NCBI GenBank assembly: GCA_951406725.2
Contig: OX597824.1
Coordinates: 35,278,001-35,342,000, forward strand
Origin: Octopus vulgaris
Taxonomy: Eukaryota
DNA length: 64,000 nucleotides
Direction of reading: 5' to 3'
Within the stretch, counting starts at the first letter, position 1. Each line of letters opens with the position of its first letter. The notes below the pieces were generated by a model. That model was not told where the DNA came from and did not search any database. It saw only the letters and a program-made list of their open reading frames with translations. Of the stretch, positions 1 through 64,000 are shown piece by piece. The translations under genes were made by a program, and so were the position numbers.

Positions 1-334
1 TAAAAGAGTAAAGAGAGAGAGAGAGTCTTATATCAATACTGTCGGCTTCACATATTGCGAATATCTTAATAAATTGGGTGAAATTTAAGTTGGTACTGAA
101 ACAATAGAATAGGAATTGTTTATTCAAAACTGAAACGTGAGAAATTCTGGCTTTTGTTTTTCAATAATTGCTGTGTGCATTGCTCAAAAAATCTGTTTGT
201 GTGTCTTTTATAAGTCATCCTAAAGAATATATTATGTTCCAGAGTTGACAGGACACATACGTTCCAATTTCTATAGAGGGACTTTAATGGAGAATACTAT
301 AAAATTTGTTAGTTTTATTTATTAGAGCATTTTG

Positions 335-375
<41 letters not shown>

Positions 376-376
<1 letters not shown>

Positions 377-413
377 TAAAACTTACTTGGAAATGGATGC
401 GTTGCGTTCAATC
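376..413 (-). repeat. Short inverted copy of the start of the 2024-2710 element
   Basis: Reverse complement atgattgaacgcaacgcatccatttccaagtaagtttta matches atgatcgaacgccacgcttccatttccaagtaagtttta at 2024; abuts (TA)n. Confidence 0.7.
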
Positions 414-434
414 ATATAGTAATATAATAAACAT

Positions 435-1016
435 ATGATGGCTGCCTCCTCGTTATCGAGTATCGCCATTGCACGAAGCTTAACTGTTATTGGTGCTGGG
501 TTCGAATGTGACTTTTATTTGCTTTTTAAGGCTACAGCCAGCCATTCAGTTGAGACTCACAGCACAATCAACAATCACAATGTTGTTATCGTGCAATGCC
601 TGTGCAAGCAGATTTTTTTTAAAGTGAGGAAAGGCTGTGCACTGAGTCAATCCCACTCACTAAGCAACAGCAGCCATTATCCGAAAAGAAGAACAAGTCA
701 ACATCATCGGTAACCACTGAGCCGCAGGTCTTATGTCGGAGTTATCCCAGTAAGCTGAGTTACCTTCTTCTAGAAGGATGCCCTAACAAAGGCTAGGAGT
801 CCTTCACTCCCAGTGGTTTAACCGCGAGATCGGGTATTCAGTCCGATTATTTCTATGTCTCCGCGCATGATACAACCTTAAAAAAAAAAAATTCCACATT
901 TATTGGATGGCTGTTAACTCTCAAGAGTTCATCCGCCCTTTGACAGGTTTTGTTTTTCATCCCGCAGGGTGTCCAATAAACACCCACCTCACCGACTAAA
1001 CCGGCAACCCCACCAT
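435..1016 (-). mobile_element. Non-autonomous bipartite RTE-like retroposon (putative 5' UTR joined to LINE 3' end)
   Basis: 438-517 is near-identical to 57425-57503 (end of the zinc-finger ORF plus 3' tail; encodes KSHIRTQHQ*). 518-1016 is non-coding and resembles RTE 5' UTRs from memory. Confidence 0.6.
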
Positions 1017-1080
1017 AATATACATATATATGCATATATACACACATACATGTACATGCCTACATATACATGTATATCTA

Positions 1081-1376
1081 CATGCATATATGGGTGCAGG
1101 ATGTCAATAAAACCTGAACAAAATGAGAAACGAGAGCATAAAAAGCAAAAGCATGGAAAACGAACATTTTTTCGAACAACAAAAGAAACAAATAGAGAAT
1201 CAAGACAAGCAACATAAAGTACATTCCCTTCATCAGTTGTCCCCTGTTTTATCTACCCCGCGTTTCGAAGGTAGGGACAAGACGCCACATCGTTAAAACA
1301 GTCCTTCCCTTTGTTTTTTATGTTCTCGTTTCTCACTTTGTTCACATTTTTTTGACGTCCTGTACCCATATATGCA

Positions 1377-1380
<4 letters not shown>
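1081..1380 (-). mobile_element. Penelope-like terminal fragment with its 3'-terminal ~70 bp copied in inverted orientation at the other end
   Basis: 1081-1151 and 1310-1379 are inverted repeats; 1081-1310 is an inverted homologue of 2480-2710; both ends abut TA-rich microsatellite. Confidence 0.6.
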
Positions 1381-1422
<42 letters not shown>

Positions 1423-1425
<3 letters not shown>

Positions 1426-1759
1426 GGGGGTAAAGACCCCCTTCGGTCATGAATGACCATGGGATTGCAGCTAGAAAGTTACCCTCCTAGACACAAGTCC
1501 GGGCAAGGTTGTTTATGGAAGACCAGCAGTCGTCCATGCATACCAGCCTCCCCTCTCCACACCACCAGTGTTATCCAAGGGAAAGACAAAGGTCGATACA
1601 GCTTGGCACCAGTGACGTCGTAACTCATTTCTACAGCTGAGTTAGAGCAACGTGAAATAAAGTGCCTTGCTCAAGAACACAACACGCAGCCCGGTCCGGG
1701 ATTCGAGCTCACAACCTCACGATCGTAAGCTTGACGCTCTAACCACTGAGCCATGCGCC

Positions 1760-1763
<4 letters not shown>
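1423..1763 (-). mobile_element. tRNA-derived SINE with CORE-like central domain
   Basis: Minus strand has A box tggctcagtggtt, B box gagctcgaatccc, then gtgttcttgagcaaggcactttatttcac; inserted in (TA)n. Confidence 0.85.
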
Positions 1764-1804
<41 letters not shown>

Positions 1805-1817
1805 CGGAGATATATAA

Positions 1818-1868
<51 letters not shown>

Positions 1869-1925
1869 TATATATATGTATATACGTATATAATATATAT
1901 ATATATTTATATATATATATATAAT

Positions 1926-2022
<97 letters not shown>
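1763..2022. repeat. (TA)n-rich microsatellite
   Basis: Direct inspection. Confidence 0.95.
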
Positions 2023-2023
2023 T

Positions 2024-2184
2024 ATGATCGAACGCCACGCTTCCATTTCCAAGTAAGTTTTATTTTAATAATTCCGATGCGCACTCTACAACCTATCTAT
2101 ATTCTATCTCCCTCTCTTGTTCTTCTTCCTTTCTGGTTTTCTCTCCCACTCTTTCTTTAATTCTTCTCTTCTCCCCTTCACCGG

Positions 2185-2225
<41 letters not shown>

Positions 2226-2710
2226 TCCTCCTTTACTCTCTTGTTGTTCCCATGTGACCAGCGCCTGTCTATCTTTCTTTCTTCCATTTCCTTCCTAAAG
2301 ACAAGACGTGCTTTTGCCTGTCTCTTCTCGAAGCTCGTTTTTCCAGCGTTCACCACTTCACCTCGTTATGGCTTAACAGCCCTCACCGTTTGCTTTTACT
2401 GTTTTGTTCTTATTGTCCTGTTTTTTGTTACTGCTTTAACCCTCCGCAAAAAATCCCAAATTTTATTTAATTTGCTTTGCGGGAAGGTTTGTTTTAACGA
2501 AGTCGCATCTTGTCCCTACCTTCGAAACACGGAGTAGATAAAACCGGGGACAACTTATGAAGGGAATATTCTTTATGTTGCCTGTCTCGTTTCTTTATTT
2601 GCTTCTTACGTTGTTTGAAAAAAAGTTCGCATTCCATGCTTTTGTTTTTTATGTTCTCATTTCTCATTTTGTTCAGGATTTTTTTACGTCCTGTACCCAT
2701 ATATGCATGT
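2024..2710 (+). mobile_element. Penelope-like non-coding 3' fragment between (TA)n tracts
   Basis: Pyrimidine-rich body; terminal 230 bp homologous to 1081-1310 and start homologous to 376-413. Confidence 0.55.
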
Positions 2711-2756
2711 ATATATACATATATATGTAGGCATGTACATATATGTGTATATATGA

Positions 2757-2805
<49 letters not shown>

Positions 2806-2809
<4 letters not shown>

Positions 2810-3016
2810 ATCCAAACAAGAAAACACAGAAAAAAACACAACAACGCGAGGACGTGGAACAATTAAAGTATTATTTGACGCTCAGGAAAGAAGGGAAGGA
2901 GGGTTTAACGTTTCGAGCGGAGCTCTTCGTCGGAAACAAAGGAAAAGGAAAGATCCCGAGAAGGGAAGGCAGAGGAAAAAAATATTTTTGCTGGTGGTGC
3001 TCAAGAGATCACATGT
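2806..3016 (-). mobile_element. Short Penelope-like pLTR remnant containing a minimal hammerhead
   Basis: Flanked by (TA)n on both sides; 3' part (ttcctgagcgt..aataatac...aac-TATA) is homologous to 3225-3315. Confidence 0.65.
2903..2937 (-). ncRNA. Minimal type I hammerhead ribozyme motif (core variant CCGACGA)
   Basis: gttt-CCGACGAA-gagc tcc gctc-GAA-ACGT-T-aaac: stems I and II pair, palindromic stem III. Confidence 0.65.
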
Positions 3017-3054
<38 letters not shown>

Positions 3055-3069
3055 TTATATCATATATAT

Positions 3070-3310
3070 GGAAAGAAGAGGTGTATTCCCTTGCAGGAAA
3101 AACATAAGAGAATTTGTTAATCCCAACACATTTTCTCTCTCTGATTTTTTGTTTTTTTCATTCTTTCTCCTTTTTCTTCTTCTTAATCCTTTCTGTTGAA
3201 GAGCATAGGCTCGAAACGTAAAAGACTTTTCCATTCTTCCCGAGCGTTGAACTAATACACCTGCTTGTTGCTCCTACACCTGTCTTCATGTTTTGTCTTC
3301 TGTAAATATG

Positions 3311-3314
<4 letters not shown>
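3070..3314 (+). mobile_element. Short Penelope-like pLTR remnant containing a minimal hammerhead
   Basis: Flanked by (TA)n; hammerhead motif followed by a 3' end homologous to the 2806-3016 element. Confidence 0.65.
3189..3224 (+). ncRNA. Minimal type I hammerhead ribozyme motif (core variant CUGUUGA)
   Basis: cttt-CTGTTGAA-gagc atag gctc-GAA-ACGT-A-aaag. Confidence 0.65.
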
Positions 3315-3392
<78 letters not shown>

Positions 3393-3552
3393 ATGTACAT
3401 TTAAAGCACAAAGAGAAATTACCAATAACAGGCAATTTCTACACGCTAGGAGATAGAACTACTGAAGACCACAGAAAAATTTAAGCAATTTCAAAGGGAA
3501 TGAAACATAAAAACTTTTACCTTGTTTTTACTGTTATACCTTTAGGTTTCGG

Positions 3553-3583
<31 letters not shown>

Positions 3584-3588
3584 TATAC

Positions 3589-3811
<223 letters not shown>

Positions 3812-4230
3812 TGTGATTTAAAATTACAGTAATGTTATTATTGTAATTTCGACACATGATTATGCTTGGGACGCCCGGAACCTGACACGTTGATTAATTT
3901 AATGAAATATACAACGTTTACACAGAATATTCAGAAAAATCTAACAAGAATTAATTGTATTCCACTCTGACGAAGCGCCCACGCACGGCTGTTGCCGAGC
4001 AGAATTCAACTGTATGATAATTATAAAGTTCTTCTTTAATGGTTTTTGAATATAAACTCAGCAACAATGTTGTTATCTACTATTAAGGCATGTTATCCTC
4101 CATCCTCATGTTATATTATCCTTGTACTAATCTTACGTAAAGAGGAGTCCCGCGTGTGTATCTAGCCTTGAAGTATTCCTTGCTGTAGGATACCATGCGG
4201 TATATAACTGTGTATATATATATATATATA

Positions 4231-4388
4231 TTAGGGAGTAAATCCAAACTTACAGGGAAATATTAGATTTAGGATTAAATCTAATTTTATAGTATATGGG
4301 CATGAAACGATCGTAGTGGTTTTACTCTTTATCTTATATTAAACTTTTAATACTTTTTGATAGTTATATATATATCTTTTAAAAAAAT

Positions 4389-4423
<35 letters not shown>

Positions 4424-4597
4424 AAAATTTATAAGTATAAATTATTAATTTAAATAATTTTTTAAATTTTAACTTTAATCTAAATATTTAAATTTTGAAT
4501 TTTATATTTTATATATTTTTTAATAATTAATTTTATTTCTATGTATTGGTTTATGATTTTCACTGTTTGATTTGCCTAATAGTGGTTTTATCTCTAA

Positions 4598-4603
<6 letters not shown>
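4231..4603 (+). mobile_element. Rearranged Penelope-like pLTR fragment with 3' half of a hammerhead
   Basis: 4231-4294 is the reverse complement of 55993-56057; 4301-4319 catGAAACGATCGTAgtgg parallels 55873-55891; 4578-4600 parallels 55955-55978; (TA)n on both sides. Confidence 0.7.
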
Positions 4604-4671
<68 letters not shown>

Positions 4672-5664
4672 ACTATACATGTTAGAAGAGTTCTGTAGAG
4701 CAAACCAATAGTGAGGCGAAGTGGACTTGTTCTGTTCTGATTTAGTTTTTGTTCCCTATTTGTATTGTGTATAGAAACTGAAAGCATCAACTGACTATCA
4801 TATATTGTAAAAAAATAACCTTTTTTGATGGTGCAACAGATTATTTGCAAACCATACGTTTTTCTGGATTATTATCAACATTCATTTTTTGTAAATCTAA
4901 TATAATGAACTTTCAATTTATGATATACTGTTGCATATTTGATATTGTGTGTAGCGCCACCTACCACCCTCTGCATACATTCAGCTGTGTACCAGACTAA
5001 GAGAACTCTCTTCTTTTTTTTCTATGAAAAGTGCCAAGATGTATTTATAGACACGATTTTCCCATCGCTCGGAGTAGAGTTACTATATTACATAAAATTA
5101 ATTCAATAAATGCTTTAATATCGAATTTGCTGTACAAAATATGAATGAATTTAAACATAAATTTGTCGTGGTTTACTAGTGCGTCAGTTATAGTCATTAT
5201 TTTTCTATTTATTTTCCAAACTATAAGTTGTTTTTATTATATATAGAATGGAAAACAAATACCTCCCCATGGACAAATAGTTATATTTCATGACTGAAAA
5301 CAATTCTTAAGTAATAGTCAGTGTAAAAATAGATGCAGTTAGACAACTCGGAAAATAAGTGAATGAAGAAATTGCAGAACTGCTTTTCGAAAGATTACTG
5401 AAAGTTTTGAAAATACAAAAATATTTCTTAAAATGTGTGTGTGTGTGTGTGTGTAGTTGTTGTTGTTGTTGTTAAGCAACAAGACGGGTAAGGGTGATTC
5501 GGTGATGGTCAACGGCTTAGGGGCGGGAAACCCCAGACCTAGGAAAAAAAAACAAATTTGGTCGTCTTGTAGTCGAAGGCTTTTCGTTGATGCCCGACAC
5601 CACTGGGAGGTGGCCCTCGAAGTTGCTGGAAATGGAGATTTCCAGGTCCAAATTCTTGAACGGC

Positions 5665-5704
<40 letters not shown>

Positions 5705-5915
5705 ATTTGTGCGTCCGTTTGTCCCCCAACCATCGCTTGACAACCGATGCTGGTGTGTTTACGTCTCCGTTACTTAACGGTTCTGCAAAAGAGACAGATA
5801 GAATAAGTACTAGGCTTACAAAGAATAAGTGCTGGCGTCGATTTGTTTGACTAAAGGTAGTGCTCCAGCATGGCTGAAGTCAAGTGATTGAAACAAGTAA
5901 AAGAATAAAAGAATA
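5705..5915 (+). mobile_element. SINE family B, 3' half
   Basis: cgcttgacaaccgatgctgg...gaaacaagtaaaagaataaaaga tail shared with the full copies. Confidence 0.9.
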
Positions 5916-5917
5916 TA

Positions 5918-5957
<40 letters not shown>

Positions 5958-5983
5958 TAGATCGATCGATCGATCGATCGATC

Positions 5984-6047
<64 letters not shown>

Positions 6048-6061
6048 TAGATATAGATATA
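5915..6061. repeat. Compound (GATA)n/(GACA)n/(GATC)n microsatellite
   Basis: Direct inspection. Confidence 0.95.
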
Positions 6062-6065
6062 TTTG

Positions 6066-6200
6066 AGGCGCATGTATGGCTGAGAATTAGGTTCAGTTGC
6101 ACTGCATAGCACCTAGAATAAGTTTCTTTTATTATAGCCTCTGCCTGACCAAAACCTAGTGAGTGGATTTGGTAGGCGGAAACTGAAAGAAACCCGCCAT
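6066..6200 (+). mobile_element. SINE family B, degenerate 5' half
   Basis: ggttcagttgcactgc...gtgagtggatttggtaggcggaaactgaaagaaacccg. Confidence 0.8.
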
Positions 6201-6224
6201 ATACGTGTGTGTGTGTAAAAGAGT

Positions 6225-6350
6225 ATTTATGTATTCTATTTTCTAATTATTGTAAATCTTCCACTGAGGAGGGAGCCGGTTTCCAACAAAGATACAAAGC
6301 TCCATCTTTGGGATATAGTTAACACAGACAAATTCACATTTGGAACTTTC
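6225..6350 (-). mobile_element. 3' UTR remnant of an R4/Dong-like LINE
   Basis: Reverse complement ggagctttgtatctttgttggaaaccggctccctc resembles ggagccttggatctaggttagaaaccggttcttcc at 57312; adjacent (TGTA)n. Confidence 0.6.
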
Positions 6351-6609
6351 ACATGTATGTATGTATGTATGTATGTATGTATGTATGTATGTATGTATGT
6401 ATGGTTCAAGAAAAAATGCTTAAGAGCACAGCGTCATACGTAGTTAATTATAAAAAGCTAAGAGAACATATATGATTGGTGAAGAACGTATGTTGCCAGA
6501 AACAGGTAGAATTGCAGATGTTATTAACAGAAAGAACAACGAAGACGAAGTATTTCTGTTAATCTCCATGTCTAGTTATGGCAATAAACACCAAATACTA
6601 TTCAGCTAT

Positions 6610-6846
6610 GTCTGGAGAGAGTCATTTTCTTTTTGTGCCTTATAATGTAAGGCACACCGGTAAAATTTCCACTTATTTCTTATTTTTATTTTCCTAAAAT
6701 TTTCGTTGCGTCTTGCAACCTTTAGACTATTGAAAAGGTTACAAGACACAACGAAAATTTTAGGAAAATAATAAGAAATAAGTGGAAATTTTACCAGTGA
6801 GTGTGTTACATTATAAGGCACAAAAAGAAAATGACTCTCCCCAGAC
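6610..6846. mobile_element. Foldback/MITE-like near-perfect 237-bp hairpin
   Basis: gtctggagagagtcattttc...cttgcaaccttt pairs with aaaggttacaag...gaaaatgactctccccagac over ~110 bp. Confidence 0.85.
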
Positions 6847-7432
6847 GCAACGGAATATGCTTCAACACACGAACTCATATAAAGAATCTTACAAACCAAA
6901 TCCAAAAACGAAATACCATTCAGCTATTTAATAGAAATTCCTTTAAAACAAACAACAGCGTTAAATGTGTTGTATCGAATTAAACAAGCACATCTATCTT
7001 ACCGAAGATATTCATATTTTCTATTAATAAAGTTTTGTGTGATCTTGTATAAACATAATTTGTTAGCAATTTTTGTTTAGTATAGCTAAATATCGACTAT
7101 ATTCTTTATTTCTTATTAAAATTTATAACAGTAAACGATGGCTGCGAAAACATTTGACTAGTAAAAAGAGCGTCGTGAGGGAAGAAAGTTTAAGAAATAA
7201 TTATGTAGAGTGCCAGATCTTGTTTCATGGATTTCACTGTTCAGCCTGTTTATGTATATTCAAATAATTACAGCAGAGACGAAGTGGACTCAGTCACCTG
7301 GTAGCTTCATTTGAACCTGTAGTGGAAACTATATGGCTAATCTGATGTCTGTATTGTTATTTGTTAAGATCTGATATGAGGGAATGCAAGATGGCTGTTG
7401 TGTTGATAACTGTGGTAACTGTGTTGATAACT

Positions 7433-8082
7433 GTGGTAAGAATCTCGCAGCCCAACCATATGGCTACGGGTTCAGTCCCACTGCGTGGCACTTTGGGAAG
7501 TGTCTTCCGCTATATATTTCTTTATTACCCATAAGGGGCTAAACACAGAGGGGACAAACAAGGACAGACAAACAAGGACAGACAAACGGATTAAGTCGAT
7601 TACATCGACCCCAGTGCGTAACTGGTACTTAATTTATCGACCCCGAAAGGATGAAAGGCAAAGTCGACCTCGGCGGAATTTGAACCCAGAACGTAACGGC
7701 AGACGAAATACGGCTACGCATTTCGCCCCGCTTCCTAACGTTTCTGCCAGCTATAGCCTCATACCGACCAAAACCTTATAAATGGATTTGGCAGACGGAA
7801 ACTGAAAGAAGCTCGTCATATATGTGTGTGTGAGTCTGTGTGTGCGTGCGTGTGTGCATGTGTGTCTGAGTGTGTATGTTTATGTCTTTGTGCTTGTGTC
7901 TGTCTCCCCCCACAACACACCCCCGCATGACAACCGGTGTTGGTGTGTTTATGACCAATAATATAGCAGTCCTGCAAATGATTTTGACAGAATAAGCACC
8001 AAGCTTAAAAAATTCTTGAAGGCGGTGTCCATCATGACATTAGGCTAATGTCTAAACAAGTCAAGGCTAAAAAGTAAAAGAT
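7433..8082 (+). mobile_element. SINE family B interrupted by a family A copy
   Basis: Head breaks at gctata (7509-7514) and resumes at gctatagcctc (7750). Confidence 0.85.
7515..7752 (-). mobile_element. SINE family A (young type), nested in family B
   Basis: Family A consensus: tRNA-like head, central gcctttcatcctttcggggtcgataaattaagtaccag (MetaSINE-like from memory), tail gtaaagaaata; gctata duplicated. Confidence 0.9.
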
Positions 8083-8731
8083 AGGAGGGAATGGAAGATA
8101 TTATCTGCTGTGTGTCTATATATTTGCGTTTAGACATCGGCTAAGATGTTTATGTTCGATGGTAACCATTAGTGGTATTCATAGATAGGGTCTGAATATG
8201 TTTGCTTTGATGTGAACAAAGAGGTCCCTGTGCATGTATTTGTATGTGTATGTATGAATATGTATGTGAATGTGCATGTGTGTAGCTAGAGTTCAGCATT
8301 GGTTAGCGTAACAGACATTACTTGAGAATCGTGTCCAAAGACACGATGAAAATATTAAGTGAAATTACAGATGATTTTAAAGAAATATTTCACTTCTATC
8401 AGATTTCAATAGAGTCAAATAACTATTATCACTATCTGATATGCTACACAACTGGATTCGACTACATAGGTTATCCAGTTTTGTACTCGAACCACACGTC
8501 ACACTCTGATAGACTCCATCTTAGCGTTTCGTTTATCTAATAACAACACTTCTGTTTTAGCACAGGCTCGCTGTTACTATTTCAATTAAACCGTTTTGTG
8601 TCATCTGTGATATATTTCTCATTCGAATGCCGAGCCTTTAGTGGACTAAACAAGCCTCACAAATATTTATAATTATATTTTCATCTCCCACTTTCATTCT
8701 TTCTTTTTCTCTCTCTTTCTCTCCCCCCCCC

Positions 8732-8767
<36 letters not shown>

Positions 8768-9299
8768 TACGTATACAATTCTCACTTAGATTTGGTCCCA
8801 ATTGCCAACGAACATTTGGTATACATTCTCGGGAAGCGAAGATAATTTCAATAAAGATAAGAAAGAATTTATTTTGTAAGTTATTTAATATAACTTTAAT
8901 CATTCTTTGTTGTACAAATACATGCCACTAGCCACTCGAAATCATTCACTAATTTTTACATTTATATATGTGCCGAGTGTATCTATGAGTGCGTATGTAC
9001 ATACATACAAACAAACCATACATACATATATATAATAAATCATTTTAATGGTGGCACTCGAAGTAGATAAAGCTATATATATAACAGAATGATCATTAGG
9101 ATCTTTTCTGTTTGGGTACAGCTGTAGAAATTTCAAAGTTTACTGAAAATTTTTTAAACTGGCGTATTAATGTAGTTTTCCTAGCTGAATCTCAGGAGAT
9201 ATTTCACTTTTTCCAGAAATTTTTTTAAACAGATATAGAGGTTTAAAGATAATTTTCACCCAGTCAGAAAACAGGATTTGGAAGCTGCCATTTTATGCC

Positions 9300-9672
9300 T
9301 GACTGTGGCCATGCTGGAGCACCACCTTTAGTCGAGCAAATCGACCCCAGGACTTATTCTTTGTAAGGCTAGTACTTATTCTATCGGTCTCTTTTGCCGA
9401 ACCGCTAAGTTACGGGGACGTAAACACACCAGTATCGGTTGTCAAGCGATGTTGGGAGGACAAACACAGACACACAAACACAAACACATACATATATTTA
9501 CATATATACGACGGGCTTCTTTCAGTTTCCGTCTACCAAATCCACTCACAAGGCTTTGGTCGGCCCGAGGCTATAGTAGAAGACACTTGCCCAAAGTATC
9601 ACGTAGTGGGACTGAACTCTGAACCATGTGGTCGGTAAACAAGCTACTTACCACACAACCACTCCTACGCCT
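9300..9672 (-). mobile_element. SINE family B, near full length
   Basis: tRNA-like head gtggttgtgtggtaag...gagttcagtccc, CORE-like ttgggcaagtgtcttc, internal microsatellite. Confidence 0.92.
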
Positions 9673-10173
9673 GAATTATGTACCTTATGAAAAATTACAT
9701 CCTATGTCTTGATATAATTATATATATCTTTGCAATAAATATTTTATGGAAATATGTGAGTGGATCTTCTTAGTTAATACCGCGGCATTGTTGTCGTTTT
9801 GGAGGGGCTTGATGGCTGCATGCATGTAAGTGCAATCAGTTGGGTTTCCATGTATATAGTTACGATTATACCTCTTATATTATTTATTTATTTATTTATT
9901 TATTTATGTTTTTGGCTGTGTTTGTGGCTATGTATGTGTATGAGTGTATGTGTGTGTGTATACATATAATTATGTATGTATGTGCGATGGATCTGTGGAT
10001 GTGCGTGTGCGTACGTGCGTTTCTTGACTAACTAACCGTAAAATTTCCTTTGTGATTCAAATTTAAAACTATAAGCCAATCGAATCAATCTAGAATAATC
10101 AATATCAAGCGGACAGAGGAATTAGACTTATTGATATGTAGATGTCCGCTTGATGTACTTGGTACAGTCATGG

Positions 10174-10225
<52 letters not shown>

Positions 10226-10226
<1 letters not shown>

Positions 10227-10829
10227 ATTAATTTTTATTGACTTTTTGTAGGGTTATAATTTTATGAACTGAACTGTGTGTTTTTTTTTTTATTTTTTTT
10301 TTATGTATATATGTCTGATTTAAATTTAAATGTGAGTGTGCATATATTTTCCTTGATGTTAGTTATGGAACTAGGAGTCCAATATGTAAAATAACTGTAT
10401 TTGTTAATGTATATTGAAATATTTTGTTTATTTTGTATTATCGTATTAATGTGTATATATATATGTGTAGTATTATGAGTGTCTATGCACACATTTTTAT
10501 ATTTTATATTTTTATATTTATATGTAAAATTTTTTTTCACACTTATATTAAATTAAATTCTCTGAAGAGGCCGTGGGACATCCTTGTTAATGTCTCATTT
10601 ATACCTGCCTTATATGGCTTATAGGTTAAATGAGGCATACTTGTCCTCACGGCCGAAACAGCTGTCAGATATGATGTAATTGTATTTTATATTTCTATTT
10701 CCTTGTCTAATTATATTTACAATATATTTTGTATAATGTCTTTGCTGTTATGTAATGGTGTAATAAAGTATTGATTGGGTATTATCTGATGGTTGATTGA
10801 TTTAAGTATGTTTCTCCATTTTCTAATTT

Positions 10830-10831
<2 letters not shown>
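10226..10831 (+). mobile_element. Penelope-like non-coding fragment carrying a long-stem-II hammerhead
   Basis: T/G-skewed body between (TTA)n and (TA)n; hammerhead ~160 nt upstream of the 3' end. Confidence 0.6.
10559..10669 (+). ncRNA. Type I hammerhead ribozyme with 86-nt stem II; predicted cleavage after GUC (10666)
   Basis: tct-CTGAAGA-ggccgtgggaca...tgtcctcacggcc-GAA-ACAGCTGT-C-aga; all core nucleotides canonical. Confidence 0.88.
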
Positions 10832-10869
<38 letters not shown>

Positions 10870-10874
<5 letters not shown>

Positions 10875-11090
10875 CTTTACTACCCACAGGGGGCTAAACA
10901 CAGAGGGGACAAACAAGGAAAGACAAACGGATTAAGTCGATTACATCGACTCCAGTGCGTAAATAGTACTAAATTTATCGATGAAAGGCAAAGTCGACCT
11001 CGGCGGAATATGAACTCGGAACGTAACGGCAGACGAAATACAGCTACGCATTTCGCCCGGCGTGCTAACGTTTCTGCCAGCTCGCCGCCT
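10870..11090 (-). mobile_element. SINE family A (young type)
   Basis: Matches family A consensus with a small internal deletion. Confidence 0.92.
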
Positions 11091-11484
11091 TAACTTAGGC
11101 ATATATGTAGTATATATATGCATTTGCGTATATGTGTGTATTAAAGATAAAAGTTGTCTGTTTTTTTTATTGATTTCTCTCTAAAACTTTATGATGGATA
11201 CATTCCCTCTTTCTTTTCCTCTCACTCATTCCCCTGTCCCTCTCTCTCGATGCCTCTCCCTCCCCCCAAACAGACTTTACAACAACTGGTTAATTAGTCT
11301 TTCCATTATAATTTCCACCAAATCCTTCCTCCCAAAGCTACTTACACCTGCGTTGATGGGGCCAAGACTGGCGTTTCCTGATAATGTTGACCGTATATAC
11401 ATACGTACAAGGCAGTGTTTATTTAAACAAATAACTAAACGGGCTTCCGTTTATTGATGGACCTCTTAACATTGATGACAACAA

Positions 11485-11777
11485 TGAGGAGGATAGGGAG
11501 GAGGATGATGATGATAGGGAGATGGGGGGAGGATAGGGAGGAGGAGGAGGAGAAACGTAATGGGAGAGGGAGAAGTGGGGGAGGAGACAGATGTGGTGAC
11601 TGTGGGGGAGACAGAATTGTTTAACGATATCATTAAGCTGACATAGATGTCGTTGAAGGGGGAGGAGGAGGAGGAGGAGGAGGAGGCAGACATTGACGAC
11701 GACGACGACGAGAAAGAGGAGGAGGAGGACGAGGAGGACGAAGAGCACGAGGGAAGGAGGCCGGGTGAAATAAAGAA

Positions 11778-11811
<34 letters not shown>

Positions 11812-11900
11812 GTGATGATGATGATGATGGTGATGGTGGTGGTGATGATGATGATGATGATGATGAGGATGATGATGATGATGATGAGGAGGAGGAGATT
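11485..11900. repeat. (GAG)n/(GAC)n/(GAT)n trinucleotide low-complexity tract
   Basis: Direct inspection. Confidence 0.9.
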
Positions 11901-13147
11901 GACGACGTCACCAATGAATGTATAAAACTCCGTAAGAAATGAAGTAAATGCCACAAAGTAATATAAAATGAGATTTTATTGTGATGTTTAGTGGGAATGA
12001 AATCCCCCCCCACCGCTCTTTTTTCGTCTTTTTCTTGGGAGTTCAACGGAGCACGTATGAATCACAGCAGCGATTAGATCGAGCAGCTAAATCTGATTCA
12101 ATGGCCCCACTTGACAGCAGCATCTTGCTTCTTTTCTCTGGCTTGAACTAAACACAACTAAATTTTACTCTTTGAAGCCAGCAGGCAACATACTTTTCTT
12201 TATATATATATTTCTTTTCTTTTTATTTTTAATAACGGTTTTTTTCTTTTTTTCTTTTTACACCATACAAACCACACACGCAAAAACGCGTACGAGCACA
12301 TACGAACACACACGGAAACACGTACAAGCACACACATACACACACACACACACACACGCACATACACACATGCAAATACACAGTATGAGAGAGAAAGGAG
12401 GGAGCAGATAAAAAGGAGCGAGAGAGAAAAAAGAGAAAGAGAGACAGAGAGTGAGAGCGAGAGAGACAGAGAGACACAGAGAGAGAAGGACGCGATAAAG
12501 ATGAGTGACTAACTTTTGACTTCCGAGCGACACGTAGCGTTCATCCTTAATGAGGTGTCACCTCTTCTTATGTGTGTGTATGCATCTATACATACCTACA
12601 TACATTCATTCATACATTCATACATACCTACATACATACACACATACGTACATACATAAATACATATGTATATATATATATATCATACGCACACCACACA
12701 CTCTGTGACTGCAGTCAAGACAATATTGTCGCAGATGTTTTAGAGCCTGCTATGACAGTAATTGCTTCGGTCATCTTTAAACTTTCTTGTGACACGAACC
12801 TTGATAGACTAAATGCACATATTTAACAAACCTCTGATGAAGCTCCATGACAAGTCAGCGCTATTTTAGATATTTTATGTTAACATATCTCAGTAGTTCG
12901 TACAAGTAACGAGAACACAATGAAATCTGCGCCGATAAACATCAGCGAACTTATTGTTTGTTTTTCAAACTTTCTGACGTCTTATAAGAAACTTTGCCAG
13001 AGGGCTTCTTTCCTTGTTATCATCTTGTTCATTAATTCCAGAACATAAATATTCATCTGGACGACTGAAAGTAACGAAGATACCCTGTTTTCCCTTGAGT
13101 AAATTACTGGTATATTATATATAGAGATTACTGGTATACTGGTGTAT

Positions 13148-13530
13148 GCAGGAGTGGCATATGGTTCCGGGTTCAGTCCCACTGCGTGGCATCTTGGGCG
13201 AGTGTCTTCAACTATAGCCTCGGGCCGACTAGAGCCTTGTGAGTGGATTTGGTAGACGGAAACTGAAAGAAGCCCGTCGTATATATGTATATATATATAT
13301 ATGTGTGTGTATGTATGTTTGTGTGTCTGTGTTTGGCCCCCTAGCATTACTTGACAACCGATGCTGGTATGTTTACGTCCCCGTCACTTAGTGGTTCGAC
13401 AAAAGAGACCGATAGAATAAGTACTGGGCTTACAAAGAATAAGTCCCGGCGTCGATTTGCTCGACTAAAGGCGGTGCTTCAGCATGGCCGCAGTCAAATG
13501 ACTGAAACAAGTAAAAGAGTAAAAGAGTAA
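13148..13530 (+). mobile_element. SINE family B
   Basis: Body and (gtaaaaga) tail intact; short deletion in head. Confidence 0.92.
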
Positions 13531-13589
13531 ATAAGTTATTTTTTGCTAAAATTACTAATCCGGGAATCTTTTGATACGACCTCGTATCT

Positions 13590-13790
13590 ATATGTGTTTT
13601 GTGTATGTTTGCTTCCGCTCCCATCCCCACCGCTTGACAACTGGCATTGGTATTTTTACGTCCTCGTAACTTAGGGATTCAGCAAAAGAGACCGATAGAA
13701 TAAGTACTAGACTTTAAAAGAAATTTAATTCTGGGGTCGATTCGTTCGACTAAAAACATGGCCGCATTCAAAATTACTGAAACAAGTAAA
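13590..13790 (+). mobile_element. SINE family B, 3' half
   Basis: cgcttgacaactggcattgg...ctgaaacaagtaaa. Confidence 0.85.
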
Positions 13791-13801
13791 CACACGCGCA
13801 T

Positions 13802-13863
<62 letters not shown>

Positions 13864-14017
13864 TATTTGTCTGCAGATAATTAATAAACACCAGTGTAAC
13901 CAATCATATACACACCCATCTATAATATTTAATATTACATGCTCTACCTTGAACCACATTATGTTTTATGATTACGCATAATTAACATATTTAATGTTAC
14001 GGTGAGTTTAGAACCAT

Positions 14018-14046
14018 ACTAGCAGAGATACCCGGCGTTGCTCGCA
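14018..14046 (-). mobile_element. Helitron-like 3' terminus
   Basis: Minus strand cgagcaacgccgggtatctctgCTAGT: GC-rich subterminal motif then CTAG; same motif at 53703-53727. Confidence 0.65.
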
Positions 14047-14054
14047 GTTAAATG

Positions 14055-15248
14055 GGATCTTTTCATTTCCAAGGCCTGTTTTGTCAGATTTTTCTAGTTA
14101 ACTAAATAATTTGAAACTTCGTATACTGGTAGAGTGTCTCAAAAGAAAACACTAGTTTCAACTTGTTTATTTGAGAAAAATGTATTTTATAACTTTAAGG
14201 GTAGATTAAATCTGCGAATTTTAACCAATCGTATTGTTTGTTTTCACTTGAACTAATTAACTGCATTATCTTAGTGTGACGTAGAAAGCTATTTTGTGAC
14301 GTAGACAGCTGTGCGTAGGTCTGTGTTTTGTGCGTGTGTGTGTGTGTTTGATGGGGTGTGGGAGACAGAAAGTATGTTGTGTAAGTGAAGTACTTCTGTT
14401 AGTGTGTGTGAAGAGACAGAGAGAGTAATGTGTGAAAGAGAGAGATAACTGAAATTTTTTACTCGGTGTATGTGTATATGTATGTATGTATGTGTGTGTG
14501 TGTGTATGTATCTATGTATGTGTGTGTGTATGTATGTGTGTGTATGCATGTGTGTGTATGTATGTATGGCCGATTCAGTGTTTACATTATTTCGAGTTAA
14601 AACGAAAGATTACCAGAAAACATTTTGTCTATATCTTCGATCACTGTCATTATTCCATTGAGTCAACCTCATTATTTTCTACATAGCAAAGGTAATCTTT
14701 CGTTTTAACTCGAAATAATGTAAACACTGAATCGGCCATACATACATACACACACACACATACATACACACACACACATACATACACACACATACGAAAG
14801 ATTGCCAAAGATAAAAAGTTACAGAAATAAAAGTTACACGAATAAAGTAAGGAATAAAAATCACAAAAAATATACGAAAATTTACAAAAACTAAGTTAGT
14901 TATATAATATATAAGTTTAATATATAAGTTAGTTAATAATATATTAAAAAAATGTGAATAGAAACTGAAGGAATACGGGTGTTTACATTTCACGTATGTT
15001 AAATACGTCATCAAAATAGCCGTTTACGTCTATTGAGACGGAGTAAATAATATGAAGCCGAAAGACCGAATACCATTGGTTAAAATTCTAATTATTAAAC
15101 AATGTTAAACTTTGAAATTACAATTCCGTTTTCATTCTGGTTTACAATTATGTTTTCTTTTGACACATTCCACCAGTATACGAAGTTTCAAATTGTTCGG
15201 TTAAGTAGGAAAAATCTGAAAAAACAGGCCTTGGAAATGAAAAGATCC
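14055..15248. mobile_element. Non-autonomous DNA transposon with ~100-bp TIRs (GGATC ends) and 8-bp TSD
   Basis: ggatcttttcatttccaaggcctgtttt / aaaacaggccttggaaatgaaaagatcc; flanks gttaaatg (14047) and gtgaaatg (15249); perfect internal 50-bp inverted repeat 14565-14614/14691-14740. Confidence 0.88.
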
Positions 15249-15264
15249 GTGAAATGGCATAGTG

Positions 15265-15475
15265 TTTTATTGTTTTATTTGTTTCGGTCATGTGACTGCG
15301 GCCATGCTGGGGCATCGCCTTTAGTTGAAGAAATGGATACCAGGAGTTATTCTTTGTAAGCCTAGTACTTATTCTATCGGTGTGTTTTGCCAAACGGTTA
15401 AGTTACGGGGACGTAAGCAGACCAACATCGGTTGTCAAGCGATGGCGGGGGTACAAGCACAGACACATAGACACA
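15265..15475 (-). mobile_element. SINE family B, 3' half
   Basis: Reverse complement of family B tail region. Confidence 0.88.
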
Positions 15476-15504
15476 CACACACACACACACGCACACACAC
15501 AGAT

Positions 15505-15660
15505 ATGGCTATGTGGTAAGTAGCTTGCTTACCAACCACATGGATCCGGGTTCAGTCCCACTGCTTGGCACCTTGGGCAAGTCTCTTCTACAATAGCTTC
15601 GGACCGACCAAAGACTTGTAAGTGGATTTGGTGGACGAAAACTGAATGAAACCCGTCGTG
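15505..15660 (+). mobile_element. SINE family B, 5' half
   Basis: tggctatgtggtaagtagcttgc...gaaacccgtcgt. Confidence 0.9.
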
Positions 15661-15668
15661 TATATACA

Positions 15669-15704
<36 letters not shown>

Positions 15705-15830
15705 TATATACATGTAAATGTATAGATGTATATATATATGTATGTACATATATATATACATATGTGTATACATGTATATATGTATATATATGCATATATA
15801 TGTATATACATGCATATATATGTATATACA

Positions 15831-15873
<43 letters not shown>

Positions 15874-16060
15874 GCATATATAAATGTATATGCATATATA
15901 TATATATATCTACATATATATTCATATATGTATATATGTATATATAATATTTATATACATATATACATCTATATATTTATATATATATATATAGATGTAT
16001 ATATATATACATATATAAATATATGCATGTATATAAATATATACATGCATATAAATATAC

Positions 16061-16117
<57 letters not shown>

Positions 16118-16303
16118 TATATGCATATATATATATATATATATACGTTTATATACATATATGTATATATATACGTATATACATATATACGGATATATAT
16201 ATGTACACACACATATATACATATATACATATATACATGCATACGTACATATATACATGATATATATATACATAAAAAAATATATATACATAAATAAATA
16301 TAC

Positions 16304-16342
<39 letters not shown>

Positions 16343-16440
16343 TATATATATGCATACACATATTTATACATACATATATATATACATATATATATGCACA
16401 CATATATACACATATATATAGGCACCTATATAAATACATA

Positions 16441-16473
<33 letters not shown>

Positions 16474-16500
16474 TGTATGTATGTACGCATGCATATATAT
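15661..16500. repeat. Long degenerate (TA)/(TACA)/(TG) microsatellite
   Basis: Direct inspection. Confidence 0.95.
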
Positions 16501-16564
16501 GTGAGATAATGGTTTCACTTTAATAGTTTTAGTTAGTGTACGAGATATGAGACTGCTCCGAGCT

Positions 16565-16690
16565 CGCTAAGACTTTACCTTTCATCCTTTCAGGGTAGAT
16601 AAATTAAAAACCAGTTAAGCATTGTGATCAATGTAATCAACTGCACCGCATCCAAAGAAATTGTCGGGCATTGTGTCTATAATAGAAGGG
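16565..16690 (+). mobile_element. SINE family A, old degenerate fragment
   Basis: gactttacctttcatcctttcagggtagataaatt central domain. Confidence 0.7.
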
Positions 16691-16834
16691 GTTATTAATT
16701 TCTAGAACAATTGAAAATGAGTTTCGTAATTATCATGCAAAACATCAAAACTACATTTGTTTTTAAATAATCTGGCGTATAAATTTGAAATACTTCAAGT
16801 AGTTGGAAGAAATTTCTCAAGATCCATTTATACG

Positions 16835-16998
16835 CACGACAGACTCCTACACGATTTCCGTCAACCAAATTCACTCCCAAAGAATTGGTCGGCCCTGGGC
16901 TATAGTGGCAGTCCTTTGTCCAAGGTGCCGCGTATTGGAACTGAACTCGAAATCACATGGTTGCAAAGCGAGCTCCTTAACCATTCAGCCATGCCTGC
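16835..16998 (-). mobile_element. SINE family B, degenerate 5' half
   Basis: ttccgtcaaccaaattcactc...ccaaggtgccgcg...gccatgcctgc. Confidence 0.8.
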
Positions 16999-17069
16999 AC
17001 ATACATCCGCGCACACACACACACACGCACTTATACACACACACGTACACACGCGCGCGCGCACACACA

Positions 17070-17142
<73 letters not shown>

Positions 17143-17410
17143 GCACGTGCGTGCTCGTTTTTTTTAGATATATGTACGTATGTGTAAAAGAGTTGCTACG
17201 AACGTTCGATTCTCGGTTGAACTGTTTCACTGCAAATACCCTGGTACTTATAATTTCCGGTCGCAGTAATTGCCTTGTAGGGGGTGAGTTACACCTGGCT
17301 GACTTCCTCCCGACCGATACTTTATGGAAAGACGAAGATCTTCGCTGGTATCCCAGCACCCGACAATGACTTTTAAGAGACAATGGAAGAATATTCATGT
17401 GTAATAACAG

Positions 17411-17416
<6 letters not shown>

Positions 17417-17462
<46 letters not shown>

Positions 17463-17646
17463 CACACACATACATGCGCACACACATATACATACACATA
17501 TACCTATAAACATATATACAGTTATATACATTTATACATGTATACATAATATACACACACGTATATACAGGTATATATATATATATAGATATATGTATGT
17601 ATATATGTGTATATATGTATATATATATACATATACATATATTTAT

Positions 17647-17709
<63 letters not shown>

Positions 17710-17850
17710 ACATATATAGGTATATAATATATATATAATCACACATGTACAGGTATATGTATACATCCACATATATACACATATATATATGCATTCATAC
17801 ACACACACATATATACATATGCATACATTTATATGAGTGTGTGTGTGTAC
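17417..17850. repeat. (CA)n/(TA)n compound microsatellite
   Basis: Direct inspection. Confidence 0.95.
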
Positions 17851-18292
17851 GTCAGTATGAACATTCGTTGGGCGACAGGCAGAAACGGACAGAGAAAACG
17901 GATTATATATAAATGTATCATCATCCGGAATATTTTCGACAGGTAGTGGTGATGTTAATGTGTCTGTCTGATCAACTTCCCCTCCTTCTCTCACTCCATC
18001 GCTCTCACCAATTTCCTCCCCTGTCTTCCGGTGATTAACCATATATTTAGCAACGTTAATAATAGCTATCTTTTATCTTTTACTTGTTTCAATCATTGGA
18101 ATGCGGCCATGCCACAGCACCCCGTAGAAGGGTTTACTCGAACAAATTTAAATCGACTCCAGCGTTTGACTGGTATTATATTTTGTGAAAGAGGAATTTT
18201 ACTTAGGTGAAGTTTGAGTTCAGAATATAATGAGCCGAAATAAATACTGCAAAGCATTTTCTTCGACGCTCCCCTAATGATTTCCCACTCCA

Positions 18293-19611
18293 ATAATGGT
18301 TTCAAAGTTTGGCATAAGGCCGGCAATTTTGCGTGAGGGGTAAATCGATTACATTGACCCCAGTGTTCAACTGGTATTTATGTCAGCGACCCCGAAAGGA
18401 TGAAAAGCAAAGTCGATCGTGGCGGAATTTGAACTCAGAACGTAAAGACGGACGAAAGCATTTTGCCCGGCGTGCTAACGATTCTGTCAGCTCCTTGCCT
18501 TATTATTGATAAAGATTTCATATTTTGGCACAAGGTTAAAAATTTCTGGGAAAGGGACTAAATCGATTACATTGACCCCGGGGATCTTTTCGGTTTGAAC
18601 GGCAGTTTTTAACATAATTTATAGGTAACTAAAAAATTTTAAGCTTCGTATACTGGTAGAATGTGTTTATAAAACATCTTTTTCTCTTGGCTTTATTGAG
18701 AACATTCTATGCTTTGTAAGATATTTGTTGTTTTTTTCTTCAATTTCTGCAACTTCAACCAATCACTGACGTCTATTGAGGTAAAAAAACATTCTGTGCC
18801 GTATGAATATGTCCCTCGTTTAAGAAACAGATTGGGTTTATTTACATTTGTGAAGAAAAAAAGATACCCTTCCCCCACCCTTAACCCTAACCCTAACTAA
18901 CCCTTAAACAGATTGAAATGCAGTAGATCGATACTAGGGTCATAATTATGGGTGACAATTTCATATGACACCGCCAGAAAAAACTGCCGTTCAAACCGAA
19001 AAGATCCGATCCCAGTATTCCACTGGTACTTATCATAGCGACCCCGAAAAAATGAAAAGCAAAGTCGACCTCGGCGAAATTTGAACTCAGAGCATAAAGA
19101 CAGATGAAATACCGCTAAGCGTTTTGCTCGGTGTGCTAACGTTTCTGCCAGCTCGTCGCCCTGATTTCCCATTCTAATAATATTTTCTACAATAGGCACA
19201 AGGCCCGGATTCTGTGGGGAGGGGGAAGTTGATAACATCGACACCAGTACTCAACTGGTACTTATTTTATCGACCCCGAAAGGATGAAAGGCAAAGTCGA
19301 CCGCGGTAGAATTCGAACTTAGAACGTTGTGACCGACGAAATACTGCTAAGCATTTCGCCCGGCGTGCTAAGGATTCTTATATCTTTACTGCCCACAAGG
19401 GGCTACACACAGAGGGGACAAACAAGGACAGACAAACGGATTAAATCGATTATATCGACCCCAGTGCGTAAATGGTACTTATTTAATCGACCCCGAAAGG
19501 CTGAAAGGCAAAGTCGACCTCGGCGGAATTTGAACTCAGAACGTATCGACAGACGAAATACCGCTGAGCATTTCGCCAGGCGTGCTAACGATTCTGTCAG
19601 CTCACCGCCTT
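18293..19611 (-). mobile_element. Head-to-tail cluster of four SINE family A copies (three old-tail, one young-tail)
   Basis: Units at ~18293-18501, 18515-19161 (split by MITE), 19180-19376 and 19378-19611. Confidence 0.88.
18582..19007. mobile_element. MITE with perfect 29-bp TIRs (GGATC ends) and degenerate 8-bp TSD, inserted in a family A SINE
   Basis: ggatcttttcggtttgaacggcagttttt / aaaaactgccgttcaaaccgaaaagatcc; flanks gaccccgg and gatcccag; SINE sequence resumes across the insertion. Confidence 0.9.
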
Positions 19612-21644
19612 AATTCCCCACTCTAATGATGATTTCTATCATAGGCACTGGTCATCGAATAATAGGAGGGGCCGCGATACTTGACTATTATTTATTCTAT
19701 CAAAACCGGATTAATTTAAGACAATATCGTCCTCAGTGTGAATTGAACTCAGGTCGCAAAGAGATGTTTCTAAAAGATTTCTGTTCGATTCTACTCATTT
19801 TCGCAATCTATACTTAATAGTTTTTGGCTTACAAATAATCTTCTGAGCACACATTTTCACAGCAATGAAATAATATATTTAGTTTGCGAGTGTTCAGTAA
19901 AAACTTGTGCCGTGATTCTGTACTTAGTTTATTCTATAATCAAAATATCTACTCTACATCTTCACCACCCTCTCACCCACCCACTACCAGTATCTTTGGA
20001 CTCGTCCATTTTCCTGCAACGTTCAAGTTAAGAGTTATTATGTGTCATGTTGAATATCAACTTCATCTCATCTAACTTAAACAATCAATTCGGTTTGCAA
20101 TCTGCAATCTGTTCAATCCATGATATTCCCGTGGAGAGTGAAACCAAAGTCTGAATTTATTTCATGTTTTCCACAGATAGATTTCACTCCAGTTTCATCA
20201 GTATTTAGTTTCATCGGTTTCACGTCTGCGAACTCGCTTCTCTTCTTTTTGGTCCGAGCATTCTCAATTATCCACATATTACATTACCTGACGTATTTTA
20301 AAACACTACACACATACACACACACACACATACGCACAAGCATAGTGAAATGGGAGGTCGCTATAAGAAAAGTAAGATTTAGCATTAAACAGCAGTGTTC
20401 GGTAAAACACACAACATTTATTACGAAACGAAAAACTAAACATTTAAATAGGTGAGGTGGAGAGGGATAATTTTGTGAAAAAAAAAAAGAAAACACTACA
20501 AAAGTGCAGAACTGTGATTCAAAGATATTCTGCATGTGTTAGAATAATTGATTTACATTTGATGACAGGTTCTTGTCAATGTGTAATATTAAGCAGACCT
20601 ATGATCAAAGACTTTCCAAATATGACGATCCGGTCTTTTTTTTCTATACTACATTAACCAATGGCAGATTTGTGGAAGATTTTGTCTGTTATTTCAAACA
20701 GACAGAGTGACCTGGCTTTAGTTGTGGAGAATGGTTTGGATTCGGATAAGTTCAACAGTTATAGTTCCGCTCTACTTCGTTGCTTTATCACAATTCATTC
20801 GAAGCACTGGACAATCAGAAGTCATATATTGTGATTCTGAGCGGGTCTTTGACTGGTACCGTTAGGTTTTTATTCGAAGATAACAAAAGACATGATGTTA
20901 CTAGTCGGCCCACAGAGACAGATTTCGTTCCCAGCAGCCAGATATATTTCACATAATTATGAGTGTCGAAGTTACTTTAAATTTGTTCCAACTAATATCG
21001 CAAATCCTATCATAAGTGATAGTTCGTTATTTGTTGGGTAAAAATTATCATAATGTGCTTCAGATTAGACCGACCAGATCATGTTATGTTTAGCATTTAT
21101 GTCTAATGACATTCATTCAAACATATATAACAACTCTTTAATTCAAATATTACAAATGATCACACTATCTAGAACAATAAAGATCTGCAAGACCTTCTTA
21201 ATATTTGAAGGATGATGAACTAAAACAAGATAGTTTCCTTCAAAACCTCACTACCAAGCAGGTGGCCAGTCAAAATTAACTTTAAATTTAAGAAAGGGGA
21301 AAAAAGAAAACATACGTACATTTATCTGAGTTTCTGCTATGAAGAATTTTCCTTAGTCTCTATATTTAAAGTAGTGTTTCCATTGTGGTTGTTATAGTCA
21401 CAATATTTCAGCTATCCTCTCCTCTGGGCTCCTACAGTATCTCGTCATGCTCAACCTTTAAACAAAAAATTTCAACCAAACTTTCATTAAACTCACTGAG
21501 GTGGATGGTTCTCATTCTTTTTTTCATATCAGAGATGTTTTATCAACTGGTCTCGAACTTGTGAGGCCGTGTGTCGGTCCCACTTTAACCACATTGTTAT
21601 ATAGACTCACCCGATGATTGAACTCGTGCCCATAAAAGTAATAG

Positions 21645-21850
21645 TTCAAAATTTGGGCACAAGGTCAGAAATTTCAGGAGAGGGGGTAACTCGATTACAT
21701 TGATCCCAGGGCCCAACTGGTACTTATTTTATGGACCCCGAAAGAATGAGAAGCAAAGTCGACCTTAGTGGAATTTGAACTCAGAATGTTAAGACGAACG
21801 AAATATCGCTAAGCATTTTGCCCCATGAGCTAACAATTCTGCCAGCTAAC
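21645..21850 (-). mobile_element. SINE family A (old type)
   Basis: Family A body with old tail ccttgtgcccaaattttgaa. Confidence 0.88.
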
Positions 21851-21919
21851 CACCCTCCATGCTCACAAAATATACTATTGCACTTTAATCAAAGATTTCA
21901 CTTTTCTTTTCCCGTACGA

Positions 21920-21991
<72 letters not shown>

Positions 21992-22231
21992 CGTGTCTAG
22001 ATTGATGTGGGCATTTAGCCAACCACGGTGAATTAGACTCTTAGCTGTGATGAAGGCAACTAAACCAGGAGATAACCTTAATAGAAAATACTGGAGTATG
22101 TTGTACATTGAGTTTGTGGCAAACATTTGCATTAGCTTTCTGCTATCAGCTTTTCCGAAAAGTGAACTGGTCCTACAGAATTCTTCACCACTGAAGACAA
22201 GCTGCGTGGAGAGTCTAACGGTTATAATATT

Positions 22232-22442
22232 GGTTTCAAATTTTGGCACAAGTCCAGGAGTTTCGGGAGAGAGTGCTAGTGGATTGCATGGACCCGTATC
22301 CAACTGCTGCTTATTTTTTATCGACCCCGAAAGAATGAAATGTAAAGCCAATCTCGGCAGAATTTGAGCTCAGAAGGTAAAGACGGACGAAATGCCGCCA
22401 AGCATTTTGTCCGGCATGCTAACGATTCTGCCAGCTCGCTGC
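22232..22442 (-). mobile_element. SINE family A (old type) with decayed TSD
   Basis: Flanks ctaacggttataatattggtt and ctaatggcaataacattggtt. Confidence 0.88.
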
Positions 22443-23125
22443 TCTCTAATGGCAATAACATTGGTTGCTGACCCTTCTACTGACTGGAGAACTCACTACT
22501 AATACGCGTGCGCGCGTGTATGTGTATGTGCGCGCGCGCACGTAGGTGTATGTATGTGTTCATCTTTGCTGAGGAAATATTACTATGATGTTACTACAGG
22601 CATATGATGCAATAATAGTATTAATACCTGGTTAACCGAATTAACTGGTTTCTGCCAGTTATTTTTGGGGGGGGGGGCGAGAAAGGTCCTATGTGAACAG
22701 ATCCACCAGGAAATCGAAACCAAATCACGGTATTTCGCTCACACTCATTAATTACATATGACATAAAGTTGTAATTTAAAGCAGACGTCAGACGGTGAGA
22801 ATAGATTCCTGCTGGAAGCATTGAAAATATCTCACAGTCGTATGATTTAAGAACAAAACCTTTTATCATCTTACTTCCGTTCGTAATGATCTATGTAAAG
22901 TAAACAGCACCTTGCTCGTTTATGGAATGTGTGTCTCCATTGCTCATTTACGTTTTGTAGGAAGACTTGTATTTATGATTATTTTTATTTTTCCCTTCTT
23001 TTCACGTCTTTGTCACTGGTTATTATTCATTTCCTGTGACCGGATATCAACTTTTTCTCAGCTGTAGGTCCAAATTAGACGGGGTCGTTTCAGACTCTTT
23101 TATTGTATCAATATTTGCAGTTGAC

Positions 23126-23542
23126 AAGGCGGTGAGCTGGTAGAACCGTTAGCACACCAAGCAAAGTGCTGAGCGGCTTTTCGTCCATCTTCTAGTTCTG
23201 AGTTCAATTTCCACCGAAATCGACTTTACTTTTCATCCTTTCGGGGTCGATAAAATAAGTGCCAGTTCAACATTGGGGTCGATGTAATCGACTTATCTTC
23301 TCCCCTGAAGTTGTTGACCTTATGCCAAAATTTGAAACCAATATTTGCGGTTGACAAGGCGGCGAGCAAAGTGTTTCGTAACATTTCGTTGGTCTTTACG
23401 TTCTAAATTCAAATTCCACCGAGATCCACTTTGCCTTTCATCTTTTCGGAGTTGATAAAATAAGTACCACTGCTTGGGTCGATGTAATCGACTTATTCCC
23501 TCCCACAAATCTGCTGGTCTTGTGCTAAAATTTGGAACCAAT
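23126..23542 (+). mobile_element. Tandem pair of SINE family A (old type)
   Basis: Two units separated and flanked by aatatttgcRgttga at 23110, 23340 and 23540. Confidence 0.88.
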
Positions 23543-23944
23543 ATTTGCAGTTGAGCTGAGCACTATAGAACAAGAGACATGCAACCAATCCTCTGAGTCA
23601 AGGAAACAGTTTCATTTGGTGTTAAGAAACTATTCCACTTGCTTTTCGTCGCTGATAACTGGTAAAATTATGAAAATTACTACATCGTTTCTTATAACAT
23701 CCTAAATGAATATAAAACTGGTTTGATCACAACAGAGCGCTACATCAAACCATCAAAGAAAGAAAAATCCTCACCATCTATCGAAACATAAAACCGGTGC
23801 CTATTATTAGTTTGTTTGCTTGTTTGTTTTACTTTAAAATATTCATCGTTAGTATGAATGTCAATCCCAAATAGAGTCTCCAGGTAGACTAATTGAATTC
23901 AGTGCTGTAAAGCAATGAAAAACTGGTTAATGGTGCAGTGCTTA

Positions 23945-23985
<41 letters not shown>

Positions 23986-24179
23986 AATAATATCATCTTA
24001 GATATTTGCGTTTGGTCACTAAAAATGAAAGTTCTTTAGTATGGATACAAAATCGTCGACGATTGGAACCGACACAGAGTCGCTGATAGGACGCGAACAG
24101 TCAACCTCATGGTTGATTGTCTATGGTAACAGGTTTCCTATTTATCTACTATGGTTAGTCCTAAATATTCAATGTTCTA

Positions 24180-24680
24180 CTCTAAATCTTCGAGTATAGT
24201 CCGCCCTTGAGTATAATACGCAGGGGATTTTTAGGGGATTGTACCTCTGAAAAACTAAACCTTATGTATAATACGCACTCCTCTAACTTGAGTCGTAGCA
24301 CCTAGTCGAACAAACACTTCCGCGCATGCGTAGTACAATAATGGTAATGTTTTTAACTATAATTTGGGAATGTAAATATGTTTGCAAATTGTTTTTGTTA
24401 CTTGTTATTCTGTGTTCTGAATACTTTTATTTTAATAAATGTTACTTACTGCAAGTTATGAATGATTCTTTTATGATTTCATCGCTTTCAGGCTTAGCTT
24501 AAGATATTTTCGCGCCCGACATCACAAGATGCGTCTGAATAAACATTGCCGGATATGAAATAGAGACTCAGACATTGCTTAGAAAATATTTTTCATTTTT
24601 AACCTCGTATATAGTACGCACTAGATATTTTGACCGTTACATTTTGGGAAAAAATGCGGATTATACTCGAGGATTTACGG
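24180..24680. mobile_element. Tc1/mariner-superfamily (Tc2-like) MITE with TA TSD
   Basis: TA|ctctaaatcttcgagtatagtccgc ... gcggattatactcgaggatttacgg|TA; CCGTA-type end; internal gtataatacgca repeats. Confidence 0.85.
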
Positions 24681-24816
24681 TATATTAAATGCTTAGGCCT
24701 ATATCTTTGACCACTTCCTACTTTTAAAATCGTTCACCAGACAAGATAGCACTAAATGCTTACATATCCCACCAAGATTTGATAACGTAGTCCGAGGTGT
24801 ATTCAGCTGGTTTTGA

Positions 24817-24998
24817 TTTCCATGTACAGGAACGTTTCTTAAAACTGGTAACATTCCGAGACAAGTCTGACCAACTTAAGGAAATGCTAAAACAAAATTA
24901 AACTGCCGGTTTCCATGTACAGGAACGCTTCTTAAAACTGGTAACACTCCTAGACAAGTCTAACTAACTTAAAGAAGTTCTAAAAGCGAAATTAAACT
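24817..24998. repeat. Diverged tandem duplication, 93-bp period
   Basis: tttccatgtacaggaacg..cttaaaactggtaaca..agacaagtct..aaattaaact occurs twice. Confidence 0.85.
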
Positions 24999-26044
24999 CC
25001 TGATCCATAAACCAGCAGTCCGATGCCGTAACCACTCGGCCAGTTTGAAGCTAAAATATTTATGTATTTCCAATTGCCTGCTGCTCAATATTGGCCGAGA
25101 ACAAATTTATTGATCTGCACCATGAGTAATGGGTAAAAGTTTTTTTTTGTTTGTTTTTTTTCTCAGGGACTTCAAAGTTATAATTCTCAAGAGATACATT
25201 TATGAAAAGCTTCAGTTTTCTCTATGAAGCTGTCGTGTGAAGCTATAGAAAGTTCAATTAACTCTATTTATACTTCACTATAACAATCACTACTAATTAG
25301 GCGCTAGTTTGGCTCGTTCATGTCACGAACCATTCCGAAAAATCATCAATAAGAAAGCAAACAAACAAACAAACAAAAAAAACCAACAACGTTATCATTA
25401 GTCAGCTGAATGGGATAATTCTTATTTGAGATCAGCTTTAAACAAACGGAGTAGTTCATTCAATAGATGTAGATTCTCATAAATTAACAGCCACCTCGAA
25501 ATAAGTTCAGTGCGAAACATTGACAATTCTGGCAGCTACAGAGTTAACATTTTGGAGATAATTAGAATTAAGTTCGGAGCTATTTAGAATACCAAAACCA
25601 AAAACAAAAACAAAATAAGATAACAGAACAGCCATAAGATGATGTACAGCCGCAGAAACAGACAGAAACTTATAGCAGCAGTACGTATAAATACTGGAAA
25701 CTTTCTTTTATACATACATATATCCTAACATACATGCACACTCTCATATACAAACACACCAATATTTGCTCGCAAACACATGCGCACAAACTTACAAACG
25801 TTTCCAAGCACACACATAAACAATTACGTACACACTCGCCCTACAGGCACGTATATAGGCGTTTTTGCATGTAATACTGAACAGATGCATTTGTCCACTA
25901 AGAGAATCACTCACATAGCCACGAAAGATACCTCTAGAACTGATGTCATGACAAGTATGTGTACAATACAGTCCATAGATACAGCAAACATTCACGTACC
26001 TAATAACACGTGGACGTAGATAAGTGCGTGATTATTTGTGTGAG

Positions 26045-26087
26045 GTGTTTGTGTGTGTGTGTATGTGTACGTACACACACATATATA

Positions 26088-26136
<49 letters not shown>

Positions 26137-26601
26137 GTATGTATATACATACATACAAACATATGCACATAGACATACATTACACACGCTTGCAAACGCG
26201 CGCGCACACACACATATACTCACGCATTTATATGTATATATATATATATGTGTGTATGTGTGTGTGTGTGTGTACAGCTTATATATAGGTGTATTGTGCG
26301 TATCTATCTATATGCGTATATATATATATATTTATATGTATATATATATATGCATACCTATGTGAATATATATGTACATATTATGTACATCATATGTATG
26401 TATGTTTGTATGTTGTATGTATGCATGTATGTATATACACACATATATACGCATGCATTTATATGTATAAGTGTATGTGTGTTTGTATACAGCTTATGTA
26501 TATATATGTGTATTGTGTGTATATCTATGTATATATATGCATATGTATATGTGCATATATATGTACATATTATGTACATTATATGTATGTATATATGTAT
26601 G

Positions 26602-26668
<67 letters not shown>

Positions 26669-26671
26669 GTA

Positions 26672-26720
<49 letters not shown>

Positions 26721-26879
26721 TCACACACACACACAAACACACACATATTTGTATATACATGCACGTATGTAGATAGGCATAGTGATAATAAAAGCGTTTT
26801 GCATACATGTGCATGTGTGTGTGCGTGTGTGTGTGCATGTGTGTGCGTGCGTGTGTGTGTGTGCATGTGTGTGTGCGTG

Positions 26880-26930
<51 letters not shown>
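26045..26930. repeat. Long compound TA/TG/CA microsatellite with internal block duplication
   Basis: Direct inspection; gtacagcttat...gtacatattatgtacat block repeated. Confidence 0.92.
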
Positions 26931-26933
<3 letters not shown>

Positions 26934-27223
26934 TGTATAACGCATTTGTTTCAAAGAATGATTAAACCATCCTTCAACTAGACAGATCTCCGTGGGTTCA
27001 AATGAGAGTACAAATCAGTTAAGAGAAACACTAAAACAGTGTAATAGTTATTTACTGCGTGCACTCTGTTAGGAAGAAGCCGTTTCACAACTGATGCACG
27101 CAGGCAACTGAGGGCGTTAATGTCGCTGTTTATGTAATATATATTACTTGTCCGACAAGAATTGATGGCTATATTTTACTCTGTTGATGTGTGTTGATAG
27201 CACAAGAAAACAGATATTACATT

Positions 27224-27280
<57 letters not shown>

Positions 27281-27404
27281 GTGTGTGAGTTTGTGTTTTG
27301 TTCCCTGTAAGCCCTGATCAAACTGAGAATGTGACAGTCTCAATCCCGTAAAAAGCTATGCCACTTTTTATACATAACTATCAAAAGATATAAACAACAC
27401 TCCG

Positions 27405-27759
27405 AGGTGCAGGAGTGGCTGTTTGGTAAGTAGCTTGCTAACCGACCACATGGTTCCGGGTTCAGTCCCACTGCGTGGCATCTTGGGCAAGTGTCTTCTG
27501 CTATAGCCTCGGGCCGACCAAAGCCTTGTGAGTGAGTGGATTTGGTAGACGGAAACTGAAAGAAGCCTGTCGTATATATGTATATATGTATGTGTGTGTA
27601 TATGTTTGTCTCTCTAGCATCACTTAGCGGTTCGGCAAAAGAGACCGATTGAATAAGTACTGGTCTTACAAAGAATAAGTCCCGGGGGTCGAGTTGCTCG
27701 ATTAAAGGCGGTGCTCCAGCATGGCCGCAGTCAAATGACTGAAACAAGTAAAAGAGTAA
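27405..27759 (+). mobile_element. SINE family B with internal deletion
   Basis: Head and tail intact. Confidence 0.92.
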
Positions 27760-27848
27760 CAGAACAATTACGTCACAGTCCTAAATCCTAAAGTTTTGTA
27801 CATAGAAGAACATAATCCACTATTGTATGTCTTATTATCTCATATTCT

Positions 27849-28047
27849 AAGGCGGCGAAATGGTGGATTCGTTAGAGCATCGGAAAACAACTTAGCGGTA
27901 TTTCTTTCAACTCTTTGCATTCTGAGTTCAAATCAAACTAAGGTGAATTTTGCCTTCATTCTTTCGAGATCGATAACATAAAATGCTAGCCAAGTACTGT
28001 TATTGACTGACCCACATTCCCTCAAAATTACGGGCCTTGTACCTAAA
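27849..28047 (+). mobile_element. SINE family A (old, degenerate)
   Basis: aaggcggcgaaatgg...ctgagttcaaatc...gggccttgtacctaaa. Confidence 0.75.
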
Positions 28048-28083
28048 TCACAAATCACTCTTGGATATAGAGCGTATATTATA

Positions 28084-28318
28084 TATTTCTTTACTACCCA
28101 CAAGGGGCTAAACACAGAGGGGACAAACAAGGACAGACAAACGGATCAAGTCGATTACATCGACCCCAGTGCGTAACTGGTACTTAATTTATCGACCCCG
28201 AAAAGATGAAAGGCAAAGTCGACCACGGCGGAATTTGAACCCAGAACACTTAACGGCAGACGAAATACGGCTACGTATTTCGCCCGGCGTGCTAACGTTT
28301 CTGCCAGCTCGCCGCCTT
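28084..28318 (-). mobile_element. SINE family A (young), full length with 16-bp TSD
   Basis: tagagcgtatattata at 28068-28083 and 28319-28334. Confidence 0.95.
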
Positions 28319-28813
28319 TAGAGCGTATATTATAGAGTACTCAATGCTAGCATAGGTAGCTACTATGAAACTTAGGAAATGTATTGGGTTTATTCTGGTC
28401 ACAAACGGTAGTAGTTTCATTTCCCGATGAATAGGACTGTACTGGAATGATGGAATACCAATGTATTGTCGAACAAGCAGACACCGTTATAAAAGATTTT
28501 TAGAAAATTCCAAATTGAATGAATATATTATGTTTTTGCCAAACGTATTGACATCATTAAAGTGGAGTTTCCAAAGTAAGATTAATGCTTGTGAGTGGAT
28601 GAGTGAATGAACAAATAAAATATAAAGCCACTGATTAGGTTACGGTTGTAACTGCTTTCGTAGTTTAAGTAAAAGTGGCAAATAGAACCGCACTCAAAAC
28701 TTGATATCGTCATTAAAATTTTAGATAAGATTTTTTTTTCCAATTAACGCCAGGTACTATTGGCATTGTAGAGAACGAAACGAGGACTTACCTTAACAGA
28801 AATGTTCCATAAT

Positions 28814-29231
28814 AAGGCGGCGAACTGGCAGAAACGTTAACACACCGGGCAAAATGCTTAGCGGTATTTCGTCTGCCGCTACGTTCCGAGTTCATATTCC
28901 GCCGAGGTCGACTTTGCCTTTCGTCCTTTCGGGGTCGATAAATTAAGTACCAGTTGCGTACTGGGGTCGATATAATCGACTTAATCCGTTTGTTTGTCCT
29001 TGTTTGTCTTCTCTGTGTTTAGCGCCTTGTGGGTAGTAAAAGAAATAGGTATTTCGTATGTCGCTACGTTCTGAGTTCAAATTCCGCCGAGGTCGACTTT
29101 GCCTTTCATCCTTTCGGGGTCGATAAATTAAGTACCAGTTACGCACTGGGGTCGATATAATCGGCTTAATCCGTTTGTCTATGCTTGTTTGTTCCCTCTA
29201 TGTTTAGTCCCTTGTGGGCAATAAAGAAATA
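28814..29231 (+). mobile_element. SINE family A dimer inside one 16-bp TSD
   Basis: agaaatgttccataat at 28798-28813 and 29232-29247; second unit starts at internal ggtatttcgt (29049). Confidence 0.95.
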
Positions 29232-29739
29232 AGAAATGTTCCATAATGAAAGAATGTTGGAAACATTAGCAAGATATTTAACATAACTTTCTTCAGAAAT
29301 ATTTAATCAGGCTGCGCAATATTCTATGAATACATTAATGTTTGAGAAACTCAGATTTAAAAAGAAACTAGAATACATAACAGAACACTTCAATTGCCAA
29401 AGGAAGGGCCCTGTTTCAATCCATTCTTCAGCATAAATGTCATGAAACATAACACGAAATTGTGTTTATCAAAACCATTTTCCCAGCTAATACTTCTACA
29501 AGCTCTTCATAAAAAAAGTGAAAGTTAGCTATAGTTGTGTTTAGATATCTCTAATCTCAAAGAGATTTTTTTTTTAATGATTAACTGCATGCACATAGGG
29601 ACAAGAATAAACCACAGTTCAAATGCAACCCCAATAAAGTAACATTATGTCTACTAAACAGTAAGTGCCTTACAAAGGCACAGGCATGTTAGGATAATAT
29701 GGTACCCCAATATGGTTATGCAAAAAAAGTACATGAGAC

Positions 29740-30418
29740 TTTCCATCTCTCAGTGTACTTCCTGGTTTACTCACATGACTGCCCGTCTCACTTGCTGTTG
29801 ATTGTTGTTTATTTCTCTCACTCTATCTCACTCTCTTTGCCTTTATAGGAATTTCTTAATTTTTCAGCACAGCCACTGCTTTCTCTTTACAAGGTGACAG
29901 AAAGAAGGAATAAAATTAGACACTTAAGTTGACATTCTATATGTTTTATACACATGGAAACAAACACATACACAGATGGAAATACTTTCAAAAACTGATT
30001 ATATATACAAAATATACATTCCTTCTCGAACTGAAACACAAGGAAAATAATGTAGCTATCGAGGTAGCGATAGAATGAAAACTTCATCCTCGAACAAATT
30101 ACTAAACTCTACTCTATGTATGGGCTACATTTTTTCCCTCGCTTGTACAATGAAACAGAAAGAAATACACGCGCATATGTTTATAGATATATGCGTGTGT
30201 GTTTGTTTCCATGTGTATAAAACATATAGGATGTCAACATAAGTGTCTAATTTTATTCCTTCTTTCTGAAAGAGAAAGCAGTGGCTGTGCTGAAAAATTA
30301 AGAAATTCATATAAAGGTAAAGAGAGTGAGATAGAGTGAGAGAAATAAACAACAATCAACAGCAAGTGAGACGGGCAGTCATGTGAGCAAACCAGGAAGT
30401 ACACTGAGAGATGGAAAA
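29740..30418. repeat. Foldback: ~230-bp inverted repeats with ~220-bp spacer
   Basis: 29740-29973 is the reverse complement of 30195-30418 with few mismatches and one short indel. Confidence 0.9.
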
Positions 30419-30999
30419 GAGTAAGATAGGATGAGAGCAGAGAAATGGAAAAATTAGAAAGAACTCTACAGTAGAGCTCTACAATGTAATAAAATAATAG
30501 TGATACAGAGATTGCGGGAATGATTGTACTAGAGAGAGAGAGTGTGTGTGTGTGTGTGTTTGTGTGCTTCATGTACAATATTACAGTATATATAGGGGAG
30601 GCAAGCGGTTGGAAAACGAAAGGAAGAAACGGAAGCTGATGCTGATTAACCGAGGGAAATGCTGAGAGAGAAGAAAAGGTATAATAAGATATGTGAGTCA
30701 ATGGAATTAATGAAGAGAATGAGTAGAGATAAAACGAATAAGAATAACCGAAAAAAGACAAAACACACAAACACACACAACACGTGTATGTAGTTGTGTA
30801 ATTAGGGTAGACATTTTCGTTTATGTGTTTTTGGCTTAAGAAATGATGTTAAATTCTTCCTGTTCTCTAACAACACGTTTGATTAGTATAAGAAGTGTGT
30901 ATAATACGATTGCTGTGCTAATGGAAGAAGAAAGATTAAGTTAGATGTAAGATGGCACCGTTGGGTCTCAGTGTTTTTACTTTCAACAGATCAAACAAG

Positions 31000-31200
31000 A
31001 TAGACATACTCGAACGAAATTCCTACAAATTACACCCAACTGTTTTAAAGACAGGAAGGACACATTGAATAATGTAGTTTCTGATATTTAAAAATGGCGG
31101 CATGGTCCCGACTGAAATGTTCTTTGATCATTGGACTGCTCAGTCAGGGCTGAGCTGGAGCTAATAGCAATATAACAATAACAACAGTAATAACAACAAC
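31000..31200 (+). mobile_element. Old degenerate dispersed repeat with (AAC)n-like tail
   Basis: ctttgatcattggactgctcagtcagggctga motif; related reverse-orientation copies near 20590, 40920 and 57950. Confidence 0.55.
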
Positions 31201-32183
31201 AAAAATATAAATAGTTTGGTAAAAATAACAAAATTACCATTTGTTAAAACAAAGAAGGAGAATAACTAAATAAATACTTAATTCTTTCTTAGAGAACAAT
31301 AAAACTCCCCCAAATTAGCATTTACTACGATTCACGAAGTTCATTTTGGAATACTTACTAAAAGAAATGAATTAAAAGAAATTTAACATACTATAGAAAC
31401 AAACAAATCTACATTAATTTACACAAGTAATATTTATAAAGAAATAAAGAACCTTTAAACATAAATGCAAGAAGACGAACACCATTCTATGAAAAAAAAA
31501 AAAGAAAAAAGAAACATGGTGTGGGTGTATGGTATGAAGTTTGCTCTCTGACCATAAAGATAAAAGTCACTATATTTAAAACCAATAAATACAGAAAGCA
31601 CCTTTTTGATGACATTTCTCTTAGTGTTTCTACACCTTTTCTCCTCTACCCTGTACATATTCTATAACGAAGCCTAACAACTGTTTCCCTCTGTTTGCAG
31701 CCAATTGTAATTCTACTGGATTTTTTTTTACACCGAATAACCACAGCACGACTTACAATATTGCCACCATAATCCTACTTACGATATGAAGTCAAATATA
31801 AGCACGACTCTCTCAGGAGGCCATTTAAATGTATTTGAGTATATTCCGTTGAGGAGTCGTAACGCGAAACTTCAGGGTTTTTTTCTTTTCAACGGAACCG
31901 TTCCTAGAGAACAGACTTTCGTGAGTTTGCATGTATTGGTTCATTAACTCTGAAGCTAGAAGCACAACTGATCGAAATCAGAGGTTAATGTGTGTGTGTG
32001 TGCGTAATTGTATGAGTGTGTGAGAGAGAGAGAGGGAGTTGTGTGTGTGTGTGTGTGTGAGTGTTGTGTGTGTGAGTGTATGTGTGTTAATATACGTCAA
32101 ACATAAAAATGAGCACTGAAATACGAATATATTAATGAATGTTATACATACATACATATTTACATGCGTGTATGTGTGTGTGT

Positions 32184-32248
<65 letters not shown>

Positions 32249-32254
32249 TATACC

Positions 32255-32665
32255 TTTTTTATCTTTTATTTGTTTCAGTCCTTAGACTGCAGCCATGCTG
32301 GGACACCACTCGAGGAATTTTCGTCGAATTAATTGATCCACATACTTAATTTTTTTAAAGCCCGGTACTTATTCTATCGGATTCTTTTGCTGAGCCGCTA
32401 AGTTACGGTGGCATAAACACGGTTGTCAAGAGATGGAGAGGACAAACACAGATACAACGACACACACGCATGCACACACAAATACAAACACCCCCCCCCC
32501 CACACACACACACTTATATATATTCAGTTTCTGTCAACCAAATCTACTCACAAGGAATTGATCGGCCCGGGGCTATACTGGAACACACCTGCCAAGGTGT
32601 CACACAGTGAGACAGAACCTGGAACCAAGTGGTTGGGAATCAAACTTCTTGCCACACAGCCACAC
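32255..32665 (-). mobile_element. SINE family B (diverged, full length)
   Basis: Tail, body and head recognisable. Confidence 0.88.
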
Positions 32666-32667
32666 CT

Positions 32668-32699
<32 letters not shown>

Positions 32700-32731
32700 T
32701 GTATCTATCTATGTCTATGTATGGAGTTAAG

Positions 32732-33074
32732 TTTACTCTTTACTCTTTTACTCTTTTACTTGTTTCACAAATGTGACTGTGGCCATGCCTGAGCACCGCC
32801 TTTAGTCGAGCAAATCGACCCCAGGACTTATTCTTTGTAAACCTGGTACTTATTCTATGGGTCACTTTTGCCGAACCGCTAAGTTACGGGGACGTAAACA
32901 CACCAGCATCGGTTGTCAAGCGATGTTAGGGCGGACAAACACAGACACACAAACATATACACACATGCATATATATATACATATATACGACGGGCTTCTT
33001 TCAGTTTCCGTCTACCAAATCCACTCACAAGGCTTTGGTCAGCCCGAGGCTACAGTAGAAGACACTTGCCCAAG
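32732..33074 (-). mobile_element. SINE family B, 5'-truncated
   Basis: (ttttactc)n tail; ends at gacacttgcccaag. Confidence 0.92.
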
Positions 33075-33404
33075 TGAGATTTTATGGTGAGTCCCATGCA
33101 AGTGGAGAGTCAATTAGATCCGTCTCTTTGACTTTCGAAACGTTTGGAGGCACGGTTCCACAGAATAAATACAATGACTAAAGCCAATAGAAAACTAAAA
33201 GAATGTTATTTATTTATTTATAATTTTTTTTTGGGGGGGGGGGTTCTCCGATTCCAATTCCTCGACCCAAATGTAACACAAATAATAACGTCGAATCGCA
33301 CAACTTTTTCCAATTAAATCAGTCTTCACCAGTAATACGTATAAAAAAAAATACCCGTTATATATAAGGGCTCACGATACAATGTGGCAATTATTATATA
33401 CTAG

Positions 33405-33552
33405 TCTTGAGTTCAAATTCCTCTGAGATCGGCTTTGCATTTCACCCTTTCGGGGTCGATAAAATAAATATCATCTGAGAACTGGAGTCGATGTAAATCG
33501 ATTGACTCCCTTTCCCCAAAATTGCTGGCCTTGAGGCAAAATTTAAAGCCAA
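33405..33552 (+). mobile_element. SINE family A (old), 5'-truncated
   Basis: gagttcaaattc...cctttcggggtcgataaaat...ggccttgaggcaaaattt. Confidence 0.8.
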
Positions 33553-35644
33553 TTTTTATACAAATCTAGGGCCGTTCCACTCGTACTACCATCAGCCGCA
33601 CCAAAAGCAGTGGTAGTGGTGGTGGTGGCGGCAGCTTTTGTGGTGGTGAGAATAATGATTATGATGATGATGGTGCAGGAGAAGGAAAGGAAATAAAAAA
33701 TGAGAAAAACAAAAAGATATGAAAGGAAATAGGAAAATGAATCCACAAGAGTAAAAATACTAGAAGTAGTACCAGTAGTAGCGACAATTATAACAGGTCG
33801 GACAAATATTTGGTCCATTGTAAAGTTATTTTGGTTCTCAAAAGTCGTAGATCAGTCGCATAACTTAAACCGGATTCTTTTATAACTTATATTAACTACC
33901 CGTTAGGGCGAATATTATATTTAATATATAATTCTTCTGGCGAAAACTTTCAATTAGACTGGATATGTTTCCACTGGAAGAGGTGCGTCGATCAAATAAG
34001 TGTTTACAAATCTCATATGCTTTCTCTGAGATGAAACCGGAAGTGATGTTTGACACGACATAGTGTTTCAAACCTTGAAACGTTTAAAGTAACATAACTT
34101 ACATTCCATATCAAGATAATCGCAGATAGGAAAAGCGATAACTTATGCATGTATGAATATGTATGCGTATGTGTGTGGGTGAGTGCGTACATATATTTAT
34201 ATATATATATACGCACACACGCACACACATACATACATAAATGCGCGCGCGCTGACATTTATACATGCACATATGCATATGTAAATATATACGTACATAC
34301 ACAGGCGCACAAATGAGCAAATTCTAGGAGACGGTTTGAGACTGGTTAATATTCCTGCCTCTCTCAAAAAATATTTTGTGGTTTGTGCAACTCAAATGGT
34401 TTCAAATAGGAAACGAAATCACATCACGAACTCAGCTTGTCGGATTACTTCTTGCTCAGCGGGATACGCCATACCTACTTTCATATCTAATCTCTGTGTG
34501 TGATATTATGTAACTAATTAAATCTATAAGTAATAAAGAAGTAAATAAACAGCCAGAGAAATTGCAGAAAACATCAGACTGCTATGATTAAAATACATTG
34601 CTCTTCATTGTCTGACGATCTCAAAGTTGTTAATTCTACCTACTCAAACGTCCAAGGTTGACAATTCAGCCGAAGAAATGAGGATTTTATAGCTTGAGTT
34701 TCCACATGGCACTGATAAAACAGCTTATGGTGTATGAGAGCGGGGAAGGGTATATGTGTGGTTGTGTATCAAAGTGAATAATACTGATGAATAATACTGA
34801 TGAAGGCCTTATCGAAATTTGATCAAAGTGTCATTCACTTTACGTAAATAAATGATAGCTTTTCGAGTGTAAAAGATTATCAGTTTTTATGTAATGATAG
34901 TTTATCTAGATTACCATCTTTGTAATTCAACCCCAGAGAATGTGGTGCTGCTACTAACCAAACTATATAATTATTTAAATATGTTGAAAGTGAATAAACA
35001 AATAAATAAATAAATGATTGGGCAAATAAACCAAAATAATGAAAAAATAAGTAAAACATAGATACATACGTACTTGAACCTCCATGGAAATGTAATTGAG
35101 AAAAGTTGGAATGTAAATATATAAACACAATCTATCATAGAATTGTGAAATATTTGGCAGAAAGAAATACACCGACAACCATAAGCATTTAATGCAAAAA
35201 TTCTGAAGTAATAAAATTATACAACATAGTGTAGAACAAAATAAATACCTAAATAGATAAAAGAACTAACATTGGCACTTGTTAAATATTAAAATTTCGA
35301 AAAACTGCTTCAGTCAATTCCATCAATATATTGCTTACGATGCATGACAGATATTTGATTATCGACTTCCACAAGGATGGAAAGTAAAATAAATTGCGAC
35401 GGAATTTGAACTCATAACGAAATACCGCAAATCATTTTAACAGACACCTTACCGATTCTGTCTATCCATAGTTACCATTGATTATTAATTTCTAACAGAG
35501 ACAGGAAACCACAATTGGGTGTTACTCTTTTTATATATCGAGAACTCGTTAGAATGAAAGATAAATCCTATCTTGGCATGATTGAATGCTGCAAGTCATT
35601 TCGTTGAATGCTCAACCATTTCTACCAGTTCTCTCTCTCTCTCT

Positions 35645-35870
35645 CTTTACTCTTTTACTTGTTTCAGTCATTTGACTGCGGCCATACTGGAGCACCGCCT
35701 TTAATCGAGCAACTCGACCCCGGGACTTGTTCTTTTGTAAGCCCAGTACTTATTCTATCGGTCTCTTTTGCCGAACCGCTAAGGAACGGGGACATAAACA
35801 CACCAGCATCGGATTGATTGATAAAGGAACGGGGACATAAACACACCACCAAGCGGATTGATTGATAAAG
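35645..35870 (-). mobile_element. SINE family B 3' part with a ~45-bp tandem duplication at the truncation point
   Basis: aaggaacggggacataaacacacca...cggattgattgataaag occurs twice. Confidence 0.85.
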
Positions 35871-38800
35871 TCAAGTCTACCAACCAATAGCCGTAAAATG
35901 AGAGAACAATATGTAATATCCTAGCTTAACTTATCTGGTACTGATTAGCAGAGAGTCTTACGTTTTCTAAGCCATTGGGGATTAGACGAAACTGTTTCAC
36001 CTGAAACTGGAGGCTTTGTATGAAAAAAATACATCGAGAATGAAGGTGCGATGTCATACCGAAATACCGTGTCTGATATTCTGCCGACGTTAGTTGGAAT
36101 TCGGTTCAATAAGAATTTCATCTGCAAGATAAAATTCGCAGCAAATGTTTTTACATGCACACATCTTTGTATTGACGCCTACTGATTGTTGTGCTTGTAC
36201 TAGATTAATTCTCCTCAGCATACACCAGCATTCCGGCTTACTCCAAATGACCGAAGCGGCATTTGCTACTGAAGGGGCGAAATCATGCTGAAATGTTGTA
36301 TCTGGTAGTCTGCTGTTATCACTTGGAGCTCAGCACGACGTGCTTTTCTCCGAAATATATTTCCGCTGCGAATGTCTTTCACGTTCTTGCATTTAAAATA
36401 AATGTTCACAACATTATATGCATGCATGTGCGTGTGTATATGTATACACACGTACGCACACACAATCACTTACACAATCACGCACACACGCACACACACA
36501 TACACACACATACACATATATATACACACACGCTTATACATACAGACACACACACATATATATATAGACATACATATACACGCATATGTATATATATATA
36601 CATATAGATATACATACAGACACACACATACACACACATACATACATATATATATATATATAACGCTAAATGCGATTGTTTTATGCAAAGATTCAAAACA
36701 AAATTATTGCTTCAAAAGAATTGTAGCTTCAAAAAAAAATTATTCAAAAAATTGTAGCTTCAGCAATAACATGCAGATTCTACACATTCATAGTAGTGAG
36801 TATTTATATCGTCACAAAAGTTAAAATTGTGATCCTTAAAACTAACTTGAGGAAATTAGAATAACGAGAGGATTATTTTGTGATCGAATCTTGGTTGGAA
36901 TAGCTAACGAATCAGTTAAACGCAATTCCAAAAGAAATATGTAATATGACTCAAGATTTCAAACTGTTGGTGCCTGAACTAAGTCTTGTTAGAAGACATG
37001 ATACATTGGTAAAAGAATTCACTTCCGCTTACAACCATGCTAATTTTTTAAAAATCTATTTACTGCTGTATTCCTCTTGTATATCTGAACAGCTGTTTTT
37101 ACAATTCAGTCCTACTTTTCTGAACACTAAACAGAAATATTATGCAAATGAGCTATCCTGTGTATTATAATTAATGTAGAGACAGCACGTAAAGCAAATA
37201 TAATACGATATTCGTCTGGAGATAGTATCGCGTATGGACGTGCTGTGTTTAAAACATAATATATATCAGAGGCAGACGAAAATCAGCCAATCAGCAGCCA
37301 GCGAGAATACTACATTCGCATTTCTGTCTTGTTAGTCGTTGTCAGTAGCTTGTAGTCATGGGCCAAGCACACGCCAAAAAAAGGGCTGTCCCCATGAATG
37401 TAGAAAAACAGTGAAGGAACATTCACCTCAGTTTTTATAGTTTATTTTCATAAAATTAACGGAAGCAACTATTTCAAGATATCTCTTTCGCTTTTAGTTG
37501 CTTTTCTTGGTCAGTTATTGTTGTGCCCTTTTGAGCTAGCACTTATTTCTTTATAAAGAAAAACGATTTATGAGCGGCAGTTATTCAAAATTATTAGTGT
37601 AAGAAGACTTGTGAAGTCCTTGTCACATTTAAACAAAAACTTCACTGACAACATCATAATCTATGTTTTTGTTCCCTTCGCACACACATAAAGTCATTAA
37701 TAACGACTTTAGTCCTCTTGAAACCAAAAAGTACTTGTCTAGAAATATTACAGGAATTAAATGAGACAGAAAACTATATACAAGCCTATAAAATACGACT
37801 GACAAATATTGTCTCTGAATAAAAAAGGATCTTGTGAAGTTTGAACGGCATTTAAAACAAAGAATAATAGATTTTGAAAACAACTGGAAGTCTTTTGTAC
37901 TGTTTGTACTATAGGTAAGCGTTATCGTTAAACGTATTCATCTAAGGGTTTTTATAAAATTAATTATATCATTTACGACAGCACAGTCGTTGGAAGTAGT
38001 AACGGCGGCGATAAATCTCCAAAAGATATCGACTTGGTCGTGAGTAATCAACTCCAGTTAAAAGCAGTGGGAGAAGCGGTTAAGAGGAATACTTCAGACT
38101 GTTTATATTAATCTTGAATAGAAAATTAAACAGCAGCAACGAGAATAGTGCAGGAAATTCACGTACGACGCATGTTATTTGCCACGAAGTTGTGATAAAC
38201 AATATTAAAACATAATGAGAATCCATCCATTACTTGAGAACTAAGGGACATTAAATGGAAGAGTGTATTAAAAGTACAAAAACAAAAGGAATAAAATCGC
38301 GGGAAGCGAGATCTCGAGATTAGAATCATAGATAAAAACCGTCTCAACTAAAGAGTTAAAACGTAAGCAATGTATTTTGCTACTAAAAATTCAATTAAAT
38401 TTTCCTAAATCCTTATCTATAAACTGAAACAACTGGATGTTATTTCGTAAATTGTAGTGCATACGAGTCAGAATCTAGTTTGTAGCCGTTTGGGTTCAAT
38501 AGTAGAAAACAAACCAGTTGGTCGAGAGTTTGTGCATTTATAGACACACGGCTCTTATAGAAGCTAAGTGTTGAGTGAAACTTTAATTTATAGGCATATG
38601 GGCATGTGGCAGAAATTTGACAGCTTGCAGGTTAATAAGGGACGATGAATAGTTTTTTTTTTTTTAAGGCATCATGGCGGGGAAAATAGTCTAGGTTCGG
38701 AAATTGATTAATTTCAGAACCCTTACTAAAGAAAAATTGATCCTTGTTGGCTTATTCCTAAAATGTCGATTTCCATTTTTAGGAACATGGATGCAGTCAT

Positions 38801-38977
38801 GGGTGGGTGGTTTATATGCTCGCTTTGCAATCACGTGGTTTCCGGTTCATTTCTACTGCGCAACACCTTAGGTAAGTCTCTTCTACAATAGCCCCGAGCA
38901 GACCAATGCTTTGTGAGTGAATTTGGTAGGTGGAAACTGTGGAAACCCGTCGTACATATATATATATATATATATAT

Positions 38978-39257
38978 GTTGCAGTCTGGAACAGCCAAAT
39001 CTTAGTCAGTCAGTGGAGGGACTCCACTACCTCATATGTTCTTAAAATTTAAGTCCTCATCTTTGTCTATATATCTACCTTCTCTATAATGTTGCCACTT
39101 GATTTGAACATTTTTGTATTAATGGAAAACCTCTATAATTGGCTGATGAGTACTCAGCATTTTAAATCTGTTGTAATACTTACAACATTTAATAAAATGA
39201 TGTAGTACGAAATGATCGTACAAAATTACCGGAGTCATTCTTGTTGCTTATTTTGAT
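38978..39257 (+). mobile_element. 5'-truncated Penelope-like insertion in (TA)n
   Basis: (TA)n both sides; contains hammerhead; 5' end reads EQPNLSQ/SGGTPLPHMF across a frameshift, weakly like the PxLNxxxGxxLP end of Penelope GIY-YIG proteins. Confidence 0.65.
39136..39228 (+). ncRNA. Type I hammerhead ribozyme with 59-nt stem II; predicted cleavage after GUA (39220)
   Basis: CTGATGA-gtact..catttta..tgttgtaa tac ttacaaca..taaaatg..agtac-GAA-ATGATCGT-A; stem I imperfect. Confidence 0.8.
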
Positions 39258-39752
39258 TATATATATATACATGACTGGCTTCCACATAGTGTGCGTGCGT
39301 GCGTGTATTCATGTATGTTCTCTCTAACGACTGACGACCGGTGTTGCTTTTTTTACGTCCTCATAATTTGGCAGTTCGGCCAAAAAGACATTAAAAAATA
39401 AGTCCTTGGACTGATTTGTTTGCTTAAATCCTTCAAGGTAATGCCCGAGCATGTCCGCAGTCAAATGACTAAAACAAATAAAAGAGCGTTTGAGGAAAAT
39501 ATTTTCACTCAAAAGAAAAAAAAATCGCTATAAAACTGAGCTTTAGATCAGAAATTACAGTTTCAGTATTATTTCTACGCTGAGAGCTGAATCTTAAGCA
39601 GTTGAGTTGTTAAGATTGAAATGGGCATTAATAGGGTATACCTACCATCAAAAGCATTCTTATCATAATTACTCTGTCTTTTCTTCTCTGAAATAGTGTA
39701 TCGTGGACAACCGCATCTGGTGTGTCCTTTACTTTTAAAATAGTGAATATAT

Positions 39753-39985
39753 GGCGGCGAGCTGGCAGAATCGTTAGCACGCTGGGCGAAATGCTTAGTG
39801 GGATTTCGTCTGCCGGTACGTTCTGAGTTCAAATTCCGCCGAGGTTGACTTTGCCTTTCATCCTTTCAGGGTCGATAAATTAAGTGCCAGTTACGCCCTG
39901 GGGTCGATGTAATCGACTTAATCCCTTCGTCTGTCCTTGTTTGTCCCCTCTAATTTTAGCCCCTTGTGGGCAATAAAGAAATAAG
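39753..39985 (+). mobile_element. SINE family A (young) with 11-bp TSD
   Basis: atagtgaatat at 39740-39750 and 39986-39996. Confidence 0.95.
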
Positions 39986-40502
39986 ATAGTGAATATTTTA
40001 AATCTTGGGTTTCTCTCAGTTATTTCTCATGCCTTCTTTAAGGAGGAAGGTGAACCAGTGAGCTAAAGGAAAACCCCTTTACTTTTTTTCATTTCTAAAA
40101 CAATAAAAGTTAGTAGAAGGGCTACTTATTTTCCAATAGGGTTGGGCTATTACAAGTAGAATGATATTGCTTTATCTAAGGTCACAACACATTGACCGTA
40201 ACAAGAGTCTAAGCTAATGAAAAAAACCAGGTGCAGCCACTGTGCCTCTCTTTTGTTGAAGGTCGTGTGACACATCAATGCTGCTGAGGCGTTTGGATGA
40301 GGAGACAACTGTGATGTCACGACTTCTCAATCTAATGCACCAGACCAAGTAGCTGGGTAGAACGACCCTTCGTACTTAAGACCGTAAGGTGTTGTGCAAG
40401 AGTTTATGTTTTATTTCTAGTAAGCTGAATGATATGATAGATGCTCTCACGGAATAATGTTGTTGCTCTTGTTGTTGCTGCTTGTTTGTTTGTTTGTTTG
40501 TT

Positions 40503-40865
40503 GAGCTAAGCGGTCTTCGTCCCAGAGTGTAGTGGGAGAAGTCCGAAACGTGGTCCTTTGCTATTCGTAAGACCCGCAGAAGAGAAAGTAGGTCAACCCC
40601 CGACACCGAGAGCATCGACGGATGGATGAATGCGCACCCAGGCACAGCGGTTGCGTAGGAAGACGGGGACTAGAAACAGGAAGAAAGAGTGAGAGAAAGC
40701 TGGAGCGAAAGAGTACAACAGGGGTCACCACCACCCCCTGCCGGAGCCTCGTGCAGCTTTAGATGTTTTCGCTCAATAAACACACACAACGCCCGGTCTG
40801 GGAATCGAAACCGCGATCCTCCGATCGCGAGTCCGCTGCCCTAACCACTGGGCCATTGCGCCTCC
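40503..40865 (-). mobile_element. tRNA(Arg)-like SINE, full length (octopus OR-type)
   Basis: Head matches 3689-3811; inserted in TTG/TTTG repeats. Confidence 0.88.
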
Positions 40866-42684
40866 TGTTGTTGCTGCTGCCGCTGTAATTGTTGTTGTTT
40901 TTGTTGTTGATGTTGTTGTTGTTTAACCCCGGGTCTATTTTGGTTAAGTAAAGCTATAATCAAAAAGAGCCCCATCTCTTCAGACATATGTACATTTATA
41001 TGGTCCTCTATGTTCTTTCTTTACTTAAAACGATAGGCTGTGATTTGGGGGAATTTGACAGAAAAATGTGTGAATGGCAGCCGAATTGAAAAAAAGACTA
41101 AATTTAAAAGTTTAAGTAATCTGAGTTTGAGCAACAACTCACCTTCATCTCTACTTTTATATTAAACAACTACAAACAAATTTATGGTTAATTATACGTC
41201 TTTTTTTTTTCTTTTATCCAAATGAAGTTATTAACCTGCTTCTAGATCTGCAACAGAATCACAAAGAAGCAATATTTTCATATGATTTAGGATTTATCTA
41301 AATGAAAACTGTGATGAATGCCGATAGAACCAAAGTCTGCCTGCTAAATTCTTAAAACTATCCACTTCTAACTTAATATTTGTCGCAGTCTCTTTCTATT
41401 AGCGTGTGATATATCTAAAGATTGGTGACACTGTGACTTGAATCAGTATTTCCACAGATATGTTTGGTTTCTCAATGTATACTTATGCAAAAACTTAAAA
41501 TGTAATTCTTGTGCATAAAAATAGTATCGAAGAGAAGCAGTGAAAATGTACTTTTATCACAGTTCGAGACATCATAAAACGAAATAGCATACAGCAATGT
41601 AAATTGTTGGGGGACACGAGAAGAGTAAGCAGGTTGTTAACATATAAGTGCAAGAAGGTAAACCAGTGCATAGATATACAATAGAAATGGAGGTTTTTGT
41701 TATGTCTACTCGAAGTCAACAAACCAAAAAGAAAGAGGAAATATATACTTGATTCCCTTCTTGGAATTATAAAGCCATCGTCGTATAAATTTTCATTGTG
41801 ATGACAGTTTCTCTGTCCAATTCTTAATCCACAAAAATATTGCACCCACATTCTGACTTACGAGCGTCAAACTTTTTATAAAATGTGACCAAAGACCCTG
41901 AACTAACATTTGAAAATAAAATAATTCTTTGATCTCTTTTTATGTTCTCAAACAATAATTATTTTCGATATTTCGTTTTTCCAACTCACAAATATATCCT
42001 AACTGTTGGAATACTCAGTCCTTATACCAGACACATTTCTAATAATGATTTTTGTTATCTAAGAAACTCAAGCCTTATTCATGTCAGAAACTGTAGTCTA
42101 GCCATAAACGATAGTGTATTACTCCTACAGTTCACTCTTACAAGTCCACCCTCTTACAAATATTATTTTGTTTTTACGTTCAACCCCCATATAAGATTTA
42201 TGGTGTTGCTTGCTGAGCAACGGTGTTTTTCAGGCAAGTAGCTTTGCTTTTGATTAAAAGACACAACTGAAGAGACTGGTAATAATAGTTCTTTCTCTTT
42301 GCTAGTAGCATTCAAATCAAGCTTCCCTGCTTCTCCCTATTGACTACAAGGTAAAGAGTCTTTGTCCTGATCCCTATAGATCATAAATTACTTTTTTAGT
42401 TATCCCATTTGTAAAGAGCAAACGTTATTTGGGAAAATGGAAAGAGGTTATATAAAAACTGTAATAGCCTGCTTGGAAGATGAACTAACTAGAACGCAAT
42501 CACTTACTTATAATAGGTGCTGGTCTGTAATAACCACTCTTAGGATGATTGTTTATCTGATGGCAAAATGATAACAAGAAGCGTATTGATTCGAGACAAA
42601 GAATTATGTCTGGTCTTATCTTTAGACTTCAGGGTTCATTGTGTCATTCAATTTCTATCAAATGAAGGAAATAACTAATTGACC

Positions 42685-42883
42685 CACCGTCGGTCACGAC
42701 AGCGAGGTTTCCAGTTGATCCGATCAACGGAACAACCTGCTCGTGAAATTAACATGCAAGCAGCTGAGCACTTCGCAGGCATGCGTGCCCTTAACATAGT
42801 TCTCATGGAGAGTCAGCGGGACACAAAAGGTGACAAGACCGGCCCTTTGAAATACAGGTGCAACTCATTTTTGCCCAGCTGAG
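42685..42883 (-). mobile_element. 3' body of a SINE related to the 1423-1763 family
   Basis: caactcatttttgcccagctgag matches taactcatttctacagctgag at 1621; GC-rich body. Confidence 0.55.
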
Positions 42884-42922
42884 ATGACAATCATCAACTT
42901 AAAAGAAGTCTCTTATCAGATG

Positions 42923-43021
<99 letters not shown>

Positions 43022-43733
43022 GTGATTAACAATTAAACTGTTTGAAATGTAAAACCATACCGGTTTTATGCAGAAAGTTATCAATATTTTAAAACTAATC
43101 TGAGCAACAGACATTTCTGGAAATTTCCTATAATGCATCGCAATTTACTGAATCAAATTTATATGTATGATCAATGAAGCAATGAGAAAGTTCAAGTCCC
43201 TGATCATATATTTTCTTAAAACTGCCCTGCTGGAAATATCATGCTATAGTTTTCTCATCCAGCAGAAAAAAGATGATTCAGATTCTGGAAGAAGTACCCC
43301 AACTTGTTGAACGGGCTTGTCAAAAATAATTCTATTTATATTTTCCCTACACCACTGAGAAGAGAAATTATTCGAAAATCATCGCATTCGTCATTGCTAC
43401 TTTTTTTTCCCTCTGTAGAACACCTTCAATAACGCATTAGTAATCTTGAAAAATTCTATCCTTTACCCACGAATTACATCTAAGATTCCGAATAAGATCC
43501 AGCATCCTGTTCTCGATCTTTTGAGCACTTTTGTCGGAATCTCATCAGTGCCAAGAGCTTTTCTATTTTTAAATTTATACGAAGCAGCACTTGCTTTTTT
43601 GAAAGTAATGTAGATCAGCACGCAAGATTTTTATTGCAATTTACTGGAATTTGCTGAATAAACTGAAATTCGAGTGTATGTATGCATATATATATGTGTG
43701 TGTGTGTAGATATATATGTATATGAGTGTGTGC

Positions 43734-43776
<43 letters not shown>

Positions 43777-44590
43777 TACATACATACATACATATATGCA
43801 TACATACATACATACATACGCACACATACACACATACTCACGTGCACAAATACACACTCATACACACGTGCACACACACACATATATACACGCAGTGCAT
43901 GTGTTTGCTATAGTCTACAAAAGAAATATATAATTCCTTTGAATGTTATGCGTGTAACACAATATTCTATTGCTTTTATGCATTTTGGTAATTATTCTTT
44001 GAATACTCACATTAAAATCCCCCATTACATATAAATTCGGTAACTATGAAAAGAACATTTTATAAAATGCCGTTCATAAAATTACATAGAAAAAAGATAT
44101 GGATTTTGAAGTTAATTTGTAACTTATAGCTGCATGAAATGGCGGCTTCATCAAATTTTCCGCTTTATGCACGTTGAGGATAAAATTGGCTAATGCATGT
44201 CTACTCGGTGAATTCTTTTATCTTAATCCAGATCTAACTGATATTCTTTTTGTCACCATTTTTATGATACAAACGGGTTAAGAGTGGGCAGCGCCCTTCC
44301 AAGGTCTCCATATCTGGTGAGTGGAACAGAGGAGGTTATCATCGGATCTGGCAGGAATTCCTGCAATAGAATAGAATCGACTCAAGGCAGACATGAACCA
44401 AGAGGTAGTGTTAAACCGGGTGCCGGATTAACTCAACACTGAGAGTAAGAAAAATTTTCACAATTATACCACAGCCCCTAACTTTTACAGCATGATACGT
44501 GTTTATAACTTGGGCAGAATAAGCAAAAATTAGCTAAGTATATTGATGATATGCTCAACACTGTATATTGATGTATATGCTCAACACACG

Positions 44591-44822
44591 GGCGGCGAGC
44601 TGGCAGAAACGTTAGCACGCCGGGCGAAATGCGTAGTAGTATTTCGTCTGCCGTTACGCTCTGAGTTCAAATTCCGCCGAGGTCGACTTTGCCTTTCATC
44701 CTTTCGGGGGCGATAAAATAAGTACCAGTTATGCACTGGGGTCGATATAATCGACTTAATCCGTTTGTCTGTCCTTGTTTGTCCCCTCTGTGTTTAGCCC
44801 CTTGTGGGTAGTAAAGAAATAG
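44591..44822 (+). mobile_element. SINE family A (young) with 14-bp TSD
   Basis: atatgctcaacaca at 44575-44588 and 44823-44836. Confidence 0.95.
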
Positions 44823-44917
44823 ATATGCTCAACACAGTTCCTGTAACGGGTAATCTGCCTTCAAACAGACCAATAGATTCGGCAAGTTGTTTTTTTCTGA
44901 CAGCTCATACTTTCTAC

Positions 44918-44948
44918 CAGAGAGAGATAGAGATAGATAGAGAGAAGG

Positions 44949-44999
<51 letters not shown>

Positions 45000-45000
45000 T

Positions 45001-45060
<60 letters not shown>
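44918..45060. repeat. (AG)n microsatellite
   Basis: Direct inspection. Confidence 0.95.
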
Positions 45061-45061
<1 letters not shown>

Positions 45062-46097
45062 CTATAGAAATATAATAAATCAGACATTACTTTCAGAGAT
45101 TGACTGTAACATCCTAAAAGCCTGTTTCGAGATGATGGAAACGATGATGTGGCAGATAAAACGCATCAATCACAAAGTGTACACATTGTTAGATGTTGTT
45201 TCAAGATAAAATAACAATGACAAAGGCCACAACAACAACAACAATATTAATAACAGCAACAACAACAATGCAAAATACAAAATAATACGCATATCATCAC
45301 AAAGCAGTTGTAAATAAAGAACCGAACGAAATTTCACATCAATAATATATCAGACATGTTTAGCAAGGAAAAACTGATATTAACATAATACACAGCTATT
45401 CCAATCTCGTATATTCTTTCTCATTACTGTAAAACATTATAAATACGCACCCATTTACGGAGTTTGCTTTGGAGAAAGCGAAACAGTGAATAGTGCTTTG
45501 ACTGCAAAACCACTCTAGATTGGCTATTGAAACATAAATCCTTATCTACTCTAGCAGTGTGATTGCAGAAAAAGATACATATTTAATTTATGAAACCTCA
45601 TCTTGATCAAGTGGTTCATTCAATTGGCTAATAGATTAAAACGTATATTCGTTATAATCGTCGGGAAATTTCTGTAGAAATACACTATAATTCCAACAAA
45701 AGTATTTGTGTATAGTATGGTTAAGCAGAAAAATATGAATAGACCTTTGAACCTAATGGAATCGAAATTACATTATAACACTGTGTAACACGATTTTTGT
45801 TCTTGGGTAGCAACTATTATTTCCTATTTGCTTACGCCTAGAAAATATGAAAAATGGCTAATATTTCCTTCAAACTTTGCTTTTCTTACATTTATACAAA
45901 CCCGCAAAGAATCCCTCTCAACACGTGGCTATGATGCTCCCCCACTACTCCTGCTCATGATCAGAGATGCACATATTGTAGCCACTAAGGAATATGCTTA
46001 AGTGGTTATGGTCAAGCAACTGACATGCAAGTAAAGTGAATTCAAAAGTGGCGAACTAGCATGAACTCTTAGATCTTTTTTTATTATTTTATTTATT

Positions 46098-46317
46098 AAG
46101 GCAGCGAAATGACTTAGTCGTTACCGTCCTGCGCAAAATGCTTAGCAGCATTTCGCCTGTCTTCACGTTCTGAGTTTAAATTCTGCTGAGGTCGACTTTG
46201 CCTTTCATCTCTTTTAGGGCCGATAAAATAAACATCAGTAAAGCACTGGGGTCGATATAATTGACTTTAACTCTTTCCCGAAACTGTTGGCCTTGTGCTA
46301 AAATTTGAAACCGATAT
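46098..46317 (+). mobile_element. SINE family A (old type)
   Basis: Full head, body and old tail. Confidence 0.88.
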
Positions 46318-46360
46318 TACTTTATTCAACCTGTAACATACGTACTGTTTATGTCATATG

Positions 46361-46946
46361 AAGGCGGCGAGCTGGCAGAAACGTTAGCACGCCGGGCGAA
46401 ATGCGTAGCCGTATTTTGTCTGCCGTTACGTTCTGAGTTCAAATTCCGCCGAGGTCGACTTTGCCTTTCAGCCTTTCGGGGTCGATTAATTAAGTGTCAG
46501 TTACGCACTGGGGTCGATATAATCGACTTAAACCGTTTATCTGTCCTTGTTTGTCCTCTCTGTGTTTAGCCCCTTATGGGTAGTAAAGAAATAGGCATTC
46601 CGTCCGTCTTTATGTTCTGAGTTCAAATGTCACCGAGGTTCGACTTTGCCTTTCAGCCTTTCGGGGTCGATAAATTAAGTATCAGTTACGCACTGGGGTC
46701 GATATAATTTACTTAATCCGTTTATCTGTCCTTGTTTGTTCTCTCTGTGTTTAGCCCCTTGTGGGTAGTTAAGAAATAGGCATTCCGTCCGTCTTTACGT
46801 TCTGAGTTCAAATGTCACCGAGGTTTGACTTTGCCTTTCAGCCTTTCGGGGTTAATAAAATAAGTACCAGTTGAACGGTGGGGTCGAAGCAATCAACTTA
46901 CCCCTCTCTGGAAACTGCAGGCCTTGTGCCAAATTTGAAACCAATA
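46361..46946 (+). mobile_element. SINE family A trimer (young tail, young tail, old tail)
   Basis: Junction aaagaaata|ggcattccgtcc at ~46593 and ~46779. Confidence 0.92.
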
Positions 46947-47542
46947 TTTACGTCATACAAACATGCTTGAAACATTGTTGACGATGAGTTTACTGAACAC
47001 CAAAAATACATTATCAGTGAAGACCATTTCAAACGGTTTCAGAAATTTGCATAGGGGTTAAATACATGCATATGAGAGCTATTATTTGCCTGAACCAGAG
47101 CGGTTTACAAACAAAGTCTCTAATAATCAAGACACAACCCAGGAAAAAGAAATAGGAAAAACAAAAGCATTAACGTGATTTGGTTTGAGGAAATATTGGA
47201 TTTGATTCAATGGTAAAAATACCTCGAATATCAGATCGTGTAGAATTCCATGTGAAAATGTTGTTTGTAAGTGGAATAATAAAAGCGGACTCTAAAGGGA
47301 GAAAGCGATCCGACAAGGTTGAACTTGAGTAGATACTTGTCAAATTTATGATAAAGTTTCGGATCTCAAATAACATATCAAGTCTATGGATAGGTTTTCA
47401 CAATGACAAGTCATGTTCCGGCATTTAGTTCATTTTTCATGCGCGCGCGCGTGTGTGCAGGGGAGGTGGCGTTGAGTAGGTGTATTTGTGTGTGTATATG
47501 CATATCTACCTTTATAAATATATATACATACATGCAAACATG

Positions 47543-47616
<74 letters not shown>

Positions 47617-47652
47617 CATATATACATACATGCAAATATGTATGTAACGAAG

Positions 47653-47686
<34 letters not shown>

Positions 47687-47748
47687 AGACATCCATGAGT
47701 TGCTAGCGCAAGATTCTATTACTTAACTTGTAATATATTCCTACTTAA

Positions 47749-47960
47749 CGAGCTGGCAGAATCGTTACCGCGCCATTACAAAATAGCAGCATTTTGTCCA
47801 TCCTTATGTTCTGGGTTTAAATTCCGCCGAGGTCGACTTTACCTTTTATCCTTTCGGGGTCGATAAAGCAACTATCAGTTGAGCGCTGGGGGGGGGTCAA
47901 TGTAATCGACTTACCCTGTCCTCGAAATTGCTGGCCTTGTGCTAAAATTTGAAACTAATA
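47749..47960 (+). mobile_element. SINE family A (old type)
   Basis: Consensus match. Confidence 0.88.
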
Positions 47961-48393
47961 TTTTTCTACTTTTATAGTAAATTTGCGATTCAATTTCGAT
48001 CAGGATTGAAGCCATTTTACAAACGCCGCATTCGAGGAAAGTCATATATGTAACTGTATATAATATCGATATCATATACATATGAGTGTGAAGATACTGA
48101 AAAGATCAAAGTGCCTGATACCAACATTGAGGTTAGTGGTTCGTATGCTTCCACCGTCATTTTCTTCCGATTGTCACTGAGACAGTTTACTCAAGATAGT
48201 CCAATTCATCCATGCAAACGGTATGAGTTCATCGTTGACCTGCTGAGTGTTCAGTCTTGTCGACGGTGGTAAAACTCTTGAAATAGCAAACGTCCTCTTC
48301 GAAGAAATATTTATGATTTACTTAAAACCTCATTGACTAGGAACTGTGTTTCATACGTATGGATCATCTGTTTCGAAAAAATACCAATTTATT

Positions 48394-48875
48394 AATTTCA
48401 AATTTTGGCACAAGGCCAGGAATTTCGAGTGAGTTGGTATGCTGATTACAGCTATCCCAGTATTCAACTGGTAATTATTTTATCAACCCCGACAGGGTGA
48501 AAGGCAAAGTCAACTTCAGCAGAATTTGAACTCAGAATATAAAGACAGACGAAATCCCGCTAAGCACTTCGCATGGCGTGTTAACGATTCTGCCAGCACG
48601 CCGCCTTAAAAACCTATTTCTTTACTACCCACAAGGGGCTATACACAGAGGGGACAAACAAGGACAGACAAAGGGATTAAGTCGATTACATCGACCCATG
48701 CGTGACTGGTACTTAATTTATCGACCCATGCGTGACTGGTACTTAATTTATCGACCCCGAAAGGATGAAAGGCAAAGTCGACCTCGGCGGAATTTGAACT
48801 CAGAACGTAACGACAGACGAAATACGGCTACGCATTTCGCCCGGCGTGCTAACGTTTCTGCCAGCACGCCGTCTT
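48394..48875 (-). mobile_element. Old plus young SINE family A in tandem
   Basis: Flanked by aaataccaaYttatt (48379, 48876); young copy has a 30-bp internal tandem duplication at 48691-48750. Confidence 0.9.
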
Positions 48876-49137
48876 AAATACCAACTTATTGACGTTAGCA
48901 TACGAATATTCTGTGATCAGTCAAAATCTTACATTTCACTGTCTAGGCTTAAAATATATAAATTATTGTAAAATATGGAGGTGAGAGTCGAAAGGACACA
49001 ATAATCACTCTACAAGAATAAAGCAAAAAACTACAAGGAAACCATAACTACAAGACGCAAATGAAGATGATAAATCGTATAAGGTAAAACGTGTATATAT
49101 ATAACACACACACAAACACACACACACACACACACAC

Positions 49138-49229
<92 letters not shown>

Positions 49230-49230
<1 letters not shown>

Positions 49231-49392
49231 CGAATGGCGTCTTTCAGTTTCCGTCTACCAAATCCACTCACAAGGCTTTGGCCGGCTCGAGGCTATAGTA
49301 GAAGACACCTGCTCAAATTGCCACGTAGTTGGATTGAACCTGGAACCATGTGGTTGGTAAGCAAGCTATTTACCACACAGCCACGCCTGCGG
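49230..49392 (-). mobile_element. SINE family B, 5' half
   Basis: Consensus match. Confidence 0.9.
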
Positions 49393-49393
49393 C

Positions 49394-49430
<37 letters not shown>

Positions 49431-49436
<6 letters not shown>

Positions 49437-49593
49437 GTACGTATGTATGATTTTACTCTAATGTTCAAATCAATCTCAGACACAGACACAAAGACACACA
49501 CGCACATACACACACGCGCGCGCGCGCGCACACACATTCATACACACGCACGTGTACGTATGTATGATTTTATTCTAATGTTCAAATCAATCT
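49431..49593. repeat. Local duplication of a ~45-bp block within CA microsatellite
   Basis: gtgtacgtatgtatgatttta.tctaatgttcaaatcaatct occurs twice. Confidence 0.85.
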
Positions 49594-49884
49594 AGGACAA
49601 ATTTTGTCTTGATTATTTCAACTACGAGTTTCACTCTTCAAAGTTCGAGAGCTTGTTACGGAGAGCTGTTTTAAATCCTTATCTTATATACAGATAGCAG
49701 TTACTATAAGAAGAATTACAATATTCCCATGCAGTAACTGTTATTTGTAGTAGCATAATCTGAAATAGTAATACACTAATGTCTTATGTGGTCGCTGTGT
49801 CCAGCAATGAGAATAACATCGCATACGTATAAATAATTAAATGATTGATTTGGAGAAAATATACTTTAAAGTTAGAAGAAATAT

Positions 49885-50676
49885 TAATTTCAAATTCTGA
49901 CACAAGGCCAGCGATTTCGGAGCTGCAGAAATTTATCGATCCCGAAAGGGATGAAAGGCAAAGTCGACCTCGGCGGAATTTGAACTCAGAACGTAGCGGC
50001 AGACGAAATACCTATTTCTTTACTACGCACAAGGGGCTAAACACAGAGGGTACAAACAAGGACTGACACGGATTAAGTCGATTACATCGACCCCAGTGAT
50101 CAACTTGTACTTTTTTTATCGACTCCGAAGGAATGAAAGGCAAAGTAAACCCCGGTGATATTTGAACTCAGAACATAAAGGAGGACGAAATGCCGTTAAG
50201 CATTTTGCACGTAGTACTAACTGACCGCTTTAAAGTCAAAAAAATATTGGGTTTCACATTTTGGTACAAGGCCAGCAATTTTAAGGGAGGGCTAAGTCGA
50301 TTATATCGACCCCTGAGTCCAACTGGTACTTAGTTTATTGACCCCGAAAGAATGAAAGGCAAAGTCGACCTCGGTGGAATTTGAACTCGGAACGTAAAGA
50401 CAGGTGAAATGCCGCTAAACATTTTGTCCGGCGTGCTAACGATTATTATTTCTTTACTACCCACAAGGAGCTAAACACAGAGGGGATAAACAAGGACAGA
50501 CAAACGGATTAAGTCGATTACATCGACTCCTGTGCGTAACTGGTACTTAATTTATCGACCCCGAAAGGATGAAAGGTAAAGTCGACCTCGGCGGAATTTG
50601 AACTCAGGACGTAACGGCAGACGAAATACGGCTACGCGTTTCGCCCGGCGTGCAAACATTTCTGCCAGCTCGCCAC
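49885..50676 (-). mobile_element. Cluster of four SINE family A units including an old/young chimera
   Basis: Units 49885-50011, 50012-50225, 50250-50444 and 50445-50676. Confidence 0.88.
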
Positions 50677-52002
50677 TCTTGTCAGGAGAAATATTAAACT
50701 AAATGAATGAAATATTTATGAATCTAGTATGTAAGTTGTAATAAACTCTTTTATAGTAACCGACTGACAATTTAGTTATTACCAATCAGCAACAATCATG
50801 CAAATGAAATTTCTATGAGACATCAAATAGATAATTTGGTATAACTCTAATCTAAATGTTATATCTACGAATATTTGGAGTTGAAATATAGGTTTTTGAC
50901 CAACCAAATAATTTTACTGTTTTCGTGCGCTGACTCTAAATACCGCCCCTTTTTTTCTGGCAACTATTTTCAGGTTTGGTTTCATCTAACATATTCATCT
51001 ATTTTGAAGGCGGTATGATGAAATTAGATTTCGATGCTATTTCTAACGAATCAATCGATTACGTGGATGTTCTTTCGGTATTTACAAGATTAGAGAAAAT
51101 AGTGATAAAAATTTCTTTTGAAATGTTACCAGAGTAAACCATATTTCAGTTTACAATGACTGAAGCAACCATGCAATTATTTCAATAAAATAAAAGAAAA
51201 AACGTTTCAGGCCCTTTTTTTTCTGCGTGAATTTTCGGTCCAAGGATAGTTATTTATGAAGTTCCACTCGACATCTTTCTCTTGGCTGTTTTATTACTTA
51301 CTGCATTCCGCTCTCTATTAGATATTGCAGCTCATCTCTGTTTTGCCGGAACAAACATATTTTATATTGAAATCATACTTTTATCGTAAATCAACAAATG
51401 TTTAATGGAAATATTGATATATGAATTGGACTTCCATGGACAGAAAGGAAATAAGGTATCGAATAACACGTTCAGGATAAAAATTATCAGTTGTTGAAAC
51501 TTTGTATTCGACAGCAAATACAGAAATCACAGTTGTACAAGCAGTCAGTTACGAAGGAATTTGTAGATCCCAGACTGGAATAATGTAATAAGAGTGGTTA
51601 AATAGAAATAATAAACCACAAATGAAAGAACGGAGCGAAATATAGAGCTTGTGCACACACAAAGATATAAAGAACATTAATGTTTCGATGGGGGAAAAGA
51701 AAAACAATACAACGAATAGAACAATATTTTAAGCTCTCTGTTGTCGTTGATAGAAACTTAATATCTAAAACGAATGGAAATGATGATGGTGGAGAACGGT
51801 TAAGAGACTTGCAGCTTCTACACCAGATCATCTCACCTTTCAACAAACATACCAGCGAGGGAGTTTCTTAAGTAATCGCTTGACCTGCTAAAAAATCAGC
51901 CAAATCTCCCTTCAGTTTCAGCATATGAAAAAGTAAATATATACATTGGATAATGTAATCATGGATATACACAGAGACGGAATGAGTCTGCTCATTTAGC
52001 AT

Positions 52003-52426
52003 AGGCGGAAGCGTGGCTGTGTGGTAAGAAGCTTACTTCTCAACCACGTGGTTCTGGGTTCAGTCCCACTACGTGGCACTTCGGGCAATGTCTCCGGTTA
52101 TAGCCCCGGGTCGACCAAAGCCTTGTGAGTGAATTTGGTAAATGGAAACTGAAAGAAGCCCGTCGTATATATATATATATATATATATATACATGTGTGT
52201 GTGTCTTTGTTTATATGTTTGTGTCCCCTCCCCTGCACCGGTGGTTGCGTGTTTACGTCCCAGTAACTTAGCGGTTCGGCAAAAAGAGACCGATAGAATA
52301 AGTATCAGGCTTTTAAAAGTAAGTACTGGGGTCGATACATTCAACTAAAATTTTTTTTTAATTCTTCAAGGTGGTGCCTCACCATGACTGCAGTCTAATG
52401 ACTGAAACAGTAAAAGATAAAAGATA
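52003..52426 (+). mobile_element. SINE family B, full length
   Basis: Head, internal (TA)n/(TG)n, (taaaaga) tail. Confidence 0.92.
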
Positions 52427-52800
52427 GGTCTAAGCACTCAATAATTACTTAAATGTGTTTTACAATAGAATGCTGTCCAGACATTGTGTACATTAAAATA
52501 CTTGATTTATATACTGTAAAGTCTTCAGCTATCTAATCTTTCGTCTCATATCAGAAGGATCTGAAATATTATTAGCGTTGCCTCTTTTTCATCAAATTAA
52601 TAAACAGAAAGGAATCATGGCCATCATTATTTTGAAACCATTTCAAACAGTAGCCAACGGTTTGATTTTTGTTTTAACTTAGACCAAACATACGCATGAA
52701 ACAGTTCTCTTTCAGTTTCTGTAAGAATAATGAGAAATACCTGGTCACATAGAATATCATTTCGCTCTGAGTATTCCCTGACAAATTGAGTATGCTTATT

Positions 52801-53182
52801 TCTTAGTATTTGAACTGTTAGAGTTATTTTCGCAAATTATCCACTACAACCCTTAAGTAAATAGTATTTTCTTAAACAATAGAGCCACTTATTTCGGTTA
52901 GTGACTTATTCACGAATACACCAACACTAGCGCCGCTCTGGGAACGCACAAAAGCCCTTTTAAGAGTTATTTACTTTGAATTGTTATTATCTCATATCTG
53001 ATTAACCTGTTATTACGTACCATGCTTCACGGTTTTAGTATACATACCTTATTAGTATTTCTTCCCAAGTTCTACATACTCTTGGAACGCATTAAAGTCT
53101 TTTTCGGAGGTACTTTATTTGATTTCTTACTATTGGGTAACTGATTTCATGTTATTACATAACCGACTTCACAATTTGGGTA
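52801..53182 (+). repeat. Old dispersed repeat with diverged ~143-bp internal tandem units
   Basis: 52801-52858 matches 63941-64000; ctct.ggaacgca..aaag...tgttattac...cttcac occurs at 52936 and 53079. Confidence 0.6.
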
Positions 53183-53335
53183 TTCATAAATTATTGGGAA
53201 TTCCTAAAAACAAGATCTATGTAAGACAGTTCGGTATTCTCTGTAAATGTACAATGTGGTTTTAGAGTGAGATCTTGGCTGCTATTTTCAGCATGGCGTT
53301 ATCTCTTAGATACCCTAAATTATAATTTTAATATA

Positions 53336-53724
53336 TCTATCTATATATATAAAGCTGAAGTTGTCTGTGTATGGCAGGTTTGGTAGCCTTCAACTAACAC
53401 TATCTCCTCCGAGGCCCTGCGGCGCATGTTGACCAAAATTGAGAGTATGATAGAAGAAGGCTTGCTCTTCATTCCGTAGAAGATAAAATACAAATCGGAC
53501 CATGTTAAGACCAAAAATTATTTACATCAAAAAGGTGATTTTTTCTATGAAAATCCCTATTTTTTACGATTTTTTGACTACTGTGTCACCATTTATCGGT
53601 GTATTTCAACCAGAAAAATGTTCACTTAAAGAGAATAACAAGCTACATAATGCAAAATTTTTACTTTTCGAAAATTCCAATTCTAAAGGGTCGCAACAAA
53701 CCTGAGCAACGCCGGGCAATACTG

Positions 53725-53727
<3 letters not shown>
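53336..53727 (+). mobile_element. Non-autonomous Helitron
   Basis: 5' A|TCtatctatatatataaa; 3' ctgagcaacgccgggcaatactgcta running into (TA)n (terminal G of CTAG missing). Confidence 0.72.
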
Positions 53728-53762
<35 letters not shown>

Positions 53763-53765
<3 letters not shown>

Positions 53766-56059
53766 TTTAGTTTAGAGTACCATATATATATTTTTAGTTA
53801 TATGTGACCATATATATATTTTTAGTTATATAGTTTAGGCTTTAATTATAGTTGGTATTTAATTGGTATTTCTTTGTTTTGTATTTACTTAATATTTTAT
53901 TGAGTGTGGGAATGAATATTAGTGTATATATCGAGTTTGTACGTATGTATATGTATGTGTGAGTGTGTATATGGTTATGTTTGTGGGTGTGTGTATATAT
54001 GTGTGTGTATTTGTGTGTATTGTGTATGAAAGGGGTTTTATCTTTATCTTTATATTTGTATGTATGGACTTCATTATCATGATTAGTTTAATAAGTATTT
54101 TGTATGTAGGTATGGGTGTGAATGTATGTATGCGTGTGTACAAGTGTAAGTATAGATGCGGTAGTGTATGAGTGCTATGTAATTGAGTGTGATTAATTAT
54201 GCACTTGTATACATGCAAGTTTTGAATGTCTGTGTGATTGCACCCGTCTGCGTGTACACACTCATTTTTTTATATATATATTAATATCTATATGAGTTTT
54301 CGTTTTTTATGGTTTTTTTAAAGAATTTGTAGAAAGGTTTGTATATTCCATTCATAATTTTTTAATTTACGTTTGTTTACTACGCTCAAAGAATTTTATA
54401 TTCCATTCATAATTTTAATGACGCTGTTTTTACGTAGCGCAAATTATTTTTATATGTTCGGTTCCATGGTAACGTAATTTTTGTTTATTGTAATAACGGA
54501 TAGTGTTAAAATTCACTTCAAAATTTGATACTGATTAGAAGGTATGTCTATTTTTCTCCTTTTGTTAATCTTGTTACTTATGATAATCTGATTACTTATG
54601 GAGTATTTTATATATCGTATTATGTGTAGAAATGTTGTTTTTCTTTTGTATGTTTATGTATGTGTGAATGTGTGTGTGTGTGCGTATTTGCTTGTATCGA
54701 GTTTTGTACGTATGTATTTGTATGTGTGAGTGTGTATATGGTTATGTTTGTGGGTGTGTGTATTTGTGTGTATTGTGTAAGGGGTTGTATCTTTATATTT
54801 ATACATGTATGTATGGATTTTATTTATCATGATTATTTTAATGAGAATTTTTGTATGTAGGTATGGGTGTGTATGTATGTGTGCGAGTGTACAAGTGTAA
54901 GTGTAGATTTGGGAGTGTATGAGTGCTTTGTAATTGGGTGTGATTATTTATGCACTTGTATACATGTAAGTTTTGAATGTGCGTGTGATTGCACCCGTCT
55001 GCGTGTACACACTATTTTATATATATATTAATATATATATGAGTTTTCGTTTATCATGGTCGTTTTATTAAAGTTTGTTTCTATCGAGATTTGTACGTAT
55101 ATATATGTATGTGTGAGTGTGTATATGGTTATGTTTGTGGGTGTGTGTATATATGGGTGCGTATTTGTGTGTATTGTGTTAGGGGTTGTATAGTTATATT
55201 TATACTTGTATGTATGGATTTCATTTCCATTCATAATTTTTTAAAAAACGTTTGATATCCATGAGCAAAGAATTGTTCGGTTTTCTTTTGAGTGTTTATG
55301 TATGTGTGAATGTGTGTGTGTGTGTGTGCGATTGTTTGCGTAATTTATTTATCTGTATGGGTGTGGGTGTTTATATATTGGTATATATCGTGTTCTGTAT
55401 GTATGTGTATGTATATGTATGTGTGAGCGGGTATATGTATATTGTTTATGAATGAGTGTTGTATGTGTGTGTGAGGAAGTATGAATAAGTAATGTGTTGA
55501 GTGTATGAGCATGTGTGTGTATATATAGTTTATTTTTTGTTTTTTGTTTTTTGTTTTTTGGTTGTTTGTTTTTTGGTTTTTGTTTTTTGTTTTTTGCTTG
55601 TTGTTTTTTGGTTTTTGTACATTTTAAAATATGAGAACTTTTATAATAGGTTTTTATATTCAATTGTTTATAGGGTTTATTTTAGATTATTTTAGATTAT
55701 ATATTGATTATATATAGATTATATATAGATTATATATAGATTATATATAGATTATATATTTTTATTTTCATTGATAATTTTATTATTTTATTATTTTAAA
55801 TTATATTAAATTATATTTTAAAATATTGATATTTTTAGATCGAAAATCCACCTGAAGATTGTCGGTAGCAGACATGAAACAATTGTTGTGGCGGTTTATT
55901 TAATTTATATTAAAATTTTATGTATTGATTAAGTCTTTTCTTGTTTGGTTTTAAAATAGTGGTTTTGTCTCGAATTATATTATATAATATTTTACTATAA
56001 AATTGGATTTAACCCTAAATCTGATTTTTCCCTGTAAATTTGGATTCATTCCCTAATAT

Positions 56060-56060
<1 letters not shown>
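53763..56060 (+). mobile_element. 2.3-kb non-coding Penelope-like element with internal block repeats and a 3' hammerhead
   Basis: Strong T/G skew; block starting tatcgag.tttgtacgtat at ~53928, 54694 and 55082; TA-rich microsatellite both sides; 3' end homologous to 4231-4603. Confidence 0.62.
55848..55891 (+). ncRNA. Minimal type I hammerhead ribozyme; predicted cleavage after GUU (55887)
   Basis: ccac-CTGAAGA-t tgtc ggtagca gaca t-GAA-ACAATTGT-T-gtgg. Confidence 0.85.
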
Positions 56061-56124
<64 letters not shown>

Positions 56125-56223
56125 TATATACATCTTACTCTCTCAATATACCTGTATTTATATATATGTGTATGTATGAATGTGTCTATCTATCTATGCA
56201 TACATACATACATACATACATAC

Positions 56224-57380
56224 CAAATTTGCATACATGAGGCTGATAACATCATATGACTTGGAAGGCAGCTCCTTGAGCAACACTCTTTGTCTGATAA
56301 CTTAGAATACATGCCCAAAGAAGTTGCACGACTCTATCGCAACGTATCATCAGATGAAAGGATGAGCCTATATGAACAGAAGACTATGCATGGATATGTT
56401 AGTAGAAAGCTCCGTGATGATAGTAACATCGATCATCAAAGCAGTTTATCATGGACCAATAGCCGGATTACTACCTCCCACTTTGAAGGGTATGCGTTTG
56501 CAATCCAGGAACAGGAAATATCAACTAGGTACCTGATGCACAAAAGGGATAGAAATGCAGGGAAAGCAGTATAATGTGATAATCGATGCAGACTTTGTGA
56601 AGTTCCACGTCATAAGTTGTCCAAAAATGTCATCACGGTATTATCCACTGATGAGACATGATATTATAGCTAGGACACTCTATAATGAAATCCGTCGGAA
56701 GAATAATCCCGAAGATAAAAGAAATAAGAACCCACAATATGGTAGAAGCCATAGCCACTCATAATATAAAGGAATACTGGTGGACTGTCCCAGTGAAGAC
56801 CTCAATAAAATGTAAGCACAATAGACCTGATATAATGATTTGGGATAGAGTAGAGAAATTGCGAACAGTTGTGGAAATTAGCTGCCCTGCAGATGTTAAC
56901 ATAAAGCTGAAAATCAGTGAAAAAGAGAACACCTATGCTGAACTATTGAGAAATCTGCAGTTACTCTATCCAGATTGCAAGTTCAGGTTTATACCTGTAA
57001 TTATTGAGGCCCTGGGATATGTAACGCTCTTCTCAAAACCAGAAAGGAAAAAGCTAATTCGAAGACTACAGATCCAATCCATCCTTGGAATGTAAACATC
57101 TGTAAAACTTTCCAGAAGTTTATCATTTAAATATATATGAGCATGTCTAGATATGCAACTATATGCATGAGAATACATATATAAAACATACAAATCTGCC
57201 ATACATACATTCACATACATACACACACACACACATACAGACAGACAGACATACATACGTACATACATACAGACAAAAATACCCTGTTGTTGATGTTGAA
57301 ATTCCAATGAAGGAGCCTTGGATCTAGGTTAGAAACCGGTTCTTCCTCTAATGGCAAGAAATCTTGAAATAAACTGAATG
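56224..57380 (+). mobile_element. 5'-truncated R4/Dong-like non-LTR retrotransposon in (TACA)n
   Basis: Decayed C-terminal ORF plus ~250-bp 3' UTR; (TACA)n on both sides. Confidence 0.85.
56236..57130 (+). pseudogene. Disrupted C-terminus of LINE ORF: CCHC zinc knuckle and restriction-like endonuclease
   Basis: MHG...EGYAFAIQEQEISTR, CRLC..HVISCP, RHD, NRPDIMIWD, VVEISCP, EKENTY, IPVIIEALG motifs across stops and frameshifts. Confidence 0.88.
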
Positions 57381-57424
57381 CATACATAAATACATACATA
57401 CATACATACATACATACATACATT

Positions 57425-57770
57425 ATGGCTGCCCCCTCGTTATCGAGTATGGCCATTGCACGAAGCTTAACTGTTACTGGTGCTGTGATCGAATGTAACT
57501 TTTTAGCCCAGCTAAAGATCTACAATGTCTTGTACAAAATTGGCAACTAAAACCTTTACTGGTAATAGCCGGCTGTAGTTGTAACTGGGCTTCATGTACC
57601 TTTGCATGTCGTTTAAGTCCTCCTGCCGAATTACACTCTCTTCCACATGCCCGACAGATATGATTAGTATGGTGTGTTACACCACCACTAGTGGCCAGGT
57701 TGTCACTCATCTGTCTCGTTTTATGACTACGAAGATGACTCATGAGTCCAGCTTTACTGAGGCAGGGTCT
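57425..57770 (-). mobile_element. 3' end of an RTE-like LINE encoding tandem C2H2 zinc fingers
   Basis: CLSKAGLMSHLRSH / CRACGRECNSAGGLKRHAKVH / CQFCTRHCRSLAGLKSYIRSQH, stop, ~50-nt tail, then (TGTA)n; second copy of the tail at 438. Confidence 0.75.
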
Positions 57771-57818
57771 GCAGGGTCTTGCAGGGTCTTGCAAGGTCTT
57801 GTAAGGTCTTACAGGGTC

Positions 57819-57849
<31 letters not shown>

Positions 57850-58149
57850 CATACATACATACATACAAGTATTGGCTGTTGTTTGAGGAAATACAACCAC
57901 TGGAGTTTTATTTGTAAAATAATGAGATGAGGTTGTTAGTGTTGCTCAACGTCAAGGCAGCCCTAATCGAACAGAACTATGATCATAAGTGTTCCAGCTA
58001 TGACCATCCCGTTTTACTTCGTTTTCAGGCAATTCGCTCTTCTTCGTTTTGTAAGACAGTATGGTGGAGTTATGCATGTAGCAGTTTTTATTTTAACGAT
58101 GATTATAGAGACCCATATCGACAAATATGTAAATAGATGAATGAGTATT

Positions 58150-58158
58150 GTTGTTGTT

Positions 58159-58189
<31 letters not shown>

Positions 58190-58384
58190 ATGATGACGAT
58201 GACGATGATGATGATGATGATGATGGCGACGATGACGATGACGATGTCGATGACGATGACGATGATGATGATGACGATGATGATGATGAGGATGAGGATG
58301 GTGATGGTGATGGTGATGGTGATGATGACAATGACGATAACGATGACGATGATGACGATGATGATGATGATGATGATGATAATA

Positions 58385-58434
<50 letters not shown>

Positions 58435-58435
58435 A

Positions 58436-58499
<64 letters not shown>

Positions 58500-58522
58500 C
58501 GATGATGATAGTGGTGATGGTG
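58150..58522. repeat. (GAT)n/(GAC)n trinucleotide repeat
   Basis: Direct inspection. Confidence 0.95.
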
Positions 58523-59405
58523 TTGGCAATGACAGAACCACCAACTTTGACATTTTTTTTTTTTGTATTTGATTGAGATGAAGTCAGTGGTGCTACTTGC
58601 TGATAGTTCGGTTCTTTGAGGGTCTGGAGAATGTGCGCAATGATAACATTTGTGTTGTTATTCCTCTTCCAGCTTCTATTTAGAGGGTACGGCAATGGTG
58701 GTGGTGGTGGCGGCGGCGGCGGCGGTGATGGCGATGTCACTGTTATTGTTATTGTTGGTAGTAAAATTAGATGTAGCTCCCCTATGTCTGCTTTCGGACC
58801 CGAACTAAAATTGTTTAGTTAGTTTTTGGTAAATTGATAGGGCGAAATATGGAGTTGACCTAGTGGTCAGTGTTATCAACGAAAGATCAAACTGACAAGA
58901 TATGTCTCAGAAGCAGCGAGTGGCTGACTACAAGAACGGACGCCCACGGTGATATTAGAATCAGTATGTTAAAGGAGAAAAAAGAAAATAAATAATAAAT
59001 ACATAAGTAAATAAATAAATAAATAAATAGAAAACGACGGAATGCTTTTGTTGATTAAAGCAACAGATTACAGGATTATGGGGCAGAGGTGGGAGTTTAA
59101 GAATATTTGGGCCAGTACGGTCGGTGTGTATTAAGTTGCAAGTTCTTAACAGCAAAGAAGATGATCACTTTTGAAAAGATGACATGAAGGTAAGATATGC
59201 TGAAAAAAGACACGGGAAGGAAGAATAAGTTAAAGAAGAAAGTGGGTGGATGGGGGTAGAGAGTAATGAAAGTATGAGTGAGTCTCTGGACGGAGATGTG
59301 TGTGCGTGAGAGAGGAGAGGAGAAAGTGGAAGGATAAACAGATAAACAAGAAAAACAGAAAATTTAGAAAGATATGTTGTCTACGTATGGATGAGAGGAG
59401 AGAGA

Positions 59406-59453
<48 letters not shown>

Positions 59454-59571
59454 TATGTTAGATAGAGTGATTAATTAATGCAAAGAATGCGAATGTCACA
59501 TGCTGGAAAAAAAAAAAGAATTTTGAGAATAGAGGAGCGGGTACTCTGATTTACGGAATTCAATGAATATA

Positions 59572-59801
59572 TATTTCCTTATTGCCCACAAGGGGCTAAA
59601 CATAGAGAGGACGAACAAGGACGGACAAAGGGATTAAGTCGATTACATCGACCCCAGTGCGAAACTGGTACTTTTATTTATCGATCCCGAAAGGATGAAA
59701 GGCAAAGTCGACCTCGGTGGAATTTGAACTCAGAACGTAACGATAGACGAAATACCGCTAAGCATTCCGCCCGGTGTGCTAACGTGTCTGCCAGCTCGCC
59801 G
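59572..59801 (-). mobile_element. SINE family A (young) with 13-bp TSD
   Basis: ttcaatgaatata at 59559-59571 and 59802-59814. Confidence 0.95.
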
Positions 59802-60261
59802 TTCAATGAATATAAGAGAACAACTTAAGAAGAAAATAATTCTAATTTTTCAATGTGCTGTATTTATGCATAGGTGATATAAAACCAGTCTGATGACAAT
59901 GCTCACATTTACATTTTAATGACATGTAGGAGATAAAATTTACTGCTGCCACCGTCAAATTCACAAACAATTGTTTTCTGTAAAGGTTTAGTTCCAAGTT
60001 TTTCCGCTGTAAATGCTGAATGCGACACACCAGACTCACGTCGGGAATCAGAAATAACCGAGGTTCTAAGGAACTTAAAATTTAGAAAAGGATTCCTCGA
60101 TATTATTCTATAATTGACCCCACTGCTATATTTTCAAAAATGCGCACAACACATATAGCTATGCATTTCCAAAATAGCATGTAAAAAAAAAAAAGACAAC
60201 GAATTTAACTGACACCCCAATACGAGCAGACTACAGATCTAATCTAAAAACACAGAAATAT

Positions 60262-60472
60262 TCGTTTCAAATTTTAGCACAAGGCCAGCAATTTTGGGGG
60301 AGATGATAAGTCAGTAAAATTGACCTCGGTGCCCAGCTGGTACTCATTTTACTTAATTCAAAAGGATGAAAGGCGAAGTCAACCTCGGCGAAATCTGAAC
60401 TCAGAACGTAAAGATGGACGAAATGCCGCTAAGCATTTCCCCCAGTGTACTAACGATTCTGCCACCTCGCCA
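60262..60472 (-). mobile_element. SINE family A (old type)
   Basis: Consensus match. Confidence 0.85.
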
Positions 60473-60964
60473 CCAAATAAATACTGCAACGCATTTTGTC
60501 CCACTCTCTAACGATTCTACTAATTTATCACTCAGAAATATTGTTTACTAAATTTATCGCAAAATCGTAGAGGAAGGAAGAGTAATTCCCACGACGCTTT
60601 CGGAGACTTTCATACTAACTTGAATACTTCTAACACAGAATATTTTACAAAAGAGCACCAAGGGCCAAGTGTTGGTGTTTAAACGAAACAAGGAGTTAAA
60701 TATAACACCTCAAATCTGTGACCTGATGCCAAGTTTCTAAACTATGGAAGAACTGCGAAGTGTTAGAACCGATGAATTGCCGGGTTAAACACCAAGGAAT
60801 AATGAATTTTATCTTTTTACAGAGTTGTAATCTCTATCGGTATTGACCTTGTATCTCGTCCATGTGGGCCACGATGTAATATTTAATGAAAAGGAAAATA
60901 CGTAACGGTAATCTATATACTGGAACGATTCAACTGACTACACCTCAATCCAAGACAATTTGCA

Positions 60965-61219
60965 GTGTGATCACGTGACCAACCAGGCTATACATCGCTG
61001 GTCGCAATGCGCTTCGCATCGTTTTAGCCTTCGAATGACGCCAACCTGCCTGCTAGGCGAGCCGGCCAACATTTCTCCTTGATTGAAAAGTGGGGGTTGG
61101 AACAACATGAAATGAAATGTTTAGCTGAAGAACACCACTCGTCACCCGGTCTGGGAGTCGAACCCACGATTCTAACGAGCGTGAGTACAACACCCTAATC
61201 ACTAAATCACGTACCTTCG
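60965..61219 (-). mobile_element. Degenerate tRNA-derived SINE
   Basis: Minus strand tttagtgattagggtgttg...gggttcgactcccagaccggg head similar to the 1763 and 40865 heads. Confidence 0.75.
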
Positions 61220-61236
61220 TAATTTGCATTGTATCA

Positions 61237-61452
61237 AAGGCGGCGAGCTGGCAGAATCGTTAGCACGCCGGGCGAAATGCTTAGCGATATTTTGTCTGCC
61301 GTTACGTTCTGAGTTCAAATTCCGCCCAGGTCGACTTTGCCTTTCATCCTTTCGGGGTCGATAAATTAAATATCAGCTGTGTACTGAGGTCGATCTAATC
61401 GACTGGGCCCACCTTCCCAAAAATTTCGGGCCTTGTGCCTAGAGTAGAAAAG
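61237..61452 (+). mobile_element. SINE family A (third tail variant) with 15-bp TSD
   Basis: aatttgcattgtatc at 61221-61235 and 61453-61467. Confidence 0.93.
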
Positions 61453-61656
61453 AATTTGCATTGTATCTAACGCAAAAAGGAAAAAAAAAAAAACTTTTGT
61501 TTCGCAATATAACTGTCTACAACAATAGCAACAAGCAAAAGATATTACAGTCGTTGCAATGACGATAGATATAGAAAAGGCACAAACAACAAATAACAAA
61601 GATGATTATAATAACAACAACAATAATAATAATGACGAAGAAGAAGAGGAAGAAGA

Positions 61657-61692
<36 letters not shown>

Positions 61693-62225
61693 TAATTATG
61701 AGTGCGTAATCAGCGACACGGTCGAACTCCAGTGAAAGTTACCGCTAGTTTTATCAGCCATTTGACGTCAGAGTTAAAACGTCTGGGAACCTGATTAAAT
61801 ATTAATTCGACTCTTCGAAATTTCTAAATCTCTTCCATTCAAGTTATCTCTTCATTTATTTGTTCATCGGTTTCTTCAACTGCTTTTAACCTCACTAGTC
61901 TACCGGCCCGAACTTTGCTCCGTTTATCTCTAATTATTTCGTCTTCCGCTGCTATTTTTAGTTTAATCAGAAATGTAATATTATTCTAAGTCGTCAGCCT
62001 TCTTCTTCTTTGATATTACTGAAGAGTGAGATCAGATAAATACCAGGATGCAATTACGTTATCTCATTAATAAAAAAAAAGAAGATGCCTCGATACCTAA
62101 TACTTTTGGTTCGCAAGAAATAAGCTATATATTTACACACACGTAAATATACGTATGCGAAAGTCAAATGCAGTGTACATCTCGTTGGGAATCGAACCTG
62201 TCTTCATATGATCATACTAAATATC

Positions 62226-62427
62226 TATTTCTTTACTACCCACAAGGGGCTAAACACAGAGGAGACAAACAAGGACAGACACGGATTAAGTCGATTACAT
62301 CGACCCCAGTGCGTAACTGGTACTTACTTTATCGACCCCGAAAGGATTTGAACTCAGAACGTAACGGCAGAAAAATACAGCTACGCATTTCGCCCGGCGT
62401 GCTAACGTTTCTGCCAGTTCGCCGCCT
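62226..62427 (-). mobile_element. SINE family A (young, internal deletion) with 20-bp TSD
   Basis: ttcatRtgatcatactaaat at 62203-62222 and 62428-62447. Confidence 0.93.
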
Positions 62428-62623
62428 TTCATGTGATCATACTAAATGTCATACACGCTAACACAACTACTTTCATTTTCAAACTAATCTTGCAAATGAG
62501 GATCTGTTTAACATCTGATATTTTTCTTATTGTGAATACACTTTAAAATCATAAAGAATTTATGTGGAGAATTAGAACTAGCAGTACTATATATATGTTT
62601 CCGAACATCTAAGATTAAGATAT

Positions 62624-63115
<492 letters not shown>

Positions 63116-63134
63116 CCTATCACTTTATTTTTAT

Positions 63135-63702
63135 TTACTTATTTATTTTCGCTCTAAAAACGAGAAATTGTGCTGCAGTGAGAAAAGCTAACACCAATCT
63201 GAAAATAATAAGAATAAAACTTTCCCCTTGATCAACATCAACGTCTTCGAGCTCTCGCTTAAAGACAAGCTGGAATAACTTGTTAATTATTAAGTCGAAA
63301 ATACCCAATTCACTCAAGAAAACACGTGGAATAGCTTTCCATATATGTCCTGGAATAACACACCTTTTTCTAATGTTCAAAAATATTTAACAACCTAGAC
63401 GCAATAACTGACTGAAAGTAATCATCATAAAAATATCTAAAACACCCAGTATCATATAGGTTTAAATGATTTGTACTATTTTGTTTAGCGTATCATTTTT
63501 AGAAATATTTTTTCCATTGTCTGACGTGACCTGGCTTCCCAAAGTCATACAGGCTGCCATTAGGAGGGAGAGACACTCAAGATGATAATGGAGGGGATTA
63601 TTTACAATTTTTTTCCGTTTCATTTTAGTCATTAAAAGTGATAGCGATAATTGGTTTTTAGCGGGGTCAAAGAGGCTGGCTTCTATGGGATCGGACACCC
63701 TG
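63135..63702 (-). mobile_element. Possible highly decayed Tc1/mariner remnant
   Basis: TA|CAGGGTGTCC terminus on minus strand; translations NPLHY, IWKAIP and FKRELEDVDVDQGESF loosely resemble transposase C-terminal motifs; second TIR not found. Confidence 0.35.
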
Positions 63703-64000
63703 TATCGTGTGTTTTCAAAAACTGGGATAGATTCCAGGACAGCGAAGTAGAGAGAGAAGGATGGAGTGATAGAAGAGTTTAGGAGTGAAGGCGGTAGCTA
63801 TGTAGCACACTATTTGAGAGAACTGAAAGGTTCGCCTTATTGTGTTGGAATACTCGGAGGAATTTTTACCCTGGAGATCGTGAATATATAGTGATGAGAA
63901 TAGGGAGTGCGAAAAGAATGGACAGGAAGAACTTTTTTTTCTAGTATTTGAATTGTTAGAGTTGTCTTCACAATTTATCCACTACAACCCTTAAACAAGT

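Follow-up and report, generated by a model that had tools for sequence, protein, structure and literature searches.

The 64-kb window of Octopus vulgaris DNA analysed here (the whole stretch of 64,000 nt) carries a type I hammerhead motif whose stem II is an 86-nt, largely paired arm. That the motif is the hammerhead of a Penelope-like element (PLE) is close to certain, and overall we favour, with some reserve, a reading in which it belongs to the 3'-end pLTR, has an arm whose pairing is selected, would need to dimerize in order to cut after C10666, and offers the arm as a likely handle for the RT-endonuclease. Both the ribozyme and the retrotransposon clade are known; the long-armed variant occurs commonly in the genome and lies beyond the reach of the standard searches tested.

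The hammerhead motif and its 86-nt stem II

Hammerhead positions follow the standard numbering, and cleavage sites obey the NUH rule. The window motif comprises:

10559–10669 (+): hammerhead motif, type I (sequence read and fold)
10559–10561 (+): stem I, 5' strand TCT (sequence and three-stem scan)
10562–10568 (+): catalytic box C3–A9, CTGAAGA (sequence read)
10569–10654 (+): stem II, 86 nt, from G10.1 (10569) to C11.1 (10654) (fold, covariation, conservation)
10569–10575/10648–10654 (+): helix IIa, 7 bp (fold)
10576–10580/10642–10646 (+): helix IIb, 5 bp (fold)
between IIb and IIc (+): 9 x 3 internal loop (fold)
10590–10601/10627–10638 (+): helix IIc, 12 bp (fold)
10603–10606/10623–10626 (+): helix IId, 4 bp (fold)
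10607–10609/10616–10618 (+): helix IIe, 3 bp (fold)
10655–10657 (+): G12-A13-A14 (GAA) (sequence read)
10658–10665 (+): self-complementary stem III ACAGCTGT (sequence and fold)
10666 (+): C17 of the GUC site, the predicted cut falling on its 3' side (sequence read)
10667–10669 (+): stem I, 3' strand AGA (sequence and three-stem scan)

The type I core is complete (C3 U4 G5 A6 N7 G8 A9, G12 A13 A14, A15.1–U16.1, H17), and no extra base lies between positions 9 and 10.1. A preliminary description of this DNA had reported the canonical core, the G10.1–C11.1 pair, the GUC site and the 86-nt stem II, together with a 3-bp stem I and a palindromic stem III, and the sequence confirmed each of these. 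The palindrome calls for one refinement: it is present, but as a monomer it forms just 2 bp with an AGCU loop. The motif thus has three helices with an open helix I, namely a strong stem II, a 3-bp stem I, and a stem III of 2 bp in the monomer or 8 bp in the dimer. All five stem II helices named beforehand recur in the MFE fold, where they total 31 bp (7 + 5 + 12 + 4 + 3), the longest uninterrupted one having 12 bp. The motif region folds with z = −5.31, a stability equalled by 0 of 200 shuffles, and base-pair probabilities give G10.1–C11.1 at least 0.996 in three sequence contexts. C3, U4, G5, A6, G8 and A9 are invariant in alignment A1, the rows of which were selected via this same box.

A strict three-stem scan of both strands returned this motif as its sole match in the window. 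The family pattern occurs at 199 genomic sites and its reversed control at none, so the motif is not a product of chance. Rfam gave no hammerhead match in the window at the gathering score, and none of its nine matches at E <= 10 was to a hammerhead family; the stem II insert is the likely cause of this miss. A second hammerhead-like motif lies at 55846–55895 (+), with a 17-nt stem II region, a CCAC/GTGG stem I and a near-palindromic ACAATTGT; it resembles matches in another locus (L043) and probably belongs to another PLE family.

The minimal PLE hammerheads (PMC4209133; Lunse et al. via PMC6765202) share with the window motif the type I topology, location in pLTRs, a weak palindromic helix III, the G10.1–C11.1 pair and predicted activity as a dimer. 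They differ in having a helix II of 7–8 bp at most and a loop of up to 10 nt. The preliminary description had called typical PLE stems II very short; 7–8 bp is somewhat above the canonical length, although still far shorter than the arm described here. Its expectation that length-limited searches would overlook the motif holds both for Rfam and for the descriptor of PMC4209133, which admits 3–7 bp in stem II and a 3–10-nt loop and cannot match this motif.

A truncated Hydra-clade element and its relatives

The hammerhead stands 167 nt before the 3' end of an element copy, the boundaries of which were set against 30 other genomic loci:

9672–10834 (+): 5'-truncated Hydra-clade Penelope-like retrotransposon copy, consisting of the 3' UTR/pLTR part without ORF (87–96% identity to other copies)
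10809–10833 (+): conserved element 3' terminus TGTTTCTCCATTTTCTAATTTTGTA, near-identical in related long-arm families
10832–10872 (no strand): (TA)n microsatellite target at the 3' junction (repeat annotation)

Other copies extend upstream of 9672, whereas the window copy does not. Many are 5'-shorter and some form inverted pairs, and nearly all share one 3' end, followed by (TA)n or a tail. A first look with a 161-nt probe raised 971 candidates in the 2.8-Gb genome, 40 of which were scored at 96–100% identity. A Hydra-type ORF found no match in the 64-kb window, so the window copy is a solo truncation, and most likely it does nothing.

Dispersed SINE-like repeats flank the element (9300–9671 and 10875–11090), the PLE copy starting right after one of them, and tandem examples of the 185-nt SINE-like unit are found at 28863 and 46426 of the window. 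Fragments at 56670–57092 (+) and 57477–57818 (−) are candidate remnants of other non-LTR retrotransposon ORFs, with an apparent likeness to those that carry a restriction-like endonuclease and zinc fingers. Identity as a non-LTR retrozyme was considered and rejected: what the window holds is one isolated copy of an autonomous element, with neither a tandem array nor a tandem repeat over the motif. Retrozymes (PMC7229834; bioRxiv 10.64898/2026.07.22.740005) likewise combine type I hammerheads, animal repeats, dimer cleavage and a PLE link, but they are tandem non-coding units of 150–400 nt, unlike this dispersed truncation.

The suggested link to Penelope elements was borne out elsewhere in the genome, where an RT and GIY-YIG ORF occurs in cis with the same hammerhead. 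At two loci (L037 and L044) this sequence is joined to ORFs for RT and GIY-YIG; in L037 the exact same hammerhead lies downstream of an RT + GIY-YIG ORF with a frameshift and a stop. A sister family, B (family labels A–H are defined in the present analysis), is young, its copies being 99% identical. At three loci (L075, L076 and L112) it has the order pLTR-ORF-pLTR, the ORF being bracketed by two hammerheads that lie on the same strand at a distance of 5.6 kb, and two copies keep open frames of 960 and 955 aa spanning RT and EN. Its hammerhead has a 2-bp stem I and, at pair 4, a C–U mismatch, which tells against the favoured reading. The anatomy is that of a PLE throughout: pLTR-ORF-pLTR tandems, inverted 5'-truncated copies and an optional tail.

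In most of the near-identical young family B copies the ORF is interrupted at either of two stretches of C, with recurrent broken frames of 472, 519, 534 and 444 aa, which may reflect assembly error or RT slippage. A programmed frameshift at a G GGA AAC heptamer was rejected as the source of this common break, since natural copies read through the heptamer in frame and the breaks fall at the C-runs.

The ORF was identified by motifs (GLYRDD, VVYQC..VYIGAT) and homology; Pfam gave no significant match for three ORF pieces. The closest named relatives of the element protein, among the best 120 of 638 matches, are two, both from Argonauta hians. Hydra marks in the protein are SDKT, RIRWR (a one-residue variant of RWK), CNCRNKNKC (the CxCX5C linker) and CSLC-INE..N..CIH (CxxC and CxH around E and N). 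The assignment to Hydra was made from these motifs and a by-eye comparison with the Hydra proteins in the PMC8557442 supplement.

The Hydra-clade PLEs described by Craig et al. (2021; PMC8557442), which include Hydra-1_Obim of Octopus bimaculoides, have in common with the present element the C-terminal GIY-YIG, DKT, RW[K/R], CxCX5C, CxxC..E..N..CxH and the (TA)n target, as well as a sense hammerhead near the 3' end with a self-complementary stem III of 3–4 bp; four listed Hydra families have the stem III acag..ctgt. In size they differ: published Hydra elements are generally below 3 kb, whereas here the unit is 5.6 kb with a 3' UTR of 2.4–2.8 kb and an ORF of about 950 aa. A size below 3 kb and a short hammerhead are typical rather than diagnostic of Hydra elements. 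The present family is not Hydra-1_Obim, from which both its hammerhead and its length differ. The long 3' UTR (L037:4790–7596, 2.8 kb; L076:2030–4480), together with an asparagine-rich, expanded RT-EN linker, brings the unit to 5.6 kb, roughly double the size published for Hydra elements.

Among 64 element ends, 38 run straight into TA repeats, 20 have a tail first and six are other. Eighteen of the 20 tails measure 169–180 nt, as against 30–40 bp in the available descriptions of PLE tails. Tails at L003, L004, L016, L028 and L045–L074 (3' ends) stop just past a perfect GGGTTGAA/TTCAACCC hairpin, which is a candidate second RT start. At several loci (L037:7880–9190, L075, L036, L042 and L109) different hammerhead-bearing families adjoin within the same TA tracts, and such neighbours could form heterodimers where their stem III palindromes match.

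Conservation and prevalence of the long arm

We regard it as very likely that the structure of the arm is under selection. Between the A1 element (L037) and family B (L076), stem II is 91% identical, compared with 83% for the ORF and 52% for the upstream UTR (70% ungapped); among 251 UTR windows taken outside the ribozyme, median identity is 56% and the maximum, at a TTA repeat, 89.5%. Over the last 100 nt identity is likewise high, at 88%, so recombination could explain part of the high A1–B identity.

The check for covariation in stem II that the preliminary description had proposed was run across copies and related families, and covariation was found. We hand-picked 26 arms of 85–100 nt from related families, aligned them by sequence alone and scored 24 pairs from the proximal and central parts of the window fold; seven distal pairs that are not alignable were set aside. 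Pairing is possible in 86.8% of cells, a level reached by 0 of 500 shuffles and compared with 36–46% in slid registers, and two-sided changes occur at 16 of the 24 pairs. Counted on a tree, the signal is weaker: two-sided events number six where the null averages 1.1 (1 of 2000 null runs), and the pair is kept in 43 of 86 changes against 39% under the null (reached by 21 of 2000 runs). RNAalifold on the sequence-only alignment returned 12 pairs, a proximal helix plus a mispaired core, and was set aside as support.

Within family A we used 60 copies, taken largely in listing order from 100 of the 199 pattern matches. The arm is 86 nt long in 59 of them, where the pattern allowed 70–96 nt. Pairing is kept by 10 of 10 variants present in at least four copies and by 2 of 14 variants present in one or two (Fisher p = 7e-5); the value becomes p = 0.008 after allowing for transitions and linked pairs (eight independent pairs): every lineage variant is a transition, and about half of transitions preserve pairing in any case. 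Five copies have an A–C mismatch at one lineage-variant pair. The distal third of the arm is unalignable between the 86-nt and the 97–100-nt families; the sequence of helix IIc is recognizable across families A–F, and a 5'-side internal loop after 10–12 bp recurs in families A, B, D, E and F. On these sequence comparisons, helices IIa–IIc are real and selected, with moderate statistical strength.

A proposal that the arm serves as a double-stranded substrate for ADAR or Dicer, in host or element regulation, strikes us as highly improbable. An 86-nt rod is similar in size to a pre-miRNA, and A-to-I editing is heavy in cephalopods. The longest uninterrupted helix, at 12 bp, speaks against both enzymes, and copy variation lends the ADAR version no support: in 59 copies, rare A>G changes number two over 21 A columns versus seven T>C over 29 T columns, and lineage variants (five A>G, four T>C) have no A>G excess, in a check that sees only edits reverse-transcribed into new copies.

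The long arm, which the preliminary description set against the typical PLE hammerhead, is not peculiar to the window copy but is the common form among the genome's hammerheads of this stem III class. We counted matches to CTGANGA-gap-GAAACASSTGT, with control runs alongside:

gap 8–30 nt: 2,692 sites (control 23)
gap 40–69 nt: 6,257 sites (control 11)
gap 70–100 nt, ACAGCTGT only: 3,166 sites (control 4)
gap 101–131 nt: 852 sites (control 28)

Arms of 40–131 nt thus account for 10,275 of 12,967 sites in this stem III class only, in a census that leaves out gaps of 31–39 nt, other stem III palindromes and minimal forms and in which a few sites are counted twice. Among 55 sampled long arms, with the window type excluded, 30 reach z <= −2, stem II is closed by at least three pairs in 42, and stem I has at least two pairs in 45; none of these 55 examples, from many families, has G at position 17. 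Arm length across families ranges from 21 to 124 nt. A Hydra-type ORF lies in cis in the 85–86-nt families and in a 55-nt family. It found no match at 22 large loci, many of them chosen for other families, so the link to the element there extends at most to the common 3' terminus. The 55-nt arm belongs to a second Hydra-type family (L032:7250–9241, −; L033:1095–2060, −), the endonuclease of which has no CxCX5C linker. In a GGGATAT family (contig C1), stem II forms a series of 21, 28–29 and 49–51 nt that looks like growth by internal duplication.

In all 26 Hydra rows of File S2 of PMC8557442, stem II has 3–7 bp and a loop of 3–10 nt, at most 24 nt as against 86 nt here; that study searched core spacers of 7–17 nt and remarked on eight half-core cases at 35–50 nt. 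The same file flags as deviating an enlarged stem II in PLE-X1_sMoe of a spike moss (9 bp plus a 35-nt loop, 53 nt). This is a single plant family from another clade, with a shorter arm, and the part of the source covered gives neither covariation nor genome-wide prevalence. Long peripheral helices around a canonical core are also found in ASBVd and in the Clec2 discontinuous hammerhead (PMC6155905, PMC6466107), so such helices are compatible with hammerheads. ASBVd further shares a short stem III and double-hammerhead cleavage, but there the rod of the viroid itself makes up helices I and II; Clec2 belongs to type III, its insert lying in helix I, and neither sits in a retrotransposon pLTR. 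In the literature covered, which leaves most subscription papers, Repbase and Dfam outside, we found no account of PLE hammerheads with a long stem II, nor any census for cephalopods.

The range of arm lengths also bears on whether the arm has a function of its own. Loop II might simply tolerate insertions in elements with bloated, AT-rich UTRs, selection doing no more than keeping the insert paired and the core undisturbed. The continuum of 21–124 nt, the similarly expanded 3' UTR and ORF linker, and the abundance of short-arm families in the same genome (the 2,692 sites above) fit this explanation. We nonetheless think it unlikely, because sequence conservation of the arm between A1 and B exceeds that of the ORF, helix IIc can be recognized from family A to F, and deletion would be easy, yet the full 86 nt is kept in nearly every family A copy.

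Predicted cleavage and possible roles of the arm

Nearest-neighbour energies, which omit tertiary contacts, place the active fold of the monomer 6.7–8.4 kcal/mol above the MFE, with a mispaired core and with stems I and III each forming at a probability below 0.06. An 8-bp stem III duplex between two copies is worth −11.1 kcal/mol, and the two-copy fold reaches −102.3 kcal/mol against −93.8 for two monomers. The monomer is thus predicted to be inactive and palindrome-mediated dimers to be favoured, and the dimer gain through the palindrome fits the PLE double-hammerhead model in the available part of PMC4209133. In a tandem transcript, two ACAGCUGU palindromes would pair into the 8-bp stem III of a double hammerhead; cleavage at both sites would release unit-length RNA, which may circularize and serve as template. 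We consider it probable that the family ribozyme can cleave, either as a dimer or with protein.

Every copy in the genome retains both sides of the cleavage site, so the template was either uncut or religated. One alternative supposes that no cleavage occurs in vivo and that core and arm are a folded element on uncut tandem RNA that binds protein or positions the RT. The retained flanks and the energetic cost of the active fold would suit this, as would the report, in the accessible part of PMC11167929, that unprocessed RNA is the main template of the Anolis PLE. Against it, many unrelated families keep the bases of the core and obey the NUH rule (the absence of G17 noted above), and stem III is palindromic in several sequence versions. 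We judge this alternative distinctly unlikely.

The proposed part of the arm as a handle is the weakest step of our reading. The stable arm would fold first and be bound by the element protein, which would aid the weak stems I and III, and once bound it would keep the RNA near RT start sites 167 and about 340 nt downstream. These positions are suggested by the 169–180-nt tails and by analogy with the Anolis PLE, in which the tail marks two RT start sites (PMC11167929, as far as available). In that system the hammerhead cleaves only with the element's protein. We put the arm forward as a protein handle tentatively, with a little less than even confidence. Its variation in sequence and length (21–124 nt, with 30 of 55 sampled arms at z <= −2) sits uneasily with a single specific site of binding.

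The arm might instead aid folding at the RNA level, with no protein: a stable stem II would fix one arm of the junction, and bulges or the 9 x 3 loop would replace the loop I–loop II contact or dock monomers. The near-complete pairing of G10.1–C11.1, while stems I and III are nearly absent, agrees with this, as do the 5'-side internal loop recurring in five families and the newt hammerheads of PMC6155905 (available part), which have an internally looped helix I and specific helix II loops. A distal stem I extension (10543–10550/10672–10679) showing consistent changes is possible, but its p of 0.13 against shuffles is not significant. In the flanks of 12 representatives, nothing conserved was found that could base-pair with the loops of stem II, in a search blind to non-canonical contacts. 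An RNA-level aid seems to us rather unlikely, and behind the protein handle.

A bolder extension would make long-arm type I hammerheads an unrecognized subtype that dominates the genome (about 10,000 sites in many families), with stem II as an RNA domain dedicated to binding by the Penelope RT-endonuclease and the ribozyme as a protein-gated switch that couples dimer cleavage or circularization to the choice of RT start; we regard this as doubtful.

Standard descriptors and Rfam undercount hammerheads in the present genome by thousands. Were the arm neutral, this would still be a useful, if modest, annotation correction; were the subtype reading true, censuses of animal ribozymes based on short-stem descriptors would have missed most hammerheads in such genomes. 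As for the role of PLE hammerheads, their cleavage as dimers is weak (PMC4209133); in Anolis, the only system so far reconstituted, cleavage needs the protein, insertion proceeds in vitro without need for cleavage, and no reads end at the site (PMC11167929). With its open ORFs and an arm that is large, separable and covarying, a young family provides a direct experimental handle on that role.
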